A stretch of DNA of 12,400 nucleotides from IMG/VR virus record IMGVR_UViG_2778261689_000004. One strand, 5' to 3'. This DNA is from a virus (taxonomy: Duplodnaviria; Heunggongvirae; Uroviricota; Caudoviricetes). Numbering within the stretch: position 1 is the first letter of the stretch; each line of letters opens with the position of its first letter. A program made the position numbers and the translations under genes. Positions 1-12,400 of this stretch are shown piece by piece. Below the pieces are notes generated by a model. That model searched no databases. It saw nothing but the letters and a program-made list of their open reading frames with translations, and had not been told where the DNA came from.

Positions 1-411
1 ATGGATCAGGTAGTCATTTTTAAACAAATATTTGATAAAGTTCGAAACGATTTAAACTATCAATGGTTTTATTCTGAGCTAAAACGTCACAATGTCTCAC
101 ATTACATTTACTATTTAGCCACAGAGAATGTTCATATTGTATTAAAAAATGATAATACAGTGTTATTAAAGGGCCTAAAAAACATTGTGTCTGTCAAATT
201 TTCAAAGGATAGGCATCTTATAGAAACGACCTCTAATAAGCTGAAATCCAGAGAGATCACATTTCAGGAATACAGAAGAAACCTTGCTAAAGCAGGAGTT
301 TTTCGGTGGGTTACAAATATCCACGAACAAAAAAGATATTACTATACCTTTGATAATTCATTACTATTTACTGAAAGCATCCAGAAAACTACACAGATCT
401 TACCACGCTAA
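1..411 (+). CDS. ydfO: DUF1398-family prophage protein (YdfO-like), 136 aa
   Basis: Complete ATG-to-TAA ORF beginning at window position 1; translation matches my recollection of Qin YdfO/YbcV-type proteins; position left of gnsB fits the Qin gene order. Confidence 0.75.
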
Positions 412-419
412 ACCATAAC

Positions 420-448
420 GTCCGGCTTCTCTCACTCCTGAGCCGGAC
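420..448. terminator. Stem-loop between convergent ydfO and gnsB (possible bidirectional terminator)
   Basis: 8-bp inverted repeat GTCCGGCT (420-427) / AGCCGGAC (441-448) with a 13-nt loop, 9 nt after the ydfO stop; flanking U-tracts are weak on both strands. Confidence 0.3.
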
Positions 449-562
449 TGCATTGGTTTAATAAAAACCATCAACAATTGTGATTTAGATATTCGGAACC
501 ATTCAAATATAACAAAACCCCGTAAAAACGAGGTTTATGGATAAATTTTATTATTGAATACA

Positions 563-736
563 TCAGATTAAATTAATCTTGACATCATAGCTTTCAAGAC
601 CCGTCATTTTTTCCCGTGCGGTAAACTGAATACTGGTAACTTCTTTCCCGGTCTTTTTCTTAAGTTCAATAATTTTTTTTGTTATATATTCAGAAATATC
701 TGCTTCTGCTTTTGTTTTTAAGTTTTCAATATTCAT
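563..736 (-). CDS. gnsB: GnsB-like small protein, 57 aa (below the ORF-track length cutoff)
   Basis: Hand translation of the minus strand gives MNIENLKTKAEADISEYITKKIIELKKKTGKEVTSIQFTAREKMTGLESYDVKINLI, ATG at 736 and TGA at 563-565; closely resembles GnsA/GnsB as I recall them. Confidence 0.85.
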   Translation of the reverse strand: MNIENLKTKAEADISEYITKKIIELKKKTGKEVTSIQFTAREKMTGLESYDVKINLI

Positions 737-907
737 CATTTCCTCTTTTAGTCTGTTATGACTTTCCAGTTACACAGTAAGTCGATTATATGGTGCAAAC
801 GTGTAAAAGATAAGATGAAACATCGCAATAATCAACATACGATAGTCTAAATTTTACACAAACAGACAAAGAGAATTTTCCTGAATTATCAATGCAATAG
901 CATCAAA

Positions 908-1063
908 TCAACTCAAGAGCCTTATTGCTGCTTCCAGAATTTCTTCTGAAGTAACATGTCGATCCGCGGCTACATAAATGACTTTATGATCTCCGGTCAG
1001 AGATGGAAACCCTGCGGCCATTACAGTAAGGTGTGTTTTTTCGCCATTTGGATATTCACGCAT
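908..1063 (-). CDS. ynfN: YnfN-like small prophage protein, 51 aa
   Basis: Internal ATG at 1063 of the 63-aa track ORF (908..1099) gives MREYPNGEKTHLTVMAAGFPSLTGDHKVIYVAADRHVTSEEILEAAIRLLS; a GGAG Shine-Dalgarno lies about 10 nt upstream of this ATG and none before the longer start. Confidence 0.65.
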   Translation of the reverse strand: MREYPNGEKTHLTVMAAGFPSLTGDHKVIYVAADRHVTSEEILEAAIRLLS

Positions 1064-1408
1064 GATGGTGTTAACTCCAGTCATCGCTGGCACTACCACT
1101 GCTGGTTCAGAGTTAAAAAAACTATGATTTTTTTCATGATGTTACCGTAGTATGTGAGTATCCATCGAATAGACACCAAGCAAAAAAGCTCCCGAAGGAG
1201 CCTTCATTTTCACTTTTTTAAATCCAACGACAGACGGCTGGCATTTAAGTATTGTGAAATATTATCAAATGTAATCATCATTGATTTACAAAAGATACAT
1301 TTTGCCCCGAAAGGATTCATGTCAGAAACATCAAAAGATGATGTTCTATACTGGGAACCATGACAACACGGGCATCTAAAGTGAATATGGTTTGTAATAT
1401 TGTCTACC

Positions 1409-1621
1409 TCAAAGCGCCACTACATGAACAGCGGCAGGACCTTTAGGTCCGTTCTCAATACCAAATTCAACTTCCTGATTCTCAGTTAATGTTTTGAAAT
1501 CGTTGCTCTGAATTGCTGAGAAATGGACAAACACATCTTTGCTGCCATCTTTCGGCGTGATGAAACCAAAACCTTTTTCAGGGTTAAACCATTTCACTAA
1601 ACCAGTCATTTTGTTAGACAT
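1409..1621 (-). CDS. cspI: Cold-shock protein CspI (CspA family), 70 aa
   Basis: [23 protein letters not shown]... cold-shock domain with both RNP motifs; ATG at 1619-1621, TGA at 1409-1411. Confidence 0.95.
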
Positions 1622-1772
1622 AATTATTACCTTTTGAAGAAATTAGCCCTTGGGCAGAATGGTCCGAAAAAAAATATCAGAGAGAAAAACCAACAAGGAA
1701 ATCTCAAGAGGTACAAATAATAAAATTATAACAATGACTGCTTCAGATAAATTTGTAACAAACCAGAACACC

Positions 1773-1801
1773 ATTAACGCATGATTAACCACCCATAGCA
1801 A
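1773..1801 (-). promoter_or_regulatory. Candidate sigma70 promoter of cspI (-35 TTGCTA, 17-bp spacer, -10 GTTAAT)
   Basis: Minus-strand hexamers with 17-bp spacing about 150 nt upstream of the cspI ATG, consistent with the long 5' UTRs of cspA-family genes; shares the 11-mer ATGCGTTAATG with the cspB promoter candidate. Confidence 0.4.
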
Positions 1802-1983
1802 GGATTACTTTTGTAAAGAAAAACACAGCAATGAAAGAATAGCTTTATTTATTAATAAAACGTGTCATTCTGATTAAGACCTTTTATCTTACCCTTAAGA
1901 TTTCAGGAATTTTGGCTCATGGAAGAGTCCTTTTTATTTAAATTTTACATTCCGCGATGTAAATGTTCCGATTTAATATTACC

Positions 1984-3007
<1,024 letters not shown>

Positions 3008-3011
<4 letters not shown>

Positions 3012-3319
3012 AGATATTTATGATGAGGACGCTCGTGCTTATTGGCAGGATTTTCAATCTTAAAGGAGTACTGATGCTGCAGATAAGACTCAACTTTTTC
3101 TGACAATTTTTCTGCTACTTCCAGGAAGACTTGCCGGACGCTCCTTCTGGCTGCTGCCTCATAAAACTCCAGCGCAGCTCCTTCAACACGGTCCATGGCG
3201 ACATCCAGGTCAAAAATTTCACCGTCAAAGCGTTCTTTGTCCTGTAAGGCTACAGTTACCGTAACTTTATTCTCAAAATTACGGACTCCTTTCACAACCA
3301 GTTCATAGTCTTGAGTCAT
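3008..3319 (-). CDS. ydfR: DUF1327-family prophage protein (YdfR-like), 103 aa
   Basis: ATG at 3317-3319 preceded by an AGGAGAG ribosome-binding site; sits between holin and endolysin as YdfR does in Qin. Confidence 0.8.
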
Positions 3320-3323
3320 TGGA

Positions 3324-3539
3324 TTACTCTCCTCTCGCAGCCTTACGCCTGTCTTCTTTAATCTTGAAATAAAGATTTGTCAGATACGTCAGCAGGCCAA
3401 AAACCAGGCTACCCAGCACACCGATTGCAGCCCACTGTGACGGAGTTACTTTATCGAGTAACTGCAATGCCCAGAAACCAGCATTACCCGCCGATGTGCC
3501 ATAGGCAACACCTGTTGTTAACTTATCCATTGATTTCAT
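3324..3539 (-). CDS. essQ: Phage 21-type pinholin (S21-like holin/antiholin with dual start), 71 aa
   Basis: [28 protein letters not shown]...: dual-start motif M-K-S-M, Gly/Ala-rich first helix, second helix, charged C-terminus ([13 protein letters not shown]); GAGG ribosome-binding site before the ATG at 3539. The 96-aa track ORF is an in-frame upstream extension. Confidence 0.85.
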
Positions 3540-3758
3540 ATCCTCACCCCGATGTACACGGATGGTGCAATATGTTTGAAAAGATCGGAGTCTACGGGGT
3601 AGTTTTGACAGCACACGTTGTTCTCAACGGCGCTAAAAAAACATACACATTAAAAATGTGGGTAATTATTTTGAAAGAAAGTCATATATAAAATAATAAT
3701 ACGAGAAATGTTTTCATATTTAGTGTACTGTATACGGCCATTTATACAGGAAAAGCCT

Positions 3759-3929
3759 ATGTCAGAACGTAAAAACTCAAAATCACGCTGTAATTATCTC
3801 GTTAAATGTTCCTGCCCAAACTGCACCCAAGAGTCAGAACACAGTTTTTCAAGAGTACAAAAAGGTGCCCTTTTGATCTGCCCTCATTGCAACAAAGTAT
3901 TCCAGACAAATCTTAAAGCTGTAGCCTGA
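3759..3929 (+). CDS. Small zinc-ribbon protein, 56 aa (possibly YnfU-equivalent)
   Basis: MSERKNSKSRCNYLVKCSCPNCTQESEHSFSRVQKGALLICPHCNKVFQTNLKAVA with paired CxxC motifs (CPNC ... CPHC); AGGA about 8 nt before the ATG at 3759; the 17-codon upstream extension of the track ORF has no ribosome-binding site. Confidence 0.5.
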   Translation: MSERKNSKSRCNYLVKCSCPNCTQESEHSFSRVQKGALLICPHCNKVFQTNLKAVA

Positions 3930-3985
3930 TTGATTTTATTAGTAACAAGTATTTTTTATATTTTAATAATATATTTAAAGCAGAT

Positions 3986-4011
3986 AATAAAAAACCCGCC
4001 TGAGCGGGTTT
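3986..4011 (-). terminator. Rho-independent terminator (strong on the minus strand)
   Basis: Stem AAACCCGC / GCGGGTTT with loop CTGA (3992-4011); on the minus strand it is followed by UUUUUUAUUAU. Lies about 280 nt downstream of cspB and 63 nt downstream of the zinc-ribbon ORF. Confidence 0.5.
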
Positions 4012-4292
4012 GAGATTGTGGTGCTTTTTGTGGGAGTCATCCACTTACGCACTTTGTTTTGCCATGCCAGCAGTTAGCTTCTGCTGTAAAACTATTCATG
4101 CAGCAAACCTGCACTTCACCACAATGGTTAGCATACTTTTCCTGATTAAGATTTTGCCAAATATGCTAGCCATTGTTTCATGTATTGGACCTCCTTACTT
4201 TTTATTAAAGAGATCCAATATTCACTACTCTGTCCGTATCTCTACTCAGGCATCAGCCTTCTTCGTTATCGTATACAGACGAGCGATGAATT

Positions 4293-4508
4293 TTAATCAG
4301 TAATGATGACATTTGCTGCTGCAGGACCTTTAGCACCACTCTCTATAGAGAAGGTAACCTTTTGACCTTCAAATAAGGTTCGATAATTATCATTCTGAAT
4401 CGCAGAAAAATGCACAAACACATCTTTACTACCATCAACAGGAGAAATAAAGCCGAAACCTTTATCAGCGTTAAACCATTTTACTAAACCAGTCATTTTA
4501 TTTGACAT
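4293..4508 (-). CDS. cspB: Cold-shock protein CspB (CspA family), 71 aa
   Basis: [38 protein letters not shown]...; AGGA ribosome-binding site; 5' UTR contains GCCGAAAGGC (plus-strand reverse complement at 4528-4537), which I recall as the cspA-family upstream box. Confidence 0.95.
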
Positions 4509-4675
4509 TCTACATTCCTTAACTTGAGCCTTTCGGCATAAATGGTTTGCATAACAGAAACGACTTCGTACTTAATTGGAGAGACTCAAAGAAGGAATAA
4601 GTGAATAACACCTGAAATGAGAACTGCTTTAGTAAACTACTTCGTATATCGTCTGTTCTTCAAACCGACGCAATC

Positions 4676-4704
4676 ATTAACGCATAGTTGAACATATGAA
4701 GCAA
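4676..4704 (-). promoter_or_regulatory. Candidate sigma70 promoter of cspB (-35 TTGCTT, 17-bp spacer, -10 GTTAAT)
   Basis: Hexamers about 160 nt upstream of the cspB ATG, matching the long cspB 5' UTR I recall; AT-rich UP-like tract just upstream; same ATGCGTTAATG element as at cspI. Confidence 0.4.
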
Positions 4705-4808
4705 TGTTTATTTTAGACATCCAGCCATCTTCAACCCCATCAAAAAACTATAGCTTTCTTCAGGAACGTGTGTATAGTGCGCCAAGTTATCAGTATTAAG
4801 GAATTTTT

Positions 4809-5021
4809 TTGTCCCGTAAAATGACAGGAATTGTCAAAACCTTTGACGGCAAAAGCGGCAAGGGTCTTATCACCCCATCCGATGGTCGTATCGATGTCCA
4901 GCTTCATGTTTCAGCGCTCAATCTCCGCGATGCAGAAGAAATTACCACCGGATTACGCGTGGAATTTTGCCGGATAAATGGTCTGCGTGGCCCTTCAGCT
5001 GCCAATGTTTACCTTTCATGA
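4809..5021 (+). CDS. cspF: Cold-shock-domain protein CspF, 70 aa, apparent TTG start
   Basis: Translation [38 protein letters not shown]... requires TTG at 4809; AAGGA lies 6 nt upstream; the first in-frame ATG (4821) is 19 nt from that site. Confidence 0.85.
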
Positions 5022-5313
5022 GCTATATTAAAGCTTTAATTTCAGGCCCCATCGGATCACACATGGAGAGTTTTTATGAATAACCCCGTCTGTCTTGATG
5101 ACTGGTTGATTGGCTTTAAAAGCTTATGCTGTACTTTGGCCGTAATAGCTCTGCTAATAATATAATAAGCAGACTCATTGTGTTTAGGGACATTGTACTG
5201 GAAGAAAACATTTTAAACATCAGGCAAATAACCAAGTCACCAGCTAAATAATAAGTTAACAGACATGAGTCCCGGGATGAGATTCAACATTACCATTGCC
5301 CCATTTAAAGCAC

Positions 5314-5337
5314 AAAACCCGCTCATCAGCGGGTTTT
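5314..5337. terminator. Intrinsic terminator hairpin between cspF and quuQ (candidate tR'-like site for the late transcript and/or cspF terminator)
   Basis: Stem AAAACCCGC / GCGGGTTTT with loop TCATCA; the plus strand continues with a T-rich tract (CTACTTTTTC) and the minus strand with UUUUGUGCUUU. Confidence 0.5.
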
Positions 5338-5382
5338 CTACTTTTTCTTAACGTCGGGTATACAAAGCCCATCGTTGAAAAA

Positions 5383-5411
5383 ATTTTATCCATATTTTTT
5401 GAAAAATGCAA
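5383..5411 (-). promoter_or_regulatory. Candidate late promoter (PR'-like) just downstream of quuQ: -35 TTGCAT, 17-bp spacer, -10 TAAAAT
   Basis: Near-consensus sigma70 hexamers on the minus strand starting 32 bp after the quuQ stop; the hairpin at 5314-5337 lies about 40-60 nt downstream of the predicted start site, as in lambdoid PR'-qut-tR' modules. Confidence 0.45.
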
Positions 5412-5442
5412 ACATCATGTCGCCATCTTCAGCAAAAATCAT

Positions 5443-6195
5443 TTATCTCGTCACCTTCCTCAATTGCGCTTCCGCGTATGCTTCTTCCTGCCAGCACTTT
5501 GTTACCAGTTTACCAATGACGTCCGCATACCCCTTATACCACTGATAATCGGTCAGGTCTGGTACCAGCTTCTGGACATGACGTCGTGCCAGCGTGGTCG
5601 GTAAACGACTAAACCGGTTTCCATTACAACGCCCACAAATCTTATATACCGGTACGCCATGAAACCGGGTTCTTTTTTCATCCAGAACAATCCCTTTACC
5701 CTTACACCCTCTGCACGCTGTGCTGGCTTCGCCCTTACCATGGCAATGCTGACATAGTTCCTTCACCCATTCTTCCTTGATTACAGATTCCCCGCGTCTG
5801 TAGTGTTTCACCACTTCGCGCAATACATTATAAAATCCCGTACCTGAACAATGCTCACAGCGAGCCTTACTTGCCGCAGACCTGGAGTAATCAGCAAAGG
5901 CAAAACTCACGAGGTAAGGAATAATCTGTAACCGGATTTCTTCACTCAATTTGTTCAATGTCGGGTTATCCAGTGCCATCGCGTAATTTAGCAGGCCTTC
6001 AATCGCAAACTGAGGGTCCTGAACACCAACTTTTGCCAGAAATAAGGCCAACCCAAGTGGTGCTTTCGACTGCACCATCCCCTGCGCTGCCATTACATCC
6101 GTAATTGTTAAACAACCGGTGCCTGTCGCTGGAGCGTCATCGCTCAATTTTGGAGATTTTGGGGAGTAATATTTTGGTAAGGCTTCAAGGTTCAT
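5443..6195 (-). CDS. quuQ: Lambdoid Q-family late antiterminator, 250 aa
   Basis: Start chosen at ATG 6193-6195 (MNLEALPKYY...) with GGAG upstream; C-terminal Cys-rich motifs (CQHCHGKGE...CRGCKGKG); sits immediately upstream of the candidate late promoter. Confidence 0.85.
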   Translation of the reverse strand: MNLEALPKYYSPKSPKLSDDAPATGTGCLTITDVMAAQGMVQSKAPLGLALFLAKVGVQDPQFAIEGLLNYAMALDNPTLNKLSEEIRLQIIPYLVSFAFADYSRSAASKARCEHCSGTGFYNVLREVVKHYRRGESVIKEEWVKELCQHCHGKGEASTACRGCKGKGIVLDEKRTRFHGVPVYKICGRCNGNRFSRLPTTLARRHVQKLVPDLTDYQWYKGYADVIGKLVTKCWQEEAYAEAQLRKVTR

Positions 6196-6208
6196 GCTCG
6201 TTCTCCAC

Positions 6209-6826
6209 TTACGCCAGTACGCCAATTGCCAGCGCGCGATCGATAAAACGAAATATCAGCTCCAGTTGGGAGCCATACTTATCTTCAAATGCCACTGTAT
6301 CCGTATGCAGCTCGTTGTGATGCTTTCTGCACAAAGGCAACACAAAGAGATCATGTGCTTTTGTTCCCATTCCGCCCTGCCCGTGACCAATCAGATGATG
6401 CGGATCGTCGGCTGGCATACCGCAGCAAGCACACGGCTGTGTCTTAACCCAACGTGTGTATTTCTCCTTAACCCAGCGGCGACGTTTAGGCAGCTTCATG
6501 AAAGATTCCGGAGACTCTGGATCAACGGTGATGCTTACCACCGTCTTTTCCTGTGGTGATTTTTGTTGCTGGTGGGCGTAAGGCAACGGTGCAAGATTTT
6601 TTGTGCGTTGTTTCAATATGCTGGTGGCGGTCTGCTCTCCCGGTACGATGTCGCTTTCGCGGTACACCGAGCAGATTTTTTCCGCTGGTAATCCCAGCGA
6701 ACGACGCGATACAGCCTCAGGTAGTGCATCCACCACCTGATTGCAGACCGCCCACCAGGATAATTCAGCCAAAGATAATTCCCGCTCCTGCGTACCGCTT
6801 ATTGCGTGACGGATGACGTCAATCAC
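6209..6826 (-). CDS. ydfU: DUF968-family prophage protein with Cys/His-rich motif (YdfU-like), 205 aa from a GTG start
   Basis: Motif CACCGMPADDPHHLIGHGQGG...LPLCRKHHNELH (zinc-binding/HNH-like). ORF starts at GTG 6824-6826 with an in-frame stop 25 codons upstream (6902-6904); shorter than the K-12 YdfU I recall. Confidence 0.7.
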   Translation of the reverse strand: MIDVIRHAISGTQERELSLAELSWWAVCNQVVDALPEAVSRRSLGLPAEKICSVYRESDIVPGEQTATSILKQRTKNLAPLPYAHQQQKSPQEKTVVSITVDPESPESFMKLPKRRRWVKEKYTRWVKTQPCACCGMPADDPHHLIGHGQGGMGTKAHDLFVLPLCRKHHNELHTDTVAFEDKYGSQLELIFRFIDRALAIGVLA

Positions 6827-6951
6827 CCATGCTGTCAGATTTTGTTGAGCAAGCAGCTCCAGTGATTCCGATGTCTGGTCCCTCTTATCCCTGCGCGCTA
6901 CTTAAGTATTTTTGATTCTATTCCGGCACCGTCCAGAACTTCAAACGCGTT

Positions 6952-6984
6952 GAAAATAAAAACAAAAACCCGCCGAAGCGGGTT
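6952..6984 (-). terminator. Rho-independent terminator of the relB-relE-hokD operon
   Basis: Stem AACCCGC / GCGGGTT with loop CGAA (6967-6984), followed on the minus strand by UUUGUUUUUAUUUU; about 70 nt downstream of the hokD stop. Confidence 0.6.
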
Positions 6985-7052
6985 AAGTGCGGGTGCGTTG
7001 AGGATGCCTGCCACATCAGAGGTGGCGAGGGATTTCTCCCCCGCCGGGTCTC

Positions 7053-7208
7053 TTACTCCTCAGGTTCGTAAGCTGTGAAGACAGCGACCTCCGTCTGGCC
7101 GGTTCGGATTCGTACCTCGCAGAGGTCTTTCCTCGTTACCAGTGCCGTCACTATGACGGTTAAACAGATGACGATCAGGGCGATTAACATCGCCTTTTGC
7201 TGCTTCAT
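7053..7208 (-). CDS. hokD: Hok-family type I toxin HokD (RelF), 51 aa (below the ORF-track cutoff)
   Basis: Hand translation gives MKQQKAMLIALIVICLTVIVTALVTRKDLCEVRIRTGQTEVAVFTAYEPEE; AGGAG ribosome-binding site upstream; immediately downstream of relE. Confidence 0.9.
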   Translation of the reverse strand: MKQQKAMLIALIVICLTVIVTALVTRKDLCEVRIRTGQTEVAVFTAYEPEE

Positions 7209-7279
7209 AGCCTGCTTCTCCTGTCAACGCAAAGCAGAAGTGTCACCTTCGGTGCGAAACAGAGATGTCATGCTTTGGT

Positions 7280-7567
7280 TCAGAGAATGCGTTTGACCGC
7301 CTCGCTATATACTTCCGAGCGTTCTCTTTTCCCAACAGAAATCACGAAAACGACAACTTTCTCGTCTATAACCTGGTATACAAGGCGATAGCCTGAAGAC
7401 CGGAGCTTAATCTTGTAACAATCAGGCATACCACGGAGCTTGTTTGCTTCAATCCGGGGTGACTCAAGTACTTCAACCAGCTTCTTTTTCAACTGTTCAC
7501 GTACCGTCGAGCCCAGCTTTCGCCATTCCTTTAGTGCCCGCTCGTCAAAATCCAGAAAATACGCCAT
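7280..7567 (-). CDS. relE: RelE mRNA-interferase toxin, 95 aa
   Basis: MAYFLDFDERALKEWRKLGSTVREQLKKKL... matches RelE as I recall it; start overlaps the relB stop. Confidence 0.95.
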   Translation of the reverse strand: MAYFLDFDERALKEWRKLGSTVREQLKKKLVEVLESPRIEANKLRGMPDCYKIKLRSSGYRLVYQVIDEKVVVFVISVGKRERSEVYSEAVKRIL

Positions 7568-7806
7568 CAGAGTTCATCCAGCGTCACACGTACTGGCTTA
7601 GGATTACGAAGCCGTTCTTTCACTATCTCCACAAGTTCAGCATCTTCATCACTCAGGAGTGTCTGTTTGAACGGCAAGCGTTCATTGTCAGCGATATACT
7701 CGAGCATGAGACGAAGCGCTTCAGAAGGAGTTACACCCATTTTTTCAAGCGCGGCGTAAGAACGCGCTTTAAGTTCATCGTCAATACGCAGGTTAATGCT
7801 ACCCAT
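7567..7806 (-). CDS. relB: RelB antitoxin, 79 aa
   Basis: MGSINLRIDDELKARSYAALEKMGVTPSEALRLMLEYIAD... matches RelB as I recall it; ATG at 7804-7806. Confidence 0.95.
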   Translation of the reverse strand: MGSINLRIDDELKARSYAALEKMGVTPSEALRLMLEYIADNERLPFKQTLLSDEDAELVEIVKERLRNPKPVRVTLDEL

Positions 7807-7817
7807 GTCTTACACCT

Positions 7818-7870
7818 CTTGTAATTACAAATGTCATTACAAGTATCGCACTACAACATGCTTAGGGCAA
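7818..7870 (-). promoter_or_regulatory. relBE promoter/operator region (relO-like hexad repeats plus candidate -35 TTGCCC / -10 GATACT)
   Basis: Perfect 12-bp palindrome TTGTAATTACAA (7819-7830), and flanking inverted repeats CTTGTAAT (7818-7825) / ATTACAAG (7836-7843), lie 12-37 bp upstream of the relB ATG; candidate -10 at 7842-7847 and -35 at 7865-7870 with a 17-bp spacer. Confidence 0.55.
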
Positions 7871-8136
7871 GTCACGAAGGAAGTCAGAAAGTAGTCGTAA
7901 GAACGGTGATCACTGTCCGCTTTGTGCCAGGAGCAGCCATTGCTAAGTCCATCCTGTATTGTGCAGGTCAGCTCGTTTTTAAAGAGTCCGGCCATCATCT
8001 TACTGGTACAGACACCATATACTTTGTGACGGTCAGGCTACATATGCACAACTCAACTTATTCATCTATTTTTTGCTTTAGCATGTCAGTGTTGCTTTCT
8101 CGTCGGCGGGTGAGCGGTGACCTGACCTGTCGATAA
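7831..8136 (+). CDS. ydfV: Doubtful ORF overlapping the relBE operator (position of K-12 ydfV), 101 aa
   Basis: ATG-initiated ORF with no ribosome-binding site, starting inside the relO palindromes; low-complexity translation. Listed only because an ORF is annotated here in K-12 as I recall. Confidence 0.25.
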   Translation: MSLQVSHYNMLRASHEGSQKVVVRTVITVRFVPGAAIAKSILYCAGQLVFKESGHHLTGTDTIYFVTVRLHMHNSTYSSIFCFSMSVLLSRRRVSGDLTCR

Positions 8137-8288
8137 AGGAACGTAACACGTTTTATGCAACACCCGCATGCGGCAGAAAATTATTGCCGAACGTTTACCC
8201 CTGTCAACAAGCTTTACTTTCTGAGGCGCGCCAGCCCGCGAGGAAAACAATCTGAACATCAAACAATTAATGACACAAGAAATACGAT

Positions 8289-8315
8289 TAAAGATTTTTT
8301 TGTGCATGCCGATAG
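8289..8315 (+). promoter_or_regulatory. Sigma28 (FliA) class 3 flagellar promoter upstream of flxA
   Basis: TAAAGATT-N11-GCCGATAG against the consensus TAAAGTTT-N11-GCCGATAA; followed by AAAGGAG and the flxA ATG at 8339. Confidence 0.7.
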
Positions 8316-8338
8316 TGCTTTTTTAAAAGGAGAAATCT

Positions 8339-8671
8339 ATGTCTGTCACAATTCAGGGAAATACCTCAACCGTTATTTCAAACAACTCCGCCCCGGAAGG
8401 AACATCAGAAATAGCCAAAATCACAAGACAAATTCAGGTGCTGACTGAAAAGCTTGGGAAAATCTCATCGGAAGAGGGGATGACGACACAGCAGAAAAAA
8501 GAAATGGCTGCATTGGTACAGAAGCAAATTGAAAGCCTCTGGGCTCAACTGGAGCAGTTGTTAAGGCAGCAGGCAGAGAAAAAGAATGAAGACGCGACAG
8601 TTCAGCCTGATAAAAAAGAAGAGAAAAAAGACGATACAAATACCGCTGGCACCATTGATATTTACGTCTAA
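8339..8671 (+). CDS. flxA: FlxA (FliA-regulated protein), 110 aa
   Basis: MSVTIQGNTSTVISNNSAPEGTSEIAKITRQIQVLTEKLGK... matches FlxA as I recall it; preceded by a strong ribosome-binding site and the sigma28 promoter. Confidence 0.9.
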   Translation: MSVTIQGNTSTVISNNSAPEGTSEIAKITRQIQVLTEKLGKISSEEGMTTQQKKEMAALVQKQIESLWAQLEQLLRQQAEKKNEDATVQPDKKEEKKDDTNTAGTIDIYV

Positions 8672-8685
8672 GTGACAGCCGTATT

Positions 8686-8708
8686 GTGGCCCTCATCGGG
8701 CCACTTTT
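8686..8708 (+). terminator. Intrinsic terminator downstream of flxA
   Basis: Stem GTGGCCC / GGGCCAC with loop TCATC, followed by TTTTCG, 15 nt after the flxA stop. Confidence 0.55.
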
Positions 8709-8878
8709 CGCCATCAGCCTTTTCTTTAAAGACATATTATCTTTGTATCATTTCTGATAGTTAACATTACAAGATATAAGTAATGGACGCACTCCCAATT
8801 AGTCTATTTAAATCGCCACGAGTTTAACTGACAACCCATGATCAATTATGAATTGCAACTATTTCTGTAGTCACTTTT

Positions 8879-10719
8879 GTGGGGACAGTCCACAAAACTG
8901 CCAACTTCCGCTTCTTGCTCTTAGCGGACATTAGCATAGGCTATTTACCATAACGCCTCATTACGCGCACCGCCCAGACTGACTCAGCGCGTTTCTGGCA
9001 TATCCCCGGTAAAACAAGTAACAAACCACCCGAAAATGAACACCAGAAACGCGACTTAAGAATCTACCCTATGAATGGATATGCACTCAACCGAATCGAT
9101 CTTGGTTTCAATCTTTTTTATCGGGATCAGGCTTCTTTTTAGGTAACTTCGGGGGCTTAACTTGCTGATGACTTTGCGTTCGGCGCGTAAGCCAGGGATG
9201 GTCAGCTTTAGGTTTAACATAGTATTTTGAGCGTAAATCAATACGGGCATTATCCACTCGTTCATGGACACTCTTTTCATCATCCAGTGGTATAGGCTCC
9301 GGGCCATCAACATACTTTTCCCAGCCCAGCGCTTTCCCGTCATACAGAACGTTAATTTCACCGTCAAAGTTCTCGCATACAGTAACAACCGAATGCCTAA
9401 GTCGATATCCCCGGCCCTCACTGCGTACCTGAAACGCACTGCTTTTGTACTGGAAAGTGAGATTTTTAGACAGAACGCGCTTCGCCTGTAGGCTGAAGAT
9501 ATAACCCAGTTCCTCTTCAGAATGGTGCACATCAAGATGAGCATTATCAGTAGTACGAGGCGACGTAGCGAACCGGTTGTTATAGGCTTCAATAAAGGTC
9601 GGCAACCATGCATTTGCTGTTTCAATATCACTGATATTCTGAAGCCGCATTTCTTTGACCAGCCTGTCCTGTAGTGTCTGATTGGCGCGCTCTACCCGCC
9701 CTTTTGCCTGCGGGCTGTTGGCATGGATTGGCTCGATGCCCAGTGTCTTTATCGCACGAGTGAACTGGGTCAGCTCACCTTCCCGCTCTGGGTTATTTAC
9801 CCTGAATATACTGTGTCTATCAGAGTAGAGAGCGAGCGGTACGCCATGATCATTAAGGTAACCCCGGAGGGTTTCCATGTAAGCCCGGGTTGTTTCAGCA
9901 GGCACAAAACGCAACGCCATCAACGCACTGGTGGCATCATCAATGAAAACGATCAGTGTACATCTGGGGCCTCGATTTTCAAACCAGTCATGAGGTGAGC
10001 CATCAATCTGGATCAGTTCACCGTAAGATGGTCGTCGCATGCGGCGTTGATATATACGGGCAATTTTACGACGGCGTTCACGCCATAACCCCTCTTCTAT
10101 CATCCACTTTCTGAGAGTTTCAACGGATAAAGATAAACCGTGTATCTCGCGCAATTTTTCGCACGCAAACGTAGGTCCAAAATCAGCGTAACGGCCTTTG
10201 AGGAGTGAAATTACTGTTGCTCTGAATTCAGTAGAAAAGGAATTATTAGGACGCTTTCCACGTCGGTGGGAAACCAGACCAGAAGGCCCTTCATTTCTAT
10301 ACCGTTGCACCAGACGTTTAACCTGCCGAATAGAAATGCCAATGCGTGCCGCAGCTTGTTCCTGAATAATCTGAAGTCGGTGGAGTTCCTTATGACTCAT
10401 CGTAACAGTCTCTTTGATCATGAAAAATCCCCCAGAGAATTGTCTGGGGACATTTTAGAATGGTTCAAAGGGGACATTACAGCTTGGTGTTAACAATAGC
10501 CTGCTTCTCCGTGCCTTTCGGCACGTAAGAGGCTAACCTACATGTGTCTAGCATGAAATTGGCCTCAGATTAATGTTAAGCGTCTTGCAGGACGCGTAAT
10601 GTTAACTGGGGCTTTTCTCTATCTGCCGTTGGTGTCCATGCCCGAGGCAGATAGCCTCAAGCACCCGCAGTCATTCTACTTAACTAAGATTTCCCCGCAA
10701 ACCGTTTTTGTCCAGCACA
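8879..10719 (-). mobile_element. IS-like element carrying one DDE transposase gene; ends tentative
   Basis: The 437-aa transposase (9108-10421) is flanked by unusually structured non-coding DNA. Tentative termini are TGTGGGGACA at 8879 and the reverse complement TGTG-CT-GGACA ending at 10719; this short imperfect match is all that supports them. No clear target-site duplication found. Confidence 0.3.
9108..10421 (-). CDS. DDE-type transposase (rve integrase core with N-terminal helix-turn-helix; IS481 / ISNCY-IS1202-like), 437 aa
   Basis: N-terminal HTH-like region (IGISIRQVKRLVQRY), candidate catalytic residues in LIQIDGSPHDWFE, LYSDRHSIF and KGRVERANQTL (D, D, E with downstream basic residues), basic C-terminal tail. 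Not one of the K-12 insertion sequences I can recall. Confidence 0.85.
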   Translation of the reverse strand: MIKETVTMSHKELHRLQIIQEQAAARIGISIRQVKRLVQRYRNEGPSGLVSHRRGKRPNNSFSTEFRATVISLLKGRYADFGPTFACEKLREIHGLSLSVETLRKWMIEEGLWRERRRKIARIYQRRMRRPSYGELIQIDGSPHDWFENRGPRCTLIVFIDDATSALMALRFVPAETTRAYMETLRGYLNDHGVPLALYSDRHSIFRVNNPEREGELTQFTRAIKTLGIEPIHANSPQAKGRVERANQTLQDRLVKEMRLQNISDIETANAWLPTFIEAYNNRFATSPRTTDNAHLDVHHSEEELGYIFSLQAKRVLSKNLTFQYKSSAFQVRSEGRGYRLRHSVVTVCENFDGEINVLYDGKALGWEKYVDGPEPIPLDDEKSVHERVDNARIDLRSKYYVKPKADHPWLTRRTQSHQQVKPPKLPKKKPDPDKKD

Positions 10720-10755
10720 GTAAATATCCAACTAAACCAATGGAGTTCGCTGTAT

Positions 10756-10935
10756 TTACCGCCAGTATTCAATGCACATGACCGCCATGAACACCCCTAA
10801 AAAAAGGGCATTTATATATCCAAATATTAATATCAAAACATCAACTTTTTCCATATACCTTGCTGTGAAGATGATGGGCATACATGATGCGAACAACCAG
10901 AACGCAACAAACAAAAACTGCAATGCGTTTTTCAT
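10756..10935 (-). CDS. Small membrane protein with two predicted transmembrane helices, 59 aa
   Basis: ATG at 10933-10935 preceded by a perfect AGGAGG 6 nt upstream; MKNALQFLFVAFWLFASCMPIIFTARYMEKVDVLILIFGYINALFLGVFMAVMCIEYWR has two hydrophobic segments. The track ORF extends to a GTG at 10974 with no ribosome-binding site. Could correspond to the K-12 ydfW/intK-region ORF, unverified. Confidence 0.5.
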   Translation of the reverse strand: MKNALQFLFVAFWLFASCMPIIFTARYMEKVDVLILIFGYINALFLGVFMAVMCIEYWR

Positions 10936-11398
10936 TATTCCTCCTACAATCAATGTGCAATTACATTTAAACACACCTCAATTTGGCCGGACATATAAAT
11001 ATCTAAACCAGAAAAAATCACTTACATAGCGTTACAAACTCTTTAGTCTAAAGGTTCATCGTAAAACATTCCCCATACTTATCAGTCCGTTCCGCGCCAG
11101 GTAGCTCATTGCCTTATCTGGCAACCTGTAATCAGGTTTCCGCTTTTTCAGTTGGCTGGTCGTTTAACCGACATAGTTAATCCATTAATCTAGTTGCCGG
11201 ATGTTGGTGGATTTTCGCGTTTTAGTTGTTCATAAAAGTGCACAGCTTTAACCAGTTCTTCTGATGTAACTGGGACTGGTGAGGCAGTGAATAAGGCCTG
11301 AATTTGATAGTTCGGCCTGTCGTTACAATCCTCTTTTTTCGGTACATATTTCCAGTCACCAGACCACTACTTCCCCTGAAAGTCCGTAACGCCTTTTT

Positions 11399-11695
11399 TC
11401 ACGTAGGCTCTTTTGGTCGCATGATCTCGCCATCATCACTGGCTGCCTGTTCGTAGAGACCCACGATCCGCCCCCAGATCCACTGCGCACACGCCAAATC
11501 CTCCCTGCTAACGCCAAGCGCTCGCTGATCAATCGCGCCACCTTCATATGTGACACGCTGAACATCGATGTTCGGGCGCTCTTTCAAAGCCCAGAATGCT
11601 TCAGTGATTAATATCGTCGCCTGCTCCTGTGTCATTCCTGGTCGACATATCCAGGCATCCAGAGCCTCACGAGCCTGTTCAGGAGTGATTTTCAT
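11399..11695 (-). CDS. Hypothetical prophage protein downstream of dicC (YdfX-like), 98 aa
   Basis: ATG-initiated ORF overlapping the 3' end of dicC by 17 nt, suggesting translational coupling; position matches ydfX of K-12 Qin as I recall. Confidence 0.55.
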   Translation of the reverse strand: MKITPEQAREALDAWICRPGMTQEQATILITEAFWALKERPNIDVQRVTYEGGAIDQRALGVSREDLACAQWIWGRIVGLYEQAASDDGEIMRPKEPT

Positions 11696-11909
11696 TGTTC
11701 AACCGCCCCGCCCGCTTCGTCTTACGATATTCATCATAAACTTTGGGATCATACTGAAGCTCCCCGCCAGATGCCTCCTGTAGACGCATCGCGCGACCTT
11801 CGGGAACTAAATCCCCTTTCCAGCTATAAAGCGAAGCCAAACGAATACCTGCTGCTTGTGCAAGTTTTGTTTTTGAACCGAAATACAAAAGAGCGTCAGT
11901 TTTAAGCAT
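11679..11909 (-). CDS. dicC: DicC, Cro-like regulator of the dicB division-inhibition operon, 76 aa
   Basis: MLKTDALLYFGSKTKLAQAAGIRLASLYSWKGDLVPEGRAMRLQEASGGELQYDPKVYDEYRKTKRAGRLNNENHS matches DicC as I recall it; AAGGTG ribosome-binding site; divergent from dicA. Confidence 0.95.
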   Translation of the reverse strand: MLKTDALLYFGSKTKLAQAAGIRLASLYSWKGDLVPEGRAMRLQEASGGELQYDPKVYDEYRKTKRAGRLNNENHS

Positions 11910-11923
11910 TTAAAACACCTTTA

Positions 11924-11990
11924 TTGTTAGTCATAACTAACAAGATAGATGTTAACAAAAACATAGTCAATACGATTTAGCATTAGCTAA
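11924..11990. promoter_or_regulatory. dicC-dicA divergent control region with two related operator-like palindromes
   Basis: TTGTTAGT-CATA-ACTAACAA (11924-11943) and TTAGC-ATTA-GCTAA (11977-11990) share the core TTAG(T/C)-N4-(A/G)CTAA and sit about 50 bp centre to centre; a TGTTAACA palindrome lies at 11950-11957. Confidence 0.5.
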
Positions 11991-11992
11991 CT

Positions 11993-12400
11993 ATGGAAAC
12001 AAAAAATTTAACTATCGGCGAACGCATCAGGTATCGTCGGAAAAACCTCAAACACACCCAAAGGTCTCTTGCTAAAGCCCTGAAAATCTCCCATGTGTCT
12101 GTATCACAATGGGAACGGGGTGATAGTGAACCTACAGGGAAGAACCTTTTTGCCCTCAGTAAAGTATTGCAATGCTCACCAACATGGATTCTATTTGGCG
12201 ATGAAGACAAGCAACCAACACCACCTGTTGAGAAGCCAGTTGCCTTATCCCCCAAAGAACTAGAGCTCCTTGAGCTGTTTAATGCACTGCCAGAATCAGA
12301 ACAGGATACCCAGCTCGCCGAAATGCGAGCTCGAGTAAAAAACTTCAATAAACTCTTTGAAGAATTACTAAAAGCCCGTCAGCGGACAAATAAAAGATAA
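11993..12400 (+). CDS. dicA: DicA, HTH (Xre/cI-like) repressor of dicB, 135 aa
   Basis: METKNLTIGERIRYRRKNLKHTQRSLAKALKISHVSVSQWERGDSEPTGKNLFALSKVLQCSPTWILFGDED... matches DicA as I recall it; TAA stop at 12398-12400, so complete; no ribosome-binding site upstream. Confidence 0.95.
   Translation: METKNLTIGERIRYRRKNLKHTQRSLAKALKISHVSVSQWERGDSEPTGKNLFALSKVLQCSPTWILFGDEDKQPTPPVEKPVALSPKELELLELFNALPESEQDTQLAEMRARVKNFNKLFEELLKARQRTNKR

Follow-up and report, generated by a model that had tools for sequence, protein, structure and literature searches.

The late-gene switch of phage lambda consists of the antiterminator Q, the promoter PR' with its Q-binding element (QBE), a pause element and the terminator tR', and the product of this cassette is the 6S RNA. 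In lambda, RNA polymerase makes a sigma-dependent pause at +16/+17 of PR', which is also where Q is loaded, and the 6S RNA has a length of 194 nt. The record of phage P22 labels the homologous counterparts P late, qut, +1 and tR', and it gives the first A of AACGAT as the 5' nucleotide of the late RNA. The N-terminal segment of lambda Q forms a torus, and a polymerase loaded with Q disregards terminators across thousands of base pairs; in terms of Pfam, PF03589 is the Q-lambda family, while PF06530 and PF06323 are the definitions for Q21 and Q82 (PMC9388147).

The window that we analysed, a stretch of 12,400 nucleotides, was identified as Qin, a cryptic prophage of E. coli K-12. On its minus strand, positions 5445-5310 very probably hold the late-gene control cassette of Qin, built on the plan of lambda and P22. 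A previous sequence-only reading had proposed a PR'-qut-tR' module at this place, with TTGCAT at 5411-5406, a 17-bp spacer, TAAAAT at 5388-5383 and a hairpin at 5337-5314, all on the minus strand. These elements are indeed found there, and the proposal is now backed by homology that goes beyond the layout alone, namely by the family of the Q protein, by a gap-free alignment of PR' with lambda and P22 and by an RNA 3' end observed in vivo. The lambda-type switch itself (promoter, sigma-dependent pause signal, early terminator) is of the ordinary kind and contains no new biology, so that the accepted picture of lambdoid late control is unchanged. What is added to the map of Qin is a predicted promoter, a putative pause element and a terminator that were not annotated so far. 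The elements of the control region are as follows (window coordinates, basis of the assignment in brackets):

5443..6195, minus strand: quuQ (ydfT), antiterminator of the Q-lambda family, 250 aa (RefSeq annotation)
5406..5411, minus strand: -35 element TTGCAT of the predicted late promoter PR' (sequence; aligned with TTGACT of lambda and P22)
5389..5405, minus strand: spacer TTTTCAAAAAATATGGA, 17 bp, candidate QBE (position of the lambda QBE, PMC9388147)
5383..5388, minus strand: predicted -10 element TAAAAT (sequence)
5368..5376, minus strand: predicted +1 (A5376) and putative sigma70-dependent pause element AACGAT plus GGG, +1..+9 being AACGATGGG (lambda homology)
5360..5361, minus strand: expected position of the sigma-dependent pause and of Q loading, +16/+17 (analogy with lambda PR')
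5314..5337 (+40..+63 from A5376), minus strand: tR', intrinsic terminator hairpin and U-run, bidirectional in sequence (fold, scan, conservation)
5310..5376, minus strand: predicted PR'-tR' short RNA of 67 nt, counterpart of the lambda 6S RNA (3' end from Term-seq, 5' end predicted)

The protein encoded by quuQ matches PF03589 (3.6e-54) and DnaJ_CXXCXGXG (1.3e-8). In a comparison with the structure of lambda Q (7UBM, E 4.6e-36), residues 1-120 and 160-250 were aligned; QuuQ is full length, and the alignment includes the torus-forming N-terminal segment of lambda Q. Its "arm" carries an insertion of about 40 aa with extra CXXCXGXG zinc motifs. QuuQ is therefore a member of the Q-lambda family in a long-arm form. 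Since QuuQ matches only these two Pfam families, a cassette of the Q21 (PF06530) or Q82 (PF06323) type was ruled out. The phages 21 and 82, which had been suggested for comparison, are thus the wrong family, and the relevant one is that of lambda and P22.

The stop codon of quuQ lies at 5445-5443, and the -35 element begins 31 nt further on, on the same strand. To call the promoter near-consensus, as was done from the sequence, is an overstatement: the -10 element does match TATAAT in five of six bases, but TTGCAT agrees with TTGACA in only three of six, the TTG. A consensus scan scored the site 9 out of 12, reading it as TTTGCA-18-TAAAAT, and found ten promoter-like sites around the locus, compared with 7.2 +/- 2.6 in shuffled sequences. 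Because such sites occur at chance frequency, the hexamers alone prove nothing, and we rejected them as stand-alone evidence. The PR' site stands out from chance through a composite pattern of the lambda type, TANNNT-N6-AACGATGG, which occurs once in the window, exactly at PR', whereas 0.01 occurrences are expected.

The alignment of PR' with lambda is free of gaps: TTGACT in lambda corresponds to TTGCAT in Qin, followed in both by 17 bp, by TAAATT or TAAAAT, respectively, by six bases and then by an identical AACGATGGG (5376-5368 in Qin), which is the pause element at +1..+9 of lambda PR' in the same sequence and register. If the 8-nt anchor is left out, 31 of 72 bases are shared with lambda, compared with 20.4 +/- 3.7 in shuffles (p = 0.005), and 38 of 72 with an Stx2a phage. 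The candidate QBE spacer shares 11 of its 17 bases with the lambda spacer, as counted in the alignment, and the leaders of both Qin and lambda are predicted to form a 5' stem AACG/CGUU. The pause element AACGATGG(G) is also identical in P22 PR', and the -35/17/-10/6 geometry is the same in lambda and P22. Furthermore, the architecture -10-N6-(T)AACGATGG is found after Q in P22, SF6 (with N7), HK225 and Stx2a_EH1910, the Q proteins of which are only 33-42% identical to QuuQ. On the strength of these comparisons, a sigma70 promoter PR' is probably located directly 3' of quuQ, with a predicted start at A5376. A paper comparing the pR' promoters of Stx phages contains nothing on a Qin-type promoter, and the Qin locus is absent from the text and supplements of a genome-wide study of sigma70 pausing (PMC7876045).

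Sequence diversity was calculated for 83 relatives, which represent 31 unique sequences. It amounts to 0.000 in the -35 element, 0.049 in the spacer, 0.096 in the -10 element and 0.014 in AACGATGGG; for comparison, it is 0.193 at the third codon positions of Q, 0.34 at +18..+39 and 0.58 beyond +64. TTGCAT is invariant in all 83 relatives, the variants of the -10 element (TAAGAT, TAGGAT) retain T1, A2 and T6, and the spacer is about four-fold less variable than the synonymous sites of Q. Judged by these values, the control elements are under purifying selection across the relatives. A hairpin with a U-run is retained in 22 of 22 leader variants, including variants with different stems and one with a UUCG loop, and among close relatives the stem CCCGC/GCGGG is nearly invariant. 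Three records deposited as complete phage genomes match the region of the Q 3' end, PR' and tR': PhiR42_1 with 100% identity, Tritos with 95% and 2H10 with 90%. The match extends past the terminator in Tritos and PhiR42_1, and 2H10 has the same Q-PR'-tR' arrangement, followed by cspF, cspB and a holin.

The tR' hairpin has the sequence AAAACCCGC-TGATGA-GCGGGTTTT. A predicted transcript of 68 nt from PR' to tR' folds at -27.9 kcal/mol (z = -5.9), and none of 200 shuffled sequences was as stable. The terminator scan lists the hairpin for the plus strand only, with the tail CTACTTTTTC; on the minus strand, where the U-run is short and interrupted (UUUUGUGCUUU), it was missed because the T-run was counted inside the stem. 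In published Term-seq data (PMC7815308, supplementary file 1) an "orphan" minus-strand 3' end is given at U00096.3 1642356, that is, at window position 5310, and it appears in three lists with scores of 103591, 55368 and 123305. This position is 8 nt past the G+C core of the stem and 133 nt past the stop codon of quuQ. It fits the end of a 67-nt PR'-tR' RNA that begins at the predicted start, so the locus probably makes this short RNA, and an orphan 3' end of the E. coli K-12 transcriptome would thereby receive a concrete identity. A second minus-strand 3' end, at 5142, was recorded in one condition only (PMC7815308) and points to leakage or to a further start site.

Past tR', up to and including the lysis genes, we see the following features:

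3566..5313, both strands: variable cargo ("moron") slot from tR' to the lysis genes, 1.75 kb (homology breakpoints)
5076-5165, plus strand: ynfS (annotation; protein in PMC6001520)
4809-5021, plus strand: cspF (annotation)
4277-4669, minus strand: cspA-type 5' UTR of cspB (Rfam cspA thermoregulator, 158.8 bits)
4293-4508, minus strand: cspB (annotation)
4011-3992, minus strand: terminator-like hairpin, tail TTTATTATCT (terminator scan)
3759-3929, plus strand: ynfU (annotation)
3324-3539, minus strand: essQ (annotation; Pfam Phage_holin_2_1, 1.1e-33)
3008-3319, minus strand: ydfR (annotation)
2478-3011, minus strand: rrrQ (annotation)
1984-2481, minus strand: rzpQ (annotation)

Nine unrelated classes of cargo, one of them with stx2c, follow a common Q-PR'-tR' block in which the Q genes are 94-100% identical. 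In all of these classes, the homology to the others ends with the final terminator base (+63, window 5314). In the class that has an essQ-type holin in common with Qin (L074), homology resumes at 3565, 26 nt before essQ. The G+C content is 0.34-0.45 across 3450-5400; for quuQ and the lysis genes it is 0.46-0.52. In Qin, and in every cargo class where they could be found, the lysis genes come after tR' and have its orientation. The suggestion that cspF and cspB are morons inserted into the late leader is supported by this comparison of sequences, with its nine cargos and its sharp boundaries at 5314 and 3565. For the minus-strand terminator that was thought to lie at 3986-4011 the outcome is mixed: a hairpin is found at 4011-3992, but the major minus-strand 3' end in the Term-seq data is at 4178-4180 and there is none at about 3990. 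Where Qin has cspF and cspB, phages whose Q is 94% identical have stx2c in the same slot, so the same switch likely gates the expression of the toxin there.

We propose the following course of events. The sigma70 RNA polymerase would initiate at about A5376 from TTGCAT-17-TAAAAT, and sigma region 2 would bind again to the -10-like AACGAT (+1..+6), holding the polymerase at approximately +16/+17. When QuuQ is missing, the polymerase would escape and terminate at the hairpin and U-run of +40..+63, which would leave the 67-nt RNA with its end at 5310. When QuuQ is present, it would bind to the spacer that separates the -35 and -10 elements, load onto the complex at the pause site and render it resistant to the terminator. 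The polymerase would then cross the 1.75 kb of cargo, first antisense to ynfS and cspF, next in the sense direction through cspB and the hairpin at 4011-3992 and last antisense to ynfU, and the read-through transcript would finally enter essQ-ydfR-rrrQ-rzpQ.

Potentially, the hairpin and the 3' end could be explained without a late promoter. The orphan 3' end is only 133 nt from the stop codon of quuQ and could in principle be the end of the quuQ mRNA; the hairpin would then end the early-right transcript, and the hexamers would be the product of chance, as the chance-level frequency of promoter-like sites around the locus would allow. We consider this very improbable, given a composite pattern with an expectation of 0.01 occurrences that agrees exactly with lambda PR', a conservation of the -35 element, spacer and pause element far above that of the synonymous sites, and the recurrence of the same architecture behind distantly related Q genes, in P22 under the annotation P late. 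There is somewhat less than an even chance that the main role of the hairpin, or one of its roles, is to terminate the convergent plus-strand unit cspF-ynfS, and that the promoter-like sequence on the minus strand matters less. The scan did call a plus-strand terminator here, the small protein encoded by ynfS, 3' of cspF, has been verified (PMC6001520), and a plus-strand fragment labelled "cspF" in Hfq-CLASH data (ACAGACATGAGTCCCGGGATGAGATTCAACATTACCA, 20 chimeras with hspQ) is placed at about 5259-5295, just upstream of the hairpin. In the class with csp cargo, the A-run that precedes the stem is also longer (GAAAACCCGC; AAGAACCCGC in the other classes) and gives a better U-run for the opposite strand. 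Yet Term-seq gives no plus-strand 3' end at the hairpin, and relatives that lack both cspF and ynfS (SfV, Ayreon, Stx2c phages) carry the hairpin in the same position, so its primary role belongs to the Q module. The termination of cspF-ynfS would be a function added to that of tR' and not a replacement for it; the tR' hairpin is probably bidirectional and serves cspF-ynfS too.

If the hairpin is thus read as the early terminator of a late switch, one may ask whether the switch still works in K-12. Qin is a cryptic prophage, and in the literature that we searched for quuQ and ydfT, the PR' promoter is not the subject of any study and no QuuQ activity is reported. Furthermore, a short way upstream of essQ there is an in-vitro binding site of the sigma70 holoenzyme that is labelled as H-NS-associated (PMC3946193), and the consensus scan likewise has a promoter-like site there, so the lysis genes may not rely solely on PR'. 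The cassette may therefore be a relic that is intact in sequence, with QuuQ too scarce or its long-arm form no longer able to load, so that only the short RNA is made and the lysis genes are silent or transcribed from another promoter. We regard this as rather unlikely in view of a full-length quuQ aligned with the torus segment of lambda Q, the matches to the cassette in complete phage genome records and the purifying selection on the control elements. Maybe the 67-nt RNA is itself a trans-acting regulatory small RNA, as is StxS from the PR' of an Stx phage: its 3' end is abundant in all three Term-seq lists, it has a terminator with a U-tail and an A-rich AAGAAAAAG stretch, and Sy et al. proposed that short RNAs derived from PR' may be a common class of small RNAs (PMC7547250). 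On the other hand, +18..+39 is the least conserved part of the leader and hence contains no conserved seed, the Hfq-CLASH tables had no entry labelled ydfT (a weak negative), and the Rfam scan gave no family at 5310-5445, its matches being only cspA thermoregulators and sok. A regulatory role of this kind appears improbable to us. Just as doubtful is the combined possibility of a constitutive 67-nt regulatory RNA (as StxS or the lambda 6S RNA) and a shared bidirectional terminator that also ends an Hfq-associated RNA from the cspF-ynfS 3' UTR; if it were true, a relic late switch would have been put to new use, with both of its strands serving as a small-RNA locus.

The late control cassette that we see in Qin can be compared with four described systems. 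With the Q/PR'/QBE/pause/tR' cassette of lambda it has in common the Pfam family (PF03589) and a full-length alignment of Q, the geometry of -35, 17 bp, -10 and 6 nt, AACGATGGG at +1..+9 and a terminator ahead of the lysis genes. It differs in the position of the terminator (+40..+63) and the length of the RNA (67 nt), in a weaker -35 element (TTGCAT) and in a spacer sequence that is unlike that of lambda, so a different specificity of the QBE would be expected. QuuQ has about 40 more residues than lambda Q, with two more CXXCXGXG motifs in the arm that contacts DNA and sigma region 4, and in Qin the stretch from tR' to the holin gene is taken up by a 1.75-kb cargo, which has genes on either strand.

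The P22 system of gene 23, P late, qut and t late (NC_002371) has a Q of the same family and the same -10-N6-AACGATGG, with +1 annotated at the first A. Its terminator is likewise very near the start, at +31..+59 as placed from the coordinates of the record. The Q of P22 is of the short lambda type (207 aa), whereas QuuQ is longer, and in P22 the holin gene follows the terminator after about 300 nt, with no annotated cargo between them, unlike in Qin. StxS (PMC7547250), which arises when the PR' transcript of Stx phages terminates early, resembles the putative Qin RNA as a short constitutive RNA from a prophage late promoter under the control of antitermination; StxS is the processing product of a 258-nt transcript, is bound by Hfq and has targets that were shown, whereas the Qin RNA is predicted from its sequence and its 3' end and has a poorly conserved middle segment.

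The fourth comparison is with SfV, Ayreon, mEp460 and the Stx2c-converting phages. Their Q is 93-94% identical to QuuQ where this was measured, and they have essentially the Q, PR', pause element and tR' of Qin, with the cargo slot at the same two boundaries; in SfV and Ayreon the terminator is annotated in the records. It is the content of the slot that differs: in place of cspF, cspB and ynfU of Qin, SfV and Ayreon have an orf and a DNA methylase, and the Stx2c phages have a lipoprotein-like orf, a methylase and stx2A/stx2B.

Over the 3 kb around the finding, E. coli K-12 MG1655 and many other E. coli genomes match the window at 100% identity; the location is the Qin prophage. Window positions follow as window x = U00096.3 x - 1,637,046, an offset that we derived from the sequences in the Term-seq table. 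We re-read the minus strand and found the coordinates proposed for promoter and hairpin to be exact. The elements and the annotated genes (ynfS from PMC6001520) are listed here.

Elements and genes of the region, in window coordinates
6195-5443, minus strand: quuQ (ydfT), stop codon 5445-5443
5411-5406, minus strand: -35 hexamer TTGCAT, separated from the -10 by a 17-bp spacer
5388-5383, minus strand: -10 hexamer TAAAAT
5376-5368, minus strand: AACGATGGG, preceded by TTTTTC
5337-5314, minus strand: hairpin AAAACCCGC-TGATGA-GCGGGTTTT, then GTGCTTT
5076-5165, plus strand: ynfS
4809-5021, plus strand: cspF
4508-4293, minus strand: cspB
3759-3929, plus strand: ynfU
3539-3324, minus strand: essQ
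after essQ, minus strand: ydfR, rrrQ and rzpQ, lysis cassette

To call the promoter near-consensus was too generous: the -10 matches in 5 of 6 positions, but the -35 shares only TTG with TTGACA, and promoter-like sites occur in the region at chance frequency (10 in a consensus scan vs 7.2 +/- 2.6). The window has a single copy of the composite pattern TANNNT-N6-AACGATGG, at this site, with 0.01 expected. The late promoter PR' of lambda reads TTGACT-tattgaataaaattggg-TAAATT-tgactc-AACGATGGG and that of Qin TTGCAT-ttttcaaaaaatatgga-TAAAAT-tttttc-AACGATGGG, with the same geometry and with the first nine bases from +1 identical. Leaving aside an 8-nt anchor, Qin agrees with lambda at 31 of 72 positions (shuffles 20.4 +/- 3.7, p = 0.005) and with an Stx2a phage at 38 of 72. 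Q-lambda-family genes with no more than 33-42% identity to QuuQ are followed by this arrangement too, namely in P22, SF6 (where the gap is 7 nt), HK225 and Stx2a_EH1910; among the compared relatives, Fraca and one Erwinia phage lack the -10-N6-pause-element arrangement after Q. The P22 record annotates the homologues as P late/PR', a qut-like site, the late RNA 5' nucleotide, which is the first A of AACGAT, and t late, at +31..+59 by the record's coordinates. By homology, the Qin +1 would be A5376 and the hairpin would span +40..+63. The RNA from +1 to +68 folds at -27.9 kcal/mol (z = -5.9), a strong hairpin. By analogy with the lambda pause position, the Qin pause is expected at about +16/+17 (5361/5360).

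A 5'-terminal stem is also predicted at window 5350-5376 (minus strand, +1..+27), pairing AACG (+1..+4) with CGUU (+24..+27). A CGTT about 20 nt after AACGAT is found in lambda, P22, SF6, HK225 and one Stx2a phage as well, with different intervening bases, and PR' transcripts may thus carry a conserved 5' stem-loop.

In viral contigs we found 80 loci whose Q is 94-100% identical to QuuQ; with phage records added, the promoter is present in 83 sequences. Throughout these, TTGCAT does not vary, the -10 takes only the forms TAAAAT, TAAGAT and TAGGAT (T1, A2 and T6 are kept), and AACGAT has become AATGAT in two. Pairwise diversity over the 31 unique sequences is 0.000 for the -35, 0.049 for the spacer, 0.096 for the -10, 0.186 for the discriminator, 0.014 for AACGATGGG, 0.34 for +18..+39, 0.164 for the hairpin and 0.58 beyond +64; in Q itself it is 0.193 at third codon positions and 0.017 at first and second ones. 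Thus the hexamers, the spacer, which is where lambda Q binds (PMC9388147), and the pause element are constrained, and the mid-leader is not. In each of the 22 leader variants the fold still ends in a hairpin with a U-run behind it, including those with another stem (CCUCGC-UUCG-GCGGGG) or a shorter one.

The Term-seq data of Adams et al. 2021 contain an 'orphan' 3' end at 1642356 on the minus strand (supplementary file 1, PMC7815308), flanked by ...AAAACCCGCTGATGAGCGGGTTTTGTGC|TTTAAATGGG; three lists contain it (scores 103591, 55368 and 123305). It corresponds to window 5310, 8 nt past the G+C core of the stem. We could thus demonstrate terminator activity in vivo, in addition to the sequence constraints. 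Given a start at 5376, a 5' end placed by homology, the RNA ending at 5310 would be 67 nt long. The 'orphan' label is compatible with the end of the quuQ mRNA, as the site lies just 133 nt beyond the quuQ stop; but because the promoter is conserved and homologous, an independent short transcript is much more likely.

By sequence the hairpin is bidirectional. On the plus strand, Hfq-CLASH lists a 'cspF' fragment, ACAGACATGAGTCCCGGGATGAGATTCAACATTACCA, in 20 chimeras with hspQ; we placed it at about 5259-5295, between ynfS and the shared hairpin and directly ahead of the latter. The position points to an Hfq-associated 3' UTR RNA from cspF-ynfS, which the same hairpin probably also terminates; no plus-strand 3' end at the hairpin is listed in Term-seq. 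Two further 3' ends from the Term-seq study lie nearby. One, at 5142 (U00096.3 1642188, minus strand, single condition), is 168 nt past the early terminator tR' and antisense to ynfS, preceded by an A+T-rich hairpin that lacks a U-run; its origin could be leaky termination at tR', RNA processing, or another, unmapped start that gives a small antisense RNA. The other, on the plus strand at 5969 (U00096.3 1643015, supplementary file 2), is antisense to quuQ and would imply antisense transcription into quuQ from the cspF side.

QuuQ matches PF03589 (3.6e-54) and DnaJ_CXXCXGXG. The Q families are PF03589 for Q-lambda, PF06530 for Q21 and PF06323 for Q82 (PMC9388147). The alignment with the lambda Q chain of 7UBM (E 4.6e-36) covers QuuQ residues 1-120 and 160-250; the stretch between them, ~121-159, is an insertion within the zinc-ribbon 'arm', and no solved structure extends over this insertion. 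Therefore the proper comparison is with lambda and P22, and not, as the sequence-only reading suggested, with phages 21 and 82. QuuQ is a 'long-arm' form, with ~40 extra residues and four CXXCXGXG motifs (a DnaJ-type double zinc module) vs two in lambda Q. The arm of lambda Q touches the Q-binding element and sigma region 4. Among the relatives at 36-42% identity, those whose coding length was seen (about 254-272 aa; SF6, Fraca, HK225 and several Klebsiella phages) also have the long form.

Nine classes of cargo emerge when the DNA behind the terminator is clustered. The Qin class, phage 2H10 included, carries cspF(-)/cspB(+); in SfV and Ayreon the holin is preceded by an orf, a DNA methylase and a terminator; others have a single small orf, a zinc-ribbon orf or a protein of 261 aa ahead of a holin, and one class has an IS element within cspB. 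Likeness of Qin to every other class stops at +63 (window 5314), the final terminator base, and resumes at 3565 in the L074 class, which shares the essQ-type holin, 26 nt before the essQ ATG. The 1.75 kb in between are A+T-rich (G+C 0.34-0.45 vs 0.46-0.52 in the flanks), and the cspB 5' UTR is a full cspA-type thermoregulator (Rfam, 158.8 bits), a regulatory part of the cargo's own. All this supports the proposal that the cold-shock genes are morons, inserted independent units, in the late leader. Stx2c-converting phages (L092, LC727876, 3824-8566) share PR', pause element and tR' with Qin, and their Q has 94% identity to QuuQ. Behind this block come a lipoprotein-like orf, a DNA methylase and stx2A/stx2B; therefore a QuuQ-type switch probably controls Stx2c expression.

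As for the minus-strand terminator proposed at 3986-4011, there is a hairpin at 4011-3992, but Term-seq has no minus-strand end there, and cspB RNA ends mainly at 4178-4180. No other minus-strand 3' ends in the region are as abundant as those at 4180 and 4178, which have scores of up to 2.4 million and lie 113 nt beyond the cspB stop. They have no terminator structure and coincide exactly with the ATG of an 11-codon ORF that is not annotated, MKQWLAYLAKS (within window 4146-4197, minus strand), with a perfect Shine-Dalgarno TAAGGAGGT ahead of the ATG (4197-4189); they may be ribosome-protected, processed or a mapping artefact. Between cspB and essQ, genomic SELEX found a sigma70-holoenzyme site marked as H-NS-associated (PMC3946193). 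It matches TTTATA-16-AATAAT at window 3692-3665 (minus strand), inside the cargo and upstream of essQ, which our consensus scan also found; therefore the K-12 Qin lysis genes may have a second, silenced promoter.

The conserved promoter, homologous to PR' of lambda and P22, and the minus-strand Term-seq end at the terminator support the PR'-qut-tR' reading, and overall we consider a lambda-type late-control mechanism very probable. By homology and from the behaviour of Q-lambda (PMC9388147), transcription would start constitutively at about 5376 and show a sigma70-dependent pause at the AACGAT element. Termination at +67 would then give a short RNA; QuuQ, when present, would bind the spacer and load onto the paused complex, which would then pass the terminator, cross the cargo and reach the lysis cassette. 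What this adds is modest: an orphan RNA end of K-12 receives an identity, QuuQ is assigned to its family as a long-arm variant, and the cargo boundaries are precise. The Qin cassette is a well-supported new case of a textbook system, of which the terminator is already annotated in the close relatives SfV, Ayreon and HK225, and the full set in P22.

What the first reader, a model, noticed from the sequence alone, without database searches (positions are those of the whole stretch)
8875..9053. Perfect inverted repeats downstream of the transposase stop
Two structures lie between the flxA terminator and the transposase stop: a perfect 8-bp inverted repeat TTTTGTGG-GGACAGT-CCACAAAA (8875-8897), and an 11-bp perfect inverted repeat CGCGTTTCTGG (8988-8998) / CCAGAAACGCG (9043-9053) separated by 44 nt. 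Perfect 11-bp arms are unlikely by chance in 12 kb. They may be subterminal structures of the IS, a recombination or binding site, or a large structured RNA element downstream of the transposase gene.
Basis: seen in the sequence. Interest (0 to 1): 0.4.

Follow-up and report, generated by a model that had tools for sequence, protein, structure and literature searches.

The report
Plasmid dimer-resolution site inside an IS
The 11-bp inverted repeat is the stem of an Rcd-type small RNA within a ColE1-cer-like XerCD dimer-resolution site carried inside an ISEsa1-family insertion sequence in the Qin prophage (also present, unannotated, in E. coli K-12), and the 8-bp hairpin is an ordinary junction feature.

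Summary
Both repeats exist exactly as described. Neither is rare by count: 24.5% of shuffles contain an 11-bp perfect repeat and 76% an 8-bp hairpin.

The 11-bp repeat is nevertheless real. On the minus strand, window 8943-8971 is a consensus XerC arm / 7-bp centre / XerD arm. About 107 bp upstream lies an ArgR-box-like sequence, spaced as in ColE1 cer. The repeat occupies the position of the closing stem of the Rcd RNA. In 52 distinct cer-like sites this stem is 94% paired. Eleven of 16 pairs carry compensatory changes, and frequent G·U pairs fit only the minus strand. A covariance model built only from transposase-free sites hits window 8965-9060(-) at 67.5 bits (E about 1e-17).

This cer/Rcd module lies inside the conserved unit of an ISEsa1-type (IS1202-family) element (about 8890/8907 to 10495). 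It is found in at least 10 different flanks and down to about 70% identity. Regular relatives (62% aa) lack it.

E. coli K-12 is not an empty site. It keeps the whole module, and ydfW is the transposase tail.

The 8-bp hairpin straddles the IS/Qin junction and is absent from other copies.

Verdict: a known kind of element in an apparently unreported setting. Activity here is untested.

The parts
9043..9053 (-).
   Evidence: Equals alignment columns 9-19 of A2, paired with columns 64-74.
8988..8998 (-).
   Evidence: ColE1 has CGTGATCGCGC at the same aligned place, pairing with GCGCGATCGCG.
9008..9031 (-). Conserved apical region of the Rcd-type RNA: GGGTGGTTTGTTACTTGTTTTACC
   Evidence: Invariant GGGTGGTTTGTT...TTTTACC in ColE1 and in all plasmid and metagenome cer-like sites collected.
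8975..9056 (-). Approximate extent of the Rcd-like small RNA gene (ends inferred by alignment to ColE1, not mapped)
   Evidence: Minus-strand RNA folds to -31.4 kcal/mol (z -3.3), against -18.8 for the plus strand. Covariance model R1, built only from transposase-free sites, hits 8965-9060(-) at 67.5 bits, E about 1e-17; the plus strand scores 9.6 bits.
9061..9086 (-). Pcer-like promoter region: GTGCAT, 14 nt, TAGATT. It aligns to ColE1 TTGCAT-15-TAAAAT but is 2 nt shorter, so possibly weakened
   Evidence: Alignments. The position of Pcer relative to Rcd follows PMC2831885. The sigma-70 scan with 16-18 nt spacers did not call it.
9072..9085 (-). ArgR-box-like sequence TGCATATCCATTCA
   Evidence: Aligns to ColE1 TGCATAGGTATTCA (L003 3796-3809). 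The box centre is about 107 nt from the XerC arm in both.
8961..8971 (-). XerC-binding arm GGTGCGCGTAA
   Evidence: Zero mismatches to GGTGCGYRYAA; the only such core in the window. Aligned to the ColE1 cer core at L003 3909-3938.
8954..8960 (-). 7-bp central (crossover) region TGAGGCG
   Evidence: The identical core occurs in transposase-free plasmid sites L004 and L134. The central region varies among IS copies: TGAGGCG, TGCGGCG, TGGGGCG, TGAGACC.
8943..8953 (-). XerD-binding arm TTATGGTAAAT
   Evidence: Homology to transposase-free plasmid sites stops here.
8943..9160 (-). Whole cer-like multimer-resolution site (core plus about 190 bp of accessory sequence). The upstream part overlaps the last codons of the transposase ORF
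   Evidence: BLAST to 3,494 plasmids. The upstream A-tract pattern GAAGTTACCTAAAAAGAAGCC aligns with accessory regions of other cer-like sites; this part is suggestive only.
9108..10421 (-). ISEsa1-family (IS1202-family) transposase, 437 aa. It carries a 9-aa in-frame deletion relative to sister copies
   Evidence: Pfam HTH_32/29/28 plus rve_3. RefSeq name 'IS1202-like element ISEsa1 family transposase'. 62% identity to a Hahella IS transposase over residues 1-410. 27-bp deletion after window 10366.
10470..10495 (-). Left terminal inverted repeat (IRL): TGTTAACACCAAGCTGTAATGTCCCC, read from 10495 inward
   Evidence: Matches the IRL of the Hahella and chlamydial relatives. It is the common boundary of all enterobacterial copies.
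8907..8928 (.). Conserved end hairpin TCCGCT-N10-AGCGGA. Last block shared by all ISEsa1-clade copies; contains the IRR-like box GCGGA(C/A)(A/G)T
   Evidence: One compensatory variant in L019 (CTGCT/AGCAG).
8886..8911 (-). Probable degenerate right inverted repeat (IRR) tip. The right end of the IS is fuzzy, somewhere between 8888 and 8907
   Evidence: L213 (same transposase protein, different flank) is homologous to the window down to 8895 and L024 down to 8892; other copies diverge right after GCGGA.
8875..8897 (.). It sits at the IS/Qin junction and is not part of the cer/Rcd module
   Evidence: Absent from other IS copies. Kept with the flxA cassette in a P2-like prophage of E. coli H10. 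Chance-level frequency.
10496..10666 (-). hok/sok leader remnant abutting the IRL; the IS begins after the 'AT' of the hok start codon
   Evidence: Rfam sok RF01794 at 104 bits. Alignment to the window's own hokD leader and start...GGAGAAGCAGGCTAT|TGTTAAC versus ...GGAGAAGCAGGCTATGAAG.

Best explanation
The 11-bp inverted repeat is the DNA image of the basal stem of an Rcd-type small RNA encoded on the minus strand. This RNA gene lies in the accessory region of a ColE1-cer-type multimer-resolution site. On the minus strand the site reads: ArgR box and Pcer-like promoter (9086-9061), Rcd-like gene (about 9056-8975), then XerC arm / 7-bp centre / XerD arm (8971-8943).

In plasmids, XerC and XerD recombine two such cores. 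ArgR and PepA, bound to the roughly 190-bp accessory DNA, restrict the reaction to resolving dimers. The promoter inside the site fires in dimers to make Rcd, which stimulates tryptophanase and indole production and pauses growth until resolution is complete. These functions are established for ColE1 and are inferred here.

In this window the whole module is an internal passenger of an ISEsa1-family (IS1202-family) element, between the transposase stop and the degenerate right end. The element sits in the Qin prophage with its left end in the start codon of a hok gene.

The 8-bp hairpin is a separate feature. One arm lies in the probable right-end tip of the IS and the other in Qin DNA. It shows no sign of conservation or function.

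Shown here: sequence homology, site architecture, RNA-level covariation, and inclusion in the conserved IS unit. Inferred: Xer/ArgR/PepA dependence, transcription of the RNA, and any activity at this chromosomal site.
For: - Core: the only XerCD-type core in the window, with 0 mismatches in both arms, is at 8943-8971(-). The remembered ColE1 cer core was found exactly at ColE1 3909-3938, and the window aligns to ColE1 3844-3938.
- Distribution: 3,494 plasmid records match window 8900-9110. Most are small ColE1-type plasmids with no transposase, and they match only about 8943-9053/9096.
- Covariation: in 52 distinct sites the 16-pair stem containing the repeat is 94.1% paired, against 36-53% when partners are slid. 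Eleven of 16 pairs have double changes (140 cells). The covariation score is 0.509, against 0.07-0.20 for slid controls, and 0 of 500 shuffles reach it. RNAalifold finds the same stem on its own.
- Three arm types replace one another: TTTCTGG/CCAGAAA, GATCGCGG/CCGTGATC and GAACGGGG/CCCCGTTT.
- Strand: about 115 of 831 cells are G·U, which pair only on the minus strand. That matches the published accessory-to-core direction of rcd (PMC2831885). Fold energy is -31.4 (minus) against -18.8 kcal/mol (plus).
- Model test: a covariance model built without the window or any IS-borne copy gives 67.5 bits, E about 1e-17 on the minus strand and 9.6 bits on the plus strand.
- ArgR-like box at the same distance from the core as in ColE1.
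- IS membership: all enterobacterial relatives with a recognisable core (78-98% aa) have it 139-145 bp past the transposase match. The shared unit runs from about 8907 to 10495 in at least 10 different right flanks and about 16 left flanks, including copies about 70% identical.
- Regular relatives in Hahella and Chlamydiae (50-62% aa) have clean inverted repeats. The Hahella copies show 15-16-bp target duplications and end 66 bp after the transposase stop, and neither group has a core nearby.
- Evidence of Xer activity: in L020 a 1,140-bp insert flanked by XerCD-type cores sits exactly at the IS-borne core.
Against: - The promoter is not canonical in this lineage: GTGCAT-14-TAGATT, 2 nt shorter than in the family alignment. 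The promoter scan did not call it, so the RNA may not be made.
- There is no intrinsic terminator after the stem, unlike ColE1.
- The upstream third of the accessory region overlaps transposase codons and resembles other cer sites only loosely.
- A single chromosomal copy has no partner site to resolve, so here the module may be inert.
- The metagenome set was collected with the conserved loop motif, which biases the sample towards close Rcd relatives. This does not create covariation in the arms.
- The right end of the IS is not sharply defined and there is no target duplication. 'Inside the IS' therefore rests on shared boundaries, not on a demonstrated transposition event.
Confidence: 0.85

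Rival explanations
1. The cer/Rcd module here is a decaying fossil. It is homologous to plasmid sites, but in this single chromosomal copy it is neither transcribed nor recombined. The perfect 11-bp repeat is then simply inherited sequence.
For: The promoter spacer is 14 nt and the -10 box is TAGATT, against TAAAAT in ColE1 and in the 70%-identity IS group. The window's transposase has a 9-aa deletion, and in K-12 it is cut down to ydfW. No partner site exists in the window.
Against: Both Xer arms are at full consensus, and they are preserved in IS copies about 70% identical while the central regions vary. The stem is kept by compensatory changes among IS-borne copies too (window UG/GU/UA against L007 CG/GC/UA/GC). 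L020 shows recombination at an IS-borne core.
Confidence: 0.35
2. The 11-bp repeat acts at the DNA level, as a protein-binding palindrome, a cruciform, or part of the PepA/ArgR architecture, rather than as an RNA stem.
For: It lies in DNA that PepA covers in ColE1 cer (established knowledge; review PMC5357621). A perfect repeat could in principle extrude as a cruciform.
Against: About 14% of stem cells are G·U, which would be A·C mismatches in DNA or on the other strand. The arm sequences are replaced wholesale between classes while pairing is kept, so a sequence-specific protein site is unlikely. The 44-nt spacer disfavours a cruciform.
Confidence: 0.08
3. The repeats are subterminal transposase-binding structures of the IS, or a terminator or 3'-UTR stabiliser for the transposase mRNA.
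For: They lie between the transposase stop and the IS end.
Against: The same stem-loop is present in thousands of plasmids without any transposase. The transposase-type boxes of this IS family are GGGGACAT repeats at the ends, not these arms. Regular relatives of the IS lack the region altogether. No T-run follows either hairpin.
Confidence: 0.04
4. The 8-bp hairpin (8875-8897) is functional, for example a target-site or inverted-repeat-tip structure recognised by the transposase, or a Qin regulatory palindrome.
For: One arm overlaps the putative IRR tip. L024 has TTTTGTCCAC at the same distance from the end. The loop contains GGGGACA, the family's inverted-repeat box. It is retained with the flxA cassette in a P2-like prophage.
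Against: Absent from L213, L006, L017, L019, L023, L034, L037 and L039. 76% of shuffles contain such a hairpin. There is no sequence variation among the roughly 1,150 E. coli genomes that carry it, so selection cannot be tested. No T-run or promoter logic.
Confidence: 0.15

Closest known systems
ColE1 cer and related plasmid multimer-resolution sites (ckr, parB of CloDF13, mwr and others), dependent on XerCD/ArgR/PepA
   Same: 11-bp XerC and XerD arms at consensus. ArgR-type box about 107 bp from the core. Accessory DNA on the XerC side. Alignable to ColE1 cer over 95 nt and to Klebsiella ColE1-type plasmid sites at 75-82%.
   Different: 7-bp central region rather than ColE1's 8 bp, although this is common among natural plasmid sites. 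Located on a chromosome, in a prophage, inside an insertion sequence. The upstream accessory part overlaps a transposase ORF. No partner site is present.
Rcd, the ~70-nt regulatory RNA encoded within ColE1 cer (Patient & Summers 1993; reviews PMC4393325, PMC5357621)
   Same: Same position, between the ArgR box/Pcer and the XerC arm. Same strand. Same invariant GGGUGGUUUGUU...UUUUACC apical region. Same long closing stem, supported by covariation.
   Different: The closing-stem sequence is of the Klebsiella class (UUUCUGG/CCAGAAA) and is perfect for 11 bp; most relatives have a G·U there. The promoter is 2 nt shorter with a weaker -10 box. There is no ColE1-like terminator hairpin with a U-run. 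Rfam 15 has no matching model even for ColE1 itself.
IS1202 family insertion sequences: ISEsa1 (1609 bp, IR 15/22, no target duplication; PMC10132070) and the xrs-targeting ISAba32/ISAjo2 subgroup (bioRxiv 10.1101/2022.12.17.520857)
   Same: HTH plus DDE transposase of 437-446 aa. TGT-starting left inverted repeat with GGGGACAT boxes. No target duplication, as published for ISEsa1. A physical association between this IS family and XerCD sites.
   Different: ISAba32-type IS insert 5-6 bp outside the XerC arm of a pre-existing site, left end first. Here a complete cer-like site, with accessory DNA and an Rcd gene, lies inside the conserved unit on the transposase-3' side. Neither paper's main text describes an internal Xer site for ISEsa1.
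IMEX elements and Acinetobacter dif modules (DNA segments that move by host XerCD recombination)
   Same: In the related copy L020, two small gene modules are bracketed by directly repeated XerCD-type cores exactly at the IS-borne core. The distal cores have degenerate XerC arms, as in IMEX attachment sites.
   Different: Seen in one lineage only, plus 4 Citrobacter plasmids. Not present in the window, and no free circular form was identified.

Membership tests
cer-type XerCD multimer-resolution site | Core of an 11-bp XerC arm, a 6-8 bp central region and an 11-bp XerD arm | tested here: met
   GGTGCGCGTAA-TGAGGCG-TTATGGTAAAT at 8971-8943(-), 0 mismatches to the arm consensus; the only such site in the window. 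Aligned to the ColE1 core.
cer-type XerCD multimer-resolution site | About 180-200 bp of accessory sequence on the XerC side, with an ArgR box about 100 bp from the core | tested here: met
   TGCATATCCATTCA at 9085-9072, with its centre about 107 nt from the XerC arm, against about 106 nt in ColE1. The part upstream of the box resembles other sites only loosely.
cer-type XerCD multimer-resolution site | Recombination depends on XerC, XerD, ArgR and PepA and resolves plasmid multimers | not testable with these tools
   Needs a two-site reporter plasmid in wild-type and mutant hosts. The only indirect hint is the core-flanked insert in L020.
Rcd regulatory RNA | Encoded between the ArgR box/Pcer and the XerC arm, and transcribed towards the core | tested here: met
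   Position and strand were established by alignment to ColE1 and 50 other sites. The direction comes from PMC2831885. G·U asymmetry and fold energy favour the minus strand.
Rcd regulatory RNA | Conserved long closing stem enclosing the GGGUGGUUUGUU apical region | tested here: met
   94.1% of cells paired, 11 of 16 pairs with compensatory changes, 0 of 500 shuffles reach the score. RNAalifold predicts the same stem. Independent covariance model: 67.5 bits, E about 1e-17.
Rcd regulatory RNA | Pcer promoter (-35 and -10 boxes with a short spacer) immediately upstream | tested here: inconclusive
   GTGCAT-14 nt-TAGATT, against ColE1 TTGCAT-15-TAAAAT. There is a 2-nt gap relative to the family. 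Not called by the 16-18 nt spacer scan.
Rcd regulatory RNA | Binds tryptophanase, raises indole and arrests growth when dimers are present | not testable with these tools
   Experimental property (PMC4393325).
IS1202 family (ISEsa1 clade) | Single 400-500-aa transposase with an N-terminal HTH and a DDE (rve) core | tested here: met
   Pfam HTH_32/29/28 and rve_3. 62% identity to a bona fide multi-copy IS transposase in Hahella. RefSeq naming.
IS1202 family (ISEsa1 clade) | Terminal inverted repeats | tested here: inconclusive
   The left repeat is clear: TGTTAACACCAAGCTGTAATGTCCCC, matching relatives. At the right end only the inner box GCGGA(C/A)(A/G)T is conserved, and the tip differs between copies. 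The published IR for ISEsa1 is only 15/22.
IS1202 family (ISEsa1 clade) | Target-site duplication (5-6, 15-18 or 24-29 bp, depending on subgroup) | tested here: not met
   No duplication in any of about 10 contexts. This agrees with the published 'no TSD' for ISEsa1. The Hahella relatives do have 15-16 bp.
xrs-targeting ISAba32/ISAjo2 subgroup | IS left end lies 5-6 bp from the XerC arm of an external Xer site | tested here: not met
   The core is internal and on the transposase-3' side, separated from the transposase stop by about 135 bp of accessory DNA. The left end abuts a hok start codon instead.

The most novel reading that the evidence does not exclude
ISEsa1-clade elements may be an IS1202-family lineage that lost its normal 3' end and right inverted repeat by fusing to a complete cer/Rcd stability module. 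They would now carry a working XerCD site wherever they go. That would give recipient replicons a portable dimer-resolution and checkpoint module. It would also provide a Xer 'landing pad' that captures small gene modules, as in L020, and could allow Xer-mediated rather than transposase-mediated rearrangements. This might explain the missing target duplications and the fuzzy right end. It would also mean that E. coli K-12 carries an unannotated Rcd homologue and cer-type site in Qin.
Probability: 0.35. Interest if true: 0.65.

Novelty: new member of a known kind. Interest (0 to 1): 0.45.

Why it matters
This explains a conspicuous repeat in a much-studied part of the E. coli genome. It shows that the flxA-ydfW 'intergenic' region of K-12 is a plasmid-type Xer recombination site with an Rcd-like RNA gene. 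RefSeq records annotate nothing there.

It also links two lines of work: cer/Rcd plasmid stability, and the recently defined IS1202 family, one subgroup of which targets Xer sites. Here a sister subgroup carries such a site internally.

If the site is active, it could promote Xer-dependent cointegration with ColE1-type plasmids, capture of gene modules, or indole-mediated growth arrest from a chromosomal locus.

Tried and rejected
- Empty site. An artificial flxA-flank/hok-flank junction found no genome covering it among 5,426 E. coli genomes. K-12 is a deletion derivative, not an empty site. E. coli H10 carries the flxA cassette with about 35 bp of the IS right end in a P2-like prophage; this is a remnant, not an empty site.
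- Terminal inverted repeats by direct self-alignment of the two IS ends: nothing convincing. The ends were defined by comparison with multi-copy relatives instead.
- Target duplications at either candidate right end: none.
- Rfam: no family matches the region. ColE1's own Rcd also gets no hit, so this is uninformative.
- Terminator or promoter reading of either hairpin: no terminator-like site. Only two weak minus-strand promoter matches, both outside the module.
- Small-ORF reading. The minus strand could encode a 19-aa hydrophobic peptide from a GTG. By inspection of the sequences, related sites have no in-frame start codon, so this was rejected.
- Near-identical matches without a transposase on large plasmids (H122 and similar) turned out to be IS26-truncated remnants of the same element.
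- A second Xer core in the window that would indicate IMEX-type integration: none.
- Source of the L020 insert among plasmids: found only in 4 Citrobacter plasmids.
Full report
**Observation**

Both inverted repeats are present exactly as described. The 8-bp pair is 8875-8882 / 8890-8897 with a 7-nt loop. The 11-bp pair is 8988-8998 / 9043-9053 with a 44-nt spacer. They lie between flxA (8339-8671, Pfam FlxA) and the stop of a 437-aa minus-strand ORF (9108-10421) that has HTH and rve domains.

By count alone neither repeat is striking. 24.5% of dinucleotide shuffles of the window contain a perfect 11-bp repeat with a spacer of 100 nt or less. 76% contain an 8-bp hairpin, and the window itself has five.

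**Context**

The window is a Qin-type prophage. K-12 DH1 is 100% identical over 6879-9292 and again from 11509, but lacks 9293-11508. K-12 therefore contains both repeats. Its 'ydfW' gene is the last 49 codons of the 437-aa ORF, so K-12 is a deletion derivative and not an empty site.

RefSeq calls the intact ORF an 'IS1202-like element ISEsa1 family' or 'ISNCY family' transposase. No feature is annotated under 8672-9107 in any listed E. coli record.

**What the 11-bp repeat is**

A search of plasmids gave the key lead. About 110-150 nt of the window (roughly 8943-9053/9096) match thousands of small ColE1-type plasmids that carry no transposase: 3,494 records, mostly Klebsiella, at 74-82% identity.

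Read on the minus strand, 8971-8943 is GGTGCGCGTAA-TGAGGCG-TTATGGTAAAT. This is a XerC arm, a 7-bp central region and a XerD arm. It is the only such core in the window and has no mismatch to the arm consensus. I fetched ColE1 and found the canonical cer core at 3909-3938. The window aligns to ColE1 3844-3938.

An ArgR-box-like TGCATATCCATTCA (9085-9072) aligns with ColE1's TGCATAGGTATTCA. Both boxes are centred about 107 nt from the XerC arm.

The repeat falls where ColE1 has GCGCGATCGCG...CGTGATCGCGC. That is a different sequence that still pairs, and it is the closing stem of Rcd. Rcd is the roughly 70-nt RNA made from the Pcer promoter inside cer (PMC4393325, PMC5357621, PMC2831885).

**Covariation test**

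A metagenome scan with the invariant apical motif GGGTGGTTTGTTN5TTTTACC, combined with the loci already in hand, gave 97 distinct 200-nt sites. 52 of the distinct Rcd regions were aligned. Three arm classes replace one another: TTTCTGG/CCAGAAA, GATCGCGG/CCGTGATC and GAACGGGG/CCCCGTTT.

The results for a 16-pair stem that includes the window's 11 pairs:
- 94.1% of cells pair, against 36-53% when partners are slid.
- 11 of 16 pairs show changes on both sides (140 cells).
- The covariation score is 0.509, against 0.07-0.20 for slid controls.
- No shuffle out of 500 reaches these values.

RNAalifold predicts the same stem unaided. About 14% of cells are G·U. These would be mismatches on the other strand, so the constraint acts on an RNA of the minus strand. 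This is the published direction of rcd, from accessory region towards the core.

The minus-strand RNA folds to -31.4 kcal/mol (z -3.3), against -18.8 for the plus strand. ColE1 Rcd gives -40.7.

A covariance model built from 30 transposase-free sites, without the window, hits 8965-9060(-) at 67.5 bits (E about 1e-17). The plus strand scores only 9.6 bits.

Rfam has no matching family even for ColE1's Rcd, so its silence is uninformative.

**Relation to the IS**

Seventy-nine loci encoding relatives of the transposase were fetched. Every enterobacterial relative in which a core is recognisable (78-98% aa identity) has a XerCD core 139-145 bp past the transposase match, in the same orientation. 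This includes the roughly 70%-nt-identity Scandinavium and Dryocola copies, whose cores have the ColE1-type XerC arm and an 8-bp centre.

The block shared between different genomic contexts runs from window 10495 to about 8907. I counted at least 10 different right flanks and about 16 different left flanks.

The left end is a clear inverted repeat, TGTTAACACCAAGCTGTAATGTCCCC. It matches the repeats of multi-copy relatives in Hahella (62% aa) and Chlamydiae (about 50% aa). Those are regular IS of 1449 and about 1466 bp with clean inverted repeats. The Hahella copies show 15-16-bp target duplications and have only 66 bp after the transposase stop, and neither group has a Xer core.

Protein similarity to the Hahella transposase stops at residue 410 of 437. 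The remaining codons overlap DNA that loosely resembles cer accessory sequence. I infer that an ancestral IS lost its 3' end by fusion to a complete cer/Rcd site, and that the composite now behaves as a unit.

The right end is poorly defined. All copies share the hairpin TCCGCT-N10-AGCGGA (8907-8928) and an inverted-repeat-like box GCGGA(C/A)(A/G)T. The following roughly 18 nt differ between copies, and there is no target duplication. This fits the published description of ISEsa1: 1609 bp, IR 15/22, no TSD (PMC10132070).

The xrs-targeting behaviour described for the ISAba32/ISAjo2 subgroup does not apply. Those IS place their left end 5-6 bp from an external XerC arm. Here the site is internal and on the other side.

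**Is the IS-borne site active?**

This could not be tested directly. Points in favour:
- The arms stay at consensus while central regions vary among close copies.
- IS-borne copies keep the stem through compensatory changes.
- In L020 (Citrobacter portucalensis) a 1,140-bp insert carrying two small gene modules sits exactly at the core. It is bracketed by directly repeated XerCD-type cores, and the normal IS right end resumes after the last XerD arm. This is the signature of Xer-mediated integration. The same segment is found only in 4 Citrobacter plasmids.

Points against:
- In the window's lineage the promoter is GTGCAT-14-TAGATT, 2 nt shorter than in the family.
- No terminator follows the stem.
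- There is no partner site.
- The window's transposase has a 9-aa deletion.

**The 8-bp hairpin**

It lies 10-32 bp beyond the last block shared by all copies. L213 encodes the identical transposase protein in a different flank and is homologous to the window only down to 8895. L024 is homologous down to 8892. The other copies diverge earlier. One arm therefore lies in the probable right-end tip of the IS and the other in Qin DNA.

The hairpin travels with the flxA cassette, together with about 35 bp of the IS end, into a P2-like prophage of E. coli H10. I found no conservation elsewhere, no T-run and no promoter logic, and its frequency is at chance level. I treat it as incidental, with a small residual chance that it reflects an end or target structure.

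**Comparison with the known, and verdict**

The 11-bp repeat belongs to a well-known kind of element: the cer-type Xer site with an Rcd RNA. It is a new member of that kind in an unusual setting, inside an IS1202-family element, in a prophage, on the chromosome of E. coli including K-12.

Searches of the paper library found nothing linking Rcd or cer with Qin, flxA or ydfW, or describing an internal Xer site in ISEsa1. This covers only the library searched.

Noticed in passing
L020 3968-5146 (Citrobacter portucalensis A60, ISEsa1-like copy): A 1,140-bp insert sits exactly at the IS-borne XerCD core. Three directly repeated cores are present: GGTACGCGTAA-TGGGGCG-TTATGGTAAAT, ATGTATGCAT-TGCGACG-TTATGGTAAAT and GGTTCCCGTTA-TGAGGCG-TTATGGTAAAT. 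They bracket two small gene modules: a 92-aa ORF annotated DUF2158 in matching plasmids, and 65-aa plus 136-aa lipoprotein-like ORFs. It looks like IMEX- or dif-module-style Xer integration.
   Followed up: partly
window 10496-10666; left flanks of L002, L006, L010, L024, L038: The IS left end starts after the 'AT' or 'ATG' of a hok start codon (...GGAGAAGCAGGCTAT|TGTTAAC) in at least six sequence-divergent hok/sok loci. The rest of hok is not on the other side of the IS. This reflects either strong target preference or selection for toxin inactivation.
   Followed up: partly
window 10366/10367 (within the transposase ORF): The window's transposase lacks 27 bp (9 aa, between TTCAGGA direct repeats) that are present in sister copies (L016, L006). 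The Hahella homologue has nine residues at the same place. The deletion is in the N-terminal DNA-binding region, so this copy is probably inactive.
   Followed up: yes
window 9108-9257 and 9293-11508, against K-12 (L001): K-12 'ydfW' is the C-terminal 49 codons of this transposase. K-12 has lost window 9293-11508: most of the IS, the hok/sok leader remnant and about 1 kb more. 'ydfX' begins beyond the deletion.
   Followed up: yes
window about 6880, against L001 6190-7207: The window lacks about 1 kb that K-12 DH1 has (the 3' part of ydfU through rem).
   Followed up: no
window 8907-8928: The hairpin TCCGCT-N10-AGCGGA is the last block conserved in all ISEsa1-clade copies. L019 has CTGCT/AGCAG, a compensatory change. 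E. coli H10 keeps it without the rest of the IS. Its role (end recognition or otherwise) is unknown.
   Followed up: partly
L085 2640-3230 (E. coli H10, P2-like prophage): The flxA cassette, including window 8700-8929, sits as a moron between the tail-fibre and tail-sheath genes of a P2-like prophage.
   Followed up: partly
L018, L021, L034 (Scandinavium, Leclercia, Escherichia sp.): In these copies the cer/Rcd part is separated from the transposase body by inserts of 0.8-1.4 kb. In L034 the break is within the Rcd 5' arm/loop. These are probably secondary insertions into the module.
   Followed up: no
window 8860-9200: 100% identical to Escherichia phage PhiR42_1 (PV340562, host ECOR13). The IS with its cer/Rcd module is therefore also present in a deposited phage record.
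   Followed up: no
L025-L031, L035, L036, L050 (Hahella sp. SMD15-11); L041-L049, L064, L065, L072 (Rhabdochlamydiaceae MAG): Multi-copy, near-identical IS of 1449 and about 1466 bp related to ISEsa1. They have clean 26-bp inverted repeats; the Hahella copies show 15-16-bp target duplications and include one tandem pair (L026). They serve as a useful reference for the ancestral ends.
   Followed up: yes

What the first reader, a model, noticed from the sequence alone, without database searches (positions are those of the whole stretch)
8879..10719. IS-like insertion with a DDE transposase between flxA and the dicC side of the prophage
A 437-aa rve-type DDE transposase (9108-10421, minus strand) sits where I recall K-12 Qin having only about 1.2 kb with the intK/ydfW remnant; the flxA-to-dicC spacing here is about 3.0 kb. 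The protein is none of the K-12 insertion sequences I can recall, and its size and single-ORF layout suggest an IS481 or ISNCY/IS1202-group element. This marks recent mobile-element activity in the cryptic prophage and may have disrupted or moved regulatory DNA next to the dicC side. The ends are unresolved: a weak candidate pair is TGTGGGGACA (8879) and the reverse complement of 10709-10719, and no target-site duplication is evident.
Basis: partly seen in the sequence, partly recalled or inferred. Interest (0 to 1): 0.55.

Follow-up and report, generated by a model that had tools for sequence, protein, structure and literature searches.

The report
relBE transposon inserted into hokD
The transposase gene is real, but it is one end of a 3.3-kb mobile element that also carries relBE, ydfV and flxA and sits exactly on the start of the prophage toxin gene hokD, which explains the origin of the E. 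coli relB-relE-hokD operon and of the K-12 'ydfW/intK' remnant.

Summary
The 437-aa ORF (9108-10421, minus) is confirmed as an IS1202-family (ISNCY, ISEsa1-like) DDE transposase. The proposed ends (8879 and 10709-10719) and 'no target duplication' are wrong.

The element spans 7222-10495 (3,274 bp). It has 19/26 TGT-initiated terminal inverted repeats, a second subterminal repeat at each end, and a perfect 15-bp target duplication (ATAGCCTGCTTCTCC, 7207-7221 and 10496-10510). Its cargo is relE, relB, ydfV and flxA.

It inserted into the ribosome-binding site and start codon of a lambdoid-prophage hok/sok locus. The hokD coding sequence (7053-7208) now lies behind relBE. Its orphaned leader (10496-10666, Rfam sok, 104 bits) lies 3.3 kb away. 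Uninterrupted sites exist in 4,034 of 5,426 E. coli genomes.

K-12 is not an empty site. It keeps the relBE end and carries a deletion from inside the transposase gene (9292) into ydaT, so ydfW is the transposase C-terminus.

The window copy lacks 9 residues of the N-terminal DNA-binding region. Intact 3,301-bp copies (99.8% identical) and variants of 4.2 and 12.8 kb sit in other hok loci on plasmids, each with its own 14-16-bp duplication. This points to hok-targeted transposition, which I did not find described.

The parts
7053..7208 (-). hokD (relF) coding sequence. This is the target gene, now cut off from its own promoter, leader and Sok region and lying directly downstream of relBE.
   Evidence: ORF. 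The translation matches HokD WP_000813254.1, annotated in K-12 and E. coli B.
7207..7221 (.). Left copy of the 15-bp target-site duplication ATAGCCTGCTTCTCC. On the hok strand it reads GGAGAAGCAGGCTAT, the hokD ribosome-binding site plus 'AT' of the ATG.
   Evidence: E. coli B has a single copy at the uninterrupted site.
7222..7247 (+). Right inverted repeat (IRR, the end distal to the transposase): TGTCAACGCAAAGCAGAAGTGTCACC.
   Evidence: Matches the left repeat at 19 of 26 positions (my count). The terminal TGTCAAC is the same as in the Hahella and Scandinavium relatives.
7259..7273 (+). Subterminal second repeat at the IRR end (ACAGAGATGTCATGC). It resembles the inner half of the IRR.
   Evidence: Read from the sequence. 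Second internal binding sites are a described IS1202-family feature (PMC10132070).
7280..7567 (-). relE (mRNA interferase toxin), cargo gene next to the IRR.
   Evidence: ORF; annotated RelE at the same position in K-12 and in plasmid copies.
7567..7806 (-). relB (antitoxin), cargo gene.
7831..8136 (+). ydfV, cargo gene.
8339..8671 (+). flxA, cargo gene.
8903..8932 (.). 30-nt near-palindrome (AACTTCCGCTTCTTGCTCTTAGCGGACATT) at the junction between the transposase module and the cargo. Similarity to copies with other cargo ends here, between 8892 and 8917.
   Evidence: This is roughly where the 1,609-bp ISfinder 'ISEsa1' would end.
9108..10421 (-). Transposase gene, 437 aa. D140, D161, D162, D201, E244 and Q251 are invariant among relatives. 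It lacks 9 residues (SINRHITQE) of the N-terminal helix-turn-helix region because of a 27-bp in-frame deletion between 10359 and 10360. K-12 ydfW corresponds to 9108-9257.
10429..10450 (-). Hairpin followed by ATTTTTCATG, directly upstream of the transposase ATG and overlapping its ribosome-binding site. Inferred to damp read-through expression from outside the element.
   Evidence: terminator-like scan. The function is inferred.
10446..10464 (-). Subterminal second repeat at the IRL end (…ATTCTAAAATGTCCCC on the minus strand).
   Evidence: direct repeat with 10470-10488.
10470..10495 (-). Left inverted repeat (IRL, the end next to the transposase gene): TGTTAACACCAAGCTGTAATGTCCCC on the minus strand.
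   Evidence: All related copies share sequence up to exactly this base.
10496..10510 (.). Right copy of the 15-bp target-site duplication ATAGCCTGCTTCTCC.
10496..10666 (-). Orphaned hok/sok leader: the 5' part of the hok mRNA, including the Sok-complementary region. It now points into the IRL and the transposase gene.
   Evidence: Rfam RF01794, 104.1 bits (gathering 59), E=7.5e-24, model positions 1-157 of 157, ending at the element junction. It is 98% identical to the leader of uninterrupted hokD in E. coli B.

Best explanation
Window 7222-10495 is one IS1202-family transposon, a 'transporter IS' built on an ISEsa1-like transposase. Reading on the + strand it contains IRR, relE, relB, ydfV, flxA, the transposase gene and IRL.

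Shown:
- It inserted by DDE transposition with a 15-bp staggered cut into the ribosome-binding site and start codon of the hok/sok locus of a lambdoid prophage.
- The duplication preserved GGAG…ATG in front of hokD. hokD therefore remained translatable, but it lost its own promoter, its mok/fold-back leader and Sok antisense control.
- It now lies 71 bp behind relE, with no terminator-like site between relE and hokD.
- The leader was left 3.3 kb away, facing the transposase gene.
- K-12 later lost 9293 onward, through the leader and into ydaT, leaving ydfW as the transposase's C-terminal stub.

Inferred:
- The insertion created the known relB-relE-hokD (relBEF) transcription unit.
- This clade prefers the hok translation-initiation region as its target.
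- The window copy is probably crippled by its 9-residue deletion.
- relBE acts as an addiction module for the transposon.
For: 1. Empty site. In E. coli B the leader and hokD are contiguous. Window 6879-7222 and 10496-10686 both map onto it with a 15-16-bp overlap. 4,034 of 5,426 genomes have such an uninterrupted locus. Their matches to the two junction probes stop exactly at 7221/7222 and start exactly at 10496.
2. Ends. The TIRs match at 19/26 and start TGT, each with a second subterminal repeat. These are the described IS1202-family features.
3. Relatives.
 - A 62%-identical transposase in Hahella sits in a 1,449-bp IS present in 10 copies. It has the same TGTTA…/TGTCAAC… ends and 15-17-bp duplications.
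 - A Scandinavium element of 4,275 bp has a perfect 15-bp duplication and a different toxin-antitoxin pair next to its IRR.
4. The whole 3.3-kb unit moves. 3,301-bp copies at 99.8% identity occur on IncI and IncF plasmids of Salmonella, E. coli and Enterobacter. They are flanked by different duplications: CATCATAGCCCCTCCA, ATCATAGCCCCTCCA and TGGCCTTCTTCTCC.
5. Cargo variants with the same ends also have their own duplications: 4,155 bp (16-bp duplication) and 12,843 bp carrying ncr/chr metal resistance (15-bp duplication).
6. Targeting. A full-length Rfam hok-leader hit ends exactly at the IRL in the window and 9 other loci. Those leaders are mostly 55-80% identical to each other, while the element's first 400 nt are 96-100% identical among the ISEsa1-type copies.
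7. Transposase. NF033594 scores 456 bits, and the DDE and Q residues are invariant among relatives.
8. K-12 junction. relBEF co-transcription is published (PMC3598666).
Against: - No transposition experiment exists. Everything here is comparative.
- ISfinder defines ISEsa1 as a 1,609-bp IS with 15/22 TIRs and no duplication. I could not obtain its sequence to check what its right end is.
- Many copies appear as the 1.6-kb transposase module alone, with no duplication.
- Two duplications are short or imperfect: 14 bp in L089, and 13 bp with a 1-nt difference in L090.
- Targeting is not absolute. The Scandinavium element and loci L009, L017 and L034 are not next to hok. L020 has the opposite orientation. 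The Hahella IS shows no target consensus.
- The functional effect of the 9-residue deletion is untested.
Confidence: 0.88

Rival explanations
1. One reading: a simple single-ORF IS of about 1.6-1.8 kb inserted between flxA and the dicC side. Its ends are near 8879-8917 and 10495-10719, and flxA and relBE are ordinary prophage genes outside it.
For: Similarity to copies with other neighbours ends at 8892-8917, close to the 1,609 bp that ISfinder gives for ISEsa1. Two degenerate copies of the AATGTCCCC end motif lie at 8881-8889 and 8924-8932. These could be a vestigial right end of an ancestral simple IS.
Against: No inverted repeat of the IRL and no duplication exists at 8879-8917. The motif copies there are in direct, not inverted, orientation. 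The boundaries are staggered rather than fixed. Where the '1.6-kb' copies were traced further (L094), they continue into other cargo and end at the same relBE-IRR with a duplication. The 3.3-kb unit as a whole is found at new sites with new duplications.
Confidence: 0.06
2. The ORF is the remnant of the Qin prophage integrase, as the K-12 gene name 'intK' (recalled from memory) suggests, and not a transposase.
For: The historical K-12 name for ydfW/intK. Retroviral-integrase-type (rve) folds are shared between integrases and DDE transposases.
Against: NCBIfam ISNCY transposase model at 456 bits. PGAP names intact copies 'IS1202-like element ISEsa1 family transposase'. The gene is flanked by TIRs and a duplication and occurs in multiple copies in other genomes. 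It lies in the middle of the prophage, not at an attachment site.
Confidence: 0.01
3. The structure is right, but the apparent preference for hok start regions is not transposase targeting. It would reflect one or a few ancestral insertions spread by recombination between the many hok loci, or selection for insertions that disarm hok or place it behind relBE.
For: Flank shuffling between copies is visible: L013 and L010 share the IRR-side flank of L007 but have different leaders, and L022 combines the flanks of L010 and L009. hok loci are abundant on plasmids and prophages. Non-hok insertions exist.
Against: Seven complete elements have matching duplications at both ends, with different sequences and lengths (14-16 bp). 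All have one cut just 5' of GGAG of a different hok gene. Recombination would not regenerate matched duplications. Selection for hok inactivation would accept insertions anywhere in about 400 bp, not within ±2 nt.
Confidence: 0.15

Closest known systems
ISEsa1 (ISfinder; IS1202 family / ISNCY, from Cronobacter sakazakii)
   Same: PGAP names the intact plasmid copies of this transposase 'IS1202-like element ISEsa1 family transposase'. The sizes are similar: 446 aa intact against 439 aa listed. The transposase module is about 1.6 kb against 1,609 bp listed.
   Different: ISEsa1 is catalogued as a 1,609-bp IS with 15/22 TIRs and no detectable duplication. Here the mobile unit is 3.3 kb (4.2 and 12.8 kb in variants), has 19/26 TIRs and makes 14-16-bp duplications. 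The catalogued ISEsa1 may be only the transposase module.
ISTde1 subgroup of the IS1202 family (15-17-bp duplications)
   Same: TGT-initiated TIRs, a conserved second region in the repeats, a single transposase of 400-500 aa and 15-17-bp duplications. The Hahella relative behaves exactly this way.
   Different: Harmer et al. place the ISEsa1 transposase in a separate third subgroup with no known duplication. No target specificity or toxin-antitoxin cargo was reported for the ISTde1 subgroup.
ISAjo2/ISAba32 subgroup, which targets dif/pdif (XerC/D) sites
   Same: Same family. Insertion is oriented and site-selective next to a short conserved sequence found on plasmids and chromosomes, and a repeatedly used target can yield adjacent elements.
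   Different: That subgroup makes 5-6-bp duplications 5 bp from a XerC site. This element makes 14-16-bp duplications that cover the ribosome-binding site and ATG of hok genes.
Transporter IS of the family (tISKpn21, tISKpn65, tISRel10)
   Same: IS1202-family elements that carry passenger genes between the transposase and one end.
   Different: Those carry one hypothetical ORF. Here the cargo is a defined toxin-antitoxin pair next to the IRR plus a variable block: ydfV-flxA, or about 10 kb of nickel/chromate resistance genes.
IS150/IS186 insertions beside hokA, hokC and hokE, and the 'major rearrangement' of hokD in K-12 (Pedersen & Gerdes 1999, recalled from memory, not retrieved)
   Same: Chromosomal hok loci of K-12 are disrupted by mobile elements. 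hokD was known to lack its upstream regulatory region and to be the third gene of relBEF.
   Different: As far as I could find, the hokD 'rearrangement' was not resolved as a single transposon insertion with TIRs and a duplication, nor was relBE recognised as transposon cargo.

Membership tests
IS1202 family (ISNCY group IS1202) | Transposase matches the curated family model above its cutoff | tested here: met
   NF033594, 456.4 bits against a cutoff of 250. The IS481, IS21 and IS3 models all score below their cutoffs.
IS1202 family (ISNCY group IS1202) | Single transposase of about 394-507 aa with an N-terminal HTH, a DDE triad with two extra conserved D residues between D1 and D2, and Q seven residues after E | tested here: met
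   437 aa (446 aa intact). HTH Pfam hits. D140, D161, D162, D201, E244 and Q251 are invariant in a 7-sequence alignment.
IS1202 family (ISNCY group IS1202) | Imperfect terminal inverted repeats of about 22-29 bp beginning 5'-TGT | tested here: met
   TGTCAACGCAAAGCAGAAGTGTCACC (7222-7247) against TGTTAACACCAAGCTGTAATGTCCCC (reverse complement of 10470-10495), 19/26.
IS1202 family (ISNCY group IS1202) | Second, subterminal copy of the inner part of the repeat near each end | tested here: met
   10446-10464 against 10470-10488. 7259-7273 against 7233-7247, read.
IS1202 family (ISNCY group IS1202) | Target-site duplication of one of the family's length classes (5-6, 15-17 or 27-28 bp) | tested here: met
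   Perfect 15-bp duplication here. 14-16 bp in six other complete copies. 15-17 bp in the Hahella IS.
ISEsa1 itself (same IS name requires about 95% or more identity to the ISfinder reference) | Sequence identity and the same ends as the ISfinder ISEsa1 entry | not testable with these tools
Only PGAP's product name and the listed length and TIR data could be compared. The listed 'no TSD, 1,609 bp' does not fit the unit defined here.
[quoted passage not shown] | hok mRNA leader with the conserved fold, ending at the hok start codon | tested here: met
   RF01794, 104 bits, full length, at 10495-10666. The same model hits the uninterrupted E. coli B locus at 115 bits.
[quoted passage not shown] | Hok-family toxin ORF directly downstream of the leader | tested here: not met
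   In the window the Hok ORF (7053-7208) is separated from the leader by the 3,274-bp element. They are contiguous only in the empty-site genomes. The locus is therefore split, as the model predicts.
[quoted passage not shown] | Expression of Sok antisense RNA and post-segregational killing | not testable with these tools
   Requires RNA and plasmid-loss experiments.
relBE type II toxin-antitoxin (the cargo) | Adjacent relB and relE genes that match the characterised K-12 pair | tested here: met
   K-12 matches the window at 100% over 6879-9292. RelB WP_000534858.1 and RelE WP_000323025.1 are annotated there and in the plasmid copies.

The most novel reading that the evidence does not exclude
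ISEsa1-type IS1202-family elements are not 1.6-kb insertion sequences. They are cargo-carrying transposons that keep a toxin-antitoxin pair at their right end and insert, in a preferred orientation, into the ribosome-binding site and start codon of hok type I toxin genes. Each insertion strips hok of Sok control, fuses it to the transposon's own toxin-antitoxin operon, and places the transposase gene behind the hok promoter and leader. On this reading, the textbook relBEF operon and part of what is annotated as the 'Qin prophage' in K-12 (relB, relE, ydfV, flxA, ydfW) are the decayed remains of one such event. Relatives of the same transposon currently spread nickel and chromate resistance between hok loci of enterobacterial plasmids.
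Probability: 0.6. Interest if true: 0.72.

Novelty: new variant of a known kind. Interest (0 to 1): 0.62.

Why it matters
- It corrects the annotation of a heavily studied region of E. coli K-12. ydfW/'intK' is a transposase stub, and relBE, ydfV and flxA are transposon cargo rather than native prophage genes.
- It gives a base-pair-level origin for the relBEF operon and for the long-noted loss of hokD's regulatory region.
- It suggests that the only IS1202-family subgroup with 'no target duplication' was mis-delimited.
- It points to a second kind of target selectivity in this family (hok start regions, besides dif sites). This is directly testable and bears on how toxin-antitoxin modules and metal-resistance genes move between plasmids and prophages.

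Tried and rejected
- I looked for an inverted copy of the IRL near 8880-8960. None exists at up to 3 mismatches. Only direct-orientation fragments of the AATGTCCCC motif are there.
- I looked for a duplication around the 1.6-kb module in 20 related loci. None was found except where the distal relBE-type IRR lay within the fetched flank.
- I first read the sequence shared beyond 10495 with plasmid copies (to about 10566) as part of the IS. Rfam showed it is hok leader, meaning target rather than element.
- I tried to trace the element in plasmid p3_LBHALD. Its relBE/IRR end is deleted there. The complete 12.8-kb version was found in p49589CZ_IncFII instead.
- Literature searches for relBE on a transposon, for hok with IS1202, and for ydfW/intK found nothing relevant in the held library. 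Pedersen & Gerdes 1999 could not be retrieved and is cited from memory.
- I did not run structure prediction or the large protein searches, because they would not have changed the conclusions.
Full report
**1. The observation**

The window has a 437-aa ORF at 9108-10421 on the minus strand.
- It scores 456 bits on NCBIfam NF033594 'ISNCY family transposase' (cutoff 250). The IS481, IS21 and IS3 models all fall below their cutoffs.
- Pfam finds N-terminal helix-turn-helix domains and a sub-threshold rve_3 match.
- In an alignment with six relatives down to 41% identity, D140, D161, D162, D201, E244 and Q251 are invariant. This is the DDE pattern, with two extra aspartates and a glutamine seven residues after the glutamate, described for the IS1202 family.

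**2. Comparison with K-12**

K-12 is identical to the window from 6879 to 9292, then jumps into ydaT (ydfX).
- Position 9292 lies inside the transposase gene. K-12 ydfW (window 9108-9257) is simply the last 49 codons of this ORF.
- The K-12 junction joins the transposase gene to a point in ydaT that is still present in E. coli C and O26 but absent from the window.
- K-12 and the window are therefore independent deletion derivatives of a fuller ancestor. The window is not 'K-12 plus an insertion'.
- About 790 of 5,426 complete E. coli genomes carry most of the transposase gene at this locus. The median is one place per genome.

**3. The real ends**

*IRL (the end next to the transposase gene).* Copies of the transposase module in other genera share sequence with the window up to exactly 10495 on the transposase-proximal side. 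On the minus strand the element begins TGTTAACACCAAGCTGTAATGTCCCC. [quoted passage not shown]

*The other side.* Here similarity ends raggedly between 8892 and 8917, at a 30-nt palindrome. No inverted copy of the IRL and no duplication is found there.

*The flank beyond 10495.* This DNA turned out to be a full-length match to Rfam RF01794, the hok/sok leader: 104 bits against a gathering score of 59, model positions 1-157. Its last positions are the hok AUG, right at the junction.

*The empty site.* In E. coli B and thousands of other genomes this leader runs straight into hokD.
- Window 6879-7222 and window 10496-10686 both align to the E. coli B locus. They overlap by 15-16 bp.
- ATAGCCTGCTTCTCC therefore occurs at 7207-7221 and again at 10496-10510. 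It is the only perfect direct repeat of 14 nt or more in the region.

*IRR (the distal end).* Immediately inside the left copy the sequence reads TGTCAACGCAAAGCAGAAGTGTCACC. This matches the IRL at 19 of 26 positions and has its own subterminal repeat.

The inserted unit is therefore 7222-10495, or 3,274 bp. It contains relE, relB, ydfV, flxA and the transposase gene.

**4. Independent support**

- Hahella sp. SMD15-11 has ten copies of a 1,449-bp IS whose transposase is 62% identical. Its ends are TGTTAGCCC…AATGTCCCC and TGTCAACCC…AATGTCCCC, and its duplications are 15-17 bp.
- A Scandinavium hiltneri chromosome has a 4,275-bp relative with a perfect 15-bp duplication. Its IRR ends …CTGCTTTGCGTTGACA. 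Its cargo includes a GNAT/DUF1778 toxin-antitoxin pair next to the IRR.
- The same 3.3-kb relBE element, undeleted at 3,301 bp and 99.8% identical, is present on at least 16 plasmid records of Salmonella, E. coli and Enterobacter.
- In each plasmid copy I examined, the IRR abuts a Hok-family gene and the IRL abuts a hok leader. Each has its own duplication:

| Locus | Element size | Duplication (window orientation) |
|---|---|---|
| Qin (this window) | 3,274 bp | ATAGCCTGCTTCTCC (15 bp) |
| pDEC9B-1 (IncI1) | 3,301 bp | CATCATAGCCCCTCCA (16 bp) |
| Salmonella IncI plasmid | 3,301 bp | ATCATAGCCCCTCCA (15 bp) |
| Enterobacter IncF plasmid (L089) | 3,301 bp | TGGCCTTCTTCTCC (14 bp) |
| Citrobacter cargo variant | 4,155 bp | CATGGCCTTCTTCTCC (16 bp) |
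| E. hormaechei plasmid (relBE + hupE + chrBA + ncrABCY + transposase) | 12,843 bp | CAGGCCTTCTTCTCC (15 bp) |

- In the E. hormaechei plasmid, the IRL of a second transposase module follows directly after the duplication.
- The abundant '1.6-kb ISEsa1' copies on Klebsiella and Enterobacter plasmids match the transposase module of that larger element. This would explain why ISfinder lists ISEsa1 as 1,609 bp without a duplication. I could not check the reference sequence itself.

**5. Target choice**

- A full-length hok-leader hit ends exactly at the IRL in the window and nine other loci.
- Those leaders are mostly 55-80% identical to one another, while the first 400 nt of the element are 96-100% identical among the ISEsa1-type copies.
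- On the hok strand, every duplication starts at or one base before GGAG of the ribosome-binding site and ends 14-16 nt later, at or around the ATG.
- Orientation is the same in all but one locus (L020).
- Matched duplications of different sequence cannot be produced by recombination. Selection for hok inactivation would not demand ±2-nt precision.

I therefore infer that the transposase, or the DNA structure just 3' of the conserved GCC-N4-GGC hairpin, directs insertion there. The preference is not absolute. Scandinavium and loci L009, L017 and L034 are elsewhere, and the Hahella IS shows no consensus. No paper in the held library contains both 'hok' and 'IS1202'.

**6. Consequences at this locus**

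- The duplication leaves GGAGAAGCAGGCTATG in front of hokD. The 51-codon toxin gene keeps its ribosome-binding site but loses its promoter, the mok/leader fold and Sok.
- hokD now lies 71 bp downstream of relE, with no terminator-like site between them. The next such site is at 6967-6984, after hokD.
- This matches the published co-transcription of relB, relE and relF/hokD (PMC3598666). It supplies a mechanism for what I recall Pedersen & Gerdes (1999) calling a major rearrangement of hokD.
- The orphan leader, with its promoter just upstream, now points into the IRL. A hairpin overlapping the transposase ribosome-binding site (10429-10450) may limit such read-through. This last point is inference.

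**7. State of this copy**

- Relative to all plasmid copies and all six aligned relatives, the window's transposase lacks nine residues (SINRHITQE) in the first helix-turn-helix region. The cause is a 27-bp deletion between short TCCTGA repeats. It is otherwise identical to the plasmid protein.
- Both alleles occur at the Qin locus. From the evenly spaced listing, the deleted allele is very roughly twice as common as the undeleted one.
- The relBE-side junction is present in 1,164 genomes and the transposase-side junction in 691. The insertion is old within E. coli and has often been eroded from the transposase side, as in K-12 and O26.
- 'Recent activity in this prophage' is not supported. 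The family, however, is evidently active on plasmids.

**8. Verdict**

What is here is a known kind of element, an IS1202-family transposon, in a form not catalogued as far as I could find. It carries relBE-anchored cargo, makes about 15-bp duplications and prefers hok start regions. Structure and history are well supported (confidence about 0.9). Active targeting is likely (about 0.75) but untested. The functional readings of the hairpin, the 9-residue deletion and relBE as an addiction module are inferences.

Noticed in passing
window 10359/10360: A 27-bp in-frame deletion in the transposase gene, flanked by short TCCTGA direct repeats. It removes 9 residues that are present in all relatives. 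Both the deleted and undeleted alleles occur at the same Qin locus in different E. coli.
   Followed up: partly
window 8903-8960 (and the equivalent positions in L018, L020, L021, L094): A 30-nt palindrome and a strongly conserved CGTTATGGTAAAT motif lie just downstream of the transposase gene. Copies with different cargo diverge here. In L094 the motif is repeated on both sides of a small ORF. This may be a cargo-exchange or regulatory site. Function unknown.
   Followed up: partly
window 10622-10629; L002 (E. coli C) 5630-6848; also L004, L007, L015: IS3-family elements (ISSen4 in E. coli C, and related ends TGTACTGACCCC… elsewhere) are inserted in the same hok leaders, a few tens of bases upstream of the ISEsa1-type insertion point. 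hok leaders seem to be a general hotspot for insertion sequences.
   Followed up: no
L094 (p49589CZ_IncFII) 20417-20483; same as L092 2283-2299: The IRR of a 12.8-kb element and the IRL of a second transposase module are separated by exactly the 15-bp target sequence. This is a tandem arrangement, as expected if the duplicated target is hit again.
   Followed up: partly
window 11508/11509 and 11404-11510: The window has its own deletion joining a fragment of the prophage 'hypothetical protein' gene to ydaT. It lacks 91 bp of ydaT that K-12 retains, so neither configuration is ancestral to the other.
   Followed up: partly
window 6879/6880: Relative to K-12, the window lacks about 1.0 kb inside ydfU (DUF968). 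The ORF here is 205 aa (6209-6826), against the 349-aa product annotated in K-12.
   Followed up: no
L005 (O26:H11) around 3983-4052; window 10455-10524: In O26-type genomes the DUF977 gene is annotated as running into the IRL and leader region, and similarity to the window stops at 10524. This is another deletion or fusion at the transposase-side junction.
   Followed up: no
L017 2837-2950: An Rfam isrO (Hfq-binding sRNA) hit overlaps the IRL junction of a non-hok copy in Kluyvera. This could be another structured-RNA gene used as a target, or a coincidence.
   Followed up: no
window 1409-1621, 4293-4508, 4809-5021: Three cold-shock-protein (Csp-family) ORFs lie in the prophage late region, two on the minus strand and one on the plus strand. 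This is ordinary for Qin-like prophages.
   Followed up: no

What the first reader, a model, noticed from the sequence alone, without database searches (positions are those of the whole stretch)
10422..10450. Hairpin sequestering the transposase ribosome-binding site
Directly upstream of the transposase ATG the mRNA would read CCCCAGA-CAAUUC-UCUGGGG-GAUUUUUC-AUG: a 7-bp stem (plus 10430-10436 / 10443-10449) whose 3' arm overlaps the only Shine-Dalgarno-like element (GGGGGA, 6 nt before the AUG). Fold-back occlusion of the ribosome-binding site is a known way insertion sequences limit transposase translation, especially from read-through transcripts.
Basis: partly seen in the sequence, partly recalled or inferred. 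Interest (0 to 1): 0.45.

Follow-up and report, generated by a model that had tools for sequence, protein, structure and literature searches.

The report
Ribosome-site-hiding hairpin in ISEsa1 leader
The hairpin is real and is the tip of a larger, evolutionarily conserved fold in the leader of an ISEsa1 (IS1202-family) transposase mRNA that buries the ribosome-binding site, a known kind of self-restraint in jumping genes that had not been described for this family.

Summary
On the minus strand, CCCCAGA (10449-10443) pairs with UCUGGGG (10436-10430) and covers the GGGGGA Shine-Dalgarno (SD) 6 nt before the ATG at 10421.

The stem extends to 13 bp. It caps a roughly 31-bp interrupted fold (10481-10401) that pairs the two repeats of the left end (AATGTCCCC, presumed transposase-binding sites) with the SD, the AUG and codons 2-7.

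The gene belongs to an ISEsa1 copy (IS1202 family) lying directly behind a hok/sok leader in a Qin-like E. coli prophage.

Predicted SD accessibility is about 0.08, with about 17 kcal/mol needed to open the site, in transcripts entering from outside or from the IS tip. It is about 0.65 (5-6 kcal/mol) if transcription starts after the 5' arm.

The same architecture recurs in relatives with 44-98% identical transposases. It shows compensatory changes, lineage-specific stem extensions, G·U-biased substitutions and a sense-strand stability bias.

Best reading: a translational attenuator against read-through expression (confidence about 0.6). Rivals are extra transposase-binding sites in DNA, an intrinsic terminator, or a by-product. 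It is a new member of a known kind (IS10, IS50, IS200). Nothing has been tested experimentally.

The parts
8903..10495 (-). ISEsa1-like insertion sequence copy (IS1202 family, listed under ISNCY)
   Evidence: 98.5-99.3% identical to plasmid copies annotated 'IS1202-like element ISEsa1 family transposase'. The left boundary at 10495 comes from alignments with copies in other flanks. The right end is degenerate and no clean inverted repeat was found.
9108..10421 (-). Transposase ORF, 437 aa (alternative start Met8 at 10400)
   Evidence: NCBIfam NF033594 'ISNCY family transposase', E = 7e-137, 456 bits against a cut-off of 250. Pfam HTH plus rve_3 domains. Identical to the ISEsa1 transposase except for an in-frame 9-aa deletion in the N-terminal HTH region.
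10470..10495 (-). Left terminal inverted repeat: TGTTAACACCAAGC followed by repeat 1 (TGTAATGTCCCC, 10481-10470)
   Evidence: Homologous to TGTTAGCCCAAAGCnGTAATGTCCCC at the left ends of relatives. The same motif occurs inverted at their right ends. Motif scan.
10446..10457 (-). Repeat 2 (TAAAATGTCCCC), 24 nt after repeat 1. It contains a -10-like TAAAAT and supplies most of the 5' arm.
   Evidence: An additional internal transposase-binding site near each end is described for the family in PMC10132070.
10443..10456 (-). 5' arm of the apical hairpin (AAAAUGUCCCCAGA)
   Evidence: MFE structures.
10437..10442 (-). Hairpin loop (CAAUUC)
10424..10436 (-). 3' arm (UCUGGGGGAUUUU), containing the SD GGGGGA at 10433-10428. 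The U run at 10427-10423 also serves as a terminator-like tail.
   Evidence: Terminator-like pattern found.
10401..10421 (-). 3' strands of the outer stems. AUG (10421-10419) pairs with CAU (10462-10460). UCAAAG (10417-10412) pairs with CUUUGA (10470-10465). GAC and GUUACG (10410-10401) pair with UGUAAUGUC (10481-10473).
   Evidence: MFE of the full leader. Outer helices are 67-82% paired across 42 distinct relatives.
10496..10670 (-). 5' part of a hok/mok/sok type I toxin locus, co-oriented with tnp and ending at the 'AT' of the hok start codon. It is the likely source of read-through transcripts.
   Evidence: Rfam RF01794 (sok), 104 bits, window 10495-10666. 84% identical to the leader of an intact plasmid hok locus up to the AT of its ATG. 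Hits to plasmid hok loci.
10418..10477 (-). 19-codon upstream ORF. It starts at the ATG inside repeat 1, and a second ATG lies inside repeat 2. It runs through the hairpin, and its stop TGA overlaps the tnp ATG (ATGA).
   Evidence: Its frame and stop are not conserved in relatives, so its relevance is doubtful.

Best explanation
The hairpin is the apex of a conserved fold-back in the leader of the ISEsa1 transposase mRNA.

The 5' strand of the fold is the left inverted repeat itself, with its two direct copies of AATGTCCCC. These are presumed transposase-binding sites. The 3' strand is an imperfect mirror image of them. It carries the Shine-Dalgarno sequence, the AUG and the first seven codons up to a second in-frame AUG.

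Any RNA that starts at or outside the IS tip contains both strands. In this copy that most likely means transcripts from the hok promoter immediately upstream. Such RNA folds so that the 30S subunit cannot reach the ribosome-binding site, and little transposase is made. An RNA that began after the 5' arm would have an open site.

Shown: the sequence, the predicted stability and accessibility, and the conservation, covariation and strand bias of the fold across the subgroup.

Inferred: that the fold represses translation in vivo, that the repeats bind transposase, and which transcripts exist.
For: 1. Local hairpin energy is -13.7 kcal/mol, z = -2.45. The 81-nt fold is -26.4 kcal/mol, z = -3.99.

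2. SD P(unpaired) is 0.083 and dG_open for -14..+3 is 16.8-17.3 kcal/mol for RNAs starting at 10600, 10495 or 10470. The values are 0.65 and 5.0-6.3 kcal/mol for starts at 10445 or 10442.

3. A co-oriented hok/sok leader ends exactly at the IS tip.

4. The architecture repeat1-N14-repeat2-loop-[inverted copy with SD]-start recurs in relatives with 44-98% transposase identity from many phyla.

5. In 35 of 47 relatives the repeat2-to-start segment folds better than 95% of dinucleotide shuffles, with mean z of -2.65. In most relatives the repeat-2 core pairs with the SD zone.

6. Arms co-vary: CCCC/GGGG, CCUC/GAGG (L033, L080, L064) and CCGC/GCGG (L045, L083).

7. The stem continues beyond the motif with lineage-specific sequences: AGA/UCU here, G/C in L020, CAUAG/CUAUG in L095, CUGGUGG/CCACCGG in L069 and UUCGA/UCGAA in L070. 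Loops vary from 6 to about 75 nt.

8. A covariance model of the fold hits the tnp 5' end in 46 sources and a right end only once.

9. On that alignment 65.8% of cells pair, against 48-55% for slid partners. The covariation score is 0.164 against 0.05-0.09. There are 50 double-change cells against 15-27, and 0-1 of 500 shuffles reach the observed values on three of five measures. The trend is the same on a plain MAFFT alignment.

10. Mismatches between the arms are biased towards G·U-compatible transitions, 32 against 14.

11. Sense folds are on average 4.0 kcal/mol more stable than antisense folds, in 29 cases against 11.

12. SD-sequestering left-end hairpins are established for other IS elements. 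In IS200 the stem-loop blocks 30S binding (PMC4513863).
Against: - There is no experiment, and no transcription start is known.
- No sigma-70-like promoter was found in 10300-10800. It is therefore unclear whether any transcript escapes the fold. The element might simply be expressed very poorly.
- RNAalifold on an unguided MAFFT alignment predicted no consensus structure. The covariation statistics rest on a structure-fitted alignment of related sequences.
- The C-rich binding motif and a G-rich SD are complementary almost by default.
- Co-variation of the motif core is also expected if the 3' arm is a further protein-binding site.
- For the window copy itself the antisense strand folds slightly better, -29.2 against -26.4 kcal/mol.
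- Chloroflexi relatives carry similar palindromes at the right end, where there is no start codon.
- This copy's transposase has a 9-aa deletion in its DNA-binding region, so regulation may be moot here.
Confidence: 0.6

Rival explanations
1. DNA-level element. The 3' arm and the mirrored sequence before Met8 would be additional, inverted transposase-binding sites. They could form an operator for autorepression of tnp or be part of the left-end transpososome architecture. RNA pairing would then be incidental.
For: The 3' arm resembles an inverted copy of the repeat: GGGGGATTTTT against GGGGACATTTT here, and 11 of 13 positions in L020. It tracks repeat variants (CCGC, CCTC) in relatives. Chloroflexi relatives have perfect repeat-2 palindromes at the right end as well. 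The family is reported to have extra internal transposase-binding sites.
Against: - The spacing between the half-sites varies from 6 to about 75 nt, whereas the distance to the start codon is nearly fixed.
- Stems extend beyond the motif with unrelated, mutually complementary sequences.
- Substitutions are biased to G·U on the sense strand, 32 against 14. Sense folds are more stable than antisense folds.
- In gammaproteobacterial relatives the right end lacks the inverted copy.
- The covariance model hits almost only left ends.
Confidence: 0.15
2. Intrinsic transcription terminator. The G+C-rich stem followed by AUUUUUC would stop transcripts coming from the hok promoter just before the tnp ATG. 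The element would then insulate at the level of transcription rather than translation. The two functions could coexist.
For: It is the only terminator-like site found in 10300-10800: 8 pairs, 5 of them G-C, a 6-nt loop and the tail ATTTTTCATG. IS200 has a left-end terminator that blocks impinging transcription.
Against: - The U run is interrupted or absent in relatives: GAUAUUUC in L012, L018, L021 and L098, and no U run in L013-L038 or the Chloroflexi elements. The stem is nevertheless conserved.
- The U's are predicted to pair with the upstream A run.
- A terminator placed 2 nt before the ATG would also kill the element's own mRNA unless that mRNA starts inside the hairpin.
Confidence: 0.15
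3. No selected function. A C-rich binding motif next to a G-rich SD would pair by chance, and the rest would be over-interpretation of related sequences.
For: A bare 7-bp stem is not rare. RNAalifold on an unguided alignment found nothing. Relatedness inflates the shuffle statistics. The uORF coupling idea is not conserved.
Against: - Stem extensions are lineage-specific.
- The outer helices involve repeat 1 and codons 5-7 and are 67-82% paired.
- Slid controls score clearly lower.
- Right-end repeats in close relatives lack the fold.
- There is a strand bias.
Confidence: 0.1

Closest known systems
IS200 tnpA 5'UTR stem-loop, together with the IS200 left-end terminator
   Same: An inverted repeat in the left end forms a stem-loop in the transposase mRNA that sequesters a G-rich SD (AAGGGGGU in IS200, GGGGGA here) and blocks 30S binding. 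IS200 also carries a hairpin that protects against impinging transcription (PMC4513863).
   Different: IS200 belongs to an unrelated family (HUH transposase) and has two separate hairpins plus an antisense RNA, art200. Here one nested fold is built from the presumed transposase-binding repeats of a DDE-type IS. No antisense RNA is known, and nothing has been tested.
Fold-back inhibition in IS10 and IS50 (Tn10, Tn5) read-through transcripts
   Same: Transcripts that start outside the element include a sequence complementary to the ribosome-binding site, whereas the element's own shorter mRNA does not. This protects against activation from outside. This is established knowledge recalled from the literature (Kleckner and Reznikoff laboratories; reviews by Mahillon and Chandler).
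   Different: For IS10 and IS50 the native promoter and start site lie downstream of the 5' arm and are mapped. Here no promoter could be identified, so selectivity for read-through RNA is only a hypothesis.
IS1202-family end architecture (ISAjo2, ISEsa1; Harmer and Hall 2023)
   Same: TGT terminus, a terminal repeat plus an additional internal copy of its inner part near the end, and a DDE transposase with an N-terminal HTH.
   Different: Neither that paper nor the Siguier et al. preprint mentions a hairpin, translation, an SD or a promoter role for the internal repeat. The mirrored third and fourth copies and the RNA fold are not part of the published description.
ISPpu9 5'-UTR structure
   Same: Expression of an IS transposase is limited by secondary structure of the mRNA 5'UTR (PMC8450116; title and abstract seen).
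   Different: ISPpu9 is a different family, its regulation involves two sRNAs, and the details were not read.

Membership tests
RBS-sequestering leader hairpins of IS transposase mRNAs (IS10, IS50 and IS200 type) | An inverted repeat near the transposase-proximal end whose 3' arm contains the SD and/or the start codon | tested here: met
   The 3' arm at 10436-10424 contains GGGGGA. The outer stem pairs the AUG.
RBS-sequestering leader hairpins of IS transposase mRNAs (IS10, IS50 and IS200 type) | The structure is stable enough to make the SD inaccessible | tested here: met
   SD P(unpaired) is 0.08 and dG_open is about 17 kcal/mol. z = -3.99.
RBS-sequestering leader hairpins of IS transposase mRNAs (IS10, IS50 and IS200 type) | The native transcript starts downstream of the 5' arm, so that only outside transcripts fold | tested here: inconclusive
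   No sigma-70 consensus promoter was found. A -10-like TAAAAT lies just before the 5' arm, but there is no -35. No TSS data are available.
RBS-sequestering leader hairpins of IS transposase mRNAs (IS10, IS50 and IS200 type) | Stem-disrupting mutations raise translation and compensatory mutations restore repression | not testable with these tools
   Needs reporter fusions or toeprinting.
RBS-sequestering leader hairpins of IS transposase mRNAs (IS10, IS50 and IS200 type) | Conservation with covariation in related elements | tested here: met
   Caveat: the alignment was fitted to the structure and the sequences are related.
IS1202 family, ISEsa1 subgroup | Transposase matches the family model | tested here: met
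   NF033594, E = 7e-137. 98% identical to the ISEsa1 transposase apart from a 9-aa deletion.
IS1202 family, ISEsa1 subgroup | 5'-TGT termini and terminal inverted repeats with an internal second copy | tested here: inconclusive
   The left end meets this (TGTTAAC..., repeats at 10481-10470 and 10457-10446). The right end is degenerate and no clean inverted repeat was found.
IS1202 family, ISEsa1 subgroup | Target-site duplication | tested here: not met
   There is none in the window, and the hok coding sequence is absent on the other side. A 75%-identical relative in Salmonella (L092) has a clean 15-bp duplication.
Intrinsic (Rho-independent) terminator | G+C-rich stem-loop followed directly by a U run | tested here: met
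   Pattern scan.
Intrinsic (Rho-independent) terminator | The U run is conserved together with the stem in relatives | tested here: not met
   The U run is interrupted or absent in most relatives.
Any curated RNA family (Rfam 15) | Match above the gathering score at the hairpin | tested here: not met
   The only nearby hit is RF01794 (sok) at 10495-10666. Nothing was found at 10395-10481.

The most novel reading that the evidence does not exclude
The leader fold could be a dual-use switch tied to the element's insertion preference. Elements of the ISEsa1 clade appear to insert precisely at the start codon of type I toxin genes (hok, ldr), in the toxin's orientation. The structured leader then sits directly behind a toxin promoter and leader.

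Transposase synthesis could then be driven by the toxin locus and gated like it. In this copy the mok-like ORF ends in TAATG at the ATG of a 19-codon uORF. That uORF reads through the hairpin and ends in ATGA on the tnp start. This would allow a translational relay under Sok antisense control. Transposase binding to the same repeats in DNA could add feedback.
Probability: 0.1. Interest if true: 0.7.

Novelty: new member of a known kind. Interest (0 to 1): 0.4.

Why it matters
The finding gives a concrete, testable explanation for how a widespread enterobacterial IS could stay quiet even when it sits behind an active promoter. A match to the query segment (IS plus flanks, 8900-10800) occurs in 4707 of 5426 complete E. 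coli genomes, full length in 787, and on many IncF and IncH plasmids.

It also shows that the presumed transposase-binding repeats of the IS1202-family left end double as the anti-SD strand of the mRNA. This should be taken into account when these ends are mutated or when the elements are used as tools.

The principle itself is well known, so the general significance is modest. The comparative set assembled here (46 leaders and a covariance model) would let the fold be annotated across the family.

Tried and rejected
1. RNAalifold on unguided MAFFT alignments. The 9-sequence set recovered only the outer 9 bp. The 20-sequence set gave no consensus at all. Register shifts and variable loops defeat the aligner, so I used named-structure counting and a covariance model.

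2. The first duplex test split the arms badly for short-loop elements. It was replaced by whole-segment folding.

3. The idea that 9066-8903 is the missing rest of the hok gene was rejected. The intact hok locus L090 matches only 10678-10496 and the separate hokD at 7029-7222. The 'unannotated' plasmid hits to 8902-9066 are IS remnants cut by IS26.

4. A search for a canonical right inverted repeat in the window copy gave only low-scoring candidates.

5. Translational coupling through the uORF that ends in ATGA has a frame and stop that are not conserved in relatives. It is kept only as a window-specific note.

6. A promoter scan of 10300-10800 found no sigma-70 consensus site.

7. Rfam has no family at the hairpin.

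8. The leader is not a sharp conservation peak relative to the rest of the IS, except against the closest variant.

9. Literature searches for ISEsa1 or IS1202 with hairpin, translation or hok found nothing relevant.
Full report
**What is in the window**

The finding lies in the 5' region of a 437-aa ORF on the minus strand, 10421..9108. The protein matches NCBIfam NF033594 'ISNCY family transposase' at E = 7e-137 and 456 bits, against a cut-off of 250. It has N-terminal HTH domains and an rve_3 core.

The DNA is 98.5-99.3% identical to plasmid copies annotated 'IS1202-like element ISEsa1 family transposase'. The protein equals the ISEsa1 transposase except for a clean in-frame 9-aa deletion in the first HTH region.

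The surroundings are a Qin-like E. coli prophage: cspI ... relBE-ydfV-flxA, then the IS. A match to the query segment (IS plus flanks, 8900-10800) occurs in 4707 of 5426 complete E. coli genomes, at full length in 787.

**Boundaries**

Alignment with copies in other flanks places the transposase-proximal end at 10495, reading TGTTAACACCAAGC... on the minus strand.

Immediately outside lies the 5' part of a hok/mok/sok locus, co-oriented with tnp. It gives an Rfam RF01794 hit at 10495-10666 with 104 bits. It is 84% identical to the leader of an intact plasmid hok locus up to the 'AT' of its start codon.

The far end is near 8903. It is degenerate, and I could not find a clean right inverted repeat.

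**The observation**

The minus strand reads TAAAATGTCCCCAGA-CAATTC-TCTGGGGGATTTTTC-ATG.

A bare 7-bp stem is not remarkable. The window has 21 perfect 7-bp stems with 3-8 nt loops, against 4.7 expected by chance. Only 7 have at least 5 G-C pairs, against 0.3 expected.

The stem extends to 13 bp with one bulged G, at -13.7 kcal/mol and z = -2.45. It caps a longer fold in which:
- CAU (10462-10460) pairs with the AUG.
- CUUUGA (10470-10465) pairs with UCAAAG in codons 2-4.
- UGUAAUGUC (10481-10473) pairs with GAC and GUUACG in codons 5-7.

The 81-nt segment folds at -26.4 kcal/mol against -15.4 +/- 2.8 for shuffles, z = -3.99.

**What the arms are**

The 5' strand of the fold is the left inverted repeat. 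It contains two direct copies of AATGTCCCC, 24 nt apart, at 10478-10470 and 10454-10446.

I fetched 80 loci encoding relatives with 44-98% identical transposases. They show the same left end: TGTTAGCCCAAAGCnGT-AATGTCCCC-N14-AAAATGTCCCC. Relatives with clean ends show the same two copies, inverted, at the right end.

This fits the published description of the IS1202 family, with 5'-TGT ends and an additional internal transposase-binding site near each end (PMC10132070). That these repeats bind transposase is taken from that paper by analogy. It was not tested here.

The 3' strand is an imperfect mirror of the two repeats. The mirror of repeat 2 carries the SD, and the mirror of repeat 1 lies in codons 5-7, just before a second conserved in-frame ATG (Met8, 10400). 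PGAP starts the protein at Met1 (446 aa in intact copies). ISfinder lists 439 aa, which corresponds to Met8. Both candidate initiation sites lie inside the fold.

**Predicted consequence**

| RNA start | SD P(unpaired) | Energy to open -14..+3 |
|---|---|---|
| 10600 (hok leader), 10495 (IS tip) or 10470 | 0.083 | 16.8-17.3 kcal/mol |
| 10445 or 10442 (after the 5' arm) | about 0.65 | 5.0-6.3 kcal/mol |

A difference of this size is expected to reduce initiation by orders of magnitude. That expectation rests on established knowledge of the relation between RBS structure and expression, and it was not measured here.

The hok promoter region lies directly upstream in the same orientation. Read-through RNA is therefore the most likely tnp transcript in this copy.

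**Is the fold selected?**

- *Local stability.* In 35 of 47 non-redundant relatives the segment from repeat 2 to the start codon folds better than 95% of dinucleotide shuffles, with mean z of -2.65. In most relatives the repeat-2 core pairs with the SD zone.
- *Co-variation of the core.* The pairs are CCCC/GGGG in most elements, CCUC/GAGG in L033, L080 and L064, and CCGC/GCGG in L045 and L083.
- *Lineage-specific stem extensions.* This is the more telling point. The stem runs on beyond the repeat with different, mutually complementary sequences: AGA/UCU here, G/C in L020, UG/CG in L092, CAUAG/CUAUG in L095, UU/AA in L025, L026 and L030, CUGGUGG/CCACCGG in L069, UUCGA/UCGAA in L070 and UUUUGUG/CACGAAA in L089. 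The loop varies from 6 to about 75 nt, while the 3' arm stays next to the start codon.
- *Covariance model.* A model built from a 20-sequence alignment with the window's structure found the fold at the tnp 5' end in 46 of the 74 sources searched (the window and 73 related loci), and only once at a right end.
- *Pair counts on that alignment* (42 distinct sequences). 65.8% of cells pair, against 48-55% when partners are slid. The covariation score is 0.164 against 0.05-0.09. There are 50 double-change cells against 15-27. The shuffles reach the observed value 0, 1 and 0 times in 500 for percentage paired, double-change cells and covariation score, but 102 and 8 times in 500 for the two measures that count pairs and pair types. 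The apical helix is 73% paired and the outer helices 67-82%.
- *Unfitted alignment.* The same trend holds on the plain MAFFT alignment: 67.7% against 46-53%, and 0.178 against 0.11-0.13.

**Caveats**

The sequences are related, and the alignment A7 was fitted to the model. RNAalifold on unguided alignments found only the outer 9 bp or nothing.

**RNA or DNA?**

The 3' arm looks like a third, inverted copy of the repeat. It could therefore be a protein-binding site, and co-variation of the core is expected on either view.

Four things favour RNA:
- the lineage-specific stem extensions and the variable spacing;
- the bias of arm mismatches towards G·U-compatible transitions, 32 against 14 of the A·C type;
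- the greater stability of sense over antisense folds, by 4.0 kcal/mol on average, 29 against 11, Wilcoxon p = 3.6e-4 without correction for relatedness;
- the absence of the mirror copy at the right ends of gammaproteobacterial relatives.

Two things count against:
- the window copy itself folds slightly better on the antisense strand, -29.2 against -26.4 kcal/mol;
- Chloroflexi relatives (L066, L068, L070, L075) have perfect repeat-2 palindromes at the right end, inside the 3' end of tnp, where no start codon is involved.

I cannot exclude a dual role.

**Terminator rival**

The stem followed by AUUUUUC is the only terminator-like site in 10300-10800. It could stop hok-derived transcripts 2 nt before the ATG.

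The U run is not conserved with the stem. It is GAUAUUUC in the nearest clade and absent further out. Termination is therefore at most a local addition to the conserved function.

**Promoter**

No sigma-70 consensus promoter was found. A -10-like TAAAAT forms part of repeat 2 and ends 6 nt before the position (10445) from which an RNA would lack the 5' arm, but there is no -35.

The classic logic that only outside transcripts are blocked is therefore plausible but unproven. Every tnp mRNA may carry the fold.

**Comparison with known systems**

SD sequestration by left-end inverted repeats is established for IS200, where the stem-loop inhibits 30S binding and a separate terminator blocks impinging transcription (PMC4513863). 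From my own knowledge it also holds for read-through transcripts of IS10 and IS50. ISPpu9 is another example of 5'UTR structure control.

The two papers that define the IS1202 family do not mention a hairpin, translation, an SD or such a promoter role. Rfam has no family at the hairpin.

I file this as a new member of a known kind. The mechanism is ordinary. Its occurrence in this family, and its construction from the binding repeats, have not been described.

**Verdict**

It is refined in three ways: the fold is larger and nested, the 5' strand has a probable second job in DNA, and the selectivity for read-through transcripts is unproven.

Confidence in translational attenuation as the main function is about 0.6. 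Interest is 0.4.

Noticed in passing
window 10496-10510 / 10495; loci L002, L003, L007-L011, L020, L098-L100 (hok type); L092:327-1800 and L021 (ldr type): Elements of the ISEsa1 clade abut the start codon of type I toxin genes, always co-oriented with the toxin. The junction is ...GGAGAAGnnGGCyAT|TGTTAAC in at least five diverged hok leaders, and CCATG|TGTTAAC in L007. In the ldr cases L092 reads AAGGCGGCTATATG|TGTTAAC and L021 reads AAGGCGGTTATATG|TGTTAAG. The Salmonella copy L092 has a clean 15-bp target duplication (CAAGGCGGCTATATG) with the Ldr toxin ORF intact after the right end. Harmer and Hall 2023 list ISEsa1 as having no TSD and no identified target. This points to sequence- or structure-specific targeting of toxin translation starts.
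   Followed up: partly
window 8903-9107: The right end of this IS and of ISEsa1 copies in general is aberrant. About 205 bp follow the tnp stop. There are only degenerate repeat copies in the expected inverted orientation (8999-9007, 9023-9031, 9058-9069). A fragment like a left end (TGGTAAATAGCCTATGCTAATGTCCGC, minus strand about 8955-8924) lies in direct orientation. The hok coding sequence that should follow the IS is absent.
   Followed up: partly
window 7280-10670; L002 and L004 (Enterobacter IncF plasmids): The block relE-relB-ydfV-flxA-ISEsa1-hok' of the Qin-like prophage is also present, 99% identical, on Enterobacter IncFIB/IncFII plasmids. This suggests the segment has moved between a prophage and plasmids together with the IS.
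   Followed up: no
window 10358 region (codons 21/22 of the ORF): The transposase of this copy lacks 9 aa (SINRHITQE, flanked by a QE...QE repeat) in the N-terminal HTH region relative to the ISEsa1 transposase. PGAP annotates the locus as a pseudogene plus 'ydfW' (9108-9257). This copy may be immobile.
   Followed up: partly
window 10418-10554, minus strand: A mok-like 25-codon ORF (10554-10477; annotated as DUF5431 in some plasmid copies) ends in TAA overlapping the ATG of a 19-codon uORF (TAATG). The uORF (10477-10418) reads through the hairpin and ends in TGA overlapping the tnp ATG (ATGA). This is a possible translational relay, but the frames are not conserved in relatives. All three frames entering the IS are closed by TAA codons before the hairpin.
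   Followed up: yes
window 10398-10421; relatives L013, L014, L016, L038: The start codon is ambiguous. Met1 and Met8 are both conserved. In many relatives the Lys-Glu codons (AAGGAG) 9 nt before Met8 form a canonical SD, so the 'N-terminal heptapeptide' may be leader RNA rather than protein. PGAP and ISfinder differ by exactly 7 residues.
   Followed up: partly
L066, L068, L070, L075 (3' end of tnp; Chloroflexi relatives): Perfect palindromes made of right-end repeat 2 and an inverted copy lie inside the last codons of tnp. An example is AGAGATGTCCCC-ttgcaa-GGGGACATCTCT. Their function is unknown. They are the main observation that the RBS-occlusion model does not explain.
   Followed up: partly
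L092 right end (…GCGTTGACA|) and left ends of relatives: The right tip of clean relatives reads outward as a perfect -35 hexamer (TTGACA). The left end has TAATGT 16 nt in from the tip. A circle-junction promoter of the copy-out-paste-in type is conceivable, as suggested for ISKpn21 in the Siguier et al. preprint.
   Followed up: no
window 1382-1767 and 4277-4669, minus strand: Two Rfam cspA thermoregulator matches (113 and 159 bits) belong to the prophage cold-shock genes cspI and cspB.
   Followed up: no

Follow-up and report, generated by a model that had tools for sequence, protein, structure and literature searches.

What is the repeat- and palindrome-rich block that lies upstream of a transposase gene, at positions 10446-10654 of the 12,400-nucleotide stretch of viral DNA analysed here (the window)? 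A sequence-only reading had picked out a set of motifs in it and proposed that they were transposase-binding or subterminal sites, a structured leader or small RNA, or an operator array. The motifs themselves were all confirmed in the sequence. The two copies of GGGGACATT (10446-10454 and 10470-10478) are part of a 19-nt direct repeat, 79% identical and with a spacing of 24 bp; the tetraloop hairpin CGTGCC-TTTC-GGCACG occupies 10510-10525; two copies of TAATGTTAA (10571-10579 and 10597-10605) bracket GCGTCTTGCAGGACGC (10580-10595); and CTATCTGCC (10619-10627) and GGCAGATAG (10646-10654) belong to a longer, 20-nt inverted repeat (10608-10627 and 10646-10665), of which they are the core. The structured block is the junction of two unrelated things, the end of a transposon and the leader of a hok/sok locus, and we put at roughly 0.9 the probability of the whole reading, in which the end of an IS1202-family transposon adjoins the hok/sok leader as the outcome of a target-specific insertion.

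The transposon and its ends

The sequence at 10422-10495 is the transposase-proximal end of a 3274-bp IS1202-family (ISEsa1-type) transposon that extends over 7222-10495. Its terminal inverted repeat on this side, TGTTAACACCAAGCTGTAATGTCCCC (10470-10495, minus strand), contains the second GGGGACATT, and the first lies within a subterminal copy of the 19-bp repeat (10446-10464, minus strand), a putative second transposase-binding site. The relE-proximal repeat, TGTCAACGCAAAGCAGAAGTGTCACC (7222-7247, plus strand), matches TGTTAACACCAAGCTGTAATGTCCCC at 19 of 26 positions, of which the first three read TGT and the last seven (20-26) TGTC.CC; it is followed by a second ATGTC motif (7265-7269) at a distance equal to that at the transposase end, so that the two-repeat layout is found on both sides, and the transposase would bind the paired 19-bp repeats at each end. 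IS1202-family elements have imperfect terminal repeats of ~24-29 bp that start with 5'-TGT and carry a conserved block near position 20 (bioRxiv 10.1101/2022.12.17.520857), a description that the ends of this element fit. In alignments, homology to intact hok loci ends exactly at the 10495/10496 boundary, and the same 26-mer bounds elements in the genomes of 16 species and in 60 viral contigs. As the copies in this pattern scan were chosen by the exact 26-mer, conservation of the terminal repeat can be tested only through two relatives with transposases of 78% and ~69% identity (L083 and L086), and in these both GGGGACATT motifs are kept and the sequence between them differs. The comparison with related termini that the sequence-only reading had called for thus supports subterminal sites for the GGGGACATT pair, one copy in the terminal repeat and one 24 bp inside it; the idea does not extend to the other motifs.

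Directly 5' of the transposase start codon (ATG at 10421), the minus strand folds into a terminator-like hairpin, CCCCAGA-CAATTC-TCTGGGG followed by ATTTTT (10429-10450), the 3' arm of which holds the likely ribosome-binding site of the transposase. The hairpin is conserved in L086, not clearly in L083, and may be a barrier against outside read-through into the element.

The transposase gene (9108-10421, minus strand) encodes a 437-aa protein of the IS1202 family, recognised by NCBIfam and Pfam: it scores 456.4 bits against NF033594 (transpos_ISNCY_2; cut-off 250) and has the domains HTH_32/29/28 and rve_3. In pairwise alignment it is identical to the plasmid-borne 'ISEsa1 family' protein WP_004196353.1 save that nine residues of its N-terminal helix-turn-helix region are deleted in frame, and because these residues are lost, the copy in the window is probably immobile.

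Pairwise comparison of elements of 3274, 4487, 6093 and 12843 bp defines the modules of the transposon. A conserved transposase module (8903-10495, minus strand) is common to all copies and measures ~1610-1620 bp if undeleted; a variable cargo (7935-8902) consists here of most of ydfV and all of flxA, and in other copies of ncr/chr metal-resistance genes or other DNA; and a conserved relBE module (7222-7934, minus strand) comprises the relB promoter region, relB (7567-7806), relE (7280-7567) and the relE-proximal end. The relBE module is 95-99% identical across all complete elements, and the RelE protein accession is identical in the Qin prophage and in an element on a Phytobacter plasmid. The element is a cargo-carrying transposon (a transporter IS), not a simple IS: the simple IS1202-family form is a single-ORF element of 1.3-2 kb, and the unit measures 3274 bp here and 4487-12843 bp elsewhere, always with relBE and cargo. 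The idea that the 1.6-kb transposase module might be an IS by itself was considered and set aside, as the inner boundary of the module has neither an inverted repeat nor a duplication. Plasmid copies with ncrY beside the transposase represent the 12.8-kb element, truncated by ISKpn38 in some records, and a 2575-bp locus (L007) considered as a minimal form of transposase and relBE was rejected, since the transposase there is fragmented, with other DNA in its place.

Two candidates for the second end of the element were likewise dropped, one near 8761 (GTTAACATTACAAG...) and one at 8881, where GGGGACA lies within the hairpin TTTTGTGG...CCACAAAA. Homology of the transposase module between copies stops between 8892 and 8913 without an inverted repeat, and the end, with its duplication, is at 7222. 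The suggested link between GGGGACA at 8881 and the block is therefore wrong; the site lies at or just past the end of the transposase module, with the true element end at 7222-7247, and the 7-mer is expected to occur ~1.5 times per 12.4 kb on the two strands.

An orphaned hok/sok leader

On the other side of the junction, 10496-~10700 (minus strand) holds the 5' half of a hok/sok locus from a lambdoid prophage: a promoter and a leader, a truncated mok and, antisense to them, sok. The orphaned hok mRNA leader (10496-10666, minus strand) matches Rfam model RF01794 from 10666 to 10495 over positions 1-157 of 157 with 104.1 bits (cut-off 59; E = 2.9e-23), and the match ends at the junction. The 9-bp inverted repeat at 10619-10627 and 10646-10654 lies in the tac/ucb stem, the TAATGTTAA repeats and the 16-bp palindrome form the Sok-target hairpin, and the leader further contains the hairpin of the mok Shine-Dalgarno sequence and start codon and a GAAA-tetraloop hairpin (10510-10525); the tac/ucb pairing and the layout of the hok/sok leader are described in PMC9841398. 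The leader folds with z = -4.6, and a covariance check of homologous regions, one of the follow-ups proposed for the block, revealed compensatory base changes across eight different leaders, with compensatory pairs in the tac/ucb stem. The impression of an unusually organised block is thus borne out, the structure being far beyond chance by the Rfam E-value, the z-scores of the leader and of Sok (below) and the compensatory changes. A structured leader or small RNA is the right description for the tetraloop hairpin, the unit of TAATGTTAA and the palindrome, and the 9-bp inverted repeat, though not as a leader of the transposase itself. Around the block, nothing besides sok passed the Rfam E-value threshold, a snoRNA match at 23 bits being due to chance, and neither the 72-aa ORF at 10756-10974 nor the small ORFs of the block had a Pfam or NCBIfam match. 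TAATGTTAA was also considered as the XerD arm of a dif site and dropped; the repeats are direct, not inverted, stand 60-100 bp away from the insertion point and are accounted for by the Sok-target hairpin.

Read in the sense of the mRNA, the junction is crossed by a single ORF of at least 20 aa, the remnant of mok, 25 codons at 10477-10554 (minus strand), which starts with the ATG at 10554 and runs into the transposon end, where it stops. Its frame aligns continuously with the mok of intact loci, and the overlap with hok is lost here. A query of 10422-10760 matched 4332 of 5426 E. coli genomes, with the hokD-annotated matches starting at 10496, and in one intact locus (L002) the hokD coding sequence begins exactly where the homology to the window ends.

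The antisense sok gene (10511-10619, plus strand) has a promoter assigned by homology, with the -35 sequence GTGCCT at 10511-10516 (TTGCCT in intact loci) and the -10 sequence TAACCT at 10534-10539, and would give an RNA of ~10546-10619; the placement at 10511-10539 presumes homology to the sok of R1. The first base of the -35 is changed from T to G in 38 junction-bearing loci, and is T in the intact loci and in 14 other junction-bearing loci. The predicted Sok RNA has a folding energy of -30.3 kcal/mol (z = -5.5) and ends in a strong hairpin and a U-rich tail. A putative hok promoter is found at 10673-10700 (minus strand), with -35 TTGCGG (10700-10695), -10 TAGAAT (10678-10673) and a start at ~10666, and the position of its -10 agrees with the TATAAT of the leader of the Phytobacter plasmid locus (L006). 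A strict sigma-70 consensus scan of 10350-10800 returned no promoter, and those of hok, sok and the transposase were all assigned by homology only.

Compared with hok/sok loci at large, the window shares a putative promoter, the 5' tac element, the tac/ucb stem, the Sok-target hairpin, the mok start and Shine-Dalgarno sequence, and a putative sok gene with a hairpin terminator; it differs in that the toxin gene is detached, mok is cut to 25 codons, the leader runs into the transposon end and the sok -35 is mutated. Against the Rfam consensus, the Sok-target hairpin has a 16-nt palindromic extension, which is present also in intact prophage loci of the hokD type such as L002. The transcript from the hok promoter, with the 25-codon mok', is probably still made and would run into the transposon end, where the hairpin and T-run may stop it or mask the ribosome-binding site of the transposase. 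Sok, too, may still be made from its promoter with the weakened -35, there being no toxin gene left in cis, and the 3' fold-back element (fbi), the pairing partner of tac, expected downstream of hokD (below 7053), can no longer share a transcript with tac.

Insertion at the start of hok

The transposon is framed by a perfect 15-bp duplication. The sequence GGAGAAGCAGGCTAT stands on both sides of 7222-10495 in the alignment: the copy at 10496-10510 (minus strand) covers the Shine-Dalgarno sequence of hok and what follows, up to and including the AT of its start codon, and that at 7207-7221 (minus strand) supplies the Shine-Dalgarno sequence and start-codon AT of the annotated hokD (relF; 7053-7208, minus strand), which aligns with the intact hokD of L002. 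In many genomes, both flanks are contiguous within ~510 bp, as an empty site. The transposon was thus inserted at the Shine-Dalgarno sequence and start codon of hok and duplicated 15 bp, and hokD now lies 3.3 kb from its leader, behind relBE and directly downstream of relE.

It is because of this insertion, which split the hok locus, that the gene order in E. coli K-12 is relB-relE-hokD. There, window positions 7000-9292 are found at 100% identity, including relB, relE, the relE-proximal repeat, the 15-bp repeat and hokD, and everything past 9292 is lost, which takes away the larger part of the transposase together with its end of the element, the hok leader and sok; K-12 ydfW is the last 49 codons of the transposase. 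The window therefore keeps the state before this deletion and reveals the nature of the rearrangement. Pedersen and Gerdes are said to have noted in 1999 that hokD was inactivated by a 'major genetic rearrangement'. Part of the event may already be known, as Ramisetty & Santhosh 2016, to the extent that PMC6379469 relates their work, had relBE integrated into hokD.

Elements with these ends have entered other hok loci in independent events. On a Phytobacter plasmid (L006), a 12843-bp element with the same ends interrupts a different hok locus and is flanked by the perfect duplication GGAGAAGTCAGCTAT, and if its empty site is reconstructed, intact hok loci of plasmids align with it in one piece at 98.3% identity; a 6093-bp element (L009/L019) has the duplication GGAGAAGAAGGCCAT, and one of 4487 bp (L010) a 13-bp duplication. 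Outside the transposase end, across the 16 species genomes and the viral contigs, the flanks represent at least 10 different hok leaders that end at the hok ATG or a few bases away from it; counted as alleles, at least 10 are hit no further than ~10 nt from the ATG, the majority no further than 1 nt, and in one case the same hok target is occupied in the opposite orientation. Several of the insertions are known from one flank only, the loci having been taken to 8 kb. Relatives with transposases of 92%, 78% and ~69% identity occupy the same position at the hok Shine-Dalgarno sequence and ATG. Four copies lie outside hok (L007, L013, L022 and L052) and the flanks of another, L081, are mismatched, each being of a different hok type; there is therefore no absolute preference, and copies do recombine with one another. 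From these natural insertions we infer target-specific transposition, in which the translation-initiation region of hok would be chosen by the transposase.

The leader side of the junction bears on two other views of the block. It is highly improbable that the whole of 10446-10654 belongs to the IS, as an array of subterminal sites or as the leader of the transposase mRNA, for all that it lies directly upstream of the transposase gene on the strand of its mRNA and that the GGGGACATT pair are genuine end sequences: from 10496 onward, the sequence has homologues in intact hok/sok loci without a transposase, the RF01794 match does not cross the junction, and other transposase copies have different DNA in this place (in L003 a truncating ISKpn38; in L006, L008 and L010 other alleles of hok). 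Even less credit can be given to an operator or terminator array that serves neighbouring prophage genes such as the 72-aa ORF. The region is intergenic in a lambdoid prophage and rich in palindromes, as such an array would be, but each of the palindromes corresponds to a helix in the covariance model of the hok leader, with compensatory changes; nothing is left for operators to explain, and this part of the sequence-only reading is unsupported.

The remaining alternatives accept the junction and question what lies behind it. The association with hok could be historical, one ancient insertion having been spread by homologous recombination or hitch-hiking without any target preference. The hok loci are homologous to one another, the mixed flanks of L081 show that copies do recombine, and many of the 60 viral contigs share the Qin-type junction. 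Yet the 15-mers GGAGAAGCAGGCTAT, GGAGAAGTCAGCTAT and GGAGAAGAAGGCCAT differ between loci and are identical pairwise within each, junctions shift by at least 1 nt between events and are in one case in the opposite orientation, and very different leaders adjoin identical element ends; moreover, the 78% and ~69% relatives sit at the same site in further hok alleles, and for two of the events one and the same intact allele fits the flanks on both sides, at 96-98%. Set against target-specific insertion, we consider a purely historical spread improbable. Somewhat less improbable, though still doubtful, is that the orphaned leader and sok are kept because they function, Sok or a decoy leader acting in trans on other hok mRNAs in a form of anti-addiction or immunity. 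The hairpin and U-rich tail of Sok are intact and very stable, the unit is kept with the transposon in ~511 complete E. coli genomes, and a genome may have up to nine related hok leaders, ~93% identical. On the other hand, the -35 change in 38 junction-bearing loci, the complete loss of the unit in K-12 and the insertion of ISSen4 within it in E. coli C look like relaxed selection.

Relation to known elements

The closest named element is ISEsa1, of the IS1202 family (formerly ISNCY), an IS for which ISfinder and Harmer & Hall 2023 (PMC10132070) give a length of 1609 bp, inverted repeats of 15/22 and no detectable duplication. The transposase of the window is 98% identical to NCBI proteins named 'IS1202-like element ISEsa1 family transposase', and the transposase module of ~1610-1620 bp agrees with the listed 1609 bp, the comparison being one of listed properties and NCBI protein names. 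In contrast to the listing, the unit here is of 3.3-12.8 kb, has 19/26 repeats and perfect 15-bp duplications, and always has relBE at its end. This suggests that ISEsa1 has been wrongly delimited; its duplication would then have escaped notice for that reason. Among the duplication classes of the IS1202 family (5-6, 15-17 and 24-29 bp; bioRxiv 10.1101/2022.12.17.520857; PMC10132070), the window, L006 and L009/L019 have 15 bp, and L010 has 13 bp.

Target choice in the same family is seen in the ISAjo2/ISAba32 subgroup, whose insertions lie 5-6 bp from XerC/D dif-like sites. Shared with these elements are the transposase family and the repeated, mostly oriented insertion at one conserved sequence of a kind frequent on plasmids and other mobile DNA; here, a toxin gene is hit in its translation-initiation region, instead of a recombination site, and the duplication is of 15 bp, as opposed to 5-6 bp. 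Looser parallels are found in Tn7, which inserts at attTn7, and in Tn5053, one of the 'res hunters'. Compared with all of these, the present element is set apart by its cargo and its type II toxin-antitoxin module, and no separate target-selector protein is evident. Its duplication length is that of the ISTde1 subgroup, for which no targeting has been described (bioRxiv 10.1101/2022.12.17.520857), and in the literature on ISEsa1, the IS1202 family, hok and relE we found no description of hok targeting.

It is likely, if less certain than the junction itself, that ISEsa1-type elements form a cargo-carrying clade of the IS1202 family, or 'hok hunters', that extend from the transposase end to relBE, make ~15-bp duplications and home to the start region of hok on plasmids and prophages. 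If so, each insertion would sever a resident type I module from its controls and place hok behind the type II module of the transposon, and the relBEF operon and ydfW of K-12 would be fossils of one such event. The surroundings of the block show in concrete terms how hokD came to be rearranged, as had long been noted, and how the textbook relB-relE-hokD operon arose, and they show one element that carries a toxin-antitoxin system repeatedly disabling another such system. The IS1202 family would have a second, different target specificity, for the start region of a toxin gene as opposed to dif-like sites. The element also bears nickel- and chromate-resistance genes on clinical Klebsiella and Enterobacter plasmids, and the same vehicle would then be spreading the ncr/chr genes on plasmids of these genera.

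For annotation, the block calls for no new RNA or operator, and the fitting label is a hok/sok leader remnant next to a transposon end. PGAP gives the block no label and splits the transposase into a 'partial' gene and ydfW.

Anatomy of the composite block

The minus-strand 15-mer GGAGAAGCAGGCTAT is found twice in the window when an intact hok locus is aligned with both of its parts, at 10510->10496 and at 7221->7207, where it runs into the hokD ATG at 7208. The 3274 bp between the copies end in TGTTAACACCAAGCTGTAATGTCCCC (10495->10470) and an imperfect inverse, TGTCAACGCAAAGCAGAAGTGTCACC (7222-7247); these agree in 19 of their 26 positions, and a further repeat containing ATGTC lies about 24 bp inside each of them. 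As the hok halves are contiguous within about 510 bp in many genomes, the arrangement reflects the insertion of a transposon that duplicated 15 bp of its target. The insertion placed relB-relE immediately 5' of hokD and left the promoter, leader and mok start of hok, together with sok, as orphans. The sequence-only reading suggested that the block at 10446-10654 could be subterminal transposase sites, a structured leader or small RNA, or an operator array and was right in part: all its motifs are in place and the organization is real, but composite, with a transposon end at 10422-10495 and hok/sok sequence at 10496-10700. The two GGGGACATT copies (10446-10454, 10470-10478) fall within a 19-nt direct repeat at 24-bp spacing, the 9-bp inverted repeat (10619-10627/10646-10654) is the core of one of 20 nt, and the sole ORF of at least 20 aa crossing the junction in the mRNA sense has 25 codons. 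Both parts are of known kinds, and the interest lies in what their junction reveals.

The second part belongs, by its structure, to the hok/sok family. The Rfam model RF01794 ("sok"), which in the hok-mRNA sense runs from the tac element (GGGUGCUUGAGG) to the hok AUG, matches the minus strand over its full length (10666->10495; 104.1 bits, gathering score 59). BLAST matched 10422-10760 in 4332 of 5426 complete E. coli genomes, the matches annotated as hokD starting at 10496, and in the intact locus, homology to the window stops exactly at the start of the hokD coding sequence. Three of the noted features coincide with helices of the model. The tac/ucb stem contains CTATCTGCC/GGCAGATAG; the same outer pairs, G4-C72, C5-G71 and U6-A70, have been named in R1 (PMC9841398). 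The TAATGTTAA repeats (10571-10579, 10597-10605) with the 16-bp palindrome (10580-10595) form the Sok-target hairpin, whose other strand is the Sok terminator, and the hairpin CGTGCC-GAAA-GGCACG (10510-10525) lies directly 5' of the hok Shine-Dalgarno sequence. The structure is supported by the folding of the leader (z = -4.6) and of the antisense RNA at 10546-10619 (+) (-30.3 kcal/mol, z = -5.5), by the U-rich tail that follows the latter, and by compensatory changes in the first stem across eight different leaders, the covariance that the sequence-only reading had proposed to look for. The locus lacks an adjoining toxin gene, and its mok is incomplete. The sok -35 is GTGCCT in the window vs. 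TTGCCT in intact loci and 14 other junction-bearing loci; together with the deletion of the unit in K-12 and an ISSen4 (IS3-like) insertion at 10622-10629, inside the orphaned tac/ucb stem of E. coli C and related strains, this suggests decay of the leader/sok unit rather than kept function.

Other strains carry IS1, IS903B, ISKpn26 or IS3 elsewhere within 8800-11100, including an IS1 at 11017-11031. An IS3-family end (...TGTCCAACTTTTTGGGGTCAGTACA) adjoins three different hok leaders at one and the same position, immediately upstream of the mok Shine-Dalgarno (GAGGCC) and equivalent to about 10568 in the window; it may represent a second IS preferring a site in hok leaders. IS150 at hokA in K-12 is a similar case.

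Recurrence at hok leaders

Searching for exact matches to the 26-bp end gave 16 loci with one genome per species and 60 among viral contigs. At least 10 different hok leaders flank the transposase end, terminating at ...GGAGAAG-N-GGCYAT| or ...ATG|, while one hok junction lies 9 nt past the ATG and four insertions lie outside hok. The pattern could in principle stem from a single ancestral insertion into hok, later spread by recombination, and one locus, with flanks from two different hok alleles, does indicate recombination between copies. However, the duplications, which include GGAGAAGCAGGCTAT, GGAGAAGTCAGCTAT, GGAGAAGAAGGCCAT (in two different leaders), GATGTTAGCCATG, GAGAAGTACGCTATG and GGAGAAGAAGCCATG, differ among loci but match within each, the junctions are shifted between loci, and in one case the same 15-mer holds the element in the opposite orientation. 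Two relatives, L083 (78% identical) and L086 (~69%), have diverged end sequences, yet occupy the corresponding position in other hok alleles; both keep the GTAATGTCCC/AAATGTCCCC motifs 24 bp apart. Taken together, the duplications, the junctions, the reversed insertion and the relatives argue against a single ancestral insertion spread in this way. The anatomy, the duplications and the recurrence at hok are directly observed; the element is probably a hok-targeting, relBE-carrying IS1202-family transposon.

At one non-hok site, an Rfam isrO match (Hfq-binding sRNA; 58.8 bits; 6628-6741 of that locus) adjoins the transposase-proximal end, with a slight overlap; at another, the flanks of a 3301-bp element share only a 6-bp repeat (CGCCTT).

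Modules, transposase and relatives

Elements of 3274, 4487, 6093 and 12843 bp share two conserved modules with variable cargo between them: a transposase module of ~1610-1620 bp (10495->~8903) and a relBE module of ~715 bp (7934->7222). The 12843-bp element, found on an IncF plasmid of Phytobacter, has the same ends and consists of the transposase, ncrYCBA, chrBA, other genes and then relB and relE; it sits downstream of psiB-psiA in a different, R1-like hok locus with its own perfect duplication, GGAGAAGTCAGCTAT, and its empty site, once reconstructed, aligns in one piece with intact plasmid hok loci at 98.3%. Harmer & Hall (PMC10132070) list ISEsa1 at 1609 bp with inverted repeats of 15/22 and, in multiple examples, no detected duplication; this is consistent with the IS having been delimited as the transposase module only. 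The element agrees with the IS1202 family in transposase, TGT ends and duplication length, the 15-17 bp being the class of the ISTde1 subgroup, but is not a simple single-ORF IS, and the only members of the family for which targeting has been reported are those of the 5-6-bp subgroup, which insert at dif-like sites. In the 78% relative, another type II module (RelE/ParE family toxin and antitoxin; 10360-10882 of that locus) lies just after the transposase in opposite orientation, and members of the clade may carry toxin-antitoxin cargo in general.

The transposase ORF (9108-10421, minus strand) encodes a 437-aa DDE protein with Pfam HTH and rve_3 domains (NCBIfam transpos_ISNCY_2, 456 bits against a cut-off of 250). 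It equals the plasmid protein named "IS1202-like element ISEsa1 family transposase" by NCBI except for an in-frame 27-bp deletion at 10358/10359 (codon 22), absent from plasmid ISEsa1-family copies and most Qin-type copies (3301 bp). Since the nine residues lost (SINRHITQE) belong to the N-terminal helix-turn-helix region, the window copy probably cannot transpose on its own.

Past the stop codon, the module tail includes a perfect inverted repeat of 11 bp, CGCGTTTCTGG/CCAGAAACGCG (8988-8998/9043-9053), and a TAATGTCCGC motif (8920-8929) that is direct, not inverted, relative to the end repeats. Similar sequences are present in the 78% relative; these are possibly an internal transposase-binding site. 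The GGGGACA noted on the far side of the transposase belongs to the hairpin TTTTGTGG-GGACAGT-CCACAAAA (8873-8897), located at or just past the conserved module end, other copies ceasing to be homologous between 8892 and 8913; no T-run adjoins it on either strand.

Proposed mechanism and the K-12 relBEF arrangement

In the mechanism that we propose, the transposase would bind two 19-bp repeats per end and recognize the conserved hok initiation region. Insertion would shorten mok to 25 codons and, with hok translation coupled to that of mok (bioRxiv 10.1101/2025.08.07.668861), would cut the toxin gene off from its activating leader while keeping a Shine-Dalgarno copy. The relBE promoter would then transcribe hok; relBEF co-transcription is attributed to Gotfredsen & Gerdes 1998, as cited in PMC5120126. 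On the orphaned side, the hok promoter should give a short transcript entering the transposon end, where a hairpin, CCCCAGA...TCTGGGG followed by ATTTTT (10450->10424), overlaps the transposase ribosome-binding site and may thus stop read-through or mask it.

The window is a lambdoid prophage of the Qin type from E. coli, 8800-11100 being identical in many complete genomes, with the minus-strand order rem, hokD, relE, relB, (ydfV and flxA on the plus strand), "ydfW" with "partial ISNCY transposase", then unannotated DNA. What is annotated as ydfW (9108-9257, minus strand) is the 3' end of the transposase ORF, its last 49 codons; PGAP labels the remainder "partial", yet all 437 codons are open. 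K-12 MG1655 matches only 7000-9292, retaining relBE-hokD and the end of the transposase gene but not the block, and its ydfW is therefore a transposase fossil. Integration of relBE into hokD is credited to Ramisetty & Santhosh 2016, as cited in PMC6379469; our literature search, which that paper lay outside, found no paper linking the event to a transposase or hok targeting. The probable transposon accounts for both the K-12 relBEF arrangement and the "missing" ISEsa1 duplication.

Directly upstream of the hok promoter, a 72-aa hydrophobic ORF (10756-10974, minus strand), conserved beside intact hokD-type loci, had no match in Pfam or NCBIfam. Elsewhere in the prophage, two cspA-type thermoregulator 5' UTRs (RF01766; 1382-1767 and 4277-4669, both minus strand; 113 and 159 bits) sit upstream of the cold-shock genes cspI and cspB.

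Follow-up and report, generated by a model that had tools for sequence, protein, structure and literature searches.

A hok/sok-linked gene for a predicted 59-residue membrane protein in lambda-like prophages of Escherichia coli and Shigella

Several kinds of small membrane protein resemble the product of the locus described here. Hok, of the Hok/Gef type I toxins, crosses the membrane with one helix and has conserved cysteines in its periplasmic tail, and its synthesis is controlled by the Sok antisense RNA and by coupling to mok. GhoT and OrtT (type V, 57 aa) have two transmembrane helices, and GhoT damages the membrane when expressed. Class II holins and pinholins such as S21 68, also small and encoded by phages, span the membrane twice and keep both termini in the cytoplasm. 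Entericidin A/B, Cor, Llp and Rz1 are small envelope lipoproteins, and the exclusion proteins T4 Imm, P22 SieA and HK97 gp15 are short phage membrane proteins made early or constitutively.

The DNA analysed, a stretch of 12,400 nucleotides referred to as the window, is part of a Qin-type cryptic prophage. On the strand of the early-right operon (cro/dicC to Q), between the replication genes and Q, a small open reading frame runs along the minus strand from an ATG at 10935-10933 to a TAA at 10758-10756 and encodes 59 amino acids (MKNALQFLFVAFWLFASCMPIIFTARYMEKVDVLILIFGYINALFLGVFMAVMCIEYWR). The corresponding order in intact phages, all on one strand, is cI, cro, cII, O, several genes, the 59-aa ORF, hok, ydfU, rusA and Q. 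The original prediction had placed the ORF and its ATG exactly here (10756-10935) and had noted that the program-made ORF list carries only a GTG-extended 72-aa form (10756..10974); both statements hold, and the two hydrophobic stretches that it quoted are present in the 59-aa product. Our preferred reading, to which we assign a probability of about 0.6, is that this is a genuine gene for a very hydrophobic cytoplasmic-membrane protein of 59 residues, belonging to an orphan two-clade family of lambda-like prophages in E. coli and Shigella and having a membrane-acting role. The features on which the argument draws are collected in Table 1.

Table 1. Features of the 59-aa gene and its surroundings in the window.
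Feature	Position	Strand	Basis or remark
Upstream leader, ~205 nt	10936..11140	-	Mosaic module travelling with the ORF; no consensus promoter
Shine-Dalgarno AGGAGG	10940..10945	-	4 nt (AATA) 5' of the ATG; read from sequence
59-aa membrane protein CDS, stop codon included	10756..10935	-	Translation; 41%-identical 59-aa paralogue with coding-type substitution pattern
Spacer from ORF stop to hok mRNA start, 89 nt	10667..10755	-	TTGCGG 10700-10695, 16-nt gap, TAGAAT 10678-10673; no terminator
hok mRNA leader / sok region	10495..10666	-	Rfam RF01794, 104.1 bits, E 2.9e-23, full model
ISNCY-family transposase ORF, 437 aa	9108..10421	-	NCBIfam NF033594, 456 bits; ORF list

The ORF is more than a chance occurrence because a homologue of equal length and 41% identity exists. 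This second clade (clade 2; P0041/P0046, E 1.2e-8) was recovered by exhaustive HMMER/phmmer searching of 1.84 billion representatives, and its protein of exactly 59 aa aligns with that of clade 1, which includes the window copy, over residues 1-59 and with no gaps. The ungapped BLOSUM62 score between the clades is 153, compared with -38.5 +/- 15.2 for composition-preserving shuffles (z 12.6), and the best of 200,000 shuffles did not exceed 43. The two genes share 59% of their nucleotides (58/71/47% by codon position), with a pS of 0.716, a pN of 0.338 and a dN/dS of about 0.19 (Fisher p 9e-5), values in which pS is close to saturation, pN is biased downwards by the retrieval of clade 2 through protein similarity, and the near-clonality of each clade leaves effectively only two independent lineages. 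All five alternative frames contain stops in one or both clade genes. The flanks of the two genes do not align, and weak residual similarity is seen between their upstream regions. Nineteen residues are invariant between the clades: M1, L5, L8, W13, S17, C18, P20, I21, I22, T24, L36, F38, G39, N42, A43, L44, E56, W58 and R59. A failure of the frame to be conserved among related prophages had been named in the original prediction as grounds for abandoning the gene; all 59 codons are instead preserved in 153 of 157 loci that were sampled blind to the frame, and the divergent paralogue points to purifying selection. These comparisons indicate that the ORF is a genuine protein-coding gene that has been under purifying selection over the long term.

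It is very improbable, by the same comparisons, that the minus strand carries no gene at this position, whether the ORF arose by chance in T-rich DNA or the true gene is an antisense ORF of 85 aa (10772-11029, plus strand). RefSeq/PGAP calls nothing at the ORF in any of 60 sampled genomes, two phage GenBank submissions annotate the antisense ORF in its place, once as 'hornerin', and AT-rich DNA is prone to ORFs, of which the window has 87 of at least 40 aa. The 59-aa frame alone, however, is open in both clades, with pN well below pS, and it combines the homology score given above with a strong ribosome-binding site and an ATG start. The antisense ORF was rejected as a real gene, as its frame is interrupted by stops in clade 2 and has pN and pS of similar size. 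These blank and antisense annotations bear out the earlier suspicion that the gene had been missed or mis-started.

Sequence comparison also places the start of translation at the ATG behind AGGAGG, a start confirmed because the clade 2 paralogue has an in-frame stop six codons 5' of its own ATG. The 72-aa GTG start was ruled out, since the extension is not conserved in clade 2, where that upstream stop interrupts it. The perfect AGGAGG described earlier is indeed present, although the spacing to the ATG is four nucleotides and not the six first given. The window contains two matches to the pattern AGGAGG-N3-8-ATG, where 0.39 would be expected, and the variant AGGGGG is found in 25 of 157 sampled clade 1 loci (~16%). 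Folding of the RNA of the translation-initiation (5') region was unremarkable (z -0.16). Programmed -1 frameshifting at a U_UUU_UUA-like heptamer was considered and rejected, the heptamer not being conserved in clade 2. A minority of database sequences carry a frameshift in a run of seven T residues at codons 44-46.

Among 5426 complete E. coli genomes, clade 1 is present in 1568 (29%), with copies at least 95% identical, and clade 2, which lies at the ttcA/intR site within what is left of a decayed prophage, in 1045 (19%). RefSeq gives neither clade an annotation. The clade 1 copy of E. coli ATCC 8739 is 100% identical, and B2 strains with clade 2 include ATCC 25922 ('Seattle 1946') and NU14. 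No third clade was found by a profile search of 5.8 billion proteins, by tblastn of phage and plasmid collections or by a scan in which each GTDB species was represented by a single genome, and the same searches returned, from outside E. coli and Shigella, a single near-identical copy in a small Klebsiella oxytoca 'plasmid' record. These searches describe an orphan family of two clades that is, as far as sequence similarity can trace it, restricted to lambda-like prophages in E. coli and Shigella. Scans of both clades against Pfam, PHROGs, NCBIfam and PADLOC gave sub-threshold matches to DUF4212 (13.9 bits against a cut-off of 30) and phrog_6298 only. A profile search of PDB sequences found no relative, a Foldseek search of BFVD with an AlphaFold2 model returned generic helical hairpins only (best E 1.3), and the 59-aa gene matched no toxin, holin or defence family. 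Literature searches with the peptide sequence of either clade found no papers. In K-12, window positions 9293-11508 are replaced by 91 nt and the gene is absent; comparison with the K-12 ydfW/intK ORFs and K-12 ribosome profiling are therefore uninformative. The absence from K-12 also means that standard small-protein screens could never have found the gene. Small membrane proteins are under-annotated, and the 59-aa gene is a concrete and well-supported example.

Variation within clade 1 conveys a different message from that between the clades. Haplotypes were analysed region by region, given indels and one recombinant, and the ORF has ten segregating sites, nine nonsynonymous and one synonymous; this ratio fits neutrality (p 0.40) and not an omega of 0.19 (p 0.004), although the sites are too few for the within-clade dN/dS to be decisive. 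The density of sites is not significantly lower in the ORF than in its flanks (p 0.18), nor was a BLOSUM conservativeness test significant (p 0.09-0.13). Recent selection on clade 1, and on the window copy with it, thus appears relaxed. It is possible, and the most serious of the alternatives, that the window copy is an evolutionary relic, formerly functional but now unexpressed and unselected in cryptic Qin-type prophages and too young to have decayed. Identity of at least 95% across the 1568 genomes makes intactness little informative, and the surrounding prophage is decayed, with hok cut from its leader, a pseudogene upstream, a truncated ydfU and an IS. The segment has been lost from K-12, and some copies carry IS1, other insertions or frameshifts in the T run. 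However, an intact copy is present in inducible phages, among them PhiR42_1 and vB_EcoS-640R1, the clade 2 ORF is intact amid fragments of integrase, DUF1627, hok and ABC-permease genes, and the frequent clade 1 substitutions (A16V, V31I, I37M and M28I) are conservative. The nonsynonymous excess would, moreover, fit equally well with diversifying selection on a protein at the phage-host interface.

The 59-aa gene is essentially always linked to hok/sok. A hok leader lies directly 3' of the ORF in 129 of 130 evaluable clade 1 loci, 76 of which have an intact hok starting 256-259 nt past the ORF stop, and a remnant of hok also comes after the clade 2 ORF (80.6% over 62 nt, E 2e-12). In the window, the hok leader is a 172-nt remnant severed from the hok CDS at the ISNCY junction (10495/10496), and homology to intact hok loci stops inside the hok ATG at 10496. 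The window thereby keeps the 'missing' regulatory leader of K-12 hokD (relF) and shows how hokD lost Sok control. Homology of O157-type hok cassettes to the window extends only up to 10713, and among 96 IMG/VR loci homology on the other side stops at about 11140 in 41 and at about 11400 in 47.

Such constancy could reflect a functional tie, in which the 59-aa protein modulates Hok, protects against it or serves as a second membrane toxin of the cassette. The linkage in both of the deeply diverged clades, and the lack of a terminator between the ORF and the hok promoter, speak for such a tie, but we regard it as improbable. Cassettes of hok/sok are far commoner than the ORF, with 4002 genomes having the leader and 1551 the ORF, and the gene that abuts hok in O157 prophages is a DUF551 gene. 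Plasmid hok/sok, as at the parB locus of R1, is self-sufficient, common descent by itself would lead one to expect linkage over only 90 nt, and the window ORF is intact even though hok has been displaced by 3.3 kb. No meaningful repeats or complementarity turned up when the ORF region was compared with the sok leader.

With regard to expression, a promoter scan of positions 10300-11500 on both strands listed no promoter-like (sigma-70-like) site. The TTGCGG and TAGAAT elements of the 89-nt spacer would, as judged from their sequence, be promoter-like for hok, and a TGnTATAAT-like element was read by eye about 72 nt upstream of the clade 2 gene, where the scan did not list it. No minus-strand terminator flanking the ORF was found in the window; one terminator-like hairpin is on the plus strand at 11123-11148. 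Neither the upstream promoter nor the downstream terminator that would mark the gene as a moron was thus found there. Because no promoter or terminator of its own is detectable, we infer that the gene is probably expressed in the delayed-early phase, when a DicA/cI-type repressor is lifted, and not in the quiescent lysogen.

The original prediction had instead set the ORF just outside an IS and supposed that an outward-reading IS promoter might influence it. An ISNCY element is indeed nearby (the ydfW annotation corresponds to the last 49 codons of its transposase ORF), although the distance from the ORF to the junction is 260 nt and the hok/sok leader remnant lies between. That its promoter drives or alters expression of the ORF is hardly credible. 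The ORF (10935 to 10756) lies upstream of the transposase gene (10421 to 9108) on the same strand and reads toward the IS; a promoter in the element cannot drive it because outward transcription at that end is plus-strand and thus antisense to the ORF. The same ORF is found with no IS in 76 of 130 related loci, and the scan of both strands listed no candidate site.

Two helices are predicted for the product, at residues 2-26 and 28-58 in the AlphaFold2 model (mean pLDDT 74), and no other Met-started ORF of the window with 50 aa or more reaches its GRAVY of 1.27. Both ends probably lie in the cytoplasm, joined through a short periplasmic loop, a topology to which the positive-inside rule points, given K/R residues at the N-terminus and an acidic loop in clade 2. 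An alternative that we consider doubtful is that the protein is a small lipoprotein and not a two-pass hairpin. Residues 1-17 (K2, a hydrophobic core of 14 residues and L-F-A-S before C18) would then be a signal for signal peptidase II, and the mature peptide of 42 residues would be lipid-anchored at Cys18 on the periplasmic face and keep a C-terminal transmembrane helix at 33-55, in kind like the small lytic or exclusion lipoproteins entericidin B, Cor and Llp. Ser17-Cys18 is invariant despite only 41% identity between the clades, with Pro20 following, and both clades match the PROSITE PS00013 pattern at Cys18 together with its position and charge rules (Cys at 15-35, K/R in the first 7). The stricter pattern [LVI][ASTVI][GAS]C is matched by clade 2 only (V-I-S-C), while clade 1 has an unusual Phe at -3. 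Only 3 of 52 unrelated ORFs with hydrophobic N-termini, from ~2 Mb of phage loci, match by background; all three, however, are Rz-type signal-anchor proteins, indicating that membrane helices give false positives. Both clade proteins also have several further cysteines, residues 2-26 form an unbroken helix in the AlphaFold2 model, and no lipoprotein family model matches.

Returning to the two-helix membrane protein that we favour, its function as a membrane-acting early phage protein can be approached by inference only. The protein could act in either of two ways. First, it may associate with itself; second, it may bind a host inner-membrane protein. Both are suggested because the polar or kinking residues within its helices (Ser17, Cys18, Pro20, Gly39 and Asn42) are invariant. 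The likely outcome would be perturbation of the membrane, or the block of a membrane function such as the entry of other phages, and over-expression would probably be toxic. The functions named in the original prediction, as toxin, superinfection-exclusion factor or lysis modulator, are all possible. There is, finally, an outside chance that the gene encodes an unrecognised partner of hok/sok, for example a lipid-anchored micro-protein gating or complementing Hok at the inner membrane, or a new early phage micro-lipoprotein that excludes competitors. If either were true, it would have been overlooked because the gene is missing from the RefSeq annotation of some 2,600 complete E. coli genomes and is deleted in K-12. 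The constant position beside hok/sok offers an inexpensive and testable lead: the protein may be toxic or lipidated, or may influence Hok action, lysis timing or phage exclusion.

Compared with the systems introduced at the outset, the 59-aa protein shares traits with each. Like the Hok/Gef toxins, it is a small, very hydrophobic peptide of a prophage, within their range of about 50-60 aa and from the same early-right stretch, and its size and hydrophobicity fit this trait of type I toxins. It differs in having two predicted helices and no detected antisense partner, and it has no Hok/Gef match in Pfam or NCBIfam at E up to 10. It is close to GhoT and OrtT in length and in its predicted hairpin of two helices; neither sequence nor profile comparison showed any similarity, no Pfam match at E up to 10 was found for either clade apart from the sub-threshold DUF4212, and the gene lies in a prophage operon, where a pseudogene or hypothetical gene precedes it and hok/sok follows, and not beside a GhoS-type RNase gene. 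The resemblance to class II holins and pinholins extends to size, two membrane-spanning segments and the proposed topology, but the gene is upstream of Q (ydfT, 5443-6195), and over 4 kb separate it from the lysis cassette essD-ydfR-rrrQ-rzpQ (1984-3539). No holin family matched in Pfam or PHROGs, and BFVD fold matches to holins had E values above 4. The envelope lipoproteins are alike in size, in an N-terminal K/R with a hydrophobic core and in the lipobox-like Ser-Cys, whereas there is no homology, and the mature 59-aa product would keep a transmembrane helix that those proteins do not have. The exclusion proteins, although unrelated in sequence (PHROGs and PADLOC being empty) and set apart by the lack of a detected lysogen-active promoter for the 59-aa gene, are likewise short membrane proteins of phages, and the rapid divergence in sequence fits an arms-race role.

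The 59-aa ORF lies where the original prediction had placed it, with an ATG start and a perfect AGGAGG before it, and its 59 codons specify MKNALQFLFVAFWLFASCMPIIFTARYMEKVDVLILIFGYINALFLGVFMAVMCIEYWR. The spacer between this ribosome-binding site and the ATG is 4 nt (AATA) rather than the 6 nt first proposed. AGGAGG-N3-8-ATG arrangements occur twice in the 12.4-kb window, compared with 0.39 expected from shuffles. As had been noted, the mechanical ORF list holds only a 72-aa form begun from a GTG at 10974, the ATG-started ORF being absent from it. This longer form is ruled out by a paralogue at the ttcA/intR site, which has an in-frame stop six codons 5' of its own ATG and thus fixes both the start and the 59-aa length. 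The second and third codons are A-rich (AAA AAC and AGA AAA) in both the window-type copies (clade 1) and the paralogue group (clade 2), and A-rich codons at these positions favour translation initiation; no unusual RNA structure was seen in the initiation region.

Coordinates of the 59-aa ORF and of neighbouring features in the window
Feature	Position	Strand	Remarks
59-aa ORF	10935-10933 (ATG) to 10758-10756 (TAA)	-	translated from the window sequence
AGGAGG ribosome-binding site	10945-10940	-	5' of the ORF's ATG
T7 run	10797-10803		codons 44-46 of the ORF (C TTT TTT A); frameshift hot spot
Opposite-strand 85-aa ORF	10772-11029	+	'hornerin' or hypothetical protein in phage GenBank records
Terminator-like hairpin with T-run	11123-11148	+	antisense to the early-right operon
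hok/sok leader, full-length	10666-10495	-	Rfam RF01794, 104 bits, E 3e-23; directly downstream of the ORF
ISNCY transposase ORF, 437 aa, uninterrupted	10421 to 9108	-	ISNCY_2 model NF033594, 456 bits
Annotated ydfW	9108-9257		final 49 codons of the transposase ORF; also in K-12
hokD CDS	7053-7208	-	same AGGAGAAGCAGGCT kept before its ATG (region 7053-7222)
IsrK Hfq-binding sRNA, sub-threshold Rfam match	6963-7044	-	25 bits vs gathering score 50, E 0.05; just 3' of hokD, 5' of the truncated ydfU and Q genes
Second AGGAGG-N-ATG site	4179-4195	-	~100 nt downstream of cspB; 11-codon ORF (MKQWLAYLAKS)

The strongest evidence that the ORF is a gene comes from the comparison of the two clades. When 1.84 billion cluster representatives were searched exhaustively with phmmer, P0041 came up in addition to near-identical sequences (E 1.2e-8, whole library). 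This protein of exactly 59 aa aligns gaplessly over residues 1-59 at 41% identity, and its common form, P0046, reads MRKILMYLCISIWIVISCVPIILTSEYLTEASIMALMFGHANALCIGVFISIIYIECWR. Composition does not explain this match, since the ungapped BLOSUM62 score is 153, against -38.5 +/- 15.2 for shuffles, of which the highest scorer among 200,000 reached 43. The two genes share 59% DNA identity (58%, 71% and 47% at codon positions 1, 2 and 3), and their loci can hardly be aligned beyond the ORF. Nei-Gojobori estimates were pS 0.716 and pN 0.338 (dN/dS ~0.19; Fisher p 9e-5), figures to be read with pS near saturation, effectively two lineages compared, and pN biased downwards by the detection of the paralogue via protein similarity. 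That the ORF arose by chance, or opposite a gene on the other strand, is highly improbable: each of the five alternative frames, the annotated antisense ORF included, contains stops in one or both sequences, and pN/pS is 0.47 in the ORF frame compared with 0.64 to 1.25 in the other five. The two genes are also equal in length and collinear, show three-base periodicity and share their context, which makes a chance ORF very unlikely. Judged from this comparison, the ORF is a real, conserved gene overlooked by RefSeq.

Nothing was annotated under the clade 1 ORF in any of 60 RefSeq records taken as an even sample down the match ranking, and the gene was called in none of 85 sampled records (0/85), with about 2,600 complete genomes carrying it. 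GenBank and UniProt entries describe a 'hypothetical protein' of 59 or 72 aa (e.g. A0A1Q9L2W4) and, once, a 'membrane protein'. In three phage genomes with the ORF (PhiR42_1, vB_EcoS-640R1 and vB_EcoS-813R8), the opposite-strand ORF was called instead, twice as 'hornerin'. As a gene, this 85-aa frame was rejected on account of stops in the homologous region of clade 2 and the lack of a coding-type substitution pattern, and it is likely a mis-annotation. Of 5426 complete E. coli genomes, 1568 contained the clade 1 ORF and its ribosome-binding site, always at an identity of at least 95%, and no more distant DNA copies of it occurred among them. Profile searches, tblastn of phages and plasmids, and a scan of 185,579 species (one genome apiece) yielded no third clade and, apart from one near-identical copy on a small Klebsiella oxytoca 'plasmid' record, nothing outside E. 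coli/Shigella; no family match was obtained in Pfam, PHROGs, NCBIfam or PADLOC.

Variation within clade 1 is far less informative. The original prediction had looked to frame-disrupting variation among relatives as evidence against a gene. Loci were gathered regardless of reading frame, from IMG/VR with an exact pattern spanning the ribosome-binding site and from metagenomes with a 5'-UTR pattern. All 59 codons were kept in 153 of 157 evaluable loci; of the other four, two are rearranged or carry an insertion at codon 41, one is affected in this way at codon 25, and one is frameshifted in the T7 run. Such intactness says little, because the clade 1 copies are so similar. Nine of ten segregating sites in the ORF were nonsynonymous and one synonymous, a ratio consistent with neutrality (p 0.40) and inconsistent with strong constraint (omega 0.19, p 0.004). 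Site density was not significantly lower in the ORF than in the flanks (5.6% vs 9.5%, p 0.18), and the amino-acid changes were weakly conservative (p about 0.1). Selection therefore cannot be shown from these shallow data, which if anything suggest that it is relaxed. It is possible, if doubtful, that the window's copy is a relic under relaxed selection in cryptic prophages, as the 9:1 ratio and its misfit to the omega of 0.19 would imply.

In several copies (P0026, P0027, P0042 and metagenome loci), differing inserts follow codon 41 (GYI|N) and break the ORF; in one related copy the break is at codon 22-23, where an IS1 end (translated GDAANLLI) has entered. Insertions seem to be drawn to this AT-rich ORF. 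Several database variants frameshifted at the T7 run end in ...FFRGVHGGHVH or similar. The run is formally a U_UUU_UUA slippery heptamer, but it is not conserved in clade 2, and programmed frameshifting is thus unlikely on this comparison.

Many E. coli strains carry Qin-type cryptic lambdoid prophages to which the window is 100% identical. In the annotated record, the gene order is ydfO, gnsB, cspI, the lysis genes rzpQ/rrrQ/ydfR/essD, cspB/F, ydfT (Q) and a truncated ydfU, followed by hokD, relE, relB, ydfV, flxA, ydfW, an ISNCY transposase pseudogene and 650 nt without annotation, in which the ORF lies, and finally a pseudogene, partial ydfX, dicC (cro-like) and dicA (cI-like). K-12 MG1655 has 91 nt in place of window 9293-11508, with ydfW and ydfX adjacent, and so lacks 2216 nt comprising the IS, the hok leader, the 59-aa gene and the pseudogene; K-12 ribosome-profiling data therefore cannot address the ORF. 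Conversely, 1018 nt of K-12 (rem and the 5' part of ydfU) are missing from the window at 6879/6880.

The ORF had been described as sitting next to the IS. An ISNCY element is indeed nearby, but its junction is 260 nt away and the hok leader occupies the gap: homology to IS-free prophages and phages stops at 10496, inside the hok ATG, where ISNCY-side sequence starts. The further suggestion that an outward-reading IS promoter could affect the ORF does not survive the geometry. The ORF and the transposase ORF read in the same direction, so a promoter directed outward at this IS end would yield antisense RNA, and expression of the ORF driven by the IS is barely credible. The leader is complete and ends exactly within the hok ATG, and a distance of 3.3 kb lies between it and the hokD coding sequence; together with the sequence kept before hokD, this indicates that the relBE-ydfV-flxA-ydfW/ISNCY block stands between hokD and its Sok/mok control region. 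In K-12, the leader is entirely lost.

The ORF-hok linkage is real. A hok leader lies immediately 3' of the ORF in 129 of 130 evaluable clade 1 loci, with an intact hok 256-259 nt past the ORF stop in 76 and the window's IS junction in 51. Clade 2 repeats the arrangement in degraded form. P0046 belongs to the decayed remains of a prophage at the ttcA/intR (Rac attachment) site of B2-type strains (L262, a locus record, 3984-6170), in the order zntB, dbpA, ttcA, integrase fragment, DUF1627 fragment, P0046, uspF, ompN, ydbK, and a hok 3' fragment begins 55 nt past its stop (80.6% over 62 nt, E 2e-12; by tblastn E 8e-5, with an in-frame stop). Among the integrase, DUF1627, hok and ABC-permease fragments of this remnant, the 59-aa gene is the sole intact frame. 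Of 5426 complete genomes, 1045 carry clade 2, NU14 and ATCC 25922 among them (at least 99% identity in 1038), without RefSeq annotation. This recurrence might point to a functional partner of hok/sok, but we consider that unlikely: the leader occurs in 4002 genomes and the ORF in 1551, and common descent across 90 nt can explain the linkage, which is no proof of a functional tie. In O157 prophages, a DUF551 gene adjoins the hok cassette, and homology to the window ends at 10713, just 5' of the hok promoter-like hexamers. A recent survey of Hok diversity describes hok as enriched in prophages, its role there being open, and genes neighbouring hok are not taken up in the passages searched (bioRxiv 10.1101/2025.08.07.668861).

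Intact phages carry cI, cro, cII, O, several small genes, the ORF, hok, a ydfU-like gene, rusA and Q on one strand, so the ORF falls within the early-right operon, in its delayed-early 'nin' part. The module carried along with it reaches upstream to ~11140 in about half of these loci and to ~11400 in the others; the plus-strand hairpin coincides with the former point, at which homology to the window is lost in half of the related loci, and it may end an antisense transcript or simply mark a mosaic boundary. Scans detected no sigma-70-like promoter on either strand from 10300 to 11500 and no minus-strand terminator between the upstream genes, the ORF and the hok promoter. The simplest reading is that the ORF is co-transcribed from the cro-side early promoter, off in the lysogen via the DicA/cI-type repressor, and that its protein would be made early after induction. 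In clade 2, a TGnTATAAT-like element ~72 nt upstream was seen by eye but is not among the promoter scan results, and this copy might be expressed constitutively.

The protein is strongly hydrophobic (GRAVY 1.27, the highest of Met-started ORFs of at least 50 aa in the window; HokD 0.54), and AlphaFold2 with a shallow alignment bears out the two predicted helices (2-26 and 28-58, mean pLDDT 74). Residues invariant across clades are W13, S17, C18, P20, I21, I22 and T24 in the first hydrophobic segment, L36, F38, G39, N42, A43 and L44 in the second, and E56, W58 and R59 at the C-terminus. With K or RK at the N-terminus, an acidic loop in clade 2 and R at the C-terminal end, the positive-inside rule favours a topology in which both ends would be cytoplasmic and a short loop periplasmic. 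Polar or helix-kinking residues in membrane segments usually mark helix-helix contacts; Asn42, Pro20, Ser17 and Gly39 lie inside these segments, which fits a product that may oligomerise or dock onto another membrane protein. In addition, the invariant Ser17-Cys18 after K/R and a 14-residue hydrophobic core matches the PROSITE lipobox pattern in both clades, and a stricter lipobox in clade 2, so the first 'helix' could be a signal peptidase II signal and the mature product a 42-residue, lipid-anchored single-pass peptide. Among 52 unrelated ORFs with a hydrophobic N-terminus from ~2 Mb of phage loci, only 3 match, but all three are Rz signal anchors, and processing to a micro-lipoprotein, which would be compatible with the main conclusion, seems rather unlikely.

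The best-supported reading is that the ORF encodes a real, small protein of the inner membrane that belongs to the lambdoid early-right operon. Such a protein would act at the membrane via self-association or a host partner, with membrane perturbation, toxicity or exclusion of other phages as plausible results. The analysis establishes that there is a gene, where it starts, its context and its membrane character, and from there timing, topology and activity are deduced. A small hydrophobic prophage protein without an assigned function is not surprising; the clean evidence for a gene, its absence from RefSeq despite about 2,600 genomes, the constant hok/sok association and the lipobox give it merit for a modest follow-up. 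Similar size and hydrophobicity are seen in Hok and other type I toxins, in GhoT (57 aa, two helices), in pinholins, and in small lipoproteins with exclusion or lytic roles, but the protein matches the profile of none of them. Moreover, the neighbours are wrong for GhoT, the position is wrong for a holin, and no antisense partner of the type I kind was seen between 10300 and 11500; these results tend to speak against membership in the groups named. The ORF is therefore best filed as a new, unnamed family among small prophage-encoded membrane proteins.

Follow-up and report, generated by a model that had tools for sequence, protein, structure and literature searches.

The 83 bp which separate the divergent genes dicC (− strand) and dicA (+ strand), positions 11910-11992 of the window (the whole stretch of 12,400 nucleotides that was analysed), are very probably the OR-type control region of the immunity module of the Qin prophage, with a layout like that of P22 immC. 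Two related palindromes lie in this spacer: palindrome 1 is the published DicA operator Oc, and palindrome 2, next to the dicA start codon, is a candidate operator in the position of OR3. The literature already covers the locus, the main operator, the bistability and the nearly leaderless dicA transcript, and the reading of the spacer in a preliminary description, which was made from the sequence alone, has proved to be accurate. The operator names Oc, Om and Oa used below are said to go back to work by Bejar in 1986 and 1988 and by Cam in 1988.

The genes on either side of the spacer encode a Cro-like regulator and a repressor. dicC (11909..11679, − strand) appears in the list of open reading frames and in the RefSeq annotation and encodes 76 aa which match the Pfam family P22_Cro (PF14549) with 44.1 bits against a cut-off of 30.2. 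dicA (11993..12400, + strand), likewise present in both the open reading frame list and the annotation, encodes a P22 C2-like HTH repressor of 135 aa with the Pfam domains HTH_3 (1.3e-16) and Phage_CI_repr, and the DicA N-terminus is 58.7% identical to that of P22 C2 (tblastn). Divergent genes for an HTH repressor and a Cro-like protein with a short spacer between them, one hallmark of a P22-type OR switch, are found at this locus, and both Pfam scores exceed their cut-offs. According to megablast, E. coli K-12 derivatives carry the interval 11600-12400 with 100% identity as ydfX-dicC-dicA in their Qin cryptic prophage, and at least 80% of the same interval is present in 843 complete E. coli genomes. 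The dicC-dicA intergenic region of K-12 Qin (Yun 2012, Ragunathan 2023) is the same locus: identity is 100% over 11509-12400, there is no difference inside 11910-11995, and both genes are 100% identical to their K-12 counterparts, whereas upstream of ydfX the present strain has 2.2 kb of extra DNA.

Several observations concern this extra DNA and the rest of the window. The K-12 derivative ER1709 has 91 bp in place of the 2216 bp at 9293-11508, which EC-07 and LD27-1 match at 100%, so that K-12 appears to be deleted between ydfW and ydfX. An uninterrupted open reading frame of 437 aa with transposase/integrase-like sequence runs through 9108-10421 (− strand); in RefSeq (EC-07) the frame is divided between a 49-aa “ydfW” and a pseudogene annotated as a partial “ISNCY family transposase”, and ydfW of K-12 looks like the C-terminal remnant of the 437-aa gene. 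At 10495-10666 (− strand), in DNA without an annotated feature, there is a match to Rfam RF01794, “sok antitoxin (CssrC)”, with 104 bits against a gathering threshold of 59. No Hok-like open reading frame was found near this match, and no sok match alongside the annotated hokD (7053-7208). Two matches to the cspA-type thermoregulator, at 1382-1767 (− strand, 113 bits, cspI) and 4277-4669 (− strand, 159 bits, cspB), span the 5' leader and coding sequence of prophage cold-shock genes, as is expected and known.

Palindrome 1 (TTGTTAGTCATAACTAACAA, 11924-11943) is a perfect inverted repeat with 8-bp arms and a 4-nt spacer (8+4+8) which is equivalent to OR1 and covers the dicC start site as well as the edge of the -10 element of the dicC promoter (dicCp). 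When the 83-bp spacer was shuffled 5000 times with its dinucleotides preserved, 117 of the shuffled sequences (2.3%) contained a perfect inverted repeat with 8-bp arms. Comparison with the published operator mapping, proposed as a check in the preliminary description, identifies palindrome 1 as a proven DicA operator, as it is letter for letter the Oc sequence that was cloned before rpsL and through which DicA represses in vivo (Yun 2012, PMC3441716). In the same study a single A>C exchange in the right arm (Oc*, at the base equivalent to 11939) abolished DicA binding and repression, and the wild-type spacer could not be maintained on high-copy plasmids because it titrates DicA (Yun 2012, PMC3441716). 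A Reg-Seq preprint of 2025-26 describes the same titration of DicA and gives -8..+12 of dicCp as the position of the DicA site. Variation in Oc across 88 related loci is confined to the central 6 bp, and the arms TGTTAG/CTAACA are fixed, including the base which is hit by the published Oc* mutation. Natural variants of Oc, found at locus L069 and related loci, combine T>C at 11931 with A>G at 11936; this is a symmetric change of the innermost arm pair, which leaves the dyad intact. The operator of the dicB promoter (dicBp) likewise has a G at the position matching 11936.

The promoter scan places the -35 element of dicCp at 11965..11970 (− strand, TTGACT, reading AGTCAA on the + strand), with GTCAA invariant in eight of eight aligned family members, and the -10 element at 11942..11947 (− strand, TATCTT); a -10 overlapping Oc has been described (Yun 2012). 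Published statements put the dicC start site at about 11935 (− strand), which gives a 26-nt leader, because Oc extends from -8 to +12 and the -11 A of the -10 was counted from the start determined by 5'RACE (Yun 2012). The hexamers from the scan (11970-11965 and 11947-11942) fit this start site. The Shine-Dalgarno (SD) sequence AAGGTG that had been ascribed to dicC is present at 11921..11916 (− strand), 6 nt upstream of the dicC ATG, and forms an anti-SD duplex of -3.9 kcal/mol. Both dicCp and the dicA promoter (dicAp) are sigma-70 promoters, the former strong and the latter weak. They interdigitate: about 55 bp separate their start sites, and the -35 of dicCp falls within the spacer of dicAp, which implies that two polymerases cannot occupy dicCp and dicAp together. 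The corresponding start sites of lambda PR and PRM, by contrast, are about 82 bp apart.

Palindrome 2 (TTAGCATTAGCTAA, 11977-11990, in an 18-bp frame at 11975-11992) is a perfect inverted repeat with 5-bp arms and a 4-nt spacer (5+4+5). The centres of the two palindromes, 11933.5 and 11983.5, are 50 bp or about 4.8 helical turns apart, and both palindromes contain the core TTAG-N6-CTAA, which bears out the earlier description of two related palindromes some five turns from each other. This core occurs twice in the 12.4-kb window against 0.22 occurrences expected, both times inside the dicC-dicA spacer, and when the 49 bp that follow Oc on its right were shuffled, a second copy appeared in 371 of 200,000 cases (p ~0.002). 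The symmetry of palindrome 2 on its own is not above chance, with at least two repeats of 5-bp arms in about 20% of spacer shuffles; its significance comes entirely from its relatedness to Oc and not from its own symmetry. Beyond the window there is a third copy of the core, TTAGTCATGGCTAA, which is placed between the -35 and the -10 of dicBp, a promoter known to be repressed by DicA.

The position of palindrome 2 complicates the interpretation of its conservation. It spans dicAp from -13 to +1 and thus holds the -10 element TAGCAT, the discriminator and the start site. Among the 88 loci it is near-invariant, with only two substitutions, both of which fall in the central N6 and leave the arms untouched. 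As the entire dicA-proximal half of the spacer is conserved in these loci, conservation does not single out palindrome 2, and could be explained wholly by the role of the element as promoter and start site. Palindrome 2 aligns base for base with OR3 of P22, which abuts the c2 ATG, and on this alignment it is the positional homologue of OR3. It is equated here with the Oa of the literature, which is probably correct. DicA has been reported, as data not shown, not to bind isolated Oa or Om (Yun 2012, PMC3441716); an assay with isolated operators would miss cooperative binding, and that assay covered DicA. The literature searched contained no DicC-DNA binding experiments on the dicC-dicA spacer, and the search for later binding studies of DicA or DicC gave nothing beyond Yun 2012. 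DicC is the likely ligand of palindrome 2. Of the paired operators claimed in the preliminary description, palindrome 1 stands as a proven DicA site, whereas palindrome 2 is a candidate operator, so that the proof covers one of the two.

The comparison with P22 can be made in more detail. According to the annotation of P22 in GenBank, OR1-OR3 end at the base that precedes the c2 ATG and the -10 of PRM (TAAGAT) lies 9 nt before this ATG, the same offset at which Qin has TAGCAT; the 5' nucleotide of the PRM transcript is given 4 nt before the c2 ATG within AACTATG, and AACTATG is identical in Qin. Placing Qin in the P22 frame gives operator positions at 11925-11942 (Oc), 11950-11967 (middle position) and 11975-11992 (palindrome 2), with centres 25 bp apart as against 23 and 25 bp in P22. 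In both regions the genes for the cro-like protein and the HTH repressor diverge, there are three 18-bp operator positions whose centres lie 23-25 bp from each other, OR1 overlies the start site of PR, the -35 of PR is AGTCAA and OR3 abuts the repressor ATG. They differ in their half-sites, which are ATTTAAG in P22 and TGTTAG in Qin, with the G one base further out in Qin; this implies a different immunity specificity. They also differ in the repressor itself. No S24/peptidase domain was found in the 135 aa of DicA, for which the Pfam search returned HTH domains only, and unlike P22 C2, DicA has no LexA-type cleavage domain that would allow autocleavage and is controlled by the antirepressor Rem instead of RecA, a control which is published as RecA-independent. 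The lack of S24 together with Rem control places the locus in an antirepressor-controlled subclass of P22-type switches.

The middle position is degenerate in Qin, unlike in P22. The candidate middle operator (TGTTAACAAAAACATAGT, 11950-11967), assigned by positional homology to P22 OR2, has one good half-site only, the left TGTTAA, which is Oc-like; it is here that we infer the name Om to belong. Of the three operators expected at a spacing of about 2.3 turns, two sites at the OR1 and OR3 positions thus share a core and the OR2 position contributes one half-site. The middle position also contains a 5+6+5 inverted repeat, ATGTTAACAAAAACAT, at 11949-11964, and inside it an 8-bp self-complementary sequence, TGTTAACA, at 11950-11957. 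The arms of this repeat, TGTT/AACA, are the outer arms of Oc, placed 4 bp closer together.

Diverged relatives of the switch were reached by tblastn with DicA, as a search of the spacer DNA against phages returned a single record, which was identical. The DicA-like relatives come from Citrobacter (73% identity), Serratia (64%), PPompW (63%), a Stenotrophomonas phage (62%), mEp460 (58%) and phiES15 (52%), to which P22 c2 can be added with 59% over the N-terminal domain; a DicA scan of species genomes yielded six loci only, two of them without a homologous spacer. In the alignment of eight family spacers the invariant elements are GTCAA (the -35 of the rightward promoter), TTA..T.A and the ATG. 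In seven of these eight a TAnnAT element precedes the ATG by 8-9 nt; in phiES15 it lies 3 nt closer, at 6 nt. The core TTAG-N6-CTAA is kept in both O1 and O3 in the relatives from Citrobacter, the Stenotrophomonas phage and PPompW; in Serratia it is kept in O3, with O1 one base off (TAAG). The Stenotrophomonas phage vB_SmeS_BUCT709 (locus L090, 296-394), whose DicA homologue is 62% identical, has the exact Qin half-sites TGTTAG-N6-CTAACA in its O1 and a spacer of the enterobacterial type, and the listing of Stenotrophomonas as its host is unexpected for this immunity type.

Transcription of dicA begins inside palindrome 2, at the edge of the gene. The published start site is 1645954 and the coding sequence is given as starting at 1645957, with a leader of 3 nt (Romero 2014, Table S3, PMC4681348). 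The leader is possibly 4 nt, because the reverse-strand rows of Table S3 suggest that the gene start on the forward strand is zero-based. This puts the start at 11989 or 11990 (+ strand), an A either way, with a leader of 3-4 nt reading (A)ACU. The start belongs to class I in differential RNA-seq, which denotes a triphosphate 5' end, and was checked by TAP-dependent RLM-RT-PCR (Romero 2014, PMC4681348); dicA is also listed among the known leaderless genes with a 5'UTR of at most 5 nt from Rend-seq 5' ends (Lange 2022, PMC8794815). The leaderless or short-leader mRNA that the preliminary description had suggested is hence borne out by three kinds of published data, and the published mapping does not put the start far upstream behind a functional ribosome-binding site. 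The companion claim that dicA lacks an SD sequence near its ATG also holds: within the 25 nt upstream of the ATG none was found, the best anti-SD duplex having +0.3 kcal/mol. The in-frame stop codon TAG at 11984..11986 (+ strand), 9 nt upstream of the ATG, means that there is no longer N-terminal frame and no upstream start codon; a longer dicA frame or an SD-led upstream start is ruled out by it. The ATG at 11993 is further fixed by homologues, which align from residues 1-7.

The -10 element of dicAp, TAGCAT at 11978..11983 (+ strand), precedes the published start by 6 nt and ends 9 nt before the ATG. For the -35 element two candidates were considered and rejected: ACAAAA at 11955-11960 has the canonical 17-bp spacing and is unconvincing, while TTAACA at 11952-11957 is the better hexamer but at 20 bp from the -10 is too far away. 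The promoter scan returned no + strand promoter, and published remarks also describe the dicA promoter as one without a recognisable -35 (Yun 2012). Reg-Seq saw no RNA polymerase footprint within its dicA window. In having a repressor mRNA that starts at or a few nt before the AUG, with no SD sequence, and a -10 embedded in the repressor-proximal operator, dicA resembles lambda cI transcribed from PRM, racR, ymfK and paaR2; it differs from lambda cI-type leaderless mRNAs in its leader of 3-4 nt as against 0 nt. Initiation independent of an SD (70S-type) has been published for the analogous paaR2 and for lambda cI. A usable SD was found in none of the eight aligned relatives. The Stenotrophomonas phage and mEp460 have AAGG-like strings some 20 nt upstream; these were considered as ribosome-binding sites and rejected, as the -10 lies downstream of them and they fall within the region of the PR -35.

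The published behaviour of the two regulators supports the earlier reading of the locus as a cI/Cro-like bistable switch. DicA at Oc represses dicC and is required for the activity of the dicA promoter, and dicC rises 700-fold when dicA falls 10-fold (Yun 2012, PMC3441716). About 1% of cells are reported to switch on dicBp spontaneously, in a DicC-dependent manner, and overexpression of DicC lowers dicA mRNA in O157:H7 (Pan et al. 2019). How palindrome 2 and Oc contribute to this behaviour can be explained in more than one way.

Palindrome 2 might be nothing other than the dicA core promoter, its dyad a relic of a P22-like OR3 which neither DicA nor DicC uses, so that the switch runs on Oc alone and on the competition of overlapping promoters. 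This would agree with the reported failure of DicA to bind isolated Oa or Om, with 5-bp arms that are not above chance in an AT-rich spacer and with a left arm that doubles as the start of the -10. In Serratia, moreover, a C>T exchange improves the -10 (to TAGTAT) while breaking the inner symmetry, and with start sites 55 bp apart polymerase at dicCp must in any case exclude polymerase at dicAp. What a promoter does not account for is the right arm: the -10 does not require CTAAC, yet this sequence matches the Oc half-site in five of five positions at the correct 6-bp spacing (p ~0.002). The same core recurs at dicBp, the O3 arms equal the O1 arms in several relatives, and DicC-dependent repression of dicA needs some site, and Oc alone would lead to repression of dicC and not of dicA. 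A palindrome without operator function is rather unlikely for these reasons. Palindrome 2 would also be dispensable for positive control if DicA activates dicA directly from Oc by contacting RNA polymerase, in the style of lambda CI at OR2, which is the model of Yun 2012. The dependence of the dicA promoter on DicA, its lack of a recognisable -35 and the empty + strand promoter scan are what such a model would lead one to expect. Activation by the P22 and lambda repressors comes from OR2, which adjoins the -35; the dicA start, on the other hand, lies about 56 bp downstream of the centre of Oc, and Oc is by positional homology an OR1 and not an OR2, which makes direct activation from Oc geometrically odd. 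The same data fit equally well with a relief of the occlusion caused by the strong overlapping dicCp, and also with cooperative filling of the half-site Om (11950-11967), which assays on isolated operators would miss. Direct activation from Oc is rather doubtful.

A further explanation concerns the mRNA: dicA could be translated mainly from a longer, leadered upstream transcript, which might stem from read-through or from a PRE-like promoter beyond dicC, with the species carrying the 3-4 nt leader being a processing product. An establishment promoter for a leadered repressor mRNA does exist in both lambda and P22 (PRE is annotated in P22). Since the start mapping was triphosphate-dependent (class I start, TAP-dependent RLM-RT-PCR), the processing product is unlikely, and the start has a conserved -10 at the proper distance. 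A long leader would moreover be of no help with no SD within 25 nt, and the region of a cII-like activator is degraded in Qin (ydfX pseudogene). Taken together, a leadered main transcript is very improbable indeed.

The preferred reading, that of an OR-type switch with two related operators, can be put as a mechanism. DicA dimers on Oc, over the dicC start site, shut off dicC, and DicA on Oc is needed for dicA transcription; both steps are published. The dicA mRNA with its leader of 3-4 nt would then be translated without an SD, by analogy with lambda cI and P22 c2 transcribed from PRM. As palindrome 2 holds the -10, discriminator and start site of dicA, any protein bound to it would block dicA transcription. 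The Cro-like DicC most likely represses dicA through palindrome 2, and DicA may also use this site, at high concentration or cooperatively. Such action of DicC and DicA at palindrome 2 would give the bistability that is seen experimentally.

An even simpler arrangement is conceivable, though distinctly unlikely, in which DicA uses Oc only, palindrome 2 is dedicated to DicC, and the “activation” of dicA is the clearing of polymerase from dicCp. If this stripped-down switch is true, 19 bp would accommodate the operator together with the -10, the start site and the start codon, and one DicC dimer would silence dicA. For the biology of the Qin prophage, palindrome 2 marks the place at which the action of DicC would be required if the switch is to be thrown and the toxic dicBF operon released.
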